A stretch of 64,000 bases of DNA. Origin: Microthyrium microscopicum (Eukaryota). The stretch lies in NCBI GenBank assembly GCA_010405405.1, contig MU004238.1, positions 1,065,530 through 1,129,529 of the forward strand. Direction: 5' to 3'. Below, one piece after another: positions 1 through 64,000 of this stretch (the first letter of the stretch is position 1; every line of letters begins with the position of its first letter). The position numbers were made by a program, and so were the translations under genes. The notes beneath the pieces are model-generated. The model saw only the letters and a program-made list of their open reading frames with translations. It was not told the origin of the DNA and did not search any database.

Positions 1-1488
1 ATAATAAACATAGTTCTATAGAATTAATCTAGAGAGATTATACTCCTAAATATTAATAAGACCTAATACTATAATTAATACCTATAGTCTCTATATTAGT
101 AGAATAGTTTATAGCTCTATTAGCCTTACTTAAGCCTATTATAGAACTTATAATAATAAGCGCTTATATAGTGCCTAATAAAATAAGCTAAGATTTAAAT
201 TACGCTATAATAGAGTATTATATAAAATAGAAGACTAAGAATATAGAATATTTCTTTTTAGATACTCTATAGAGCTAGAATAAAGAAAGTATATTTTATA
301 GAGATAAAGAATATTACTATAGAAACGTTAGACTATTCTATAACTAACTTAAAGATCTTCTAAGTTTAATAGATTATTAAACTATCTAAATAAATATTTC
401 TTATTATCTTTATAAAGTAGTACTACTATAATATATAGTACTATTTACTCTTAAGAAAGATAGCTTATAAGAAAGACTAGCTATAGTAAACTAGGTTAAA
501 ACTCTTAAAGCTAGATTTATACTAAATAAGATATAAGCTTTAAGTAAGCTAATAAATAACTCTAACTTACGCTATACTATAAAAGATATATTTAATAAGA
601 AAAGCCTTATATAGTAGCTTTTTAACGTACTTATTAAAGCTAATAATATAGGCTTTAAAGATATACTATCTAAGATTAAATAGGCATATATAAACCTAAA
701 ACTAGAGTTTATAATAGTAATTAGTAAACTAGACGTAATAATAATAATAAGTAGTTATAAGACGTTTCTAAAGAGTAATAAGTTTTTATAGAAGAAGATA
801 GCTATAAGCTATTTTAAGATAATAAGATAACTTTACTATATTTAGAATACTAGTTATAATTAGTATAATAACTCTTATTATAAAAATCCTAGATATAGTA
901 AAGGTAGTAATTAGTACGCTAGTTATAATAATAGCTCCTTAATAAACTAAGATATAAAAGTTAATAAATAGCTAACTTACTAATTATAGTAATAAGATTA
1001 TAGAAAAGATTAAAATAATAGTTAGAAGACTTTAGATTAGCTATATTATAGTTAGAAAGCTATAGCCTTAGGCTTAAGAGACTATTACTAGAACTTAGGT
1101 ATAAATTTAGGTAAGCCTATAAATAGTATAAAATAGAGTAGTAAGATACTAAATACTTTTAGTAGATAATTAGCTCTTTATTATAAATCTTCTATTATTA
1201 ATTACTAATAGTACTAAGATCTTATAAATAGCATTTAATAAAACAACTAGGTAAGTAATTAGTATAATAATTCTAACGTTATTATAGACTTACGTAGATC
1301 TTATTAGTTTATAAATTATACTTAAGATTAATAGAATAATAACGTTATATATTTAAATAATAATTAGAATTTTACTACTAATAATAATAATAATAAAAAC
1401 TACTAAGAGGAGTATAATAAAGTAAACAAAACTAAAGGTAACTTTAGAGGCTATTAAGATAATAATAGCTACTAAATTTACTATCTTT

Positions 1489-1691
1489 TGTTATAAATTC
1501 TCTTCGTTGAGATCTCTTTACAAGATCTCTAGCATCCTCATTACGTAATGCTAAGGGCTTAGCGCCTAAGGTTTAGCTAGCATAGAGCTTATCTCTTGCT
1601 AGCCCTAATCTCTCTTTTAGATTCTCTATCTTAGTTTTCTTAAATTATATCTATATCTAGATCGTATCCTTGTATTTATAGCTTCCTAACA
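1489..1691 (+). repeat. 5' LTR of inner retrotransposon (TG...CA, 203 bp)
   Basis: Starts TGTTA, ends TAACA; direct repeat of 8631-8833. Confidence 0.95.
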
Positions 1692-4600
1692 TAAAACTAA
1701 GACCGCTCTAATATTTAAAAACCTATTTTTAAAATGTGCTTACTAATATTGTAAGATTTAATAATTTATGTATTTAAATTCTATTATTCTATGCAAAAAT
1801 AAGTCTCTAAACTTATAAAAATAATAACCCTACTAGCGTAAAGATTTACGTATAAGGACTAAATAGCTCTATAAGTATAGACTAATTAGTAATTAAGGAG
1901 AAGATCTTAGCATCTTCTACCCTATATCTACTAGACTTATAGTAATAGCTTTGTCCTATACCTATATCTCTTCCTATATACCTAAATTAATAATAATAAA
2001 CCTAAACTAAGAATTACTCTTAATTAAAGCACCTAAACCTTATCTTAAACTAGCTACTTTAATAAAGTAAATTATTTAGAAGGCATTAGCTAATCCTTAC
2101 GTACTAGCGCTACCTACTTAATACTATTTAATATTACCTCTTTAGACTATGTTTAGTAAACTTTCTATTAGTTACTAATTAGAGATACGCGCATAATTTA
2201 AGATTTAATAACTCTAAGAGACTACTTAGTCTATAATGTAATAGTTAACCTTAAAAATTTTTAATAGTAATAACAATATAGCTAAACTACCTTATAGCTA
2301 TAGCTAGCATCGTTCTTTTATTTGCTCTTACTATTCTTCTTTAGCCTAAGCTCTAATCTTATTAAATATTATTAAATAACCTAAAGGTAGCACTTAAAAC
2401 TTATTTAAGAAGAATAAAGGCAAGAAAGCAATACGTTATAATGTATAGCTATATTTGCTAGATTAAGATTAGATTAATTAGATTATTCTTAAAGGCTAAT
2501 ACTTATAATACTTTGTAATATACGTTAGTATTACTCTAGAAGATTAAACCTATATTATCTCTATATACCTTATACGAAATTAAGTAGCATTCTAAGTATA
2601 AGAGTCTCTAAACCTAGAAAGAAAAATTAGACCTATATTTATTAACCTTATTATATTCTACTATATTTAAGGCAAAGTAGAACTAAAGGTTATTAAGAAT
2701 AAAATAAGCTTTACTTATAGTATTAGCTTTTATGCTAACGTCTAGTTTAAGTAGCTTTATAACTATATTAAATCTACTTAGGTAGTAAGCATTACTTTTA
2801 AAGCTATATATATTAACTTAGTAAACCTATTAAAAGAATGCTAGCATAATAAAGATAATATTTTAGACCTCTCTACTATATATAATAACGCTATAGTATA
2901 AAATTCTCTTCTATAATAACGTATCTATACCCTAGAAAGTAAAGCTACCTAAGCTATAAGTAAAGCTTATTAGTTAATTAAGTAATAGCTTTACCTTAAG
3001 GAATAGGATATAATTTACTACTATAAGGTAACTAGAGCTATAAATACTATTAAGCGTCTATATAACTCTTATATTAAAAAGTATAACTAAATTATACTCT
3101 TAGAAGAAAAAGTCTAAGACTTTAAAGATTAACTAAGTAACTTAGCTTATAAGACTAAAGAACTAGTATACTAAATAGACTCTAATAAGAAAGTAGACAT
3201 AATGCTACTTTCTTAGGGCTATCTATACCTAAATCTTTATCTTAATACTAAGAGTGCTACGCTTATTTTAAAAGTATTAGTAAGCTCTAAAACTAACTTT
3301 ACGTAAAAATAGTAAGATCCTAGTACTTATAATAGTAAGAAATAAGACTTATACTCTTAATAGAAGCTTAAAGTAAAAGACTATCTTTATTATAAAGTAC
3401 GTACTTTTCTTAATAAGCTATTTTAAGCTATCTAAGTTTATAGTAAATATAAAGACTTTACTCTTAGTTTCGTTATTAATTATGCTTAATATAACGTACT
3501 TAACTTATATACTTCTATAGTAGAGTTTTAGGATAATCTTAATTACTATTTTAAAGGTATTAATAAGCGTAAAGCTACCCTTCTTTAGCTATAAAATCTA
3601 TCTAATAAGATAAAGAAGACTAATAACTTAAGCTCTTATCTAGTTAAGTTTATTAGTAAAACTAATAAGGCTTGCTTATCTAATACTAATAAACTAACTT
3701 ATATACGTAATATAATTACTAAAGAACTAATAAGCTATCTCTATGCTAGTAAAGTAACTATAAGTACTAAGTTTATAATAAAACTATAATAAGTTAACTA
3801 CTTCTTAGACTATAAGAAGTCTAATAATAAAGATAAGGATAAGGATAAGAATAAAGATAAGAATACCTAAAAGATAATTCTATGTCGTAATAATGCCCTA
3901 TTTCTACGCCTTAAGAAAGAAGAACGCTACTTATAATATAGTAATAAAGGCTATAATCTATAATCTAAAACTATACCTTACTAAGGCAAAGATACTATGT
4001 CTAATAATAATATCTAAACTAAATTAGCTTTAATCTATACTTCTTAGTTATATTATACTCTAAGCGTAGAAAATAATAAAGACGTATCCCTAACCTATAG
4101 CTAACGCTAAGGAAATATATAGTTTCTTTATACTAACGTGTAGATAAGCTAAACTCTAATAAGGCGTAAAATAAACGAAAGAAACGTTAGATAGAAGCTA
4201 TCTAAGCTTACCTAAGTAAATCTAAATCTAAGGAAGAATCTTATTATAGTATAGTAGTAGTCTATATATTTACTACCTATTTACTAATTAATTAATTACT
4301 AAAAACTAATACTATTCTAAAAGTAGAATAATAGTAGAGTACTATAGAGAGTATCTTTTTCTTAGATAGCTCTTATACTAAAGTAAAAATTCTTATTAAT
4401 ATAGGTAGTAGCGTATTTAGCATTATTAACCCTTATTACCTTTAACTTTATAGCCTTAAATCTATTAAAATATTAAGACTCTATTAAGCTAAGATAGCTA
4501 ATAGTTACGCTATTACTATTATAACTTATATAGTATTTATTACCTTACGTATTAATATTTATTTTAAATAAGCCCTATACTTTATTATAGAAATTACTAA

Positions 4601-7600
4601 TTATAATATTATCCTTAGAAACCCTTAGGTTAATAAGTATAAAGTTATACTTTAAGAAGGCTAGTAAACACTAAGCTTCTACTCTAAGTACTATCTTTAA
4701 AGCTATATAGCTTTATATTGCCCTATTATAGTTAATTATAGAGGCTAAGTAGTTATAAAAAAGAAGGATAAGAATACTCTTAATTTCTACGTTATTTCTT
4801 TCTATATATTTATAACTCTAATATAGTAAGAAAAAAACTAATTCTTTATATTATATAAAGAAGATTTTAATACGTTAGAAGAAGAAGAAAATCTAGATTC
4901 TATTTTTTAGTATAATATTGCTAGTATCGTAGTAATCTTAATAGAAGACTATACTAAATAGTAAGAGAAGCTTAAATAGGATTTACTAATATAAGAAGAA
5001 TTACTTAGCCTAATCCCTAAAGAATTTTACTAATATATTTGCCTCTTTAACTTAGTATAAGCTAATAAATTACTACTTTATTGCCTTAGATTTAACTACT
5101 CTATTCTAATAGATTTATAAGCTAAAGTACTTATATAGAAGTTCTATAAGATATTGCGCTAATAAGCTTAAGTTATTAAAGAGTATATTAAAAATATACT
5201 TAAAAAAGACTTTATCTATAAAAGTACTTCTTAATACGCCTTACTAGTTTTCTACGTTAGTAAACTAGGTAAAGGTATCTACGTCTACGTAGATTACTAT
5301 AAATTAAACGAAATTACCTTAAAGAATTAGAACGTTTTGCTACTTCTTACTAAGACCCTTATGAAGATCTATAAAGCTAGATTCTTCTCTAAATTTAATA
5401 TTATTACTACCTTTAATAATATTTATATCTATAAAGATAATAAGTATAAAATTACCTTTCTTACCTATTATAGCTTATTTAAGTTCCTTATTATATTATT
5501 TAGCATAACTAGCTCCCTTAGAATATTCTAAGCTTTTATTAATAGCGTTATTTAAGAATACTTAGACAATTTTATTACTATATACCTAGATAACGTCCTT
5601 ATCTAGAGTAAAACTAAAGAAGAGTATATTACTTATATTTATCTAATCCTTAATAAGCTTAAGAAGGCTAGCCTCTACCTTAATATTATTAAGTTAGAAT
5701 TTATAACTAAGAGCATTAAATACCTTAGTATTATTATTATACCTAATAGAATCCTTATAGATAAAAAGAAAGTAGAAGTAGTACTAAAATAGTAATATTC
5801 CTTATTACTTAAAGACATCTAAATATTCTTAGGCTTTATAAACTTCTATTGCTAATTTATTAAAGGATACTTAAAAATTATAGTACTAATAATAGTACTT
5901 ACTAAAAAGGACGTTTCTTAATAATACCTTTAGAACCTAAACGGCCCTAAAGAGGCCGCTTTTAAAGCTCTAAAGAAAGCTTTTACTATAGTATTAATTT
6001 TATAATATTTTAATCTTAATAAAGAGACCTAGCTTAAAACTAATACCTCTAACTAGGTTATTATAGTAGTCCTCTTATAGAAGAATAATAATAAAGAACT
6101 TTACCTAGTTACCTTCCTATCTAAAAAGATAATACTAGCAAAGTATAACTATAATATTTATAATAAAGAACTACTTACAATTATTTATACATTTAAAGAA
6201 TAGGAACTAGAGCTATTCTCTACTAATAATCCTATTAAAGTCTATATAGACTATCTTAACTTAAGGTCGTTTATATCTATAAAAAAGCTCTCTTACTATT
6301 AAGCGCGCTAGGTAGAGTTCCTATTATAATTCTAATTTAAAATTAAATACTATAATAGACTATTAAACGCTAAAGCTAATGCCCTTACTTAATAGTCTTA
6401 AGACCTACTATAATCTAATAACAACCTATAAGTTATATAATAAGTATATTTTATACTATTCTTCTACTATTTCGCTAATACTTATAGCATACGCTATATA
6501 TTTAATATAATTACTTATAATACGCGCTAAGCTATTAAGGTAGCAACTATACTAGTTTAAGATAAATGCTCTTTAATAATTAAGTTAGTTATAATTATTA
6601 CTAATAAAGTTAATATATTTACTATAGAAAAGAAGTTAACTAGTAATCTAATTATAGAGAGTTATCCTAAGGATACTCTAACCTTAGGAGAATTAACTAG
6701 TTATCCTAAGGTAGAGAATATACCTACTAACCTAGAAATATTATAGAAGGATATTATTAAAGTAAGCAAAAAGGATAAGCTTATTTAAGCTATTTATAAC
6801 TATAAAGCAGCGCAATATTACTACTTACCCTATAGTATACTAGAACATAAATCTATTAAGCTTAGAGACTATTAAGTCCTTATAGATAAAACTATTTAAT
6901 ATTACTAGTACCTACTAGTCCCTTATAGAAAACTTTACTATTATATAATATAATACATATATAATTATAAGATTATAGAATATAGAGGTATTGCTATAAC
7001 TTATTAACGTCTATTCTAGTTCTACTATTAGCCTTGTATAGTAGAAGACGTTAAGTAATATATAAAGTAATGCTACTATGCTTTCTCTAAGCTAGTAATA
7101 TAAAAGAAATAAGGCCTACTATAGTTATTCCCTTTACTAAACTATGCGTAGGCTAATATATTAATTAACTTTACTATTACGTTACTACTATATATCTACT
7201 TAGGAGTTATTTATTACTACGCTATAATAGTAGTTAATAAACTTACTTATACTTACTACTTTATACCCTTAGCTAACCTTAGCGTCTAGATAATAGTATT
7301 AGTATTCCTTAACTAAATCTAGAAGCATATTAGCTAGCTAGACTTTATCTTATCTAATTATAGATCCTAATTTACTTTAGCCTTCTAGCGCTACTTATAT
7401 AAGTAAGTAGAAGTAATAATCCACTTTACTACTACTTAGTACCTATAATCTAATAGCATTACTAAGATTATAGTATAAGCCCTAAAGGCTTACTTATAAT
7501 GCTTTATTAATTACTAATAGAATAATTAGGTTAGACTTCTACCATTTGCTAAGTTTAAAGCTAACTACGCTATTTACGCTACTACTAAAATAAGCCTATT

Positions 7601-8630
7601 TAAAGCGCTTAATAGCTTACTACTATAATCTAGCTTAGAACTAGTCATACTAGGTAAGATATATATAGGCTTTAAGCTAGTACAAAATAAATAACGCTCT
7701 ATAGACGCATTCCTTAAAGATAGATAAGACTTACGTAACTACCTTCGTAAGTAAATTTCATAGTCTTAGGCGCTAATAAATAAGTAAGTTAACTAACACC
7801 GTTATCTAGTACTTAACCTTAAATTAGGTAACTAGGTACGTCTAGATATATATTACTATAAAACTCTTTACTCCTCTAAATTACTTAATAATAAATCTAC
7901 TAATCTATTTAAGATCTTAAAGAAGATTAATATACTTACTTATAAGCTTAATCTCCCTAAAAAGATAAAAATATACTTTATCTTTTATGCCTAGCTTTTA
8001 TACCTTGTCCCTAAAGGCGTTGCTATACTATAAGAACTTAATAACTCCTTAGCTATTACTAACTTAAAAGAAAATAATAATAAGTAGGAATAGTTAGTTA
8101 ATTGCGTTATTAATAGCTATTAGTATAATTAGTAAAGAAAAAGTAAAAAGAAGATACTCTAATATAAAGTTAAATTTACTAGATAAGATAATTAGAATTA
8201 TAACCTAGATTAGTAACTATAAATAGATCTTAAATTATACCCTAAGCTTATTATAGAGTTTTATAACTATAATCTTATAAAACTAGGCCTTTATAAGTCG
8301 TTTATTAATTCTTAGAAGAAGAAGGATAAAGAATATAACTCTAATAATATTCCTCCTAATTAGTAAGGTTATTATTATTACTATAGTAGTGTCTTAATAC
8401 TTCTATAAACTAGAGTATTCTAAGAATATCTTATAGTTCGTTAATACTACTTAATAGTTACCTTAGTAGGCTAGAGGGTAGTAAGGAATAAATACTTATA
8501 GTATTATATATAGAAGGATGTTAAACTCTTTACTTTTATTATTATAGTTATAATACGTTTTATACCTATTATAGCATTATTTTGTATAGTTAGATTAGCT
8601 TAGGAGCGCTAATATTAGAGGAAAGAGTAT

Positions 8631-8833
8631 TATTATAGATCCTCTTCGTTAAGATCTCTTTATAAAATTTCTAGTATCCTTATTACGTAATGCTAAGGGC
8701 TTAGCGCCTAAGGTTTAGCTAGCATAGAGCTTATCTTCTACTAGCTCTAATCCCTCTTCTAGATTCTCTATCTTAGTTTTCTTAAATTATATCTATATCT
8801 AGATCGTACCCTTGCATCCGTAGCTCCCTAACA
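8631..8833 (+). repeat. 3' LTR of inner retrotransposon (203 bp; terminal TG mutated to TA)
   Basis: Colinear with 1489-1691 without indels; preceded by the polypurine tract and followed by the TSD. Confidence 0.95.
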
Positions 8834-11800
8834 TCTTTAAACTTAAGTCTTTAAGTCTAAAAACTTAACTTTAAAACGTACTACTTATTTTAACTATAAT
8901 ATTTTATTTAACTCTTAAAACCTACTATTTAAGTACTTATGCTTATTAAAAGTTTATAAGTCTATAGCTAATAAAGAAGTTAAGAATAAAATCTTAAAAC
9001 CTTTATTAGTCTTAATTAACTATATTTAAATAAATTAGAAGGTTATATAAATATTACTAGCACGTATACTATAACTAATCTAAGATAAAAACTTTCTTTA
9101 ATACTATTATTTAACTATCTTAATTACTTTTAGTAAAAATTAGACTTTAATACTAATATATATTAATTTAAACGCTATAGTAAGCTATATTAGCTCTTAT
9201 ACGCTACGTAAAATTTTACTAAATATAATTCTTATATCTTAAAAATACGTACTTAGAATAAGAGTATATAATATATTAGTATAAGCTATAAACTATATAA
9301 AGTTATTACTATATATTTATAGTTATAGTAACCTTAGCTTCTTAGCTATTCTAGAAATCTAGGTAGAGTTCTAGGTTATTAAGAACTTAAATAGTTTATT
9401 ACTAGTTTCTATAAATATCTTAGAGCTACTTAGAGTTATACTAGATCTAGAGAATAAAAAGCTAATTTATTATTATAAGGAGTATAGTATAAAGAAACCT
9501 TATTTCTTTATTACGTCTTTATAAGTTTTTATAAGATAATATACTTAAATATACTAAATAGTTTATACTACTTAAAATAAAACTATTCTTCCTTATTCTA
9601 TCTAGTTTATTTAAATAATAGTAGTTAGAAAAAACTTTTTTAATAAAGAAATTCTATTCTTTATTCTAGATCTAGATAGCCTAGCGCTTAGTCCTTTTAA
9701 TAACGTAATTCCTATAATAGTAAATTTAAAAACTAAATTTATTACTATCTATAATAATATAAATAAACCTTTCTCTCTTTATAAGTAAATTAAACTAGGA
9801 TTACTTATTTTATACTCTAAATATAATACTTATTATATTAGCACTAAGTATTTAAACTTTATAACTTCCTTACTAGCTAGAACTTCTCTCTATTAAGAAG
9901 TTTATAAAAATTCTTACTAATAGAAACTTAAGATTCTATCTATAATTCCTTACTAAGCTAAATTCTTTTAGCCTTACTATTCTTAGATAAAATTAGGTAA
10001 CGAGATAAAGGTAAAAATTCTATCTTCTATTTATTTATTACTATATAAAAATTATAGTATTAATTATTTAAATACTATAATAATACTATATATAATATAG
10101 CTTAAATAAATTATAGTAATATTAAAAATACTATACATAATTAAAATCTTATTAAACGCTATTATTTAACTTCCTTATAAATTTCTTACTACTAATATCT
10201 AAGCCTATAAAGAGAATTATTACTATTAAAATTTAGATATTTCTTTAATAGCTAAATTACGTCCTTAGGTATTAACCTCTTATACTTAGGTATTACGCTC
10301 TAAACTAAAGAGTTAAATCTCTACTAATACTAAGCTATTACTTAAGTAGAAATTACTTCTTATTAAGGATCTTAACTCTATTATAAAAAGTAGGCTTAAC
10401 TAACTAACTAAAGTTAACCTACTAACTATTTCTAAATTAGCTACTATAAGTACTAAAAACTTACTAGAGTCTATTCTAAAGCCTTTTATCTTACTAGACT
10501 AAACCTAAAATAATACTATACCTAGGTAATGTCTTATTACTATATTTCTAATAAATTAATAAAGCATAATTCCTTAGGAGCTCCTTAATATAAAGCTAGT
10601 TAGCTTATATTAAAAACTCTTTATAAATAACTAGCCTCTTTCTAGCTTTCTTTCTATAAACGTACTAGGAGACTTAAGTTTCTATAGTAAGCTATTAATA
10701 CTAGTAAAGTATATAAGCTTAAAAATTAATTTAGAATAAAGTAAAGAGTTTTAAGAGACTATATTATATAGTATAATAGTTTATAATTTATATAAATAAA
10801 GACAAATATTTAATTCTATACTTTAGAAATATATAAAAGTTTTTAATAGCATACTAGGACTTATTAAAATATAAGAAGAAGATTTTATAAAAATTATTCT
10901 AATAATAGACTAGTAAATAGTATAAAGAAATAAAGTTAGTATAAAACTATACCTAGTTAGAATAATAAGTTAGAAAGTAATTAATACTTTATTTAATAAA
11001 TTATAAGTCTAAGAAAAAATAGAATTTTAAAAGTACTTTACGCTTTTTACTACCCTAGTTTTTATAGTCTAGAAAAATATTACTAAACTAGATAGAACTA
11101 TAAAATAAGAAGGCTATATTATACTTAATATAAAAATAATAAATAAGATTACTATTAAGAATACTTACCTAATCTTAAAGATATTAGATATTATAAATAT
11201 AATTACTAACGCTAAGTTTATATTAATATAGAATGCTAAATTCTTTTTCTATTAATTTCCTATTTATCTAAGCTATTACTATATATTTATAGTTATTATA
11301 TATAAAGGACTAGAAGTTATAAATATTATCTTAATAGAATTTTAAAACTCTCCTTCTTATATATAATAATTTATAGATAGTATTATTTATAAGTATAAAA
11401 AATAGTTAAGAGTCTATATTAATAACTTTATTTTTATATTAAAAAATTTCTAGTTAGTAATAGAGTATATTAAAACCTTTCTTAGACTTTATAAGGAATT
11501 TAATATTATCCTAGCTAATAAGAAATACTTTCTAGAATTTTCTATAGTTATAATCTTAGGAAAGAAACTTACTAGTAAAGGTATTTCTTATATATTAGAG
11601 AGAATTATAATAATTACTAAACTACTATTCTTTACTACCTTAGTAGCCCTTAAATACTAGAATATATTAACTAGATAGCTATAAAAGTATATATTAAGAT
11701 ATACTATTATTATTAATCTATTAAAATAAAAGGAAACTTATTTATTTTATAATAGTCTAAAAATAAAGACTAGTAGATTAAACTTTACTAAGAAAATAAC

Positions 11801-14071
11801 TATTATATCTAATAAAGATATACTTATAGCTTTTAAGAAAGTTAAATTAATTATTAAAGAAAAGGCCTTTAAAATATTAGCGTTCTTAAATACTAAGAGA
11901 AGACTATATATCTAGGTTAATATAAGCTATAAAAGTATTAAAGTTTATATATACTACGTTTAAAATAATCTAAATAAAAATAATAAGATTAAGAAATCTA
12001 AGATTTAAATTCTTTACTTTCTATTAAGGATACTTACGAAAGCTAAAGCAAATTACTAGGTAATAGAGCTAGAAATTTTAGTATTAATTTAGGCTATCTT
12101 TAAACTTAAAGAATATATTTATTTAACTTTATAAACTATTATTTATATAGACTACGTAGCTAATATATAAATATTAAAATAGACTATACTTAAAAGTATA
12201 TTTATAAATAGATAGAACTTATACTTATAGTAAGCTTTATCTTATCTATAGTTATATAACTTAGACGTTTATTATATTAAAAGAAAGCTTAATATAATTC
12301 TTAATACTCTCTCTTACTTACTACTTACTAATAGAGATATAGAAAATAAGAAGAATCTTAAAAAGATCTAGAAGTACGTATATAATATAATTACTATAGT
12401 TATAAAGTATAACTTTAAATAAACGCTAGTTATAGGCTATTACTAAGATAGCTATTAAAGAAACTTATATAACTTAGTATTTATAAAAGATTTATATAGT
12501 ATATAATTCTTTAGAGATATAGATAGGCTACTCTAGTACGTTAATATATATAATAAACGTAAAAAGCTTATAATTCCTAAGTCTACCTAGGTCTATATTT
12601 TTAAAGTCTTATATAATTAAGAATATTATAATAGATTTTATTATACTTACTATTATATAACTTAAAGTTATTATATTTATAGCTTAGTATAGTACTTATA
12701 TTAATATCTTACGTACTACTTAATCTACTAGAAAGTAAGAATAGTAAGATATAAGCTATATAGAGATATAAAACTAATTTAATATCTTCTAATTCTATTT
12801 TATATATAGTATATTAACTTTATTATAGCTATACTAAAGTATTAAGAATATAACGCTATACTTATAAATATATATAAATATTTAAAAGCAACTTATATAG
12901 TTCTTAGAAAGATTATATAGAGTAGTAATTAATAAATAAAAGCTTTACTAAACTAGTAGCTACTTTAAAGAATTCCTTAAGCTATTATTTATAATAGAGA
13001 TAAAAAGTTTATAAGTTAGTTCTAGACTATAATATATATAGTACTTAGTATAGCCCTTATAGTTATAATAATATATTACTTATAATTAGATAGATAGTTA
13101 AAGAGAACTAATTAAGTTATTAAGATTACTATATAATACTAGCTTATATAAAGATATAAAGATTAGGTCTTATATCTTTTATCTCTATGCTACTAATTAA
13201 ACTTTTTAATATTATAAGCTACTAAATAGACCCTATATAAACTTTTCTTTAAGTTTAATCTAGATATAGGTTTAAAATTAGCTAGTTAAAGTCTAATACT
13301 AAATAAAGTTCTAGATCTTATTTAGTAAAGACTTACTTATTAACGTAAAGCTATAAATTTAATTACTTATATAAACCTTTAGATAAAAACTACTAATAAC
13401 TAGAGATTACTAAAGCTTTAACTCTATATAAGAATATAAGTATACTTTATTTAAGAAAAAGGTTATAAGATAAAAGAATATAATCTTAATAAGAATAATA
13501 CTAAATAAAAACTACTACATAAAGGCCTATATAAAATTATTAGTATATATAGTTATAGTAACGTAATAAAATTAGAGTTACTATCTTAGTTAATAATTTA
13601 CCTTATTATCTTTATTAAATAAATTAAACCTACTCTTAAAGAAATTAATCCTTATAATTATAAGATCTCTTCTTAACTTAAGCTAGCTTAGTATAAGTAA
13701 GATAATTACTATTTTAAGATTACTAAATTACTTAATAGAAAAGCTAAACTTATAAAACGTAATAAATACTAAAAGAAGATTTAGAGTTATTTAACGCTAC
13801 TTAAAGATATACTATACTTAAACTCTAAGTAGATTCTATAAGATAAGCTATAAGCTTAGCTTATTAAGGAATATAAGGTAGATAATAGTATTATATAAGA
13901 TAATAAGAGTATACTATAGGATATTATAGATTCTATAATTTAAAATAGATAAGTTAAGTATCTTAGAATAAGATAAACTTTTAATATAATTCTATTACGT
14001 ATTCTCTAGCTTTATAACTAATAAGGACGTCTTAATAGACTTTATTCTTTCTTTTATAAGGAGTACTAATA

Positions 14072-14212
14072 TATAACGTTAGATTATAGCTCTTACCTAT
14101 TCTTAAAGAGGTAGGGCTAGGGTTAGATAGATATTCTATCCCCTTTAGGGATTAGAAGCTAGATAGCTTCCTTATTCCATTATCTTACTTACTACGACTT
14201 CGTCTCATTACA
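14072..14212 (+). repeat. Probable 3' LTR of outer retrotransposon
   Basis: Follows the outer pol remnant; starts TATAAC (RIP form of TGTAAC), ends CATTACA at the AT-to-GC transition. The partner LTR is outside the window, so this is unconfirmed. Confidence 0.5.
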
Positions 14213-14599
14213 TGCTCCCTCTTCAGGCACGATAGGATGTTGGCAAGAACGAAAGTGTAAAGTATAGGAGCTAAATGAATAAGGGGCTATTACTATATAG
14301 GGAGTCAGGGACAAACTGCCCGCACCCACGTCCCAACTCGGATCGTCGATACAGCCACGTTGACTCAGCAAAATCTTACTTAGCTTAACCTCGGCTTATT
14401 AAGCTCGCAATTGCACCGCCTCAACTCACGCTTGCAGGTGCTCATGATTACCTTAAACTTAATTATAGTCGCTTATGCTCAAATCTAGCTACCTCAGGCT
14501 ACTTATGCTGTCGCTTAGTCCCTTTCGACTGGAAAGAATCGATTCAACACACTCTCTTTTTGGCCAATCTACTCAATTGAACATTACGACAAGTCACTA

Positions 14600-15508
14600 A
14601 TGTCGGCCAGAAGAGACCTTTCTGGTGGTAACTTTACAGCCACCATTCACTCCACAACCTACGAATACATATCTCCACTGAGGCTTGATCTAGCCGGCAA
14701 ACATGTCCTGATCACAGGCGCAGCTTGGGAAAATGGAATCGGATATGCCACAGCTACCGCTTTTGCATGTGCTGGAGCGTCTGCAATCGCTTTGGCTGAC
14801 CTGTATGGCATAGCGGACGACCTCCCTGTGAAATTGAAGACAGCTGCAACGGACGCTGGGCGCCCGGAGCCTGTGGTCTTGACATGTACGGTTGACATTG
14901 CACAGCCAGATAGTGTTCAGGCGATGTATGACACCGTGTCACAAGGCTTTGGTGGACGTCTGGATATTGTAGTGAACAATGCAGCCCACCAGGAACCATA
15001 CAAGCCACTCCTCGAAGCAGACGCAGATGTGTATTGGCGGACTTGGGAAGTCAACATCCGGGGGCTCATCAACATGACGCGCATATTCCTACCTATGCAA
15101 CTCTTATCCCGTGCTAGTGACAACGGTTTATGCACAATAATCAATGTATCCTCTTCAGGCGCCTTGACCGCTCGTCCTGGAAGCGGCAGTTATCGAAGTT
15201 CAAAACTGGCAATATTGAGATGGACGGAAACTCTGCAGCTGGAATACGGTGACAAGGGACTGTTGACATTTTGTGTGAATCCGGGTGCGATCAGGACAGA
15301 GATTACCCGGAATGAGCCCCAGGAATTGCGGGATGCATTACCACATCGTCCAGATATAGCCGGCGACACGATTACCTGGCTGGCAGCTGAACGTAAGGAG
15401 TGGCTAGGTGGTAGATACGTTAACTGCCCATGGGATATGGAGGAACTTATGAAGAAGAAAGACGAGATTGTTGAGAAGGATAAACTTAAGATGAGGATGG
15501 CGTTTTAA
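14600..15508 (+). CDS. Short-chain dehydrogenase/reductase (SDR)
   Basis: Intronless 302 aa; TGAxxxxGIG Rossmann motif, NNAA, catalytic S...YxxxK (YRSSK), NPG. Confidence 0.93.
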   Translation: MSARRDLSGGNFTATIHSTTYEYISPLRLDLAGKHVLITGAAWENGIGYATATAFACAGASAIALADLYGIADDLPVKLKTAATDAGRPEPVVLTCTVDIAQPDSVQAMYDTVSQGFGGRLDIVVNNAAHQEPYKPLLEADADVYWRTWEVNIRGLINMTRIFLPMQLLSRASDNGLCTIINVSSSGALTARPGSGSYRSSKLAILRWTETLQLEYGDKGLLTFCVNPGAIRTEITRNEPQELRDALPHRPDIAGDTITWLAAERKEWLGGRYVNCPWDMEELMKKKDEIVEKDKLKMRMAF

Positions 15509-15619
15509 GGCCATGCCTCTGAAAAGAGCCGAAACCATAAGCAAAGATCAACTCGATGACAGAACGAGCGACAATGCACAAGCCAAGCAATTGAGTTGCT
15601 TGAGCAGACTGGCGGATCA

Positions 15620-16150
15620 ATGAAAAAGCAGGCCATCAGAAGCAAGCTTACGAAGGAATACCAGCTGAGCGAGGAGGATGACCACCAAAAGCATATCGTG
15701 GAAGATGCATCGCTCAAACTCAAGCCATGCGACAAGGCTAAAGTTGTTAGGCCTATTGCAGCAATTGGACAAATATTCCTTACCTCTACATCAACAACCG
15801 GTTCCGCGGCAAATGAGATTGGAGTTCTTGCGCCTATATCAGAGCCCGAAATTGGAAGCCTGTTTCGCGATATTCTTCGCGCATTTGATCGTGATTGTGT
15901 GGACGAGGCTAAAATCAAGGTCTTTCTGGAAACCGATCGCGCAACGTATAGTGATCACTTCGCCTTTTACCGATCAATTCCAGTCATCTCCCTGCTTGAC
16001 TTCATTCGAGCTGCTTTTCACTACGAGACTGCAAAGAGGAGTTTAGGCCAGATGCGATCTGGCAGCAAGGCAAGTGCTAGACTCAAGCGTCCAGCCGAAT
16101 CAGAGTATTGTGACGAGTCGTCCAAGAGACAGTGCCGAGCGTCCCACTAG
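15620..16150 (+). CDS. Hypothetical protein (orphan ORF)
   Basis: About 176-aa ORF from the first ATG, with a basic C-terminus; no recognisable family. Confidence 0.3.
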   Translation: MKKQAIRSKLTKEYQLSEEDDHQKHIVEDASLKLKPCDKAKVVRPIAAIGQIFLTSTSTTGSAANEIGVLAPISEPEIGSLFRDILRAFDRDCVDEAKIKVFLETDRATYSDHFAFYRSIPVISLLDFIRAAFHYETAKRSLGQMRSGSKASARLKRPAESEYCDESSKRQCRASH

Positions 16151-16607
16151 TTGTAACAGACAGCAACAACCACGACATGTAGGTGATTTTCTGTCCCAAA
16201 TTTGGCGGGACAATTGGTGATTTGGCAACTGATAGGATCCTGGGTGTCTAGGTCATGGGGTTCTTCAACGGAACACCGCGGAATCTACCATTTTTCTTTC
16301 AAGGAGGACTGAAATCTGGTTAGACAGGGTTAGTAGAGAGGCAAATCATAAGAACTTGACATCAATACTTCTCGGCAATGAGGATTATGTATTTGTTCAC
16401 CTGCCAGAAGTGAAGATGTTCAATATGATACAGAGGCTCTTTATGTGCAAAACAAGATCCATGTGAGTCATATAGTCCGCCTATTATGCATACGCCTTGT
16501 GAATGCTAGACAGGCCTTTTCCCATCCGGCTGAGCATAGTGTGACAGTTGTGTTGCGCGCGCGTCGCTCGATCCTTCATGATATTCCGGAAGCCTTTTTA
16601 TGCACAT

Positions 16608-16954
16608 TTACATGCCCATCATTCCGCCACCATTCTTTGAAGCCTCCTCCATCTTCTTCTGCATCAATTGTTGGGACGCTAGGAACTTTGCGACGCATCG
16701 GTCCAGACACACGCTCTCGCCCTTGTTGAGCTCGCCCTCGACGAAGTTTTTGTTGTTTTGAAGCACGCATTTCTTCATACATGATCCCATCATTCTATAA
16801 ACAATCGTGTTAGCAATACAATGATGAATTGGCTCCGGGACGGATTCGCGGACCTGGTGAAGATGTCGGTGCTTGTCTCGAATTCCATGTCAAGCATGGC
16901 GAACTTCTCGTCTTTGGACGGCTGAGGCCGTTGACCACCGAAGATGAACGACAT
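16608..16954 (-). CDS. TIM10: Mitochondrial intermembrane-space small Tim chaperone Tim10 (2 exons: 16954-16854, 16794-16608)
   Basis: Twin CX3C (CMKKC...CLDRC) and [19 protein letters not shown] signature; 59-bp GT-AG intron with GCTAAC branch site keeps frame. Confidence 0.93.
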
Positions 16955-17206
16955 TATGGCAGAAGGTTGGTGAAGTAGATGATGGGGTCTTGAAAGGAGA
17001 GGTTCTTATGATAGAAGCTGAAGATGTTGGAAAAAGTGAGTGGACAGTCTGTGAGTCGAAGTACAGGAGAATCGACGGGCTTTTGGATGTGGTCCAAGCT
17101 TCAAATCGAGATATTTTCTTGCGGACGATTGATTTGCTTCAACTCCAACCTCACTCCAACTTCGTCTCTCATTTTGCTCAAACTACCACTCTCATTTTGC
17201 GAAAGC

Positions 17207-19387
17207 ATGAGGCCATTGAATAGTAGGTACGCTATGCTCCTTTTTTAGTCTTGCTTTTCATGATGATACATGTATAACATTAGAACCGTTGCGACTGAGC
17301 GCAAGCTTTGATCTTACCTACTCAAATCCTGATTCACACCTTAAGCTTTATATTTGTTCTATGTGTTGGTCTACCTTAAGCTAAACATATCCCTACAGAA
17401 TGCGCCCCGGTTATGCGCTTCGGACCACTCGAATTCTTCGCCGGTACTATAGTAGCAGTAGGAATGCATCCTCCATCACACCATCTGTTTCTGCGCCAGG
17501 GTTGCTTTGGGCCGCGGAATCCTTTCCCCAACGAGTTAACGAGCTGAAAGAATACTATCATGACAACGACACTGTTAAGCATGGAGACTCCATGTATCCG
17601 CGGCTCCCACGCATGGAAGGCTTTATTGGCCCGAAGAGGTTTCCAAGCCTTGTTAGAGATCTGGCCGCCAAACAGGCGTCTACAGACTCTTCCAATATCG
17701 AGGGCTCGCCAAGCTCGCAGATCGCAACCCACCTATGGAGCCTTGTTGGTTTGTCACACTCTACTTAGTGTGAATTTTGGCTAATTGGAACAGGTCGGGT
17801 GGACGCTGTTCGCACGCACGGTAAACATCTGATTTTTATCGACTTGACCCGGGACGAGCGGACCATTCAAGTAATGTGCAATTACAAGTCCTTTGAACGA
17901 AAAGATGCAGATCAAGGGAAGGAACCTGGTCCCGCGATCGAACAGGCATGGGAGAAATTTGCCAAAACAGTTAAGCCTAGAGATACATATGGTCAGTGGA
18001 TTTGAAAGTCATCGTGAAGAAATCTAACACCTTCTGAGCCTTCACCGGGCGCCCTATGACCACTTCATCCGGACAATCAACCCTTGAGTGCAAGCGCCTT
18101 CCAACTTTGCTAGCTCCGTCACTACACCAAAGGCCTGATAATATCAAGGATCGTCAAACTTTGGCTAGATTCCCCCAACTCGAGCTTGATCAAAGTATTG
18201 AAAAACGTCGTCTCATAAAGCTACGACATGGGATTCTGAAGTATCTACGCTGGTACTTGCATGGGGCCCACTTTGTTGAAGTGAATACACCTATCATCGC
18301 TGCAGATGCTGGCGGTGCTGTCGCGAAACCATTTGTTACACGAGGAAACAAGACGTCGGATCAAGACTTGTTCCTGAGAATTGCGCCAGAGTTAGAACTC
18401 AAAAAACTCATAGCTGCTGGTATGGACCGAGTCTACGAAATCGGTCCTAGTTTTCGCAATGAAGGTAGGTCTTTGTTTCTCGTCTTGCCTCACTTGTACA
18501 AAACTAACTGTTCGATAGGTCTAGACGCAACCCACAACCCGGAGTTCAGTATTTGCGAATTTTATATGGCGTTTGCTTCTTTGAGCTCAATTATGCAAAG
18601 GACTGAAATAATTTTACGCCAGCTCGTCGAACGGTTTACTGTTTCACCTGGCGACCAGCTGCCACTACCCGAATATCTACCTACACTAAAAAATCTATCA
18701 TCTACGATGAAGGAAAGTTTTCCAAAGATACAATTTCTCCCAAAGTTAGAAGAGATATTGCATGAACAAGCCGAGCTAGCAGATTTTCATTTCCAACAGC
18801 CACTGACTACTGAATCACTACAATCAGTCATCGATATTATGCCCAAACTCGGCATCAAGCAAGAACAAATTGGCAATGATCCCAAAGTTCCTCACATCCT
18901 CGACCTTCTTGCTAGCCATCTCCTCGAGCCACTATGCGACAAGCCCTCCTTCATCGTCAACTATCCAGCCATCATGTCACCTCTTGCCAAGTCATATATA
19001 TGCCCCCAAACCGGCATTGAACTCTCTGCTCGAGCTGAGTTGTTCATTCATGGAACCGAGGTGGCCAACATGTACGAGGAGGAGAACAATCCTTTCGTTC
19101 AGGCACGCAAATTTCTTTTACAGCAGCTCGATTCTCTCGACAACACTGCGCAGGCACTGGAACGCTTGGGCGGATCCACCCTTGACGAGCTATCACATCA
19201 ACAAATCGTGAACTTGCTGACGCCTGGCCAACGGTACTATATTCGTGTACTGGAGATGGGTCTACCCCCTACAGGTGGATGGGGATGCGGACTGGATCGA
19301 TTGGTCATGCTGCTTGGTGGTGCTAAGCGGATTGAAGAGGTATTGCCATTTGGCAACTTGAGGCATGTCATTGCAATGGGAACGTAA
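17207..19387 (+). CDS. MSK1: Mitochondrial lysyl-tRNA synthetase, class II (exons 17207-17226, 17399-17748, 17794-17991, 18039-18464, 18519-19387)
   Basis: GGAVAKPF, FLRIAPELELKKL, FRNEGLDATHNPEF, GLPPTGGWGCGLDRLVM; Arg/Ser-rich presequence. All introns keep frame; intron 3 needs a GAG acceptor; an alternative start exists at 17400. Confidence 0.92.
17255..17337 (+). ncRNA. Intronic box C/D snoRNA with two antisense elements to LSU rRNA
   Basis: Box C ATGATGA 17260-17266, D' CTGA 17295-17298, D CTGA 17329-17332. Guides AGAACCGTTGCGA and CTACTCAAATC are complementary to conserved 25S/28S sequences UCGCAGCGGUUCU and GAUUUGAGUA(G/A), recalled from known fungal rRNA. Lies in the 172-bp intron 1 of LysRS. 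Confidence 0.82.
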
Positions 19388-20093
19388 GTGTAAGAGTATT
19401 GTATGTATCTACTATGGAACCATGTTAACAACCTAGTTGCCTTCTCGTGATTGCGTCGAACTCATGTGCTTCAAGACTAAGCCGGTTGCTTCACTTCCTT
19501 TCTGTTAGTTCCTATACCGACCATCACTGCCTTAGAACTATATCTGGTGTACATTCCATTCCATCTAACTCTCCATCGTTGACCACCAATGATGCCCAAA
19601 GGGCTCAGAGTCGTATGCGTTTCCAAAACGCCTCACTCACTCAGGGCGTTCCTTCTCGAAGCAGCTACACAGCGTTAGGCTTTGGCACCATAAAGTCGTA
19701 ACTGCAATTGTATCGCTCCATATTTGCTTCAAAGAGATCCTCACACTCTCACTAACTCAAGATAGAGCCTGAATAGGCTCTCAGCATCCATAAGCTGATG
19801 CCTATCTTTGCCATATTCCTCGGTTCTTCTCGTAGCCTTCTCAGCTTTCACCTGTAACCTTCTTCTACCTTCTGCCTGCTTCGTATCCTGTTTATGCAAC
19901 CTCTCCTCTCTTTGCCTATGCCGTCCCCTCTCCTCTACCTTATCTTCAACCAGCTTCTCTAACACAAGTCCTCAATCTGTGTTGTTATAACCTTGCTGCC
20001 TTTTTCTCTCACCCCTTTGCCTACTTCCCTACTCTTAAATCTTCTTATTCTTTATATTAAGAGTTTCTATTCTTATAAGAGAAAGTCATCATT

Positions 20094-21051
20094 ATGAGCT
20101 GGTCAAAGTCTACTAATGAACGGCAATCTTTTGCAAAGATCACCAACCGAATGATCATTCAATTCAAGTAAGTCTCTTATACTCTAGCCGCTATCTTATT
20201 ATCAATCTTTAACAAAATCTAGAAGCACTACGACTCGCTCCAAGCAATTCCTCCATGGCTTAGAGGCAAAAACCTCATTCGATGAGCTTACCACCCCTGA
20301 GCAAGCAGACTATCTGCTGTCTAATCCAACCCCAAACATCCTCGCCCATGTCCCGATGAACGAGTCACTCACGGAGTTCTGGCGAGATAGTCATGGCAGA
20401 GCTTTTGACCCGGCCGCCACAGCTACACTGACCTCCCACGAGGTCACGGCTTTCACTATGGCCATGCAGTCAATGAAAAGTCGCCTGGGAAAACTCAGCC
20501 AGTCATCATCCTCCACGAAAAACAACTTTTCTGTCACGGAAAAACAACTCGACTCCATGCTGCAACGACTAAGCTTGACGTTTTGGTCAATCAATGCGCC
20601 CAATGCTGGCAATCTCTCTCCCGCCGTAGAGACAGAGAGCGCTCTTGCGACGCTTTGCAATGATGACCATGTTGTACAGTCAATCGAAGACTCTCCTCAT
20701 GATGCCAAGCCAGCCAACCTCGCCACACCGGGGTTTGATCAAGACGGATTCCGCCGTCCAGAACTCCCCAAGAAGCACCGACTGTCTCAGACGGGCTTCA
20801 GAACCCCTCCTGAGGCTGACTCTGATGATGAGTCTGATATTCAACATGACGCACCACCAAAACGTCGCCGCGTCCACCCTCCCACTGTTGCCTGTAAGCC
20901 CAAAACCACCGGAAAAGCCAGAAGTGAGCGAGGCATGACAGTATCCAACATCATCCCCGGCCCGCGAACAAGACGCAACCGCGGTGGAGTACCACCACGC
21001 GACTGGCGTCCCTCGCAAGTTCGAGCGCTAAAAGATCTTGAGCGTCATTAG
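20094..21051 (+). CDS. Hypothetical protein, ~300 aa (exons 20094-20167, 20223-21051), disordered basic C-terminus
   Basis: GTAAGT...CTAG intron joins an upstream ATG exon in frame to ORF 20356-21051; NLS-like PPKRRR; no family recognised. Confidence 0.55.
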
Positions 21052-22030
21052 CTCGTCAGCTTCCCTCTCCTGCCCGGGCAGTGAGTCAACTGGCATCTTC
21101 TTATCTACCCATACTATCATTCTTTGGTATTCTGCATACCTACTTCTGGTAAGCCAAGTCGTATTTCTGTTCATGTCCTAATCTATTCTAACTTTAGAGC
21201 AGGTTTGCTGGCTTGTTTGATTGCTAGCTTGTTTTATTGCCCTTTAGCTTCTTTCTATGAAGTCTATTCTATACCTCTATATAGAGTTAAGAATTTACTT
21301 CTTGCTATTACTTATGAATAGTTAGGCAAGTTGCTTACTATTTATTTATAGCTTAAGCTTTTTTTAGGTTTAGGCGATAAAGAAAGGTTCTCTAAGTCTA
21401 AAAAGGCTAAAGAAAAAAAGGTTTAGGGAGAAGGAAAATAGGGTTTGACTTTGAACTTTGGAAAAAGGACTCAGAAAACAGAGAGAAGGAAGAAAATGGT
21501 TGTTTGTTTGCATTTTCTATTTCCCTGTCTTCACCACAAGAAGAGAGATATTCCCCAGCAATTCATTTACATTTACAATCCAAATGCTTAACCAAGTGAC
21601 CATCTGCTGCACTCAAGCAAGTCAAATCATGCTACATTTTGTGGCGAGATGACCGTCTTTGAAATTCTCGCTTGCTAGACCAAAATCTCCAACATCCCAA
21701 CCTATTCATGCTCAACGAGACTTCGACCATGGCGATGTATATTGAGAAAAAATCCACCAAGCTCGGGATTGAATGGTTGTATGATGGAACTGAATTTTCA
21801 AAATGCTGCTGCCAACAGGCAATTCCGCGACTGGATTCTTAACTTTAACTTCAAGATAGAAAACATCAAGCCATCTTTAAACATCAAGATCGTCCTTGCG
21901 CTCCACTATAGAACGACGTGTCAAGCATTTTGAGTCCCACAAGCAATGTATTACAAAAGTTATGCCAGGCTATCAAAACACGCCATTCCACTTCGTTCGT
22001 GTTAATCATCACATCGTTAAACATAACTAT

Positions 22031-23149
22031 TCAGGCACTCTCTCTCCGATGCGGATCATGCAGCTCGTAGGGTGGCGGCGGATCTGTAGGTAATCTGCCC
22101 ACTCTCACACCCACTCCTGCTCCCGCACCTGCTCTCGCCGATTCCGCTTTGCGCTCTCGCTGCTTTGCTAGCCGGGCTGGCGCTGCATCTCCTAGTATCA
22201 GCGCCCACACCGTCCGCGCATCACCCGATGCCTCCGCGATACGCACTTTGCCCTCTGATGCGAGCGCATAGCCACCAAATGCCACCTTGGCTAATTGGAT
22301 GGCAGGAGATACCAAGTCAAGTGCTAAATGCTCTTGAAGATAGGCTGCGAGTGCTGCTGTGAATGGTCCAGTGATTGGGGTGCGTGTGTCCGAAGTGCTG
22401 GTTGGTGCCGTGCCAACTGCGCGAAAGGGTAAGATGTCGTCTTGTGCGATACCAATATCTAAACCCCGAAGATTGGGAGCAGCAGTTGGGAATGCAAGTT
22501 GGATCTGAATGGCTTTCGGTACCGCAGTCTGCGGGTTGGTTGCTGCGCGGGTGGCCGTGCGCGACAGGACAGCCTCGAGGGCACGCGAGATTAAAGAGGC
22601 GCGCAAATGCATGGGTGTGATATGTGTGTCGAAAGTAGTGGTGAGATATGTAGTGAATGCCTCGCGCAAAGGGGCGGGCATCTTGACGAGTAGAAGCGGT
22701 AGTCGGGTGAAGCCAGGCTCAGAGCTCTTGTCACGCGCTTGGCCAAGCAATATGGCAGAGTAGGTGATGCGTTCGTAGAGAATCTGAACGTGCACGCCAC
22801 GAGCCTCGGGGATGCCAATGGGAGCAATCATGGAAATGTCATCTTCGTCCTCATCGTCCACAGCATGGGCGCGTGTCCAGGCTTCTTCATCGCCGAGTAG
22901 ATCCCAGGTACAATTTTTGAAGGCGCCAGTTGAGGAGCTTGGCGCTGATGTGGAATTTTCTATTTCAGCGGCGATTTGAAAGCCGCGCAAAGTATCGCCT
23001 TTCACGATGTCGCGAAAGCGACGCGCATGAATGGCGAGGCTGTCGAGGATGGGAGCGTTGCCATTGTACAAAGGAGAGACGCGAAAGACGTGAAATGTTG
23101 TGCCATACAAAGGGTAGGGCTCCGATTCTCTAGTATTCCGAGGAGCCAT
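22031..23149 (-). CDS. FTA1: Inner kinetochore protein CENP-L / Sim4 complex subunit Fta1
   Basis: 372-aa ORF; N-terminal YGTTFHVFRVSPLY, LPLLLVKMPAPLREAFTTYLTTTFD and ALASEGKV blocks typical of fungal CENP-L. Confidence 0.75.
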   Translation of the reverse strand: MAPRNTRESEPYPLYGTTFHVFRVSPLYNGNAPILDSLAIHARRFRDIVKGDTLRGFQIAAEIENSTSAPSSSTGAFKNCTWDLLGDEEAWTRAHAVDDEDEDDISMIAPIGIPEARGVHVQILYERITYSAILLGQARDKSSEPGFTRLPLLLVKMPAPLREAFTTYLTTTFDTHITPMHLRASLISRALEAVLSRTATRAATNPQTAVPKAIQIQLAFPTAAPNLRGLDIGIAQDDILPFRAVGTAPTSTSDTRTPITGPFTAALAAYLQEHLALDLVSPAIQLAKVAFGGYALASEGKVRIAEASGDARTVWALILGDAAPARLAKQRERKAESARAGAGAGVGVRVGRLPTDPPPPYELHDPHRRESA

Positions 23150-23220
23150 TTCTCGACATATTGATTGATCAGTGGTGGTTGAAGGTTGTCTAGGAATGGG
23201 ATTGTTTGGGGAGAAGTTAC

Positions 23221-23234
23221 ACGCGACGACGCGT
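23221..23234. promoter_or_regulatory. Tandem MCB-like elements (ACGCGA, ACGCGT) upstream of FTA1
   Basis: acgcgacgacgcgt about 70-85 bp upstream of the ATG. Confidence 0.45.
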
Positions 23235-23641
23235 CTAGGCTACAAATAGAGCTAGCCGCGCGCTAGTACGGGTCGGGCCGCGTTTCAGCCCCTTTGCTGC
23301 TGCTGCTGCTGCTGCTTCCGCTGCTGACTGCTGAATAATACATGTATCTTCCAACAACAGACGATGGTATGCTGTTCCATAAATAATTGACAATAACCAT
23401 CGAAGTGAGCTAACGTTCTCTGATGTCGACCATCTGTATCGAATCTCGACCAGCAGCTTCCCCATCAACAAGCCGACAATAAAACAGCAACCCACATGAA
23501 CCCAGTGCTCTCCCTCCTTCCTCATGACAACTGGCAGGCCTAACCCCCCTTCAGCACAAAGACAGCATCATCGGGTTGAGCGTTGCGAGGACCAAGACCT
23601 ACGTATCCATCAGACGTTCCCATGAATCCCCCACCTGGCTC

Positions 23642-24292
23642 TTATTGCAACCCAGTGTGTGAATACTGCCTTGGCCAGATCTGCTCTTTCAAGTAAGAAA
23701 TGCGTTCGCCAATTCCGCTTGCGTCTAGAATATCCAGGGAAGATTTGGTCAATAAACGAGTCGTTGAAGTTCGCTCGATTTCATCGCTACCTAGTGGCTC
23801 TATACCTAATGCTCGATAATGCTCCCAATACTCCTCCTGCTTGTCATTATCATCAGTGGGTGCTGGAGGAATGTGAAAGAGGAGCATCTGAAGAGCAAAG
23901 CCAATGAGATCCTCGTCCACGTCATCGTCCAATTGAAACCTGTATGCTCAAACTATGGCTTGCAGTGGCGGAATCTCAGCCGGGTAGGTAGAATTTCTAT
24001 AAACGTAATTTTCAAAGAAGTGAAGCATCCAATCGTCGTCTAGAATGCCGTCTGCATCTTGTGCCTGGACTACTAATCTTGGCACATGATCAACCCCAAG
24101 CCCGGGGACGAAGAGGCTCAGACCTCTGATAGACGGACCGGCGTCGAAGGCATAGAACACTCTTTTGTCCGCCTGCCCACAAGGTATGGGGCTTGCTCTG
24201 GCAGTACGACCTATGAATTCTGCAGGAGAGTTTGATACCCAAGACTGACTAGCTTTAAAAAGCCCGTTGAGGAACCATATATCTTCAGTCAT
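23642..24292 (-). pseudogene. About 216-codon reading frame split by a single in-frame TGA (23948-23950)
   Basis: ORFs 23948-24292 and 23642-23932 are in the same frame: ...ATA GTT TGA GCA TAC AGG TTT CAA TTG GAC... Confidence 0.4.
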
Positions 24293-26429
24293 CGGAGAAA
24301 GAAGATCGCGGATACTGCCCGGAGAGTGTCGGATTCGGAACAGATATATAACCCCCTCGTAACTGGTTCAAAGTCGGTTTATCAGCTATCTCTAGCACTT
24401 CGTCATTTCTAAGCCTTGGATGATTCAAGTCATTGATATCCAAATCAGGAAGCGGGTAATTCAAGTCTGTTGTTGGGCAATCATGTGTAGCTCGCTTCCA
24501 ATTTCCCGCACCAACTCCCTCGTAAGCCAATCTTTGCAACTGGAAAACGTCATTGGTCTTCCATTCGAGGGACTTGTAACCATTATGGTTGAAATGTTCC
24601 GCGATGGTCGGTAGAACTGTGCCAACGATCATTATGAGTACGCCGATAGCAAGCGTGAGAATCAATCCTAGCACACTAAAGTTCATATACGAGTTGCTGC
24701 GGATCTTTTGCGTGGTGCATAACTTTTTCTGGTCTGTCGTGTTGAGCTTTTTGACAAATCGATTCACTGAGGGATCCCCTGGTCCTGTTGCTTGAAGTAC
24801 GATGTTCTGTTGCATATCAGCCAATGCGACTTTGAACCAGTTTTCGACTTCTAGCTCCCACTGATTGTTGGCAAGAGCTGGCTGGAGCGACAGGAACTTG
24901 GCAGTCCGGCCTAAAAGAGAAGTGATTCCAAGATTTGTAACAACGCCGCCGGGACTGGCTGCTTGTGACAGAGCTTGAAGTGTCCAGTTAAAATAAGCCT
25001 GATTTTCTGTGTCGAAAAGCCCATAGGCAGCCTCCTGTGCTGGAACTGCACCGGTAAGAGGAGTGCAGGTAGCATTGGGTACGGCATTCGGGTTGCAGTA
25101 CTGATACTTGGACACGCAGCCGAGAACGCGCATGAAATCATCACGGTAGTAACGCTCTTGAGAGGGGCCCCCAGCCACGTTAACCACGTCAAATTTTTGA
25201 TGGACTGAGTACCATGGATCATCGACTGGACTGGCAAATGATATGTCGTTAAGAGACATGAAGTATAGCTGTACATCTCCAATCGCTGGTTGCAGCTCTG
25301 AAATTGGCTTGAAGGAACTGAAGCCATTGATGAATTTGCCATCGCTACCTGTGAATGAAGTTTTTACACTTTGACTATCAGATTACTATAATCTCAACTA
25401 AGTGAACGCAACTTACGTCAAAGAGTACTCAATATTTGCGTATCGCGTCGGGTCTGCAGATGGCCATTCGGCTGGGTATTGATAAGTTTTGTTTCCAATT
25501 ACAGAGGCATTGCCATATTGTGATGCGTAGCCATAGAGAAAGTTCACATATGTGCGAGTAGAGTTGAGCGTCCCATTCAATGACTGAAGGGCTGTATAGT
25601 TCTCGTGTTGTATCGGTATACATTCCATAGTCGTACGAAAGCTGAATTGCTGTTCAGGCTTCGTGTTTATCCCCAGATCAGATTGGCTGTTTAGAAAGCC
25701 AGAATCCAAGGTGATCCCCGAGTTGTTGCGACATATGTCTCCTTGCCCTGGAAATGGACAAGACATGTTCCTGGTGATAGTATACGGTAATGATGGCTTT
25801 GGGAAGGTCGGACAAGCTTGTTGAAACGAGCCGTTATTGTCATAGCATTGTTGGGCATAAGTATACGATGACATGATCCGACGACTCTGAAAGGCCACTT
25901 GACTGGCATAATCTGAGGTAGGATTGGCGTTAGAAGTATTGACCACAATCAGGCCACAACTGTCACCACGTAGAAGAACCTCGACGCCATTTGACATGGC
26001 AATCCGGGAAGAGAAGACGCCCGCCACGTGGAAGCCAGCATTGAGGATAAAGCTTGCGGCGAGAAATGGAAAGAAGTTGGTGAATATCCTCGATTGTTTA
26101 TGTTTGCGCCATCCTAATGAAAGATCCCAAAACTTCCAGAACCCAGACACAGGACTTCCCGCATTGCACAAGGCGACCTGACGCTGGTGATAGATGACAT
26201 TTTGACCAGTATGCCGGCTTAGCAATTGGTGAGACGCGAACCGAAAGATATCCCAAATGTAGGAGCCGGTTAAGGAAACGAATATGGCGATGAAGGCTAT
26301 GAATAGATTGCCGTGTCCTGTTGTGAGTGTGAGGGAGTACTTCTGAGCTCCTGAGTGGGAGTAGTCGGTCCAGAATCCAAGATGGACGTCATCACCGCTG
26401 ACATTGAGTGGAGCGTCCGAGAAGCTCAT
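24285..26429 (-). CDS. Conserved ascomycete membrane glycoprotein of unknown function, 700 aa (exons 26429-25417, 25374-24285)
   Basis: GFWTDYS...LTLT N-terminus, two N-terminal TM segments, Cys-rich luminal region with DDPWY, C-terminal TM (NFSVLGLILTLAIG) and EWKTNDVFQLQRLAYE; 42-bp GTAAGT-AG intron keeps frame. No P450 heme motif is present. Confidence 0.85.
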
Positions 26430-26749
26430 TGTTCATAGTCGAGATTTTCAAGTAACTCTCACGAAGCGGAAGAAGGGACACCAACCTTTCAAGTCTTGTT
26501 TGTGATCAACGTCAGCCCACAAGCCCAACAGGCTCCGCCCAGTTTCCACCTTTGATTTATGAACATTAGGTACATACATAATGCCTGTGCGTTGCTGTAC
26601 AAAAGTCCAACTTTCACTGATCATGTCCCAATTGAAGCGATACATCTGTGCGCTAAGCCTCATTGGGATGGCTCCCTGCGTCCCTGCGCTTGTTGGAGGC
26701 TCTCGCGGCTCTGTACTTCTGCTCTTCACTCAGCAACACCATTGGCGTA

Positions 26750-27370
26750 ATGCGTTCCAAGCTCGCTCAGACTCTGTCCTCAATTCCTACGCGATCAATT
26801 CGTCTGCCTCAAAGTACCTTAAGATGCTCCTCAACCAAGGTTACAGGTCAAAAGCCCACTCCAAAGCCCCAGCAAGGTGATGCCGACCTCAATATCAAAG
26901 AATTTCTATCCCAACCCACATGGTCGGTCCAATCTCTCGTACCGCCGGCCAATGATTCCGCGAATGAGCGCCCAGTTAGTGCGGAAAAGCTTCGTCACCT
27001 CCTACGACTATCCGCCCTACCTGAACCCAAAGACGAGAAGGAAGAAGCACGATTGATGCAAGACCTGGCCTCACAACTACACTTTGTGAAAGAAATTCAA
27101 AAAGTGGACACAAAAGGAGTTGAGCCTTTACGGGCGATTCGAGATGAGACGCTGCAAGCTGAACAAGAAGCCGAGCTGACGGTAGAGAAGCTACAAGAGG
27201 CTTTCGACAACGAAGAAGTACTGGGCAAATATCATAAACGGATCCGAAGGAGAAAGGATATACCTGTAGTCGATGAGGACACTCCGCCAGACTGGAAGCC
27301 TTTGGACCATGCAAAAAGAAGGCAGGGCGATTTCTTTGTGGTTTCTCGGAGCAAAGAACCAACACCATGA
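26750..27370 (+). CDS. GTF1: Mitochondrial Glu-tRNA(Gln) amidotransferase subunit F/C (GatF)
   Basis: PTWSV, LRHLLRLSALP, QLHFVKEIQKVDTKGVEPLRAIRDET; Arg/Ser-rich presequence from ATG 26750. Confidence 0.82.
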   Translation: MRSKLAQTLSSIPTRSIRLPQSTLRCSSTKVTGQKPTPKPQQGDADLNIKEFLSQPTWSVQSLVPPANDSANERPVSAEKLRHLLRLSALPEPKDEKEEARLMQDLASQLHFVKEIQKVDTKGVEPLRAIRDETLQAEQEAELTVEKLQEAFDNEEVLGKYHKRIRRRKDIPVVDEDTPPDWKPLDHAKRRQGDFFVVSRSKEPTP

Positions 27371-27492
27371 GATGCTCAATTTCACACTTCAAAGCTTTTG
27401 ACCAGATCGACATGCTCTTTATTTGCATTATGAACTAGGCATATACACTTCAATCGTCCAGGTAACCGATCATTTATAAAGTCCTCACAGAT

Positions 27493-28270
27493 CTACTGTG
27501 GGTCCTTGATCCAACCTTTCTCAGCGGCAGCCTCAATCGCTCCAAACCAAGCAGTGGCCATCTTTGCATATCCAGCATCATTAGGATGAACGCCATCAGC
27601 AAGCTCGTTCTTCGCAACAGCTGCCAAGCTAGCGACAGCCACATGCTTTCCAGCCTTGGCGCGATCCGCAACAATACCAGGAATCATCTTATTGAACTCA
27701 TCAACCTTGCCCTGCGCCATGTTCAATGGAGTCAAAGTAGCGACCAAGATGGTAGATTCAGGAAGCGCAGCAACCAATTTATCGATCAAAGCACCCAAGT
27801 TCTTGCCAGCACTCTGGACATCTCCGCGGGGCATATCATTGGTGCCGGCCATGAGGAGAACAACATTGGGCTTCTTGGACAGCGAGTTGTCGGCCTTCTT
27901 GGAGATTTGAGTGATTGTGTAGCCGGACCAGCCTTCGTGGCTGTTCTGAGCAAAGTTGCCAGACTTTGTGGAGCCGACCATTGTCACTGATGCGCCGGCA
28001 TCAGTGAGCTTCTTGTAGAGACCTGCTCGATAGCTGTTTTGTCCAGTGCTGCCAATGCCAAACGTGATGCTGTCGCCGAGGGGTAGGATTCGGAGCTTTA
28101 GGCCTGCTGGGAGAACCTCAAGCTTATCGGTGTCGCGAGCGTGGACATTGCTGGGCAGTGCTACAGCTGCGGTGACTGCGAATACGATTAGCAAGGTTCA
28201 ATTGCTTGTGCCATACTGGGAACATACGGTAGGAGAATAACAAGGAGACGAAAAAGAAAAGGCTGAACAT
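27493..28270 (-). CDS. Secreted SGNH hydrolase, carbohydrate esterase family 3-like (exons 28270-28228, 28175-27493)
   Basis: Signal peptide MFSLFFFVSLLFSYLTAAVA after splicing a 52-bp intron; GDSIT, HEGWSG, AGTND, DGVHP blocks. Confidence 0.9.
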
Positions 28271-29365
28271 CTTGACGATTAGTGAGAGGGACGTTACAGT
28301 TGCTACAGACGTATGGAACCAAGCTACCAAAGTCAAGCTATATATTGTCGGGCCTTTACACCGTGCTTGATATGATAATTCCAATCATACCAGGCCGAAC
28401 ACGACAGCCGCGTGTAACTGAATTTTTCCAGCAACCAGGCCTTGTTCTTATCACAATATAAACCGGGAAATTATAGTTTCACTGATATGGTATTTTAGCT
28501 ATAATATACATAGCAAAGAAGGGCACAGATCCAAGAATGATCCAAATTTTTCGGGACCATTTGATATCCGGGTAACATCGCCGTCAAGATTAAGTGAGTT
28601 TCACATACTTCAGCTTTGCCCATTTTTTGAAGAGAGTCGATGCCTGTGAGCGAACACTTCGTGACTTGTTGTATCTTGTAGTAAACCATAGCTGTATGAA
28701 AGTATTTGTTCTTCAGAATAGAAATCGCGAAAGACAGTGACACTGCTCGGCGATCGATTAATACTTGGGGCACATTCTCACATGGGGTTTCTTTATTCCG
28801 GGTGACCTGGTAACAAATACCAACTGTACATAGTGGGAGGCACAGTAACCCAAGGTGACCTGTATACTCCGGAAATTTGATATTTCTCAATCAGGTTGAT
28901 AAGGAAGCCTATATCTCTTTGGCTTCTGTGCTCATTGTGATTTGACTTAGATAAAAGTTGTATTCGTACAATCTCTACGAAATATCTTCTTACGTATATA
29001 CTTCTTATACCTATGTGCTTGCTTAACTCTATTCTGATAAAAGCTGGAATCCACCTGTTTACCCACACATAGAGTCTTTGACGCTTCAGACAAAATCAAG
29101 TTCCAAAGGTCCAGTAATTGCACTGATCAGAAGTAGTGTTGTTATACCTTATAGTACTACTCTAGGTTTAATCATATAATTCGAATGCTCTTGACTACAA
29201 CACATCCAATACTTTGGAACAGAAACAATTGTAACGCCTTGTAATCACATAGAGATGTATTACCTTTTTTGAGTGATTGAATACACCACTACTATACCAT
29301 ATTCCAAACTTGATCTTATTCATCATATTTCCCATCAACAGTACTACCTAGCTACTAACACCATA

Positions 29366-30121
29366 CTACAAAGCTTTAAGTCTATCTATCAAAACATTAC
29401 CCGCCCATATAAAGCACTTGGTCATATTCTCCCTAACCTCCACCGGCGCACTAAAAATACCCAACTCCCGACACTTCTCCTCATCGACTCCCCGATCAAT
29501 ATCTCCCCCTTTATACAGAAACTTGTGATCCTTCACATAATTCGGCCACACCACAGCATCCACATACCCTTCCGGATCCTCCCAAAAGCCATCCAGCGTC
29601 ACATACCCCTTCCTAGCCTCCCTCCTCCTCTTAATCACCATATACTCCGCCGTCAACAACAGCCTCACATCAAACTTGTCCCTAACCCCCCTCATCCCCT
29701 CCGCAAATAGCAGAAACCCATCAACAATCGCAATCCGTACCCCATCCTTCACCGCCCCTTTCAACCTCTTTTTCACATCCGCAATAGCAGCCTCGTCAAT
29801 GTCAACTGTCCCCAGTTCATTCTGATCTTCTTGGCTGTCAAAGCCACTCTTGAGCGAGCCGGTGGTGCGTATATGCGCCAACATATCTTCCAGCGCGCGC
29901 ACATTGATACTCTCGAGACAGTCCCAGTCTGCTAGCTCGCGACCATCTGCTGTGCGGACCAGGGGGATTTGGCTGTCGGGCAGGTAAAAGTCGTCCTCGT
30001 GCAGGATGAATGCGTGCGGTGTGAGAGCATCGCGGAGGAGGCGCGCGAGTGTGGTTTTGCCGCTGCAGGATGGGCCGGAGATGGCGACGAGGATTGTGGT
30101 GGTGGGTTTGGGTGGGCTCAT
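29366..30121 (-). CDS. NRK1: Nicotinamide riboside kinase (P-loop kinase)
   Basis: ISGPSCSGKTT, LHEDDFY, DWDC, RKGYVTLDGFWEDPEGYVDAVVWP; likely start is MSPPKP at 30121, not the low-complexity upstream extension. Confidence 0.88.
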   Translation of the reverse strand: MSPPKPTTTILVAISGPSCSGKTTLARLLRDALTPHAFILHEDDFYLPDSQIPLVRTADGRELADWDCLESINVRALEDMLAHIRTTGSLKSGFDSQEDQNELGTVDIDEAAIADVKKRLKGAVKDGVRIAIVDGFLLFAEGMRGVRDKFDVRLLLTAEYMVIKRRREARKGYVTLDGFWEDPEGYVDAVVWPNYVKDHKFLYKGGDIDRGVDEEKCRELGIFSAPVEVRENMTKCFIWAGNVLIDRLKAL

Positions 30122-30761
30122 GGCGGAGATGGTGTTGTGCCGATGGGCCGTTGGAACGTTGGGATGAGGGCTTGGTGGTAGTTGGTGGTATGGAGATGGT
30201 GGATGCGGGATGGGTTTCAGCCTTGTGGGTGTATGATGTGATGGGAAGGGCACGATGTGAGTTTGTGGATCAATTGGTTCAAGGTAAGAGAAATGGGATA
30301 GATAGTAGAGATTGAGATTTTTTGTTGGTTTGTTGATATTATGACTGGAGTTGCTTCGTCCGATATGGGACACTAAGATTTAGACCTTGCACTTGATATT
30401 GAAATGCTTCGAGATTGGGCAAAATTAACTGTTACTCGAGTACCCTGAGGGCTCTCATAGTGGCGAGTATACCTAAGTCAGGATTGAATTACTAAAACAG
30501 TAAACATCTTCTTTTTGTTTATCGTCTCACGATACGTCAAAAACAAATCTAGCCTTGCTCATTGTACGTGTCAGAGGCAAGTTACACAGTTACGCAGCCA
30601 GGCAGCCCACAAATCCAACATCCATTTATGACATCACATTGGTCAAGAGCTCTTGACAACCGTCAAAACATCATAAATTATATTTTAAAACTAAACAATA
30701 CTGCTGTAGGGGTATCAAACAAAGTCAAAGTAAATATCCACCAACTCCTCTAGCCCCAAAT

Positions 30762-32163
30762 CTACACCGGTTCCGCCTCTCTTGCAGCTTCCGACTCCTC
30801 CTCCTTCTCGTGAACATCATGTAAGTGGTTAGGTTCGTTTTCATCATGAAGCATTTGCAGAAAATCGTGATATGTAGGAGACAAACTCGCCTGCATCGAG
30901 CTCTGCGCCTCCTCGTCTCGCAGCCTGCGTGCGCGCTGCGATTTCGGACTAGCATCTGTATGGGCGATACTGACATTGTCAGACTTTGTTTCGCCCTCCA
31001 CGGGCTCTATCCCCTCGTTGCCAAAGTCCCAAGGATCAATGCCTAGGGCGTCGGCATCTTCGCGCCCGTAGACGCCTTGTTGGCGCCAATTTTTGGCTTT
31101 CGAGACGTCTACGGAGAGGCTCGGGTGGCGGGTGCGTGTGGGTGAGTTGAGGTCGGAGGAGGTATGGGAGTGCGAATGGCTGTTGGTTTTGCGCGTGCCG
31201 TTGCCTGGTGCGATTTTGGGAGCGGTGCGGCCGCGGGCGCTGCGTTGGGAGTGGTATTTTATGGTGGAGACGGTGTCGTCGTTGTGGAATGCGCCGAGTT
31301 TGAACATGCGGCGGAGGAGGGTCCAGGTGAATGGTATGTTGGCGACGATGAGAGCGGTGCTACTCTCTCGGACGTACCAGAATGTCCATTGGGAGCCAAA
31401 GGGGTGTGTGAAGGAGTAGTATTTGTTCAGTACGGCACTAAGGATGCTGAAGATTCCTAGTCCAAAGACACCGCCTAGGATTAATTTTCGATTCCATGCG
31501 AGATTGTTGCCGACGAAGAGTGAGAAGGCGATGCAGAGCATGATAACATCGCTGCTTATATTAAAAACTGCGTTCGTGATGAGGTGGTTGGTCGCAGCAT
31601 CGCATTGTTTTGAGGGAGTTGGTAGTGCCCAGTAGTTGTGAAAAGGTCGACACCATACTCCAAAGTATAATATCTCCATGACGATAAATCCAACTAGAAC
31701 GTAAACGCCTAAAGCTATGACAAACTTGTTAAGCCTCAAGCTTTTCCTGTTACATGTCAGTGATATTGTCCACCAAAAGAGCTTACGAACGTTTGGATTA
31801 GACATACGTTAAACGGTAGTAGAGGATAACCAGGCATGACTTTACAAGCCAGACAGTGAGGCATTGTAATTGTTCAACGACTACTGTCAACTTGCTACCG
31901 TATATCCGGGAGGCCCGTTCAGCAGCAGAAAATGTGTTGACATTTTCGCCAGGCGCTATGAGGTTTGAGCTGTAATGTGACTCCTTGTTGATTGCTGCGA
32001 TGAAGGCGGTATGAGATGCCAGTGCTACGATGATCATCCAGTCATCGATTTGAAGTCGAAGGATCGATTTGACATGAAGTGTCCTGGAAATTATTCGAAA
32101 GATGACGACTAAAGTGCAGATAGAATACCAGATCCAGGACTCAACTACCAAAGGCAGTCCCAT
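30762..32163 (-). CDS. PTH11-like (rhodopsin-domain) integral membrane protein lacking CFEM (exons 32163-31808, 31746-30762)
   Basis: RLQIDDW, WCRPFHNYW, FNISSD, WYVRESSTALIVANIP; about 7 TM segments and a disordered tail; 61-bp intron keeps frame. Confidence 0.88.
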
Positions 32164-33947
32164 AATCACCTACAAAAGGTATAGTAGTTGGAACGGCCCT
32201 GATTGGTCAAGGATAAGAGATGTCGTGAACTCTGTTAAGGGATGTAGTCATGGTGGGTGGTTATTTTGCATGATTGTGCTCCCCGTCCAGGAACCAGAGC
32301 ACGTACACAGTAGAAGAGATAGAGTAGTGGATCGAGATTTGTAGAGTGAAGCAAACCTAGGCGTAGAATTGGCACGAAGAGCGGTATTTACGAATTTCCG
32401 CGTAGGATCTGCCGCCTGCGTAATGACGAGTCCACGCCGGTATCTCCACCCACACCGCTGGAAAAGAAACGATCTGATATCGGTGGGAATTTGGGCTGGC
32501 CTATAGAGCGGGAAAGGCGTCGATTAAGTGCGCCATTAACCTTTGGCTTTCGGAAAAGTCGAGAAGTATCGCGAAGGGCTTTAAAAGGCAACAACAAATG
32601 AGGTTTGAAGTCTTCACCGACGCTGAGGGTAAGAGCGATACTACGTAAAAGACCAGACCGTCCAGATATCAAGGCAATTTTACACTTGGAGGCCCAGCCG
32701 CTCGGCAGTACTCATGCACCTTACTGCCAGGCAGCCTATCTTTCCCTCAGCGTCCGGTAGTCCGCATAATGACCCCGGTCGCCTGACATGACGGCGGACA
32801 TTGAGCAATGAGAAGGCGAGATTGGTATTAGAGTTTGTTGGTGAAGAAACAAAGGGGACGTCACTCCAGTGTAACTTCTGCATGTTCTAACTTCTTGGAG
32901 CCTTTTGGACATCTCGAGTCTGGACGCAAAGACACTCGGGTGTTCAAGTTCCAAACGCGGCAAGATCAGCGTCAAATTATGTTGGTGGTTATGAACGAAA
33001 CTCTGCTCTGTTAAAGCTAGGCACATTATTGCAGGCTGTTCAATTGTGCTGGACTTGAAAATACCCATCCCAGGTAGTAGGTACGAGTCAAAAGAACCCT
33101 TGTCGATGTTCAAGATAAAGAGCAAAATGGACCAAAGGGAGGCGGGAAAATGAACAGCCAAGTCAGAGGCTGATGATGATTGAATACACCCCACTGCACG
33201 CTTACCCAAAACAGCTGGGCCCTGTGGGGGTCCCCGGGTGGTTGGGGGTTTTTCTCCAGGTTTGGTGTTTTTGACTTTCGCAGCACTTGATTCGTGTGCT
33301 GACACAGCATGACCTAAAATGTTCCGATGCACGCCTACTTCATCTCCTATCTTTTTGTTTACATTCTCACTGTTGGGGTTTGATGAATGCATAGCACCCG
33401 ATATTCACCATTAAGACCATATTTGAGAAGCAGTTTGACTTATTACTTTATCTAAGGTGCATAGCCTTGATGACACTTTTATCGCGGCCAACAAGTACTA
33501 CTTATACAAAGTTCAATAATGAGTCTCTGCTGGTCAATCTGCGTGCTGTTCATCGAGCACTACACTAACATCCTGACCTTCCAGAATTGCTGGAGAGCGT
33601 CATGCTGCCCACGATTGAAAAGACCCCCAGCGCCTTGCAATGCAACAATGAACGGAAATGATATGCAAACATTCGGGCTCATCCTTGGACCAGAAATGAA
33701 GGATCTCATGTAGCTTCTTCAGCCTTCAGCTCAGTCTTAGCCTTCGCAGCCAAGGCAGCCTTAACAGCCTTAGCAGCCTCGCTTTCACGCTTTGCCGACT
33801 CCTTCTGAAATTCTCTGTCGATCTGATCTGGAGTGAGGTGTTTCAATTCAAACCGAAACTAAGTTTTCCATAGTCAGTAATGGGTAGAACAATGGACGTC
33901 GTGGCTCCTAATAATAATGGGTTGTGTGCTTCCAGAGGCTGGTCTCC

Positions 33948-35528
33948 TTAGTTGCTTACTCGCTCACGGTATTCGGAATCCTGGTCCTCGTAAGGTTCCG
34001 TGAAGTACTTGTTGATGTTTTGCTGTTTTCCGAGCCAGTTGGTCAAGCTGTTGATTTCTTCCCTTAATCGGGAAGCTGACTGGTGGTCCATGTTTGTCTG
34101 AGCAATGAGTTCAGGGAGACTCGCTATACTTGGTTAAAGCTGTGATCAATGGAAGCTTTCAAGAGCACGACTTACAGAAGAGGCGCAACAGGTGCTCGCC
34201 TCCGTAGATGTCTCCAATGTCACGGCCTTCTAGCTCGTCACCAGGGGCGTTGATGCGATTGAGAATATCCAGGTATTGTCCTCGCTCGTACCGATAGAGT
34301 AGAACTCGACCTAGGGCTTTGTTGAAGTACACTTTCATGCCATGTATCGACTCCTCCAGAATATCTGCTGAAGTTCCGAGCTGTTGCCGCTTGGCAAGCT
34401 CCTGCTGATAGTAGTCTTCTAGGATCTTGTTGGCTGAGGTGTTTTTGGCCGGCACACGGACTAGCTGAAGGTTTTTGGTGACGTTTTCCCAGTCATCAAC
34501 CAGTATGCTCTTTAGGGAGTCCGGTAGAATGATGCGGATAGCCGGACGGCTGGTGTAGGCTTCTTCCTAAAGCTATTGGTCAGCGCCTGAGTCAGAAAAA
34601 AGCGAATCGTATGTCAATTCTATGTGAACGCGTATGATAGTGAGGTGATATACGTTTTCCATCTCCCGGCGAAGAGCGCGGCGTTGCGACTGAGCAGACT
34701 GCGACGAGGTTAATTCATGGAGAAAGTTCTGGGTTTGGCGAGGCTTTGCATACTGGTACGTGGCTTGGTGGATGTTGATTGCTATTTGAGCGGTTTGTCT
34801 GTGTCCTATTCGACTGCGTCGCTCTTAAACCGTTGAGTTTGACGCGAGGAGTTGTCTTGATTCGTGCCATGTTGATTGTGGTCTCGGGTTTTGAAGACCT
34901 TTTGCTATGGGAGGGAAATTCGATGGATAATACGTGTCAAATATTGGGAGGGGTGGATGGATGCAGTGCAGAGGGGGATGAATTAGTGAGGTAGACGAAC
35001 CTTTTCTGTGTCGAGGTCGCGGCCACGCTTTTTACCCGCAACAGCACCTCGCTCTTCACTGTCTGCAACAGAGGGTTCTCCCTTTTTCTTCTGAGCACCC
35101 AGTTTTGAGCCTCCCTTTTGCGCTTGACGAAGATCCAACATTTCCTTTGCTAATGCCTTTGCTAATTCTTGGTTGTCTTCATTCTTTTTTCTGAGCCGAT
35201 CCTGAGGAACCCATTGATCCCAACTATACGATGATCAGCGAAATTCGAAGCAAAACCTCCAATGCGCCCATTGAAATACTAATAATCGACGCATAAAGTA
35301 TTTCCATGGCTTGCTATTCTGGTACAGCAATATCGCTTGCTTGGAAGGTCCCTAGGACACTACTTACGTTCGTTTCCAACCCCGATAATGAACAAAGTAC
35401 TGGTACGCGTTTTTCTTGTCCTCTGCTGATTCGTCGGGTTTGAGGTTCAGCACCTTAGCTTCGTAGAGAAGCTCTTGGTGAAAGCACAAGACATCCTCAT
35501 CTTTGGTGAAAGCCGAGTTTGGAGCCAT
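33948..35528 (-). CDS. EAF3: Chromodomain/MRG protein Eaf3 (exons 35528-35368, 35223-35001, 34566-34176, 34123-33948; alternative last exon 33858-33706)
   Basis: LCFHQELLYEAKV...HYRGWKRTWDQWV chromo-barrel; MRG domain LKSILVDDWENVTKNLQLV, LLYRYER, IYGGEHLLRLF, PELIAQTNMD. Confidence 0.93.
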
Positions 35529-35754
35529 GGTACCAGCCTGTAGCAATGGTCAAGAATGATGTCTGGTGATGGTTGCAATGTTAATCGAGGTGCACGAAGG
35601 ATTGCTGATGACTGCCGGAGGTGATTGTATCAGGAGCGTGTTGCAATATCAATATGCAGCGGTGTGGTGATGCAGCAACAATGAGCTGGGATGGTGTCGT
35701 TGGGAAAGGACGTTTAGGTCGCTGTCTCCACATTTTATTGGTGGGAGCGCTCGG

Positions 35755-35772
35755 CGCGTCAGTTTTACGCGT
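35755..35772. promoter_or_regulatory. MCB-like elements (CGCGTC, ACGCGT) in the EAF3/CNL2 divergent promoter
   Basis: ggcgcgtcagttttacgcgtc about 135 bp upstream of the CNL2 ATG. Confidence 0.4.
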
Positions 35773-35904
35773 CGTGCTTCCATTATCCATGCAGTCAACT
35801 ATCACTGCGCCAACTTCATTGCTTCCTTAAACTCGATATATTCGATACTTATGGTTCCTGTGGTTCTTTGGACTGGCATTCTCTAGTTCCGATATGCCAT
35901 CATC

Positions 35905-36558
35905 ATGCCCGAAAACACGCCAACTGAATCGTCCATCCTACGCGCTTTTCTGCTAGTCCCTGCCCCGCTGTCGGTCCAGATCTCGCTCGAGCAATTCACA
36001 GAATGGTTTCCTGCGCAATATCAATCCAGCGAGGATATTGAAGTCTTGTATCGGATACTGCAGAATCAAATACAGCAAGACATTGACGAGGTCGGGGAAA
36101 ACATTGCCGCTGAGGCCAAAAGAGGAAAGAAACAAATGCGTGAGGTCAAAGTTTCAAGGGCGACAGAGCACCAGGCACGGGTAGAATCTCTTGACATTCA
36201 AGACATCCACATGGACATGGAGGTAAGTTATTTGATACCGCGTATTGAAAAACAACTGCTTACTGGCTATGCTTCACAGCTGCGCGACGAAACCCAACGG
36301 CACTCAGTGCTGGGTGAAGCGCATGACCAAGAGTCTATTATACCTGCTATGGCTGCAGCTTGCAAACAACTTGAGCAGGAAATAATCGACACTGAAGAAG
36401 CAGCCCGTGTCGCACTACAAGATATCCAGGCAACAGTCGGAGAACTCAGTGACCTTCGCTATGGTCGATTGCCCAAGACAGGTAATGAGCCGCTTGGTAC
36501 TGATATAGTACAGCGATTACATCGACTGGAGAAAATATGCCGGGAACTGGAACCATAA
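35905..36558 (+). CDS. CNL2: Kinetochore protein of the Cnl2/Nkp2 family (in-frame intron 36223-36279)
   Basis: PTESSILRAFLLVPAPL...FTEWFP N-terminus and VGELSDLRYGRL C-terminal motif; coiled-coil composition. Confidence 0.75.
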   Translation: MPENTPTESSILRAFLLVPAPLSVQISLEQFTEWFPAQYQSSEDIEVLYRILQNQIQQDIDEVGENIAAEAKRGKKQMREVKVSRATEHQARVESLDIQDIHMDMEVSYLIPRIEKQLLTGYASQLRDETQRHSVLGEAHDQESIIPAMAAACKQLEQEIIDTEEAARVALQDIQATVGELSDLRYGRLPKTGNEPLGTDIVQRLHRLEKICRELEP

Positions 36559-37280
36559 GAGCCTGGAAATTGTACAGTCTACTCTACGAGCGTACATGTC
36601 TTGCCCAGTGCCCACGTCAGACACGAGAGTAATAGGCTACGATGTTTGGGCGCGAGGGCATATTACAAAGACCCACCCATTATGAGACTTTATGAGGAAC
36701 GACTTTTGTCACGATTCTGATACCCCCTGCTAATTGGTTCCTTATTTAGAAGAAGACAAGTGAAGATACAGAATCACGTTTTGTGCTTTTCCCAAGTTGA
36801 CATTTCCAGAAGTAGGGTTTCTTGAGATGCCATTGGGACCTTGCATGTTTCATGCGATTGGTTATACTTGATACTATAATGAGACGGGAATATTTGCTTC
36901 CCAACTCATGTTTTATAGGGCAGACACCTCCTGTTCACAACAGTTTGTTTAAATCCTATTTATCTCTTGGCCGTATCTTGGACCCCAGGTTATTTGTTTC
37001 TTAGCTGAACTCGGGCTATATTCCCCTCGCCACCACAATGGCCTTCCCATCCATGAAGATTTCAGCCTTACATGTTCTGTTTATCCCATTTCAACTGGCC
37101 AAAGCAATGTAGGGCAGTCCAAGTCATCTATTCTCGATCGATGGTGAGTTCCCCTGGTTTGGAAGCATCTACATAAGGCTTGGGAACGCCTTGTCTGTTC
37201 TGTTCCCACGAGCTCAACAAATCATATACAAACAAGAGCACCAACAAACACAACGCAACCAAGGCCATTCAACCTCGACA

Positions 37281-37841
37281 ATGTATTCCTTCCTTTCAAC
37301 AGTTGCGCCTGCGCTTTCCCTCTTTGCTATCCCACTCTTCGCAGGACCAGCCCGCGCATCACCCATCAACAACGGGCACGTCTTCGCCAACGACAAGCTC
37401 CCAGCCTCGCGCTACGACCGCCGAGAAATCGCCACCATCGACTATGAAAAGCGCGGTCTACCAGCAGCGCTATTAAACAGCCGCGCAGTCGCCCAACCAC
37501 GCATGCGCCGCGAAGCTCCCAGCTTTGAAAAGCGGGAGGCCACAGTCATTGTCGACCTTCCAAAGATGGCTCGTCGCGCACTCGATGATGGCTCGGAAAG
37601 CAACGTCAAGCTCCAGCCTACCAAGCGCTGGGGCGGATATGGCGGAGGATGCGGCGGATGCAGAGGCGGATGGTAGGTTCTTCCACCCTCAAAGAAGTTG
37701 GCATTATTATGTTTGTAATGTAATTTGGGCTGGTAACGGCCTAGTGTACCGCTGATGTATTTGTCTTTTTGGGGTGTGGATTTGCCATTATTATTTATTG
37801 AATAATACTGATCTGATGGGTTTTATAGTGGAGGCTGGTAA
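37281..37841 (+). CDS. Small secreted prepropeptide with multiple KR/RR sites and a C-terminal Gly/Cys peptide (exons 37281-37672, 37829-37841)
   Basis: Signal peptide ...PARA|SP; dibasic sites DRR, EKR, MRR-EA, EKR-EA, ARR, TKR; GTAGGT...TAG intron gives the end WGGYGGGCGGCRGGCGGW* (unspliced: ...CRGGW*). Confidence 0.75.
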
Positions 37842-38987
37842 TGCAGCAGCTTGCGGATCTTTGGACAAGCCGATGGGAGCACAATCCCATAGTACACTAG
37901 GAGAATATTACCTTGAAGGCGGCGTTGTTCTGCTTTCTTGGTCCCGGTTATGAATTAATAACACAAACAATGGTTTTTGCAGAGTAAACACATTACTTAA
38001 AGTGATTATTGTTTTTTCGAAAGGCAGACGGTCGGCGCTGGGACATACTATGGTAGTACTCTGAGAAGGCGTAGAAGTTGAACTAAATTGATGGTATCCT
38101 ATTATTTAATTGCCCAAATTGATATTAAGCACTGTGACTGGTGTCGTGCGTTCACTAAATGCGGTGTTTATATTCAGACAGGAAGGGTAGGAGAGCCAAG
38201 GGCTGAACGAGCCGGTAAAGTAAAAGGCCGGTCGACGTGATGAGCGTCATTCTCTGAGAAGTATCTACCAATTTTGATAGAAGCTGAGAAAATAGACGTC
38301 TGCTATTGGCACTAAAGCAATCGATATGGGAGTTTAATGGATAGGAAATAAATATGCAGCGTTGCGGATGGGACACCAGTTATAGGAGGCAGCTCCACGG
38401 GTACTCTAGAGTAGAGATTGTACAAACGGTGGATGATTAGTAATTATTCCAGCGCATCAATTTCACGCGTCTCAGAAACACTAACAATGCACCCAATCTG
38501 TTTGCTCTCTATGGCCACTTGTAAACAAGACACTCGTCTCAGTACAATAATCTCCACTACTGGTCGGCAGGACTCAGGAGTGCATTTATCCACACCTCGT
38601 GCTTGATCTCAAGCTTGATATCTTACCACGTGGGTGCTTCTTTCCTATCGAGTTTATGACGCGCGTTTGTGAGGCAGGCGCGACTGCTTCCTGGAAAATT
38701 ATCGATTAAACCTTGGGTCGTTCTTTCCCATCCCATCCTGTCAATTTGGTTGGCTAGACGCATGGACCCCGTGTAAGGTGTAACTCAACACCAACTCGTC
38801 GCACTCCACCAACTAAACAACAACTCAACTCCCTCTTGCCATCAACTCGCCCATTTTCCCCGTCGCTTCTCTGTCGCATCATCGCTCTCCATCGCTGGCC
38901 TTATCCCATTGCCTGCGCAATCAACACCCTCTTCCAGCTGGTTGCCAGCTCGTATTCTTCCTCCATCGACCGTCTTTGACCCTAAAC

Positions 38988-41560
38988 ATGCCTCCTGCGT
39001 CGGCCCGCGGCCGCAGAAGTCGTAAAGACACTGATCTGCCGAAACCCGATATGAGTATGCAAGATGTGCAGGATGACATCCACACTCCTACTAGAAAGCG
39101 CCGGAAGGTATGGCTCTTCCAAATTATCTCTCCCTCTTTGCCCCTCGCTAATTTGATCCAGGTAAACGGACTTGACACGAACGCTTCCATTCAATCTTCA
39201 TCCAAACATCGCCAATCCACCGACACCGAAGAAACCGTAGACAACGCTGCACTTGACCCAGATGCCGAAGAGGAGCCCCATAATTTTGCTGACGAAGTCA
39301 TCCGGCACTTGCGCGTTGCCTCGTATTCCGCTGCCGTTGTACAGCAATATAACAATTCTGTTGTCGATTCAAGTGCTCAAGCTTTTGCCAAAATTGCAGG
39401 CCGGGACTGGACATTCTATGTTTCCAAACTACATGTCGGGATTGGCCGTCCAAATGCCCGCAAGTCAATAATGCCAGATAGTGAAGACATCCAAGGGTCA
39501 CCAGCAGCTCCAGGAGTAGATATCGATTTGGGTCCCGATCAGCAAATATCTCGCATGCATGCCGAGATCTTATTCAACCATGACAAAGGAACTTGGCATC
39601 TAAAAATAAATGGTAGAAATGGAGGCTATCTCGATGACAAACGACTTGAACGTGGATCCATCACACTTCTTCATTCCGGCCATGTTGTCAACGTTTTGGG
39701 TACTCAAATGATGTTTCTGCTACCTGGAGTGAGCCCAATCGTTCACCCATCGATACAAAAGCAATTGAACGCTGAAGAAGAAGACGAAGATGACACGGAA
39801 ACTGAGCTCAAGGCTGAACTTCCTCTGCCTCCCCCTAGTTCATCCCGTAAAAGTGGCCGTAACGTGAAATATCTTCCAGCAGCTCATCCACCAGGATCCA
39901 GCTCTCGAGGTGCTGGCGCGCCTAGTTCACAGAATGGGCCAGGCACTCCACTTGGCAAGTTCAAAGATGTTTTACAACCTAAGACCAAGATATCTCCCTC
40001 GTACCATCGCGGTGTCATGATGGAGAGCACCGAAGAAATCGACTATTCACTTGATGTTGCCCGCGACATCAAGCCGCCTCACAGCTATGCGGCAATGATT
40101 GGTCAGGCAATTTTATCTACCCCCGAGGAGAAAGCCACACTGGCCAAGATTTACGAGTATATCAAAGACAAGTATGCCTACTTTAGACATTCAGGCCAAG
40201 GTTGGCAAAACAGCATTAGACACAATCTTTCTCTCAGCAAGATGTTTGAAAAGGTCCCTCGACGAACAGACGAACCTGGAAAGGGTATGAAATGGCAGAT
40301 TGTTGGGGAGCATCGAGAAGAGTTCATGAAGAAGAATATGCAACCGTCGAGACGCGCACGAAACATTGGATCATCTACACCGAACTCTCCAGCGACAATG
40401 TCTGGCCCTGTAGCACAAACAGAGCGACTCATGGGAGCCATTGGTGAGCCTAGTTCAGCGACTCGAAAGAAACGACTCCGTTCTATCACACCACCTCTCA
40501 GTTCTTATCCTGTCGCTACCGAATCTTACACCCCAGATCGTGGTCCGCAAGCTTCGTTTCTGACTTCTGGGCCACTTGCTCCTCTACCTGTCACAAACAC
40601 TCCGCCAACCGGCCCTATGTCTTTGACGCCAAGTCTCGACCGCTCCGGTAGTGATCGAGGCGTTGGTAACACTCCTGGTCAAAACCGGATGCCACCGAAC
40701 GGAATGAATACCGCGAGCTTCAACTCACCTCCGACGTTGGCAATGGGCAATACTCCATTTGAGGGGCCACCAGGAACACACTTATTCACTCCTCTACCGG
40801 TAAAGTCTCGACCATTAGCAGCTGTGCAGAGTACTTGCAAGGCACCTAGCTTCTATGCCAAAGACTTGTTCTCAAGTCCAGCACCATTTTGGAAATTTGC
40901 CAACGTTGGTAGCACGCCCGCTCGCCTCCCTGAACTTTCACCGTTCAAAGCAGAAAATCAAGGAGACGACACAACAAGCCCCATCAAAATTTCCGCGGAG
41001 GCTGAACCAGCACAGGACAAGGAAAATGACAAGATCGATGAAGACGTTCAACCCTCAAGTCCACCTCTCGTAACTGCTGGCTCAAACGACAATGACGTGA
41101 GTCCAACTCGGACAGTAAGTAGACCTGTCAGTCGCAGTGTTGCTTCTACATCAATACAACCAAGCTTCGCTGTATCAGTTGAACAAGGTGTCGAGACGCA
41201 ATCTACCGAAAAGGATGCTCAGGACAGTAAGGATGACCAAGCTCCTGCACCAGAAGGATCTGCAACACCATCACGATCCATCACTGTTGCCCAAGAATCA
41301 ACATCTCCTATACCAACATACCCCAAGCCCCTACCAGCTATGCTAGCAATGAATGGAGGCGGTCCTCTTGGTCCTCGGGTCAGCTCCTACTCTCATCCCG
41401 ACACGGAAGAGGATGAGGATGGCGACATTGATTTGACTCGGTAAATAAACCCTACTCATCCTACATCATCACCACCGTCTTGTACTAACAGAAATTCAGT
41501 GGCTTTGAGAAGATTGGCTCTTTTCACCAAACCATGCAAACCAACGGCGTCGCTCGGTAG
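38988..41560 (+). CDS. FHA + forkhead transcription factor, Fkh1/Fkh2 family (introns 39108-39161, 41441-41499)
   Basis: FHA: FAKIAGRDWTFY, IGR, ISRMHA, GRNG; forkhead: KPPHSYAAMIGQAI...WQNSIRHNLSL...PGKGMKW; C-terminal IDLTRGFEKIGSFH after splicing. Confidence 0.93.
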
Positions 41561-44500
41561 CACTGGCACGATCACTTTGGTAACTGATCAACGACAACAC
41601 ATTACACCTCTCTTATCGAATTCAACCATTGTATTATGTTTTGACTGCTCTTTGTATACGAAATACGGCTTTATGGAACGCTTGTGCTCTCCGCCAAGTT
41701 TCTGCCGCTCTGGCTTTGGGGTTTCACTAGTGCATGGGACAGCGTGGGATATCATTTTTTTCTTTGCGCCCTGGCTTTTCTTGTGGCCATGAGCTGTTGT
41801 TTTTACTCCTGTAGTTTAGGAATTGCAATGGCTTGTATCCGTTTTCGGATAGTTTGGTTATCTTGACATGCCAAATAAATTCAACTTCCTTACTCCAAAG
41901 TCATTGACTCGTACACTCACCGTATCTGGCTCTGGAGCCAACTCACTAGGTTCTATTATTGACTGTGTGTATACTTTCCAGCACTGTAGATGTCGTCCTT
42001 CCGGTGGATTTCAAGCGCACAGCCGCTGATTACTGCTCGATAGATAATTGTTTGCTGAATGCGCTATGAATGTGCCAATAATCTCGGCCCCTTGTTGCCC
42101 AGGACGTATGTGAGACGCCAGTTGCTGCCCAATACGCATGCGAGAGATAGCAACGCTGTTTGGTATGGTGTGTGTGATATAGTGTCAAAGGTCTTGCGCG
42201 GATCGGAAGACAATGATAACGCTACTGTATTCGGAAGTCGTTGACGGCGGGCGAGGTTATGGAATTGTAAGGCAATGGCTACGACTGGATGAAGATGGCT
42301 TTAAGATTCGGTCTAGATAGTTAGCTGCCGATTAAAGATTCTACATTGTGTAGTATTATTGCCACTGGCATAATGTCTGGCTACATCTCAGCGATGCTAT
42401 ACCTGCCCAGCGACATATCGCAGAAGATGCGTGTATGCTTATCCAACAAGACCCAAAACGGCGAAGGTAAGGAAACCGGAATCTGCCATGCCCAGCTTGA
42501 CTTCTGTTCCGCTGTCCGGCCGCTCACGATGATACAATCCAGACCATGGCGATCTAATCACTTTGGCGGGCCTTCAAAGCTAGCAAAGTATCCAATGTGA
42601 TTGTACAAGGCCGCATCGCAGACGGGATGTCGTCCGGTCATGAGACATCTTGAAGGGAATTTCGTAGGATGAAGAAGCGGGATCGGCCACCTAAAGGTGA
42701 AACATTGCAGCCGCGATGCTTGGGATTTCATGGAGTTATTAGCTCTTTGCGTCTGAATCTACCAGTAAGCTTTCGAGACTGCTATATCTGCAAGATGTAC
42801 CTCTGGAGTACAGCATATGCAGAGCAGGTTCAATGGCTCGGACGTCTTGCATACCCAAACGTTACGCATTGTGGACCTCAAAGCAAAGTTGATAGTGATA
42901 GGAGCAAAGATTCATATATTAAAGGAAGCATAGATGGTATCTATAAGCAAGGATGAAGCTGGAAGTGGCCAGTAGCCATAACAAAGCTGATTTTGCCTCT
43001 CTACGTCGGGGAAACAAGCCACCGAAAAGTGAGACATGGGCAATCTACCTGTACGTGCGTGGCAAGGAACGGCGACCCCCATAAGCTGATGCCCAAACCT
43101 GGTTTCCCACTCTCAAGACTCAAGAGATAGCATTCCAAGCCCGTTTTCTGGCCTTTTGTATCAAGAAGATCATGGCGAGTCACAGCAAGCCCGTGTGATA
43201 GAGCCGGGGAACGACAGCGGGCGGTCAACAAGCTATGGATAGGAACGATGGCGGACGTGGGATGTAACCTGGTGAGTGGAGTCCAATCCATTCGCCATCG
43301 GCCAAAGAGCTTGAAGCGGGCTGACAAGACTGTCCTAGGATCATCCAATACCGACCCTCTACTCGAGCATGAAGTTTACGAAAGGTATCCTTGCGGCGAC
43401 AAGATCCGTGTTTTCAAGCCGACATCGAGGCGGACCTCTAACGGGTCGTGCCATGCCGCTTCCATGGCAGACCAACCAAGATGCTTACCTTGATCGGCTT
43501 GGTTGCCAATTCCTCTTGCCAGTCGAGCTGGTTTTGTTGGCGCTGGTTCACCGCCGGCTTCAAATCATTGATTGTTAGAGAGATTGATACGGTAAAGGAT
43601 CTGATTGACTGGATAGTGTGGCGCCAGTGCATCAACTGCTGCAAGTTATATCATGGCGGAGAGAAAAGAAGAGAGAAGAGTGGCTTAGTTGGAAGGTTTT
43701 TTTGGATGCATTTGCCCACTGTGGACAATTTTTGCTGAACCTGGAAATGCGTCGTCTTTAGCCTGTGAGAATATTCGCTAACTTTGCTCTGAGGTGATTT
43801 GTACTCATAGCCGCATACTTAGTTTCTTCCAATCTTTAGCTTCCTTTCCAGTGTGGAGAAGTAGGTAGTTTGTTTGGCCATGCTGCGATCGTATCCTATC
43901 CGGCTTGGACAGCCTGAAGCGCTTACAACATCCACACATAGATTGAGCAGCCGATGATCTGGCTGTGTCATTTCGACTTCCCGGCGGCGTAAGACTTGAG
44001 TATACACAATGTCGTCAGTGGTTCTGATCGTCATCCTGATGGAAAGAGCAGTTCCATGCTAGCCAGCTGCCAATGTCCTCATGTTAGCTCCGTGCGTTGA
44101 CTATTAGTACTGGATCATCCAGTCGATTCTTCACACTGTGGTGGTATATTGCACTGGAAGGATCAAGCGAGATTACTTCGTCATATTGCTGAGCAATGAC
44201 TGGGAATTGCCGATATGCATGAGGGTAAGCCTGTCTCCTAATATCGGATGCAGAATGGTATAGGATTTCAGCATCTGCTTTAAGGCACCTTATCCTCGTA
44301 TGCAGACTTTCTGCGAAGTGAAGTTGAAGTGATCATCCTAGAGGTTAAACAAGACGGTCAGATAACTCTTGTCGGTGGCTGGGGAGTCGTCCGATGGAAA
44401 GCTGGGATCCATTGAGTTGAACTGATCCCAACAATAGCTGCGGTACAGGTTTCTAGCGATGTGCGTTTATCCAAGCTGGCATTAAGTTTTGTGAGCATGT

Positions 44501-47500
44501 TTGGCTTGCATCTGACATGTGCGCTGGCTATTGCAAAACCAATCCTCGCGCAGATTAGCTCATTGAGAAAACAAAAAGGAGAAATTGAATACCTCGGGTT
44601 TCAAGTAATCCAGTATTGAACCGTTGAATTTATCAGAAAATATTTTAGTAGTTGACTTGAAGGTAGAGGGAAGGTCGTTGGATTTTGAAACGACAGGATG
44701 TGTGTCTTTCATTCTGAAGGCGATGCAGGCTCCTGCACGTGGAACTCCATGAGTTGATCGCACAATCGAAAATCGGTTTCGTGCGCCCATATGGCGAGAA
44801 AACTCCTCTTACCTTGCAGATTCGGCGAACGTACAAGATGAGTGGCTGCTACCTGATGTTGAGATAATCCTCGCGCCACGATATTAGAGCGCATAAAACC
44901 GCAGAGAATACTAGGCAAGCTGGAAGAGCGATAAAGTACTTGAGGAAGCGCAGCTCATGACCCCAGGAAATGACCCAAAATCTGGTTGAAAACATTATTA
45001 CTACAACCGACATGAAGAAGGATTGGAGGAAATTACAAGCTGACACTACGTTTAAATGTATGCCACAAAAGCCTTCATCATCGCTCTAGCTTCGTGACTA
45101 ATTTTCCTAAACCGTATGTACTGATACGCCTCTGGTGTTGTTTGCATATGCTGTATTGGATGTGAGATATGCAATATATGCGCTTAGGTTAGAGAACATG
45201 TAATTGAACATATTCTTTCTTTCGTGTCCGCTTCCTTAGAAATCACTTGCTTAGTCTATGTTCACTCACCCAGTAAAGGTAACATATTTCCGTTACATAC
45301 AGCATACATGCCATTGTTCATACATCCATGTTTTCAGCAGAGTCCTTACCAGAACGTAGTTTCTGCCATCATTCGTATTGGGATGCGCTGAGATTTGACT
45401 GGCGCCCCCTGCGATCGATTTAGAAATGCTGATCGTTGACCAAGTCCCAGGATTTGTTCAGTCTCTAGGCCAGCTCAACCTGCCGGCAATTCTGGATTTG
45501 GATTTACGATCGGACCACCAGCGTCATGGCCAAATATTGACATTCATCTTCGCCTGTAAACAAGAAAAACCTTTTTTTCTTGATTCTTCCCTCGGAAATA
45601 CGAGACCAGGCGGTACCAACGCATCGGGTATCACCCCGGAAAGGTCCCTGTGAAGAACGCATGTTGCTCCGTTCCTAGAGTCTCTTTACATGATATCGCC
45701 AGTACAAGGCAATATCTATTCATAATGGTCATTGGGCGGGGAAGAGTCTCCCGCGGGCCGATGCGCAGCGCTTGACCGAATTGTTATTCAACCCTGGTGA
45801 TGGTTTATCTTCAGCAGGCATGTAGCCTTGACAGGCTGGCATGGTCTAAGAATCGACATTCCAAGATGGTCGACATGCATCAGCGACGCCCAACTCCAGA
45901 GAGTAAGTTGCTCCGAAGCCAGTTACGTCGTTTGAGCAAGCTGAAAGCTTGCAATTTGACTTCCTGCCACCTCGGACCGCATGTCCGGTAAATAGAGTGA
46001 AAGACGAGCTCAAATGCAAAGGGGGCGTTATAATGATACTTGTAGTCTGGAGTAGAATCCCCAGGATAGAATAATTTCAGAGACTGTGTTTGAACAAGTC
46101 ATGATAGTGCCGCCCTCCGGATCGTCCGATCACCAGGGCAGTTGCAGGGCAGACCTAACTGAACCACGATTTTTCAATCAACGTATATGCGAAATCCTAC
46201 AGGCAAATTTGACCCTGGCCTTTGGAAAAGGGCCGTCTCTTGAGTTGGGCCAAACGATTATCAATTTCTAGTCCGTAGTAATGAAATGGCTAGCTTACAA
46301 GATGGCAGCGTGCCGACGGCCCGACACTTTACATTGCTTTGTATGCGCAGATAGGACCAGCCTAGGTAGGTACTTTGATGGTTATCAGAGCAAAAATACT
46401 TCCGCAAAGAGTCGTGGTCATGTACATCCAATAATGAAAAGCTAAACGTGAAAGAAATGTCTAGTGTGCAGTAAGGAATACTCTAGTGGATAATCCCACG
46501 TTCTGACACGAGGAAATGCAGTCGCAGTTTGTGTGAAACTGAAGATTGTGGCGCTTGAAACACAAAATATTGGCCAAAAAGAATAAACGACGGCACACTC
46601 GGCAGCGAGGGCAGTGCCGACGCGACACCCGTCGGCAACCCCAGATGGCGCAAAGAAAGCGCCTCATCGCTCGCATGTCTTTAAGCCTCGTTTGTCACTG
46701 GCGTGTCTATCGCTACGGAGGCCACCACGGTATGCGACTGTACACCAATTGATAGGTACGTCTCTTTTGCCAAGTGTTCTAGTCTTTCGAGTATCAAAGA
46801 TGATACGAGTTGTCAAGAAAGCCCCTAGCGCCTAGCAAATTACTTAATTCATACAGCTTTGCCATCGTCGTGAGCTCTAGCTACTCAAAGGGTGTTCAAG
46901 GGACCTGGCTCATTCTCTAGCCTAGACCAATTTAATACCCTTCTGGCGGCAATTTCGCCATGGTTCGACAGTATGGGTATTTACTGGGGGGTCACTTGCC
47001 GCGCCAGAGTGGCCTCATCCAGTTGCCTTGTCTTAGAGGGTGACAAAATCTATGTGTCACTAATTCGATTCCCAAGTGTCGTCAGAAAAGCAAGAAGCAA
47101 AAGTCGCATATGCAACAATACGGCTTTCGCTTGAAGGCTGGTGTACGATAGTGTCGATCGTTGGTTATCATGAAATGTCGCAGAACTCGCAGCACTTACC
47201 CGCAGCAGTCACTGTGGAGAAAGGTGAAATCCGGCTAGACAAAATAATTGTTCAAGTAGTAGTGTTGTCCGATGGGGAAGCTCGGATTGCGCGCAGGAGG
47301 AATGGCGCTTGGCCATATTGTTCCAGAAGGTTGCGTTTGCCTCCAAAACACCAATCATTAAGGGTCTAGTACTTTCAGTCTAGAGTCTGGAGGTATTTTC
47401 TGGAATTACTCCAGATGCAATTGTCCTTTTTGAGTTCGATGGCTCGATGGCCTGACACTTTTTGATATAAACTCCGAGGTGAAGATTGATATCGCCAAAA

Positions 47501-48550
47501 GAGACGTGTACATTGACAGCAAGCAAATCTTTCAATAGCCAAGTCCGGATAATATTCGCTGGAGACCGAAAACACGGCCAAGCTGCATTCGCGGGCTGCA
47601 ATGCTCTTTGCGTGCAGACTCTCATCTGCCGCATCAGTATAGCAGTATAGCTAGTAGGCATTGGACAAGAAAACTTCGACGTCGACGCTCAGATGATGCG
47701 AGACCCGAGTCTCTGGTTCTTGCTGAGGAAGGGTGCAGAGCTGCAGATGGTATCCCATTGGAAGGCGAGCACGCGCGCGCGATTGGCAAATTAGACCCAT
47801 CGTTGACAGGATCCAATGTACTTCCCCAACACTTTGTACAACCTGTAATGCGAATCTACAAGGTCGTGACGAAGAATCAGAGCGAAGTTGGCGGTTTGGT
47901 GAGGGTCCAGCAGGTATTTGCGGAGTACCTGTTGACCTGGTCCTGTTTGTCCAACCAGTATTGGCGAGGAGCCTCTTCGCATGTGTCTCGCCAACGCTAG
48001 GTACCCGCCCGCCTCTGCGCGCTCTGGCGAGAGTGCAGCGCATAGGCTACCGCTCAGTTCTGATTGTCGAATGGATGGCTAGAAGCGATGATAATGGCTC
48101 GAGACTGGAGGGATCTTTTGATGACTTCTTGCTGTTGTTCACGTCTGCAGGCTGCGGACCCAGCACAGGTGCATTGCGTTGCGGTAACTAAAGCTCGCGA
48201 GCAGAACCAAAGATGCTTTCGTCGGACCAACAGGCATAGGCCATGAGCCATCCATCCCCTTGCAGACTGAGACTTGCACATTGCATCTGATCAGATGCGG
48301 GAGGGAGCACGGTACCTAGGTCTTTGAAGATGATGTGTAGCCCACGCGGTCGCAGCCCACAGCCCTCGCCAGGCCAGGCATACGGATATTGATGCTCATT
48401 GCCTGCTGCCACGGCGGCTCTTTGCCTCCAGTTAGCACGAGCAGATGAAGAAGTCGAGTGCCCAGATAATCACGGATTCACGGTAATGTCCATGTGCGCA
48501 TGCTGGCCTGGCGCTGCCATATCCCCGTAGTCTGCGAGAGCCCACAAGCC

Positions 48551-48586
48551 AGCCCAGTTGAGCCAGTTGAGCCAGTTGAGCCAGTG
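48551..48586 (+). repeat. Short tandem repeat, unit GAGCCAGTT, about 4 copies
   Basis: agcccagttgagccagttgagccagttgagccagtg. Confidence 0.8.
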
Positions 48587-48912
48587 CTTGCCTCTTGCTC
48601 CAGGAAAAGTCGAGTAAAGTCCAGTCTAATTCGATCCCTGCTGTCGCCGCAGCCGGTACCTAGCCCGACATCGATACAGCACTATGTCAAATCTGAATCT
48701 TTTCCACCAAACTAACGAAAACAATAACGGCTTCTATTATGTGCAGTATCGAACCCGGACCCATTATATATCCTTCCCATCCCTCCACCCTCATGTTCGA
48801 CTCAAATCCCTATCTTCATGCCTCCATTTCCTGCCAGTCCACCTCGTAATTCCGTTTCCTTACGACTGGCCGTTCTTTGAGTTCCTTCGTTTTGCTCCTG
48901 TCTCGTTAGGCA

Positions 48913-50722
48913 ATGTATCTTTCAATTGGTGTTTTCGAAATCGAGGTTCTCTCGGTGTTTATCATATTAGCGTACGCCCTGCTTCCGCCTTGTGTTACCT
49001 GTACTAGACTAACCTTAATCTATGCTTCAGCCTCGTCAAGTACTTTCGCACGCTTGCCAACTGCTTCGCCATTCTTACATATCGACCAATTTCCATACCG
49101 GACGACCCACAATATACGTCTGACGATGTCACCGGTGTCATTCCCTCACTTGAAGGTGATAGTGCAGAACTGAGAGAAACAATCCTCTCTAACCTGCGCA
49201 ATGGCATTTCCAGAATCATAATAGTCACTATCCACTCCAACCTGGAAAAGGCCCAGCGTGTGGCCAAAGAAATTTCGAGCAAAATCCAGGTTCTCAGTGT
49301 CGAACACCCCAATAAACGAAATCAAATGTGCGAAGCAATACCACATGTTACAACAAAAATCACCATCTTTGCTGACGACGATGTCATCTGGCCGTCAACT
49401 ATGCTACCTTGGATACTGGCGCCTTTTGAGAATCCCAAAGTCGGAGGCGTTGGCACTTCACAACGATTAAAACGTGAAGACAAGCCGAACTTTTGGAACT
49501 TTCTAGGAGCAGCATATCTACTTCGAAGAAACTGGGATATCATAGCCTGCAACAAAATTGATGGGGGCCTCCCCTGTCTTTCGGGGCGTACTGTTGCATA
49601 TCGGACAGAAATCATCAAAAATTCCGAGTTTATGAACGAATTCCGCAATGAAAAATGGAAGCAATATATTCTCAAAGCAGACGACGACAATTTCCTTACT
49701 CGATGGCTGCTTGAGCGTGGATGGGAAATCCGAATCCAAAAACACCGCGAATGTGAAGTTGAAACCACACTGGAAGGTAACTCCAAGTTCCTTCGTCAAT
49801 GTATGAGATGGGCCCGCAGCAATTGGCGTAGCAACCTTCGCAGTCTACGTCAAGGATGTATCTTCTGGTAAGTACTAACCATGCACAAGCCAAAATACAA
49901 CCTGCAAATAGTCCTTATACAACGTTATCTAAGACTAAACTAACCATACTTGTAGGAAACACCCATGGAGTACCTATGCCGTCTTTCAAACCACACTTAC
50001 AAGCTGGTCCCTGCCCTACGATCTAACACTAGCCTGGCTTTGGTGGTTTGTTACATTGGAAATGGAGCCCAGTTCCAGGCTGATTGCTCGCGTTGTTGCA
50101 TATCTGTGGATTTTCCTATTTTGTCGATTGGTCAAATACTTGGAGCATTTCGTACGCTACCCGGCTGATCTCATCTACATACCTCTTATCCCCTTTTTTG
50201 GTTATTTCCACTCAATATGCATCAAGGCATATGCATTTTTCACTCTCAATGTGGTAAGCAACATTCACTTATTCTTTCTCCTTATTTTTTGGATCGATCT
50301 CTATCGATATGGTTAGACAATTGCTGTTGTGGCTGCATATGGCCATGTCACTTGGATCGCGCAAGCAAGCTAAGATATCAGTCAACCCCGCACTCCACCC
50401 ACTTGTTGTGCATTGAGGTGGCTGGCTTCGCTTGTCTGCAGATTCTTCCTGTTGTCTGCCCACCATATCAATTATCCATCTTTCTATTTGCTATCGACTA
50501 TGCAATTTCAATCATTGGCTAACGAGATACGTGCAGACTGCCTGGGGCAGCCGAGAAGGTGCTGATGCTACTGGTAGCGATCGCATGCTCATTCAACACC
50601 GCAACGACCGCAAGGGCTTCATATACTCAACCTCGGTCGATATCCGCAACAAGACGGATATGATGCTCGAAAAGCCACTTCAATGCAGTAGTGAGACGGT
50701 GCCGCTGTTGGCGCCGACGTGA
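48913..50722 (+). CDS. CPS1: GT2 glycosyltransferase, Cps1-like polysaccharide synthase (exons 48913-48971, 49031-49867, 49956-50253, 50537-50722)
   Basis: NKRNQM, FADDDVIWP, CLSGRTVAYR, ADDDNFLTRW, QCMRWARSNWR (QxxRW), C-terminal TM segments and TAWGSR; all introns keep frame. Confidence 0.85.
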
Positions 50723-53140
50723 GGCCGTACCGGGCAGCTGGGCTTTCGTTGCGCTGGCGCCCAAGAAAAAGTCTTTTTTCTTTCTTTACTTCTTCTGCTA
50801 CTTCCTTGGAGCTTTGGACTTTGTTACCGGAAAGAAGGGTCGTTACCCGATCAGTGCTCCTATTGTTTCCGGGTTCATCAGGGCAGCTCCTCAGGCTGAG
50901 GGGTTTCCCAACTTGCGGGTTCAATCAATGCTGGCTTGTAGCATGTGAAGGCTGGCCAAATCACTTTCCACCTTATGTCGGCTACTCATTCGTAGTCGAG
51001 CTGGAAAGACTGGCACGGTGTCTTTACTGATATGGTTTGGGTTTCACGGAGTTGTTCCTCAAAAGCTCAAAAGCTTGTTTGTGGATCGGATCTAAAAAAT
51101 GTCTTTTAGGAGGGTGGCATTTTGATTATTCCCGTCGTCTTTTTGTAGCCGAAGCATCAAGACGCGGGTTGAAACCGCGTATGGATTCTAGACTAGACGA
51201 CGGTTCAAGTGAAGGTAACTGTGCACAACAAGCGCCTACGAGGGCGAGATTGGTGCTAAATGTGTGGCTAGGATTTAATAGCGTTAATATACTCGTAGTC
51301 GCACAATCTGGAGGGTCGACAGCTCGCATCCGTAATAATAAGACCCTGATCCGTCGCTTAGTTAGGCAAGGTGTTACTCAACAATCAGTGGTTCTTATGT
51401 AGCGCTAACGGATTACGTTAGCGCTATATAATAGATTTAGCCTCAAAACTGCTTGGTTCCTTAAGTTCCGTATAATTTCCTTATGGTACGACAATAGGAA
51501 GTAGATTAGCTATTCCTTTGTAAGTAAGGTTAGCTATCACGAGCTTGAAATTACTTAGTACACTTTATAAAACGCCGAAGGAGTTATCAAACTTTAGCTT
51601 ATCAAAGATTTCAGCTGTCGACCCTCCAGAATGAATATGCGAATTAATCAAACCAAGGAACGCTTGTGATTGAGCCATGACGAAGTTACAGCCATGTCAT
51701 CCTTGCGGAGCAGTTCCAGAGATTTGGATGAGGTGAGAAGCTACGGCAATGAGATTGAACAATGAGTCCTTCATAGCATCTGTCCATTCTTCCGCTGTCG
51801 GAGATGAATTACCGTCGCTTTCGGCACTTGTTCTGCTCCTGCGCAGTCATTGCTGGCCAGCCAAAATAGAGCCAATGCATGGGAAATCAGCGAGCAATTC
51901 TTCAACATGCGTGGGCGCTAACCAAAAGGAATTGCTGAGGCATAAGCGCGGGCAGGCTGAAAGAGTCCTTGCAGTAGTGATGCCTGCTCAGCATCAAGAA
52001 CAAGATGGGAATGGATAAAGCTGCCGATAGATGATTTTTCAGTCGACAGCTGCGGATACGCATAATCCTCCATCCACATACTTCTATAGTAGTTGCATTG
52101 TTACATGAAACCTAACTCTAGTCTATTATCACTGCTTGTCTCTCACTGGACCATCACGCACTTTGACGTGCTTGTATGACCCGCATGAAGGCGCAGAACT
52201 ACTTCCAAGCCCTGGCAGTTGACATGCAGTGTGTCACCTTAGAGCATTAGACCTTTCAGAACCTAGCTTGGTACAATCCTTCATTTCGATTCTCACGACT
52301 CTTCTGAGGTGTCTCTTCAATCTTACTCGCCCACGATTGAAATAGAGACTTTTAGTGTTCTATCAATGGAAATCCTTCGTTTAGTCCTCCTGCATACACC
52401 TGTGTTACCCCCGCTGAAGCCTCGCCAAATTATACATCATAAAAGGTGATAATTAGCTTAGAATTGACGACCACAAGCTTAGAGTAAGATGCTCCCCATC
52501 CAAGGATCTTGGCAATCTGTTATTCATCGGCATATCCCGATACTCTCACATGTTTGCTTGTTAATGTCATCACTTCAAGCTCGGATATGGCGCTAAGATT
52601 GAAAAGTTAGTCCCTCATCATGAGCACGATACTAGAATAAGAAGGGTGTTTCAACCACCTTAATAACCAGAGAATCAAATTAAACATGGCCTGATGTGCC
52701 TACCATATTACCCCACAACTTAGCTGAGAAATGTCATGGGTGATGTTTGGTGGCGCATTTTATATCAGCCGTTTTGTGCGATGAACAAGTACTTTGCCGG
52801 AAGCTAGAGAACTAAATAATAGCTTGTGTCTGGTTTACGAGCCGGCAATATGAGCATAACATACTGTTCACACCACTGTTTACTAGCGTAAAATGATCAC
52901 ACCCTTCTGCATATAGACTATTTCGTTAGCTGACCAGATTTGATATCCCACGATACAACGTATTCGTGATAGAAGGATCATTGAATGTTGTTTGAGGCGA
53001 TATTGAAAGCACTGACGTCCGATGACTTATATTGCTCTTACCTGGTGCGCCTGGCTAAGGTTTCCACACTGGGACATCTACCGGTAACTGTACATATCTT
53101 GTGCGGCCTCTTGAATCCCTCATACTCTGGACATCCATTG

Positions 53141-54369
53141 CTATTGCCACTTTCCGTAAGATCCTGTGAAGTGGATTTTACTTTCACACTCCCTCAACAT
53201 TTCAATAGCCTCTTTGTGTTGCCCCCATTCATTACTTGTAATACCACCTGACAGTGGAGCTCTTGACCCATCGGACCCAATTTGATATTCTTCCTTCAAA
53301 AGTTTCCGAACGCCCACACTTCCCCACTTGGCGACCAGTAGCTCTCCCTGGCAGATTTTATATTGAAGCTCTCTTGCCCTGGTAACTGAAGCTTGTTCAA
53401 CTGTACCATGTTCCCCATCCATAAACAGGTTGTATAACTGCACAACGGTTTTGGGAAAGCAAGCTGCAAGCCCATCTATCGCTCCCGCACCTCCTACTGT
53501 CAAGACGCCAAGAAGCTGCTGCCCTAGTCCTGTATACATACGAAAATTAGTGTGATCAATCTTTGGACTAAGCCCAACAAGAGTATGCGTGCTTAAGTTT
53601 CCGTGGGAAAGCTTGCATCCTACGATATTTGGATGTGCTGCCAGTTTTTCAATCGTGCTCGGCAACAGCGTAACGTCATTCGACACTGCTGGATAGTTAT
53701 ACCTGTTTCCGAAAAACGTCCCCTAGTCAGCCGTGCGATCATACCATATTGGAAAAATGTCTTGCATAACTTAGCGCCCACCTTCACACTCTATCCAATT
53801 GCAAAAAAGGCCTATTATAAACATGGCATGCTGGTGTAGAGGAGGGGAAATACGCAATGCTTACACCAAAATCGGTATGGGCGAATGATCCGCAACAACC
53901 TTGAACCAGTCCGCAATGCCTTCCTGGCCAAGATTATTGGTAGCAAAGTAGCTAGGAGCTAGAACTAATCCGAAATCTGCGCCTGCCGTCTTTGCATCCG
54001 CGAGCTGCTGTACGACTTCATGGATTGACTGAGCAGCGGTGCCGGCCATGAGAGGGTAGTTGGGAAATCCTTCTGCGACAAGACCTTGTCGAACGGCTCC
54101 GATGATGTCGGTGCGTTCACTGGTCGTGAGGTGGACGGCCTCGCCGGTGCTGCCCAGTAAAACGAGGCCTGTAATGCCCGCACGGGCGAGGAAGATTGCA
54201 TGCTGGGTTTGGGAGTCTAGGTCTACGGGGTCGCCCAGGCTGCCACGCGATGCGTCTGCTTTGAAGAATGTAGGTACCTGTTTGGCCATTGGAGTTAGCA
54301 CAGTATTCTGGGCTTTGGACTGGCTAGTCTTACAGGAACATATATGCCTTTGGGTGGTGGAGAAGTCAT
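53141..54369 (-). CDS. Dihydrodipicolinate synthase-family class I aldolase (similar to L-threo-3-deoxy-hexulosonate aldolase); exons 54369-54334, 54277-53865, 53702-53141
   Basis: GIYVPVPTFF, LLGSTGEA, LVLAPSYF, YNYPAV, Schiff-base HPNIVGCKLSHG. Confidence 0.9.
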
Positions 54370-56417
54370 TGTCTCGCTGTGGTTGTGATGAAGAAATCGA
54401 TTTCGCTTCTGTTTTATGGATCTTTACAACAACACTGAACTTTTATGTTCGTATATTCTTTCTCATCCATGTTTTGTGGTGATGTAGTTGGTAGGATGTT
54501 GATGATCATTGCCTGTACTGTAGATCGGGCGTAAAAGCACCGATGCAGTGGGCCGGCTTAGCGGGTTGTTTGGCCGATCGCGGGTTTATACGTTGAGCAT
54601 GTTTCACTGTAGAAAATCAACACAGGGTTCTATATCCTATAGCCAGTGTTACCTTGGGATACTTTTACACTCAGCACTACCGGAAATTACATATCATAAA
54701 GCCTCACATCGATAGGCTCTTACAGGTGAAGTATACTTGAATCGAAGTTCAACTCGAAGTGGTATATTTCAGAAAATATGAGATAGAAATGGAGAATCTT
54801 CGTGCAAATTTCTCCGCATCATTCGTAGTTTCAAAGTATAAAAGTTCTTACTTCTCTAGTACTATGACAATTGGTTTTTAAAAATTGAGGTTACATGATA
54901 GGGTCATGAGTAGATCAAAGTAAGAAAAATGGGGCATAATTGACTTTGCGGCTCAATGGTCACTGCAGTATACCGGAGCCGCTATGCGTTGTATATCTAT
55001 AAAACCTCCACATACTCAATCGTCCAAGTAAGGAACGCATCTCCGTCAATATGTGGAGCTCGCGATCGCTGCTACCGCATTGTACTAGTTTCTAGCCCAG
55101 ATAAGCTCGCCGCTAATACGATTAAGGGCTCTCTTTACCTGTTTGCTAACTTCATTCTCTGTTACGTTCTCTTCCCAGTCGAACGAGAAACTTGGTGTCC
55201 TGGCACTATCCATGAGATTGCTGAATGTTGCAAAGGAAGGGCCATGAACTGGAGTCACGTCCTCTTATGTTTTTCAATTTTGCAGTGAGTTCTCAATGGG
55301 CCTGACCATTTGGGTGCGTTATTGATATCTTTCCTCAAGATTCACATGGTTCCGCTTCGAGACAGCAGAAAATTGTAATTTTCGTTTCGGGCGATGGTCC
55401 AACCTATCAGGCTGACAGCAAGGCTGAGCACAAGGCTGTGGCGTTTGACCCCCCACTCAAAGCTTCCCCGTTCATGGGCATGTCAAATATCGAAGAATCG
55501 ATCGACAGGATCAACAGTTCAGGAACGAGGCAAATTGACATTGGTGAATGATCCAATCAAAACACAGCGACTTTTACTTCATCGCTTTAATTCAGGTATT
55601 GTGCGCAAGTTGGCATGAGGCCACGCAAAAGCTCTTTACATGTCGCGACATGAAGCTAGTTCCATGGAGGTATTACATTATCAAACTTTATGACTGCAAA
55701 ATCAGTAGCTTCGTGGGGTATGGAATGAAATGGTATGATCATGCTGAATGTGTTACTAATACCATTGATGAAGAGTTCGACTACGGGCATGCAACAGGGG
55801 TACTTATTGTCGTTCCTTGTGTACATCACTTCATAGTATTTTGGCCATCTGACGTGAAAAGAACGAGAGACTAATCGTCGCTCGTAGAATCTGAACTGTT
55901 AACTTATAACAGCTTATGCTTTTGACGTTAGGCTATAATGAGATTTTATTTTTGGAGGCTGGAGAAGATCTGTTTGACATGTCAGGAATCCTTATTAGCG
56001 CTCATAACTCAATGTAGATGATAAGCTTGACAGAGCACATGGCATATGTAGATCAATGATATTGTAGACAATAGCATTTCAATAATTGAACATGAAGACT
56101 TCATTCTCGTGCTCGAAAGATGCTGCGCTAAATAATATAATCACGCGAATCGTCTTGCTCGTTGCTCACTTGCCGAGGTGCATCACCGCTCCGACAGTAG
56201 TTGCACACAATCTTCAAGGTCCATTGACGTTATGAATCGAGAGCAGTCAATCAGCAACCGTTCGCTCTTGCTTTGAAAAGATGTAAGAGCTGATGTTACG
56301 GGCTTTACAACCAGTATCACGACCCGATGAATCATGCTTCAAGAAGGTAGCCCGAAACCACGAGCAGCCTGAGTTGGGCAAACAGAAGTTTCGTGAGTAA
56401 TGTATTCAATCGGAAGC

Positions 56418-57047
56418 TCAAGCACCTGGACCAAAACCTCGCCCGGCGCCTCGAGCAGCCGGAGTAGCAGCACGACCAGCACCTCTAGCACCTCGACCAG
56501 CAAGTCTGGCAGCTCGCGCAGCAACACCAGGCGCAACTGGAGTCGTACCTCGCCCAGCACCTCTAGCACCTCGATTAGCCGGAGTCGCACCTCTAGCACC
56601 TCTAGCACCCCGCCCAGCGCTTCTCGCCGAAACAACACTCGCAGACCGCGCCTTCTTCGTAGGTGACGGAGCATAATCCGACTCTTCCTCAACATCCACC
56701 GGCTCTTCCATCGTGCCTCTCTTGCGCTTCTTAGATTTGCCTTTCTTTGTCATGGCCGTCACGCGATTCATGATCATTTCGCTAACAGTGACTTGCATTT
56801 CCGCCAATTGCACAAGCGACTTGCGAACGAAAGCATTGACTCTTTTCTCAAGAGGTTTTTTTTCGTCGTCGGAAACTTCGTCGTCGGCATCGGATGAGGC
56901 GTCTACGTCGATTGGAAGGGAAGCTGTGCTGACGGGAGTGTCGGCGCGTTCGATGCTGGCGACGGGAGAGGATTTTTCGATGGGATATATGATTGTAGGG
57001 ACGCCGGTGGCGCTGACATAGGGGCTAGTGCATGGTGGAGTATCCAT
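56418..57047 (-). CDS. Hypothetical protein with acidic/basic patches and an Arg-Gly-Ala repeat tail
   Basis: 209-aa ORF; KKGKSKKRKR, repeated RGARGA/GRG units mirrored by DNA repeats (cacctctagcacc). Confidence 0.55.
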   Translation of the reverse strand: MDTPPCTSPYVSATGVPTIIYPIEKSSPVASIERADTPVSTASLPIDVDASSDADDEVSDDEKKPLEKRVNAFVRKSLVQLAEMQVTVSEMIMNRVTAMTKKGKSKKRKRGTMEEPVDVEEESDYAPSPTKKARSASVVSARSAGRGARGARGATPANRGARGAGRGTTPVAPGVAARAARLAGRGARGAGRAATPAARGAGRGFGPGA

Positions 57048-57481
57048 GGTGGCAGTTGTGGAGTAATGGGGTAGAAGATGTTTTTGGAGCTATGGGGATG
57101 GAAAGATGTGTTTGCGCATTTGGAGAGACGGTGAAGATATGGAGTTGGGAGTTGTGGAGAGGTTGCGGTGTTGTGGTGACTTTGAGGATATAGAGGTGCC
57201 CATTCGCCGTGTTGGGAAGTTGCGTTCGGCGGGAGCAAGTTGATGTTGGGAGCATCGTGGTCTGCGAGTCACTTAGTTCCGCCATGGCAGTTGAGACGAG
57301 AAGAGAGGTATTGGAAAAGATGGGACGTTAAAGTATAGAAAGCAAATATGGAGGATAAAAAAATAGGTAAGAAGGCTTGATAAATATGCTATTAGCAATA
57401 TCCGTTGGATAATGTACTTTCTATGTGTATACTCTGATTAAACAAGTTGGCTAATGCTTCATATACTCTTCAAAACGAAGT

Positions 57482-60187
57482 CTAAAAGCCAGCTAGCCAC
57501 ATCAAGCCATAACCTACAGTCATAACCACTCCAAAGACCATGATACTGGAGGGTACGCCACGAGTGATGAAATGCTTGACGTGAAGATATCGTTGGCCAG
57601 TTTGGCTGTCCTCCATCATGATGGCGGTCATATTCGGGAAGCCTAAAAAGAATTAGTCTAAGCAATACGTTGGAATGAATGTGTATAACATACCTGACGT
57701 CGGGAGACCCATGGCAGCGGAGCACATGAGTACGCTTGCCATTACGAGTAGTCTTGGATGAGGTTCATCCATGCCTTGGCCTACTTGCGCCACGAGTGGC
57801 AGGAAAATGAGCGCAGCAACAGTGTGCGAAATGAAGGTTGCCACGATGAGGATGATACCAGCAAAGACAAATGTCACGCCATAAAGACTCAGGCCCTGGA
57901 CTTGGCTTGTGATCTCGTGGGCGAGAGTGTCTAGCAGGCCAGAGCTGTTAACTGCTTTGCCAAGTGCCAGACCTCCAGCGGCGAGAATGATAATTGTCCA
58001 GAGGAAGTTGTTGAAGTCTTCCTTGGTGAGCACACCTGTGCCGAAGAACATAACCAGAGGGATGATGGCGATGACGCCCATGTCGCCAAAAATGTGTTCG
58101 AGCTGATGGCTAATGCACCAGAGGATAATGGTAACAATGGAGGTGATGGTGATGAACCACTGGATGCCAGTGAACTTGTCTTTCATAGGTCGAATCGGGA
58201 CTATGGTGGTGTTACGGCCAGGTTTGAAGGTGATAAGAAGGAGGACCCAAATCAAAAGGTTGGATATAATACAAACTGGTAGTGCGATGAAGAACCATTC
58301 GCCCCAGCCAGGTTCTGGGGACATGTTTTGAAGTGCAATGACGTTTTGAGGAGATGATATGGGGGATGCTGCTCCTCCAATGTTAGATGCAAGAGCTATG
58401 CCCAAGATAAGTGCCTTTGACATGTCGGAATCTGATGGTAGATTGCGGAGAATTGGCTGCGGATATTAGAATTGTGCCATGATTATCAGAGGCTAAGACT
58501 TACTTGAATAATAGAGAAACATAAAACCGGAGCTGCAACATTGCTAATCCACATGCTCGCGAAGGTCGCCACAAACATATTGGTTAACAAGACAGTCCGT
58601 GGCCGCGTGCCAGCCTTGCTCAGCACGAATGTTGCCATCCTCTTTGCAATGTTGTATTTCGAGAGAGCTGCAGCAATAGTGAATCCACCAAGTAGAAGCA
58701 TGATGACAGGGGTCCACATGGATGCGAATATGTAAGAGGTTGCTGCCTTTGAATCCAGTCTTCTGTGTGGTTTCGCGTCGGAGCGAGCCACGCGAAGTAG
58801 AACAGCGAGGAACGGTACAAGTAATGAAGTTACGAAAAGGGGTATTGCTTCAGTCGCCCAGAGTAAGCTGACAAAGATAATCAATGCAAGACAGTTTTGC
58901 TGTTCTGGTTCTTGCAAGATAGGAACCCAAAGGATTGCGAGGAAAACGGCAATAATGCCCGCCAGAGTATAAAAGGTCGGACTAAAGAGCCATATCGGGA
59001 CCTTGTATTTGCCAACAGGTGTCAATAGGTCCTTGGTTTCTGGCCTTTCTGCATCGCCTTGTAATCTCAGGTCTCCAGTCGTGTCTCCTAGCATGGTCTG
59101 ACGTATTCCCAGATTTGCGGCTTGTCCTTTTCTTTCAATACCGATCATTTCGCGCCATACAGTATTACGTTCCCACACAACATGCTCCCTGAGATGAAGT
59201 CGAAGTTCTCGCTTGGCCTCGTCAAGCTTGTTGGAAGTGAACAGGCGCGCGTAGGTTTCTTCGAATTGAGCAATGCTTTTGCCTAATCTATCCATGGTGT
59301 TTGGAGTAAACGCGCTAGCTTTGCTGACGTGGTTGTCCATGTAGAAGGACTTTAATTTCCGATCAAGTGTCTTGTCGTACTTTTTTAAGACTTTGGAGAA
59401 CCCCGTCTTGTTGAGCTGGACAAATGACCGTAGCTCGCATAACGACACATAAACACCAATGATGCTTTTCTTAAGCGTTACGCTCGAGTCAAATAAGACT
59501 GAGAATGCCATGTCGTTGTAATCTTCAAAGAGACTACTCCTTCTCTTGGAAGAACGATAATCACTTCGCATATCATCCGGATGGCTGTCGTATCTACCCA
59601 TATCCACAGAACGGGTCATTTTCAGGGCCCTCCGTTCGTCTTCTTCATCGCTGTCCGAGTCTTCGGCTTCATGTTGCGAGCTCATGGTGCTGGTTCTCCG
59701 TCGTTTGCCAACTCCAGTAGTTTTCAGAATGCTAGCTGATCTCGCTGTTCGGGCAGTGGGTGGGCGATGAGCCGTATTGGCGTCGGTATTTGCCAGTAGT
59801 TCCGAGGATTGCGCCAAATGCTGCTCGGCTTGTTCTTCTTCTTTGAGCACATGATCTAATTCACCATATATTTCGAGCTCCTTGAGCTGATAGAACGAGC
59901 ATATCTTCTCCAATTCCCGATCAAGAGCTATCGTGAATGTTTTATCGCTATCCTCATCGAGAGAGGCACTAAGTAAAGGCGATGACTCGGTATCGTTCGT
60001 TTGACCAAGACCAAGTGGTTGCTGGTTATGGCGCTTCTCGAGCTGATATATGCTAATGGAGACAAGTATTAGTATCATCTACAGACCTTCTGATTCCAAC
60101 ATACAGCTTTTTCAAATTGCTATACGCAATGTAATGCGAGCTCCAGTCGGGCACAGCATTGAACTGTATGCTATGTGAGAACTTCAT
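57482..60187 (-). CDS. PHO91: SPX-domain low-affinity phosphate transporter, Pho87/90/91 family (exons 60187-60105, 60052-58504, 58456-57694, 57642-57482)
   Basis: MKFSHSIQFNAVPDWSSHYIAYSNLKK, LNKTGFSKVLKKYDK, HLREHVVWERNTVWREMIG, WISNVAAP, GLPTSGFPN. Confidence 0.93.
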
Positions 60188-61005
60188 CTCGTCCTGGTCG
60201 AGGATGAGGGCGAGCTTTGCTCTCCGTCTTCGCGCGTGTCTGATTTCCTCTTCTGTAAGATATTGCTCCGGCGCAGGGGATGAGGATTGTTGGAGGAGAG
60301 GTTGATCGGCACGGTCGAGAGAATCGAGTTCAAATTCTTCGATGTCGTCGAGAGGAGGTGGAAGACGGAGCGGCTCAGGGATGTAGTGAGAGGTCGCCAG
60401 GGCGGCGAGAAAGAGAGTAGAGGACTGCCAGAATTATTAGGTTATAGGATTGGCGTGCTGTAAGATGGTCTGGCTGTAGGTGTGAGTGGGTCTAGTGATT
60501 GCTTGCAAGGCGGAAAGGATTGGTTGGCGTGGGATGTCTGAGAGGCCTTCCAGTATCGGATGTCGACTAGTGCGACTGGGAATGTGCAAGCGCGATGTAG
60601 ATATTGGGCGCAAGTAGAAGTGGCAAGATTGAATGAGTGGAGATATTATGAGAGGGAAGACAGAAGCAAGAGAGCGCGCGGTAAGCATCAAAATACAATA
60701 ATGGATGCGCGATGGGACTGATGCTAGAAAAAAGGCGAAGAGCGGTCCGAAGCTTCAAAGTTGTCACGATGTTGATTGACTGGCCCACAAGGAAAGCTAC
60801 CGATTGGGCTAGATCAAAGCTCAAATTGATGTGTAAGAGCTTAGTCATGCATGTTTCCAACGAGCTCACAGAGCTGGCATGTTTGATGGATGATCCCAGC
60901 TAGTCCCGCCTTTTGCTCAGAAAAATAGTTGAACCACAAACCAACTTGCGACCGCAAATCTTTCCACCATCCTACAAATATCTTCAACCAGAGCTAATTG
61001 CAATC

Positions 61006-64000
61006 ATGGTCGCTACTCTCGAAGAGCGGTTGCAACAAATCCGTGACAACCCAAAGCTCCAGAGCCAGCAGCAGGCGAGTCCACAGAACTTCCAGTATCG
61101 CCTAATATCTCTCTAACATTCTCTCCAGACACACTTGGTGCTTTCCGCTGTCGAAGATACTCTTCGCGACCAGAAGGCTGACCTTACACCTACTGCCTAC
61201 TTCTCTGCCCTCCTAGCCCTGCTTAGCCAGTACATATCCACCAAATCAATTGTCAATAAAGAGGTGGCCACAGCTGTCGTCTACTTGCTCGATCTCTTCA
61301 CCCCACATGTTCCACAATCACTACTCCGCGCAAAGTTCGCCCAGATACTCTCAAAGCTAGCCGTAGTTCTTACCCAGTCGGAAGCTGAAGCTCCTATCCT
61401 ACGTCCATCAATTGGATGCTTAGAATCACTATTGATAGTCCAGGACTCGCAAGGATGGGCTCTTCCTCAGTCGCAAATAAGCCCGCGCCGCGCAGTCGCA
61501 GGTCTCCTGAATATTGCATCAGATCACCGACCTAAGGTGCGGCTGCGGGCTCAAGAGGCCCTCACCAGAGTCCTTAAGAATCCACCACCAAGTCCATCGC
61601 TGGACCATCCAGCTGCAGACATGTGCGCTGAGACCGCCCTACGCGTTCTCAAGGAGGGTGTTGTGGCATCCAAGAAGCAGAAAAAGTCTCACTCCCATAA
61701 AGATGCGCAAGCGCATGCTCCGAGTCTGATACACACACTCCAACTTATCAAGATCATTGCGAAAGCTTCAGGGGGTTGGCCCAGCCGAAAGATTGATGCT
61801 TTATGCGAACTGCTTCTTGATATTTCCAGATCGAGTAACGAATTCTTAACCAAGGAGAGCTTTGCAGTTTTCGAAGTGATATTTGAGGGCATGGCTGATG
61901 AGGTGTCCTCCGCAAAATTGCCATCACTACTGGACAGCCTTGAGTCTCTTCAGCCATCAGAGACCGACACTCAACTGATGCCGCCATGGGTCGCAGTCTT
62001 ATCAAGAGGGTACGATGTGTCTGCACAAGTCCTACCCGAGGATACTTTTCAGAAGCTTCCTGCTGTCTTTGAAAAGGTTGCGCATTTCCTAGGCTCAATG
62101 TCTTACCCTGTACGCACTTCAGCAGCGGATTGTCTCATATCCTTCTTAGTAAATTGCATTCCAATTTCTGCGATCGTGGAGCCTTCAATATACGACGAGA
62201 AACTACTCGAGAAGCTAGCAAAAGCTGGGATACAGCTACTCAGTGTCAAATATCAGTCCGCTTGGGAAGATGTATTCAGAGTTATAGCTGCGATGCTTGA
62301 AGCATTTCACTGGAGATCAGAGACACTGCTCGTTGACGCAGTGAAAACTGTGGCCGAGTTGAGATCAAACCCAGGTTTCAATGGCAAGGAACAAGCGGAT
62401 GCCGTGATATCCAAGGCAATAGGTTCAATGGGCCCTCAAAGAGTTCTGGAAATTCTCCCCCTGAATCTGGCTACTCGAACATCGGAACCTGGAAGAGTGT
62501 GGCTATTGCCTTTGATGCGTGATTCTATTGGCAACACCAACCTCGCACATTTTCGCTCGGAGCTAGTACCTTTGAGTGAAAAGCTCTACACTAAGATCTT
62601 GGAGCATGGAGAAGCAGAGAAAACTGTAGAGATCAAGATCTATGAAACCATCGTTCAGCAAATATGGTCTACCCTTCCAGGCTACTGTGATTTTCCTCTG
62701 GATCTAGTAGATGTGAGTATTGTGATCCGCGCATTTAACTTTTGCTGACCGTATCTTAGGCTTTCGATCAGCCATTTGCCGAGCAAATATCCAATGTGCT
62801 ATACCAACAAGTTGAGCTCAGAACCGACTTGTGTCGCGCACTCCAGATACTGATAGACTCGAATACCGACAGACTCGCCATGCTAGAAGATGAATCACTG
62901 GCACTGCTGAGAGTCTCGAAAGCTGATGCAGAAAAGAACCTTGAACATATGAAAGGGTTTGCGAGCAACATTCTCGCCATTCTATTCAACGTCTATACTG
63001 AAACACTGCCCCAGTATAGAGGGCCTATTATCCAGTGCATCAATTCCTATCTCAGCATAACATCAGAGAATGATTTGATCGAGACGTTTGGTAGGGTCGT
63101 GACGATGCTGGAAGGATCGCTTTCGGAAACCAACGGACAGGCAAAAGGCAAATCCAACGGTGAACCCGCAAATAGTCGAATGCCTCCGCTAAATCAGACT
63201 CTCATGGATCTGGTTATTGCCATGGCAGGCCATCTTCCTCGGGCCAGTCTCGCACAACTTTTCAGTGTGGCAATGGTGATACTGCAAAAGAACGACTCGT
63301 TCCTACAAAAGAAGGCCTACAAGATGATTCCCCGGCTGGCTGAATCTGAAGTTGGTCGCCAGGCACTTCAAGAGCGAAGCGCAGAGTTGCAAGATCTACT
63401 CCTGAAGACATCAGAGAATGTTGCCACTCATGCTCGACGTGATAGACTACGTTCCATCTCTCAACTCATCGATCACCTTCCCGCAACTGATCTTCATTTC
63501 ATCCCTGCAATTCTTCCTGAGGTTGTTCTTTGCACGAAAGAAAGCAATACAAAGGCTCGAGAAGCTGCTTATGACCTACTTATCTCCATGGGTGAGAAGA
63601 TGAGCGAAGGCGGCACTATAGTTCAATCAAAGGTCCCTCATCTACCGGAAGGCGCTCCCACAGTCACAGCATCCCTAGACGAATACTTCACAATGGTATC
63701 CGCTGGTCTAGCTGGTTCTACGCCACTATCAATCAGTGCTACAATTCTAGCTGTCTCACGCATCCTCTTCCACTTCCAGGACAAATTAGCAGACAACACA
63801 GTCGGTGAAATCATTGAAACCATGGACATCTTCCTCGAATCGCAAAACCGCGAAATCGTCCGCTCAGTCCTAGGCTTCGTCAAAGTCTGCGCTGCCCGAC
63901 TTCCCCCAAAACTCCTCGAACCACGGCTCGCAAGCTTAATTCCTCATCTCCTCAAATGGAATCAAGAACACAAAGCTCGTTTCCAATCCAAAATCCGCCA
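61006..64000 (+). CDS. RRP12: Ribosome biogenesis HEAT-repeat protein Rrp12, truncated by the window end (exons 61006-61074, 61129-62712, 62760->64000)
   Basis: TPTAYFSALL, DHRPKVR, NUC173-like GPQRVLEILPLNL...WLLPLMRD, QIWSTLPGYC, QKKAYK, NREIVRSVLGFVK. Confidence 0.93.

Follow-up and report, generated by a model that had tools for sequence, protein, structure and literature searches.

A predicted intronic box C/D snoRNA hosted by a lysyl-tRNA synthetase gene of Microthyrium microscopicum

Introduction

The stretch of 64,000 nucleotides from Microthyrium microscopicum that was analysed here, and which is called the window at its full length, contains a gene for a lysyl-tRNA synthetase (LysRS) with a first intron of 172 nt. 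This raises the question of whether such an intron holds an RNA gene of its own and, if it does, what that RNA would guide. A preliminary description of the window had proposed a box C/D snoRNA with two guides against the large subunit (LSU) rRNA, and regarded the pair of guides as possibly lineage-specific and their host gene as unusual. Box C/D snoRNAs are stable RNAs of about 70-100 nt that are bound by fibrillarin, Nop56, Nop58 and Snu13. They are characterized by a C box (RUGAUGA) towards the 5' end and a D box (CUGA) towards the 3' end, by the D' and C' boxes between them, by a terminal stem that joins the two ends and by an antisense element to rRNA or snRNA, of 10 nt or more, that runs up to D or D'.

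Results

Host gene and intron

The exon structure was taken from a transcript contig (X5, for which the run type 'RNA?' is a guess). This contig joins position 17226 to 17399, and exactly 17227..17398 (+, GT..AG) is spliced out as the first intron of the LysRS gene. The second intron (17749-17793), also skipped in the contig, has 45 nt; the first intron is therefore about 3.7 times the local size, and the earlier remark that it is over-long was correct. The X5 contigs show spliced LysRS mRNA only. Of the further runs, X6 covers no more than 17718-17850 and X7 gave nothing in this region. Exon 1 ends at 17226, and its terminal part (17207..17226, +) begins with an upstream ATG at 17207-17209 and belongs to the segment 17165-17226 that the spliced contig covers. 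Once the intron is removed, this ATG is in frame with the ATG at 17400, and either of them is a candidate start.

The host gene (17399..19387, +) encodes a class II LysRS of the bacterial type (PF00152, 4e-56), with exon joints from the transcript contig; TIGR00499 lysS_bact is the best NCBIfam match of the protein at 280 bits. Judged from its N-terminus alone, which is Arg-rich after the ATG at 17400, the enzyme is probably mitochondrial. A putative branch site, GCTAAAC, can be read at 17380..17386 (+), about 50 nt past the D box described below, and the 3' splice site follows that box at a distance of 66 nt. In the homologous introns that we collected from other fungi, the branch sites are CTAAC-like or CTGAC-like and the D box is mostly 60-85 nt away from the 3' splice site.

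Anatomy of the predicted snoRNA

A covariance model of the snoRNA family (R1), which was built without the window, matched 17258..17335 (+) with 63.7 bits (rough E 4e-14) and was aligned over positions 1-84 of its 84; these are the limits of the model match rather than of the mature RNA. Over the 64 kb, R1 had no other convincing match. A second one at 20063-20094 (-), with 10.8 bits and an E of 0.91, covered the C-box end only and was dismissed. The C box ATGATGA (17260..17266, +), the D' box CTGA (17295..17298, +) and the D box CTGA (17329..17332, +) can be read from the sequence at 17260, 17295 and 17329, just where the preliminary description had put them, and 73 nt are spanned from the C box to the D box. 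The D' and D boxes directly follow guide 1 and guide 2, respectively. A C' box, TGATCT, is found at 17309..17314 (+), and its TGAT is invariant among 43 distinct sequences of the family. Between the D' and C' boxes there is a short hairpin (17299..17306, +) made of GC, a GCAA loop and GC, at the position homologous to the helix of the family; R1 aligns two of its pairs.

A search for a terminal stem returned only GCTT (17253-17256) with AAGC (17343-17346), which is asymmetric, and no clear stem. For Aspergillus fumigatus, Jochl et al. (PMC2377427) report that the C/D snoRNAs have no terminal stem. The fold of the whole intron was no better than that of shuffled sequences (z = +1.58).

Rfam had been suggested as a check on the candidate, and this check did not come out in its favour, as no family reached its gathering score anywhere in the window. 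Only RF00476 (snR61/Z1/Z11) aligns end to end, with 17255-17335, by way of the shared C, D' and D boxes; it has 17.2 bits, an E of 2.3 and a gathering score of 45. The guide regions of RF00476 and of the candidate differ, and in Neurospora crassa the snR61 homologue is another snoRNA, CD38, which targets Am1114.

With the splice joint, the boxes and the 63.7 bits of R1, the proposal of a C/D snoRNA in the first LysRS intron is well borne out. We consider it highly likely, for the identity of the RNA and its D' guide taken together, that 17258-17335 is an intronic box C/D snoRNA whose D' guide targets the LSU nucleotide equivalent to A866.

Predicted targets in the LSU rRNA

The LSU targets were checked on eukaryotic rDNA in place of this species' own rRNA, with the pattern GATTTGAGTA-N65-95-TCGYRRCGGTTCT, which was matched by at least 50 contaminant contigs in prokaryote assemblies. 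Among the matches listed, 48 of 50 contigs carry both targets exactly 78 nt apart and the other two are chance matches. Three of these LSU contigs were confirmed as LSU_rRNA_eukarya by Rfam. Both complementarities that had been proposed were thus seen on eukaryotic LSU rDNA, in 48 of the 50 contigs listed. A scan of viral contigs for both rRNA targets gave 22 matches with scattered spacing, none of them rDNA-like, and we read these as chance.

Guide 1, the D' guide, is TTAGAACCGTTGCGA (15 nt, 17280..17294, +), with a core at 17282-17294. It pairs with TCG[C/T]AGCGGTTCTGA in 47 of the 48 LSU loci listed, and the contig of the 48th stops a single base beyond TTCT. Of the 15 bp in the duplex, two are G-U (three in the T variant); its core has 13 bp, and the G-U pairs number 1-3 overall. 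By the D'+5 rule, T17290 lies opposite the target A, which is A846 of N. crassa and A866 of yeast, the A on the 5' side of yeast G867.

This numbering was anchored on the methylation sites of N. crassa. In three of three LSU loci, the offsets -61, -49, 0, +10, +42 and +51 match Gm785, Am797, Am846, Am856, Gm888 and Am897, respectively, and the offset from N. crassa to yeast LSU numbering is 20. Cm776 was unmatched at -70, where the three loci have T, T and G. The distant Um667 was matched in two of the three loci and Am635 in one; these mismatches arise because variable regions with indels lie between. The positions of about 866 (D'+5) and about 778 (D+5) given earlier agree with the N. crassa table and the offset of 20. 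A location of the guide 1 target next to the U18 site (~640) was ruled out by the positions in the LSU loci together with the N. crassa table.

Guide 2, the D guide, is CCTACTCAAATC (12 nt, 17317..17328, +), with a perfect core at 17319-17328. In all 48 LSU loci listed, GATTTGAGTA is matched over 10 Watson-Crick pairs that begin directly at the D box, and seven of the 10 bp are A-U. The pairing reaches 12 bp in three of the 48, and 37 of the 48 have an A where the guide needs a G for the 11th pair. When the guide was shuffled, 338 of 20000 sequences (1.7%) matched the 10 pairs, and about 0.1% matched a duplex of 12 bp. By the D+5 rule, A17324 is placed opposite the third U in GAUUU, which is U758 in N. 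crassa and U778 in yeast. No site at U758/U778 is present in the methylation tables of N. crassa or A. fumigatus, and a full-text search of the literature for sites at A866, A846, U778 or U758 returned only the N. crassa paper, for Am846.

The family across fungi

The family was collected by a metagenome scan with a pattern derived from the window, consisting of the C box, guide 1 and the D' box, and 61 fungal loci matched. Because the pattern was taken from the window, these three elements are conserved across the loci by construction. The TGATGA of the C box is invariant in alignment A1, but it was demanded by the search pattern. Likewise, the pattern-selected guide 1 is invariant in the 61 loci except for one C at a wobble position (in L073), which replaces the T of a G-U pair and still pairs with the rRNA G.

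More can be learned from the elements that were absent from the pattern. In 60 of the 61 loci, the sequences parse as complete C/D snoRNAs of 73-84 nt, and the remaining locus is cut by the end of its contig. Each of the 60 homologues that could be parsed has a D box and also a C' box of the form TGAT[C/T]; among the 43 distinct sequences, TGAT is invariant and the C that follows is at least 90% conserved. The C' and D boxes are therefore conserved in the orthologous introns, which had been named as a check on the candidate, in a way that the pattern does not dictate. The helix between D' and C', of 5 bp, covaries: it is 91% paired, and double changes were found in all five pairs. Its covariation score was 0.534, compared with 0.187 in shuffles, of which 0 of 500 reached it, and a slid helix scored at most 0.10. 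In the window, the hairpin has 2-3 bp versus 4-5 bp elsewhere, and the spacer has 9 nt versus 10-19 nt in the parsed homologues.

In 48 of the 61 loci, the snoRNA is followed on its own strand by a LysRS gene. The other 13 contigs stop 51-816 nt beyond the C box and for the most part do not reach across the gap of 546-887 nt that separates the C box from the catalytic LysRS ORF across the family (777 nt in the window). The idea of an unusual host gene thus has to be given up; LysRS is the regular host of this snoRNA family across many fungi. From these loci, the family is spread over many filamentous ascomycete-like fungi, where its place is always a short way 5' of the LysRS start codon. The host LysRS protein of the window is about 38-47% identical to the other family hosts and has a branch of 1.87 changes per site. 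Despite this diverged host, the 26 nt from TATAACATT through D' in the window are those of the family consensus.

The D guides were screened against partial rRNA, comprising about 650 nt of the SSU 3' end, the 5.8S rRNA and the LSU to about 2850. The guide 2 version was found only in the window, and none of the other 42 distinct members of the family has it. A D guide common to 14 loci of another clade pairs over 10 bp with the 5.8S rRNA, which indicates that D guides in this family can be constrained. Within the family, it is the D guide that evolves quickly. Guide 1 is common to the 61 fungal loci and has the target of N. crassa CD25, and so the lineage-specific pair of the preliminary description is reduced to guide 2.

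Discussion

In N. crassa, CD25 is an intronic snoRNA of 81 nt that was seen by cDNA cloning and northern blot (PMC2780460). It is listed with a D' guide for the predicted target 26S-Am846 (match 13/0) and with no D target (PMC2780460, Table 1), and no yeast homologue is listed for it (PMC2780460). CD25 (Liu et al. 2009) is Nc_CD_25 in the snoStrip naming, and its sequence is within GenBank EU780925-EU780999. It shares with our family the target nucleotide, the position of the D' guide and the intronic origin, and its 81 nt compare with 73-84 nt here; the difference is that the D guide in the window is complementary to the LSU, whereas CD25 is listed with the D' target only. The family described here is very probably that of CD25, an assignment made by target, guide position, size and intron location and not by sequence. 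Since the site of guide 1 is the target of CD25, our candidate would add one more member to a family that is already known, and in the host where this family is usually found.

Following what is known of other intronic snoRNAs, the RNA would be freed from the 172-nt LysRS intron by splicing, debranching and exonucleolytic trimming, and would then be packaged with the box C/D proteins, among them the methyltransferase fibrillarin/Nop1. The D' guide would pair with LSU 5'-UCGCAGCGGUUCUGA-3' and direct 2'-O-methylation of A846 (N. crassa), which is A866 in yeast. In this lineage, the D guide could pair with GAUUUGAGUA(GG), which lies 88 nt before the first target in the LSU, and a second methylation, at U758/U778, may be guided in this way.

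It is possible that the second of these guides does not work, and that the snoRNA acts by its D' guide alone, the D match to LSU GAUUUGAGUA being a product of chance or a vestige. The D guide differs among clades, with the version of the window absent from the other 42 distinct members, and the relatives with a CTCAAA motif (L090/L097, L126, L128, L129 and L112) have no run of at least nine pairs at this LSU site, where they pair over 6-7 nt by hand alignment. Moreover, the complementarity was sought after the fact, the D duplex of 10 bp with its seven A-U pairs is equalled by 1.7% of shuffles, and N. crassa CD25 is listed with the D' target alone. However, the match starts exactly at the D box, is perfectly Watson-Crick and falls in an LSU segment that is invariant in the 48 loci listed. 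Conservation of the C' box speaks for a use of the second half of the RNA, and another clade has its D guide under constraint; in a survey of the fungal snoRNAome, 14 of 68 C/D families have a lineage-specific second target (PMC5824354). We see an even chance that the snoRNA is of this single-guide kind. Because guide 2 forms 10 pairs and 1.7% of the shuffles do as well, the chances that it directs methylation at the U758/U778-equivalent are also about even.

Two other readings concern the element as a whole. When the literature was searched for snoRNAs associated with LysRS, the one result was the report of a conserved structure, #11, in the LysRS intron or 5' UTR (Gao et al. 2021, PMC8216456). 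It measures 60 nt, has 4 covarying pairs and is represented by 180 sequences, and the authors propose LysRS autoregulation for it (PMC8216456). It was reported for Pezizomycotina, with A. fumigatus, and not N. crassa, listed as a model organism (PMC8216456), and the text has no mention of box C/D for structure #11 (PMC8216456). [quoted passage not shown] We infer that they are the same element from a comparison by description, in which 4 covarying pairs stand against 5. If so, the conserved element might be a cis-acting structure to which the synthetase binds for its autoregulation rather than a snoRNA that acts in trans, as its strictly conserved position beside the start codon would also allow. 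However, the covarying helix has only 5 bp and is located between the D' and C' boxes, and the most conserved part is an LSU antisense of 13-15 nt that ends at CTGA, together with C, C' and D boxes at snoRNA spacing. Furthermore, the N. crassa snoRNA with the same target was cloned and is a stable RNA of 81 nt on the northern blot (PMC2780460). A purely cis-acting element is thus very improbable. The other reading accepts the family as real and takes the copy in the window as a decaying one, unprocessed or nonfunctional in a fast-evolving lineage. The branch of the host LysRS (1.87 changes per site), the hairpin of 2-3 bp instead of 4-5 and the spacer of 9 nt instead of 10-19 could be signs of this. 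Yet none of the four boxes departs from the canonical form, the family consensus is kept over the 26 nt that run from TATAACATT to the end of D', and the intron length and the distances from the boxes to the splice sites are kept, so that decay has only a slim chance of being right.

A cis-acting role and a snoRNA role are not mutually exclusive.

Taken jointly, the observations would fit a picture in which the snoRNA and LysRS, probably the mitochondrial enzyme, form an ancient and essentially obligate pair in filamentous ascomycetes, the published autoregulatory structure is the internal hairpin of this snoRNA, and one guide is fixed on the A866-equivalent while the second is re-aimed by lineage, to C13 of the 5.8S rRNA in one clade and to the LSU U778-equivalent here. 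We put this forward tentatively, as its parts would all have to hold and the whole falls somewhat short of an even chance. If it is true, 2'-O-methylation would occur at the U778-equivalent, for which the literature searched has no report from any organism. At the least, an over-long first intron correctly flagged what is very likely a real gene for a non-coding RNA, and a snoRNA from one experimental study in N. crassa would be extended to a large family, to which the window adds a highly diverged member. The published LysRS intron or 5' UTR structure gets a testable re-reading as a snoRNA and not an autoregulatory element. In addition, there is a candidate for a new methylation site in the U778-equivalent, and an example of guide turnover in which D' would be fixed and D re-aimed. 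What is gained is knowledge at the level of annotation, with one modest correction of the literature, and the understanding of snoRNAs is unchanged.

Some other snoRNAs were compared with the candidate. A. fumigatus Afu-199, an orphan of 79 nt in intron 1 of Afu7g02320, was tried as a member of the family and rejected; the gene is annotated as 'Unknown', has no yeast orthologue and is not LysRS. No match to an snR50 model was obtained with Rfam at E values up to 10. In yeast, snR50, the guide for 25S Gm867, pairs with the same short stretch of the LSU as guide 1, whereas the +5 position here falls on the neighbouring A and not on G867.

The snoRNA and its intron

The RNA in the window is predicted to be an intron-encoded box C/D snoRNA, and the intron that carries it is real. 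A 5581-nt contig from X5, a public sequencing run that carries the locus and was labelled 'RNA?' by guess, is identical to the window and omits exactly 172 nt between 17226 and 17399 (GT..AG). This is the first intron of the lysyl-tRNA synthetase (LysRS) gene, at 17227-17398 of the forward strand, which starts with GTACGC and terminates in CAG. The second intron, of 45 nt (17749-17793), is also omitted from the contig, and the first is about 3.7 times as long as this neighbour, which bears out the over-long intron of the preliminary description. Reading the forward strand, we found all the elements listed there at their places: the C box ATGATGA (17260-17266), guide 1 (TTAGAACCGTTGCGA, 17280-17294) with the D' box CTGA directly 3' of it (17295-17298), and guide 2 (CCTACTCAAATC, 17317-17328) followed directly by the D box CTGA (17329-17332). 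A mini-hairpin, GC-GCAA-GC (17299-17306), lies between D' and the C' box TGATCT (17309-17314). Beyond this anatomy, the mechanism would follow what is established for box C/D RNPs and for the processing of intronic snoRNAs. A study of Neurospora crassa snoRNAs (PMC2780460) notes that the distance to the 3' splice site is important.

Conservation of the family and of its host gene

Metagenomes were scanned with a pattern consisting of TGATGA, 5-35 nt, guide 1 with T or C at the wobble position, and CTGA. The scan returned 61 loci, against about one expected by chance on a rough estimate. Because the pattern specified the C box, guide 1 and D', their conservation in these loci follows from its construction; that of the hairpin, the C' and D boxes, the spacing and the host gene does not. 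Of the loci, 60 parsed as complete C/D snoRNAs of 73-84 nt, with C' and D boxes outside the search pattern, and the 61st was interrupted by the contig end. The family comprises 43 distinct sequences, window included. Its D'-C' spacer forms a 5-bp helix in which 91% of the cells are paired and all five pairs show two-sided changes. Its covariation score is 0.534; shuffles give 0.187, with none of 500 reaching the observed value, and slid partners give no more than 0.10. A covariance model built on the 42 metagenome sequences alone, excluding the window, matched the candidate over its full length with 63.7 bits (rough E 4e-14) and gave nothing else convincing within the 64-kb window. The boxes, the spacing, the covarying hairpin and this match argue for the snoRNA reading proposed earlier.

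The host gene is shared as well. The LysRS ORFs of the window matched downstream on the same strand in 48 of the 61 loci; the remaining 13 had just 51-816 nt of downstream sequence, and no other host gene was found at any of the 61. From the C box to the start of the catalytic ORF there are 546-887 nt in the family and 777 nt in the window. In the family flanks, donors resembling GTAAGT precede the C box, in most cases by 35-50 nt (range 10-69). Branch-plus-AG sites follow the D box, mostly at a distance of 60-85 nt, and an ATG usually comes immediately after them. From TATAACATT to the end of D', 26 nt of the window are identical to the family consensus despite a divergent host protein: the LysRS encoded at 18038-19387 is an outlier, with 1.87 changes per site on its end branch where the median of 26 homologues is 0.13, and has at most 47% identity to other LysRS homologues.

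Targets in rRNA and relation to CD25

The reverse complements of both guides, with wobble codes, were run as a pattern on a prokaryote genome collection and matched at least 50 contigs. Among the 50 matches listed, 48 were one conserved segment with both targets exactly 78 nt apart, and two were chance matches. Three of the matched contigs were eukaryotic LSU rRNA by Rfam, with 5.8S and SSU alongside. The 48 of 50 listed are eukaryotic rDNA fragments carried by short contigs in assemblies of bacteria and archaea, an indication that these assemblies are contaminated. The 15-bp duplex of guide 1 with TCG[C/T]AGCGGTTCTGA has two G-U pairs, and a third where the target carries T (19 of 48 LSU loci). 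Guide 2 pairs perfectly with GATTTGAGTA in all 48, and its duplex reaches 12 bp only in the three loci with GG next. Real LSU rDNA supports both target assignments of the preliminary description. One family member, L073, is alone in having C for T at the guide position facing an rRNA G; this converts G-U to G-C, as expected if the guide reads rRNA.

The rRNA A facing T17290, which is guide nucleotide five counted upstream from D', served as the origin for counting. In all three LSU loci tested, positions -61, -49, +10, +42 and +51 were G, A, A, G and A. Because these match Gm785, Am797, Am856, Gm888 and Am897 of the N. crassa methylation table, in which Am846 is also listed (PMC2780460, Table 1), the D' target is N. 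crassa A846. Cm776 of that table had no match at -70 (T, T and G in the three loci), and the distant Um667 and Am635, matched in two and one of the three, fit incompletely because variable regions intervene. Shared sites are numbered 817, 876 and 908 in yeast (PMC5824354) and 797, 856 and 888 in N. crassa, so that yeast is 20 higher. With this offset the D' target is yeast A866, and the predicted guide 2 target, 88 nt upstream, is N. crassa U758 or yeast U778; the numbering given in the preliminary description was right. In yeast, the adjacent G867 is methylated via snR50. The U18 region was considered as the site of guide 1 and rejected, since the count gives A846.

The fixed function of the family is predicted to be that of a D' guide for the LSU A846/A866 position. 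According to PMC2780460, CD25 of N. crassa is an intronic snoRNA of 81 nt, found by cDNA cloning and northern blot, with 26S-Am846 as the target of its D' guide (13/0 match), and is listed without homologue in yeasts, Arabidopsis and human. The window RNA agrees with it in target, guide position, match length, size and intronic location, and on these listed features of CD25 we file it as a probable CD25 family member. Rfam has no model for this snoRNA: nothing reaches gathering, and the sole weak alignment is to snR61 (17.2 bits, gathering 45). The suggestion of a lineage-specific guide pair in an unusual host was not upheld, because the family is a known one and has guide 1 and the host gene as its conserved core. 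The only new element would be guide 2, with a putative function.

The second guide

D guides vary among clades and follow the host-gene tree, and one clade has a common TGCC-containing D guide. The D guide can be constrained in the family, because CACATCGATCCGTTGT is common to fourteen loci with differing hairpins. This commonest D guide (L075, L077, L079, L082 and 10 more loci) pairs over 10 bp with the 5' end of 5.8S rRNA, placing C13 at +5, presumably near human 5.8S Um14; the paired segment ACAACGGATC occurs in two of the rDNA contigs (L070, 408-417; L036, 843-852). The D guide of the window is unique among the 43 distinct sequences. Relatives carrying the related CTCAAA motif gave no run of at least 9 pairs at the LSU site in our scan, and just 6-7 nt paired there on hand alignment. 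When guides were shuffled and compared to four reference rDNA loci, 10 Watson-Crick pairs at offset 0 or 1 arose in 338 of 20000 (1.7%) and 12 pairs in 19 of 20000. In favour of a function of guide 2 are the conservation of the C' box and the position of the guide directly against the D box; against it are an A-U-rich duplex of 10 bp, its absence from the other 42 distinct family members and an after-the-fact search. We consider the chances that it acts at U758/U778 to be about even. Methylation at this position was not named in the literature searched.

The LysRS leader

Structure #11 of Gao et al. 2021 (PMC8216456), in the LysRS intron/5' UTR, is described from 180 Pezizomycotina sequences, with 4 covarying pairs and 60 nt, and its authors suggested autoregulation of the synthetase. 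It fits the D'-C' hairpin found here in its host gene and location, its size and the number of its covarying pairs. Judging by the counts in the text, structure #11 is probably this element, described without its boxes; the text of that paper does not interpret it as box C/D.

The downstream ORFs encode a class II synthetase (PF00152, 4e-56), for which the top NCBIfam model is bacterial-type lysS (TIGR00499, 280 bits). This match and an Arg-rich N-terminus suggest a mitochondrial LysRS. Because the X5 contig extends upstream to 17165, exon 1 contains the ATG at 17207. After splicing, this ATG shares its reading frame with the one at 17400, directly behind the 3' splice site; either is a candidate start. 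An ATG lies at most 9 nt upstream of the donor in 13 of the 37 distinct family loci with a recognisable donor. Several of these 13, L084, L093 and L104 among them, show by eye short upstream ORFs that traverse the snoRNA intron and terminate at the main ATG or overlapping it. Downstream of the snoRNA, the window intron contains a 10-nt direct repeat, ACCTTAAGCT, at 17338-17347 and 17373-17382, with the palindrome CTTAAG within it. The second of these copies overlaps the putative branch site, and base pairing between the copies is possible.

Follow-up and report, generated by a model that had tools for sequence, protein, structure and literature searches.

A probable coding exon within intron 2 of Microthyrium microscopicum EAF3 and a candidate chromodomain-less isoform with a histone H3-like N-terminus

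The window analysed here is a stretch of 64,000 nucleotides of contig MU004238.1 from Microthyrium microscopicum, and it contains the EAF3/MRG15 orthologue of this fungus as a minus-strand gene. All features of the gene described below are on that strand. Eaf3 reads H3K36me3 on behalf of Rpd3S and also belongs to NuA4. The exons are 100% identical to a public M. microscopicum MRG-domain protein, which we refer to as P0001. Exon 1 (35368..35528, start codon 35528-35526) encodes the first half of the chromodomain, as judged from its translation and from Pfam, which was run exon by exon with each exon taken separately. It matches MSL3_chromo-like (1.2e-11) and Tudor-knot (5.8e-08), identifying a chromo barrel that belongs to the canonical isoform only. 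Exon 2 (35001..35223) supplies the end of the chromodomain and a basic linker, and finishes with the residues DTEK in phase 0. Between this exon and the MRG exon lies intron 2 (34567..35000), which is 434 nt long and runs from GTTCGT to TTTAG. Exon 3 (34176..34566) encodes most of the MRG domain and would be common to the canonical isoform and to the shorter one described below, and exon 4 (33948..34123) carries the end of the domain and the stop codon (33950-33948). The matches of these two exons to Pfam MRG (PF05712, 8.4e-36 for exon 3 and 1.7e-09 for exon 4) place the product in the Eaf3/MRG15 family.

RNA data came from one public run of one organism (X1). The run is recorded as 'RNA? (a guess)' and we took it to be RNA solely on the ground that all three canonical GT..AG introns are missing from its main contig. 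This contig crosses from exon 1 to exon 2 at a joint (35368/35223) that skips 144 nt, covers exon 2, joins across intron 2 with the entire 434 nt spliced out, and includes exon 3 and exon 4, where it is continuous through the stop codon.

Intron 2 itself very probably contains coding sequence. The earlier note on this DNA had described the intron, an ATG within it, a 51-residue ORF starting MARIKTTPRVK, two donors and an AG acceptor, and every one of its coordinates and sequence statements was confirmed. The ATG (34870-34868, context ATCAACATGG) is the first in the intron; the 130 nt before it (34871..35000) contain none, and have a C+T content of 0.63 compared with 0.55 for the whole intron. 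It is in this part of the intron that we would place an internal promoter and a short 5' untranslated region. The ATG lies in an alternative exon, 1a (34754..34886), in which it is followed by 39 codons beginning MARIKTTPRV. Exon 1a ends at a GTATGC donor in phase 0, followed by mini-intron A (34699..34753), which is 55 nt long, ends in CGCAG and has a TTAAC 15 nt before its acceptor. When mini-intron A is retained the frame closes at the stop codon at 34715..34717, giving the 51-aa ORF. When it is removed the frame passes into a micro-exon, 1b (34654..34698), of 45 nt or 15 codons (SAQSQRRALRREMEN), which is in phase 0 at both ends. Mini-intron B follows (34567..34653; 87 nt, from GTATAT to TTTAG) and shares its branch region (GCTGAC) and its acceptor with the canonical intron 2. 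Taken together, the ATG and 39 codons, the 15 codons of the micro-exon and the MRG exon form one open frame of 242 residues with no chromodomain.

A second X1 contig, of 179 nt, maps entirely inside intron 2, at 34886-34754 and 34698-34653, and covers the ATG at 34870. Its joint skips the 55 nt at 34753-34699, which read CT..AC on the plus strand and GT..AG on the strand of the gene. This record covers both exon 1a and the micro-exon. A junction other than 35001/34566, which the earlier note had asked for, thus exists in RNA (34754/34698). The same note had proposed that the donor at 34753 joins the 39 codons directly to the MRG exon; the donor is indeed used, and in frame, and its partner is instead the acceptor at 34699, so that the micro-exon comes next. 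The second donor, GTATAT at 34653, is present and is likely the one that leads to the MRG exon. The junction that this requires (34654/34566) is absent from the X1 contigs and is implied by P0001, which holds the micro-exon between DTEK and EEAYTS and includes the connection to the MRG exon. In P0001 the micro-exon comes directly after exon 2, so that this exon may serve the full-length protein as well. We did not count the ends of the internal contig, at 34886 and 34653, as evidence, because contigs cannot show the ends of RNAs. The end at 34653 corresponds to the GTATAT donor plus one base that is common with the MRG exon, a mere hint of a branch. Apart from ambiguous cut positions of the main contig, X1 contig cover is absent at 34887-34999 and at 34566-34652. 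The depths of the internal and main contigs are 26.5 and 288.8, which is no gauge of the isoform ratio.

The intronic exons might instead be the outcome of unproductive or regulatory splicing of the full-length pre-mRNA, with no short protein made in Microthyrium: a poison exon entered through an acceptor at 34905, a long intron being taken out in nested steps, or noise. The candidate AG (34905..34906) had been predicted to put a premature stop into the full-length frame, and its sequence and frame bear this out, as exon 2 spliced to it would stop after 32 codons. The connection of the micro-exon to exon 2 in P0001 also fits such a scheme, as does the internal contig, which is short and, like any contig, leaves the start of its RNA invisible. 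However, the junction that the acceptor would create (35001/34904) occurs in no X1 contig, which is weak evidence since contigs drop rare forms. Splicing by-products would also leave unexplained why two fungal classes keep the peptide start MAR-x-K-x-T together with a frame that stays open into the MRG exon. In Penicillium and in the Mycosphaerellales-like loci the ORF continues directly into the MRG exon, and no splice is required. We consider this explanation improbable.

A still weaker candidate is a separate micropeptide gene made up of the 51-aa ORF, or else a small RNA, for example a snoRNA, encoded in the intron. Long fungal introns do sometimes host snoRNAs, and the ORF is intact. Against the micropeptide, the RNA contig removes the last 12 codons of the ORF together with its stop, and the ORFs of other species lack a stop and continue into the MRG exon. 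The 51-aa ORF had no Pfam match, and none of five candidates scored in a search for homologues. Its sole match among 1.84 billion representatives (P0121) is an 889-aa tandem-repeat protein with 11 matched stretches, which we regard as spurious. Rfam (E <= 10, 33800-35700) returned two chance-level matches of 13.5 and 13.3 bits against gathering thresholds of 60 and 35, and the intron-hosted snoRNA was set aside on these scores. Both versions are very unlikely.

What favours a coding exon is its conservation. The earlier note had set an ARxKxTxR ORF in orthologous introns as the prediction on which its proposal should stand or fall, and such ORFs exist. In Penicillium and in Mycosphaerellales-like Dothideomycetes (the latter with an exon 2 that is 75-87% identical to that of Vermiconidia) the orthologous introns carry an in-frame ORF that begins MAR-x-K and runs into the MRG exon. 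We collected 20 distinct sequences of this kind; as these were chosen by MAR-x-K and many come from related Penicillium species, their counts are not independent events. Threonine occupies H3 position 6 in 14 of the 20 and arginine position 8 in eight. The residue at position 3 changes from one sequence to another (I, T, V, A, Q, E or H), and the extension beyond the motif cannot be aligned. A motif that is kept while its flanks drift is the pattern expected of N-terminal H3 mimics. The extension measures 42-58 aa, compared with 54 aa after splicing in the window, with one exception of 144 aa (P0203). All of these orthologous ORFs are calls on unspliced genomic DNA that run on into the next intron, and they are thus evidence of an intact frame and not of expression.

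The earlier note had allowed that a resemblance over nine residues could be chance. When all six frames of 80 orthologous metagenome loci were searched strictly for MAR-x-K, four matches came up. Each of them lies within intron 2, shares frame 0 with the MRG exon and precedes that exon by 141-174 nt (MARAK in L025, MARTK in the identical L043 and L049, and MARIK in L074). The remaining ~572 kb of strand sequence in these loci gave none. Because every match fell in this one intron and frame, the resemblance to the H3 tail exceeds chance. No ATG occurs in the ~98-130 nt upstream of the MAR-x-K ATG in the window, L025, L043 or L074. The feature is patchy, however, as MAR-x-K is missing from 76 of the 80 loci, including Cladosporium-like and other loci with a long intron. 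Other homologue sets gave a similar picture. Among 120 listed homologues of the MRG exon, two have MARIK in frame upstream of it, at the start of the protein in P0082 and internally in P0069. A search with the L074 ORF yielded 119 proteins, of which 15 have MAR-x-K, and the named matches among them are mostly from Penicillium. Of 29 ORF calls or models that lack the chromodomain and have an extension of 25-80 aa, 14 start with MAR-x-K. No MAR-x-K-initiated model was seen among the source-named proteins in the homologue listings. Some relatives start with MPRKK, MPPRKK or MAPTK in place of MAR-x-K. The lineages with the motif span two classes, the Dothideomycetes (Microthyriales and Mycosphaerellales-like fungi) and the Eurotiomycetes (Penicillium), so that it is either ancient with repeated loss or convergent.

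Together, the RNA joint, the open frame and this conservation make it highly probable that intron 2 contains a real, conserved coding alternative exon that gives a chromodomain-less Eaf3 isoform. The core idea of the earlier note, conservation and an alternative junction, is therefore upheld, with different details of splicing and with partial support for its interpretation.

Whether the H3-like N-terminus acts by engaging a reader of the H3 N-terminus is a separate matter. The isoform could be real and conserved, and its N-terminus no reader-binding mimic, if MAR-x-K-x-T were kept for other reasons such as start-codon context, N-terminal processing or stability, a histone-karyopherin import signal of the H3-tail type, or a modification site of its own. 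The conservation and the RNA data fit this equally, and a G at +4 of the ATG comes automatically with an alanine codon. Many extensions turn basic right after the motif (RTPRR, RLVR, RPPK), and the MPRKK and MPPRKK variants keep the charge and lose A1-R2. Yet in the Penicillium-type sequences P0144-P0147 ARIK precedes an acidic stretch and not a basic one, so that a basic nuclear-import signal alone cannot explain the conservation. Positions 1, 2, 4, 6 and in part 8 are kept and positions 3, 5 and 7 are free, which is the register of H3 and not that of a generic basic patch. The motif moreover sits on a protein that takes part in complexes reading the H3 N-terminus (PMC10432269). We regard a conserved N-terminus of this non-mimic kind as a plausible minority explanation. 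That the N-terminus engages a reader of the H3 tail seems to us somewhat short of an even chance, judged from the conservation pattern and from the published architecture of Rpd3S.

In that architecture two Eaf3-Rco1 dimers each comprise the MRG domain of Eaf3 and the PHD1-MID region of Rco1 (PMC10432269). PHD1 packs against the MRG domain and binds unmodified H3(1-10) with a Kd of about 39 uM (PMC10432269). We propose Rco1 PHD1 as a target because it forms one module with the MRG domain of Eaf3 in Rpd3S. Compared with the H3 tail that this finger binds, the N-terminus of the short form keeps A1, R2, K4, T6 and often R8; it differs in position 3, mostly isoleucine where H3 has threonine, and is unrelated to H3 after position 8.

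The sequence of events that we envisage would begin with transcription from an intronic promoter inside intron 2 and translation from the first AUG (34870). In Microthyrium the transcript would be spliced twice, from 34754 to 34698 and, as P0001 implies, from 34654 to 34566, to give an Eaf3 of 242 aa with neither the basic linker nor the chromodomain that reads H3K36me. In the window A-R-x-K directly follows the initiator methionine (MARIKTTPR), as in an H3-mimicking N-terminus. Removal of the initiator methionine is expected before alanine, and the mature protein would then start A-R-I-K-T-T-P-R. This would copy A1, R2, K4, T6 and R8 of H3, which are the alternate residues along one face of the extended tail. 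The MRG domain of the short isoform would still dock into Rpd3S and NuA4, and the tethered N-terminus could then occupy Rco1 PHD1, or another reader or enzyme that recognises H3(1-4). The resulting complex would read neither H3K36me3 nor H3K4me0 and would amount to a built-in decoy or autoinhibited form. As a whole, the reading of a conserved alternative first coding exon, a chromodomain-less isoform and a tethered H3-like N-terminus that occupies a reader is one that we hold to be about evenly balanced.

A more far-reaching version, which we put forward only tentatively and consider doubtful, is that filamentous ascomycetes encode within EAF3 a mimic of the H3 tail fused to an MRG docking domain. 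Here the short subunit, made from an intronic promoter, would lack the H3K36me3 reader when it enters Rpd3S and perhaps NuA4, and its ARxKxTxR would plug Rco1 PHD1 or offer its K4 to Set1 or to demethylases. Co-transcriptional deacetylation would then be tuned or switched off by how much long and how much short Eaf3 is present relative to each other.

Parts of this arrangement resemble known systems. The PHD finger of UHRF1 binds the H3-like N-terminus of PAF15, VRTK, as it does ARTK of H3, so that here too the extreme N-terminus of a non-histone protein is read by a PHD finger through its free N-terminus, arginine and lysine (PMC7060239). PAF15 differs in being another protein with another reader and pathway, found in vertebrates only, and its binding was established by crystal structure and ITC (PMC7060239), whereas for Eaf3 it is inferred. 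Mammalian MRGX/MORF4L2, and MORF4, likewise have an MRG domain without an H3K36me-reading chromodomain. Human MRGX shares the interactome of MRG15 (NuA4/TIP60 and Sin3B), and the two are mutually exclusive in complexes (PMC9253478). MRGX is however the product of a separate paralogous gene, whereas an intronic start would let a single gene make both the canonical and the short form of Eaf3, and the text available from PMC9253478 reports no H3-like N-terminus. Canonical Eaf3/MRG15, with its chromo barrel and MRG domain, is the full-length product of the same gene and has the same MRG exons; in the short form its 128 N-terminal residues (chromodomain and linker) would be swapped for the 54-aa extension.

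The probable conserved chromodomain-less isoform with its H3(1-8)-like N-terminus is unannotated, and our searches of open-access full text and bioRxiv turned up neither a short isoform of fungal Eaf3 nor a histone mimic in Eaf3. EAF3 of S. cerevisiae is not known to have such an isoform. If true, the arrangement would represent a new type of regulator, in which a mimic of the histone tail is tethered next to the very PHD finger by which the genuine H3 tail is read. How Rpd3S and NuA4 complexes are tuned is an active question. The arrangement would also show that long introns of fungal chromatin genes can conceal coding first exons. No PHD protein was identified among the neighbouring ORFs of the window, which matched Cnl2/NKP2, forkhead-FHA, a GDSL lipase, an AAA_18 domain and a fungal rhodopsin domain.

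The EAF3 orthologue of M. microscopicum (Dothideomycetes, Microthyriales) lies on the minus strand, with four exons (35528-35368, 35223-35001, 34566-34176 and 34123-33948) separated by introns of 144, 434 and 52 nt, each of them GT..AG; its product has 316 aa. Pfam places exon 1 in the MSL3 chromo-like and Tudor-knot families and both exon 3, the MRG exon, and exon 4 in the MRG family (8.4e-36 and 1.7e-09). P0001, the public 378 aa MRG-domain protein model from this species, matches the MRG exon with 100% identity. For RNA data we used one public run, X1, recorded as 'RNA? (a guess)' and mapped onto 33300-36100. Its main contig carries the joints 35368/35223, 35001/34566 and 34176/34123; since all three introns are absent, X1 behaves as RNA and confirms the canonical model.

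The first ATG of intron 2 (35000-34567), set in the context ATCAACATGG, falls at 34870; the preceding 130 nt (35000-34871) contain none. The sequence agrees with the earlier note on this ATG and its context, on an unspliced ORF of 51 aa that starts MARIKTTPRVK and stops at 34717-34715, on a phase 0 GTATGC donor at 34753, which comes after exactly 39 codons, and on a further GTATAT donor at 34653. The AG at 34906-34905, when spliced from exon 2, is likewise predicted to give a stop after 32 codons. A second X1 contig of 179 nt lies entirely within the intron, covering 34886-34754 and 34698-34653 and skipping 34753-34699, which is 55 nt with GT..AG on the gene strand. The 34753 donor is thus used in RNA as had been proposed, and the proposed direct joining to the MRG exon gives way to an internal acceptor. 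This acceptor opens a phase 0 micro-exon on the minus strand (34698-34654; 45 nt, 15 codons), with the GTATAT donor at its end. The ATG with its 39 codons, these 15 codons and the MRG exons form an open frame of 242 codons. P0001 has the 15 micro-exon residues inserted between those encoded by exon 2 and those of the MRG exon, so the annotators too used the 34654/34566 junction; this junction is absent from the X1 contigs over the region. The second contig extends 16 nt upstream of the intronic AUG and, although contigs are uninformative on RNA ends and levels, we infer a transcription start inside intron 2. A micropeptide encoded by the ORF on its own, or a small RNA hosted by the intron, is highly improbable, as the splice takes out the ORF's stop, Rfam at E <= 10 gave only two chance-level matches over 33800-35700, and the ORFs of other species continue into the MRG exon.

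Searches with the whole 51-aa peptide gave no detectable homologue. As a whole it evolves too fast for one to be detected, so in relatives we examined the sequence that precedes the MRG exon. Of the 120 MRG-exon homologues listed (197 scored E <= 0.001), two have an in-frame MARIK at this position: P0082, a 242 aa protein beginning MARIKRRVVT, and P0069, with MARIKRPPKP within intron read-through. In a further homologue, P0071, MAPTKRPAST stands at the corresponding place. The full-length Eaf3 of Cladosporium-like metagenome loci (L039, L044-L047, L054-L056, L060, L063, L064, L066, L068 and L069) starts MAPSKA or MAPTKA, a likeness to this intronic-exon variant that is probably coincidence.

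Scanning metagenomes with the MRG-exon alignment returned 80 of 164 confirmed fungal EAF3 loci, eight of which have less than 300 nt upstream and so permit no full judgement. A six-frame search for MAR-x-K gave four matches: MARAKRLVRS in L025, MARTKRLVRA in the identical L043 and L049, and MARIKVTGLY in L074. All four lie within the orthologous intron, downstream of the exon 2 GT donor; they precede the MRG exon by 141-174 nt and share its frame (frame 0). Elsewhere in the 80 loci, about 572 kb over both strands, the motif was not found. Exon 2 of L043 and L025 is 87% and 75% identical to that of Vermiconidia calcicola. The L074 ORF retrieved 124 proteins at E <= 0.001 (120 listed, 119 new), and as the best named match is Penicillium cinerascens, with 91% identity over the MRG part, we assign this locus to Penicillium. 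Among the matches listed, 15 of the 119 new proteins carry the motif upstream of the MRG exon, for example MARIKNTGPD, MARIKRTPRR, MARQKRTPRR, MARVKHTTGL, MARTKHTTDF, MARIKHTPRA and MAREKRTPRR. Pooling the matches listed in both protein searches gave 239 proteins, 100 of which start with M and have no chromodomain motif; an extension of 25-80 aa precedes the MRG exon in 29 of these, and in 14 of the 29 it starts with MAR-x-K.

Twenty distinct MAR-x-K sequences were obtained, window included, many of them from related Penicillium species; as they were picked by the motif, only position 3 and those from 5 onward are informative. In H3 numbering, position 6 is T in 14 of the 20, position 7 is P in nine and position 8 is R in eight, while position 3 is I in 11, T in three, V in two and A, Q, E or H in one each. 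Past position 8 the sequences are unalignable. The ARxKxTxR pattern sought in orthologous introns thus emerged as a consensus A1-R2-x-K4-x-T6-x-(R8), which is the H3 register ARTKQTAR. Extension length is 42-58 aa, with P0203 (144 aa) the sole exception, and the window's own is 54 aa once both small introns are spliced out. The motif occurs in Microthyriales, in Mycosphaerellales-like loci and in Penicillium, two classes of Pezizomycotina. At the level of sequence, conservation of the start and frame is strong, and the earlier interpretation is borne out in part, with its splice path corrected. It is unlikely that the internal exons represent a poison exon or unproductive splicing, a reading that leaves the conserved peptide start unexplained.

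In other species the MAR-x-K ORFs were called on unspliced genomic DNA and overrun the MRG exon into the next intron; as genomic sequence they are proof that the frame is intact and the start conserved, and say nothing on expression. The motif is missing in 76 of the 80 metagenome loci, including Pleosporales-like loci with introns of 50-100 nt and Cladosporium-like and other loci with introns of 150-300 nt, and some relatives begin MPRKK, MPPRKKQK or otherwise. This patchy distribution may reflect an old exon with many losses, or convergence. Chromodomain-less extensions with other starts precede the MRG exon in P0152, P0160, P0174, P0176, P0155, P0157 and P0075, one group being acidic with a C-x-x-C motif and another beginning MPRKK or MPPRKKQK; the acidic tail of L074 likewise contains CPRC.

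No break separates the ORF from the MRG exon in Penicillium and the Mycosphaerellales-like loci, where it runs across the canonical intron's branch site and acceptor and is therefore translatable only from RNA beginning within the intron. Were the intron retained in a full-length RNA, the ORF's AUG would be far downstream of the main start codon. A promoter within the intron, giving a short leader, would most likely drive the short isoform, which fits the 98-130 nt free of ATG upstream of the start in the window, L025, L043 and L074, the C+T-rich stretch there (fraction 0.63 in the window, 0.78 in L074) and the contig's 16 nt upstream of the AUG. The product would lose the chromodomain and linker and retain the MRG domain, on which Rco1 and Eaf7 dock. 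The initiator methionine is normally cleaved before alanine, and its removal would expose A-R-I-K-T-T-P-R.

The cryo-EM report on S. cerevisiae Rpd3S describes two Eaf3-Rco1 dimers, each formed by MRG of Eaf3 and PHD1-MID of Rco1, with PHD1 binding unmodified H3(1-10) at a Kd of about 39 uM and guiding H3 deacetylation (PMC10432269). Tethered about 45-55 residues from MRG, the H3-like N-terminus would thus be placed beside a reader of exactly that motif. We infer all of its binding steps: it would occupy Rco1 PHD1 in cis, and the resulting Rpd3S would read neither H3K36me3 nor H3K4me0. It is possible, if doubtful, that the isoform is real and its N-terminus kept instead for processing, stability or histone-type import; ARIK precedes an acidic tail in four Penicillium-type sequences, which argues against a plain basic import signal.

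The nearest functional analogue of the proposed short Eaf3 is mammalian MRGX/MORF4L2, described as a chromodomain-less MRG paralogue found in the complexes of MRG15 and mutually exclusive with it (PMC9253478), whereas the fungal case would involve one gene, an intronic start and an H3-like N-terminus. For that N-terminus the nearest mechanistic analogue is PAF15, whose VRTK is reported to be bound by the UHRF1 PHD as H3 ARTK is, a PHD precedent for an H3-like protein N-terminus (PMC7060239). No description of a fungal Eaf3 short isoform or Eaf3-borne histone mimic was found in open-access papers and bioRxiv. None of the source-named models in the matches listed has the MAR-x-K start; P0176 from Penicillium angulare, source-named 'eaf3', is chromodomain-less at 206 aa and starts differently. 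The feature would unite two things, a putative mimic of the histone N-terminus and an MRG protein that lacks the chromodomain, and its high interest lies in being open to direct tests in tractable fungi.

Other MRG variants were also observed. Botryosphaeriales models P0004, P0007 and P0010 (Neofusicoccum, Diplodia) have in-frame insertions at the corresponding intron position, which may represent a different alternative exon in that order. The lysine-rich 25-residue insert of N. parvum is missing from the 322-aa Logan-derived P0003, identical elsewhere over the aligned parts, and the two Diplodia models have in common a conserved stretch, RPAK..KL.NQR.TTA.LTVLKNW. P0242-P0247 form a distinct MRG group, marked by EDEYY.(V/I)PSIHFLVDDNLK where MRG begins and by long acidic N-terminal regions; it may be a second MRG paralogue of some Eurotiomycetes. 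One of the group, P0245, has a chromodomain.

In P0001 an additional splice beyond the stop codon swaps the canonical C-terminus (...RERVSN-stop) for a 49-aa tail beginning FRFELKHLTPDQIDREF (33700-33965, minus). The X1 contig is continuous and unspliced there, and orthologous proteins terminate close to the canonical stop; the longer tail is probably an artefact of the model or a minor form. The main EAF3 contig, of 2402 nt, runs more than 1.3 kb beyond the stop codon, past 33300 (32640-33947, minus); either its 3' UTR is very long or it overlaps a neighbouring transcript. Pfam gave no match for a 218-aa ORF at 32736-33392. On the other side lies a divergent Cnl2/NKP2 kinetochore family gene (35848-36558, plus strand; ORF 35905-36558; Pfam 8.4e-21), spanned by a separate RNA contig from 35848. 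Its start codon and that of EAF3 are about 380 nt apart, so the two genes have a short bidirectional promoter region in common. Further along the plus strand, an 822-aa ORF (38976-41444) with FHA and Forkhead domains encodes an Fkh-type transcription factor.
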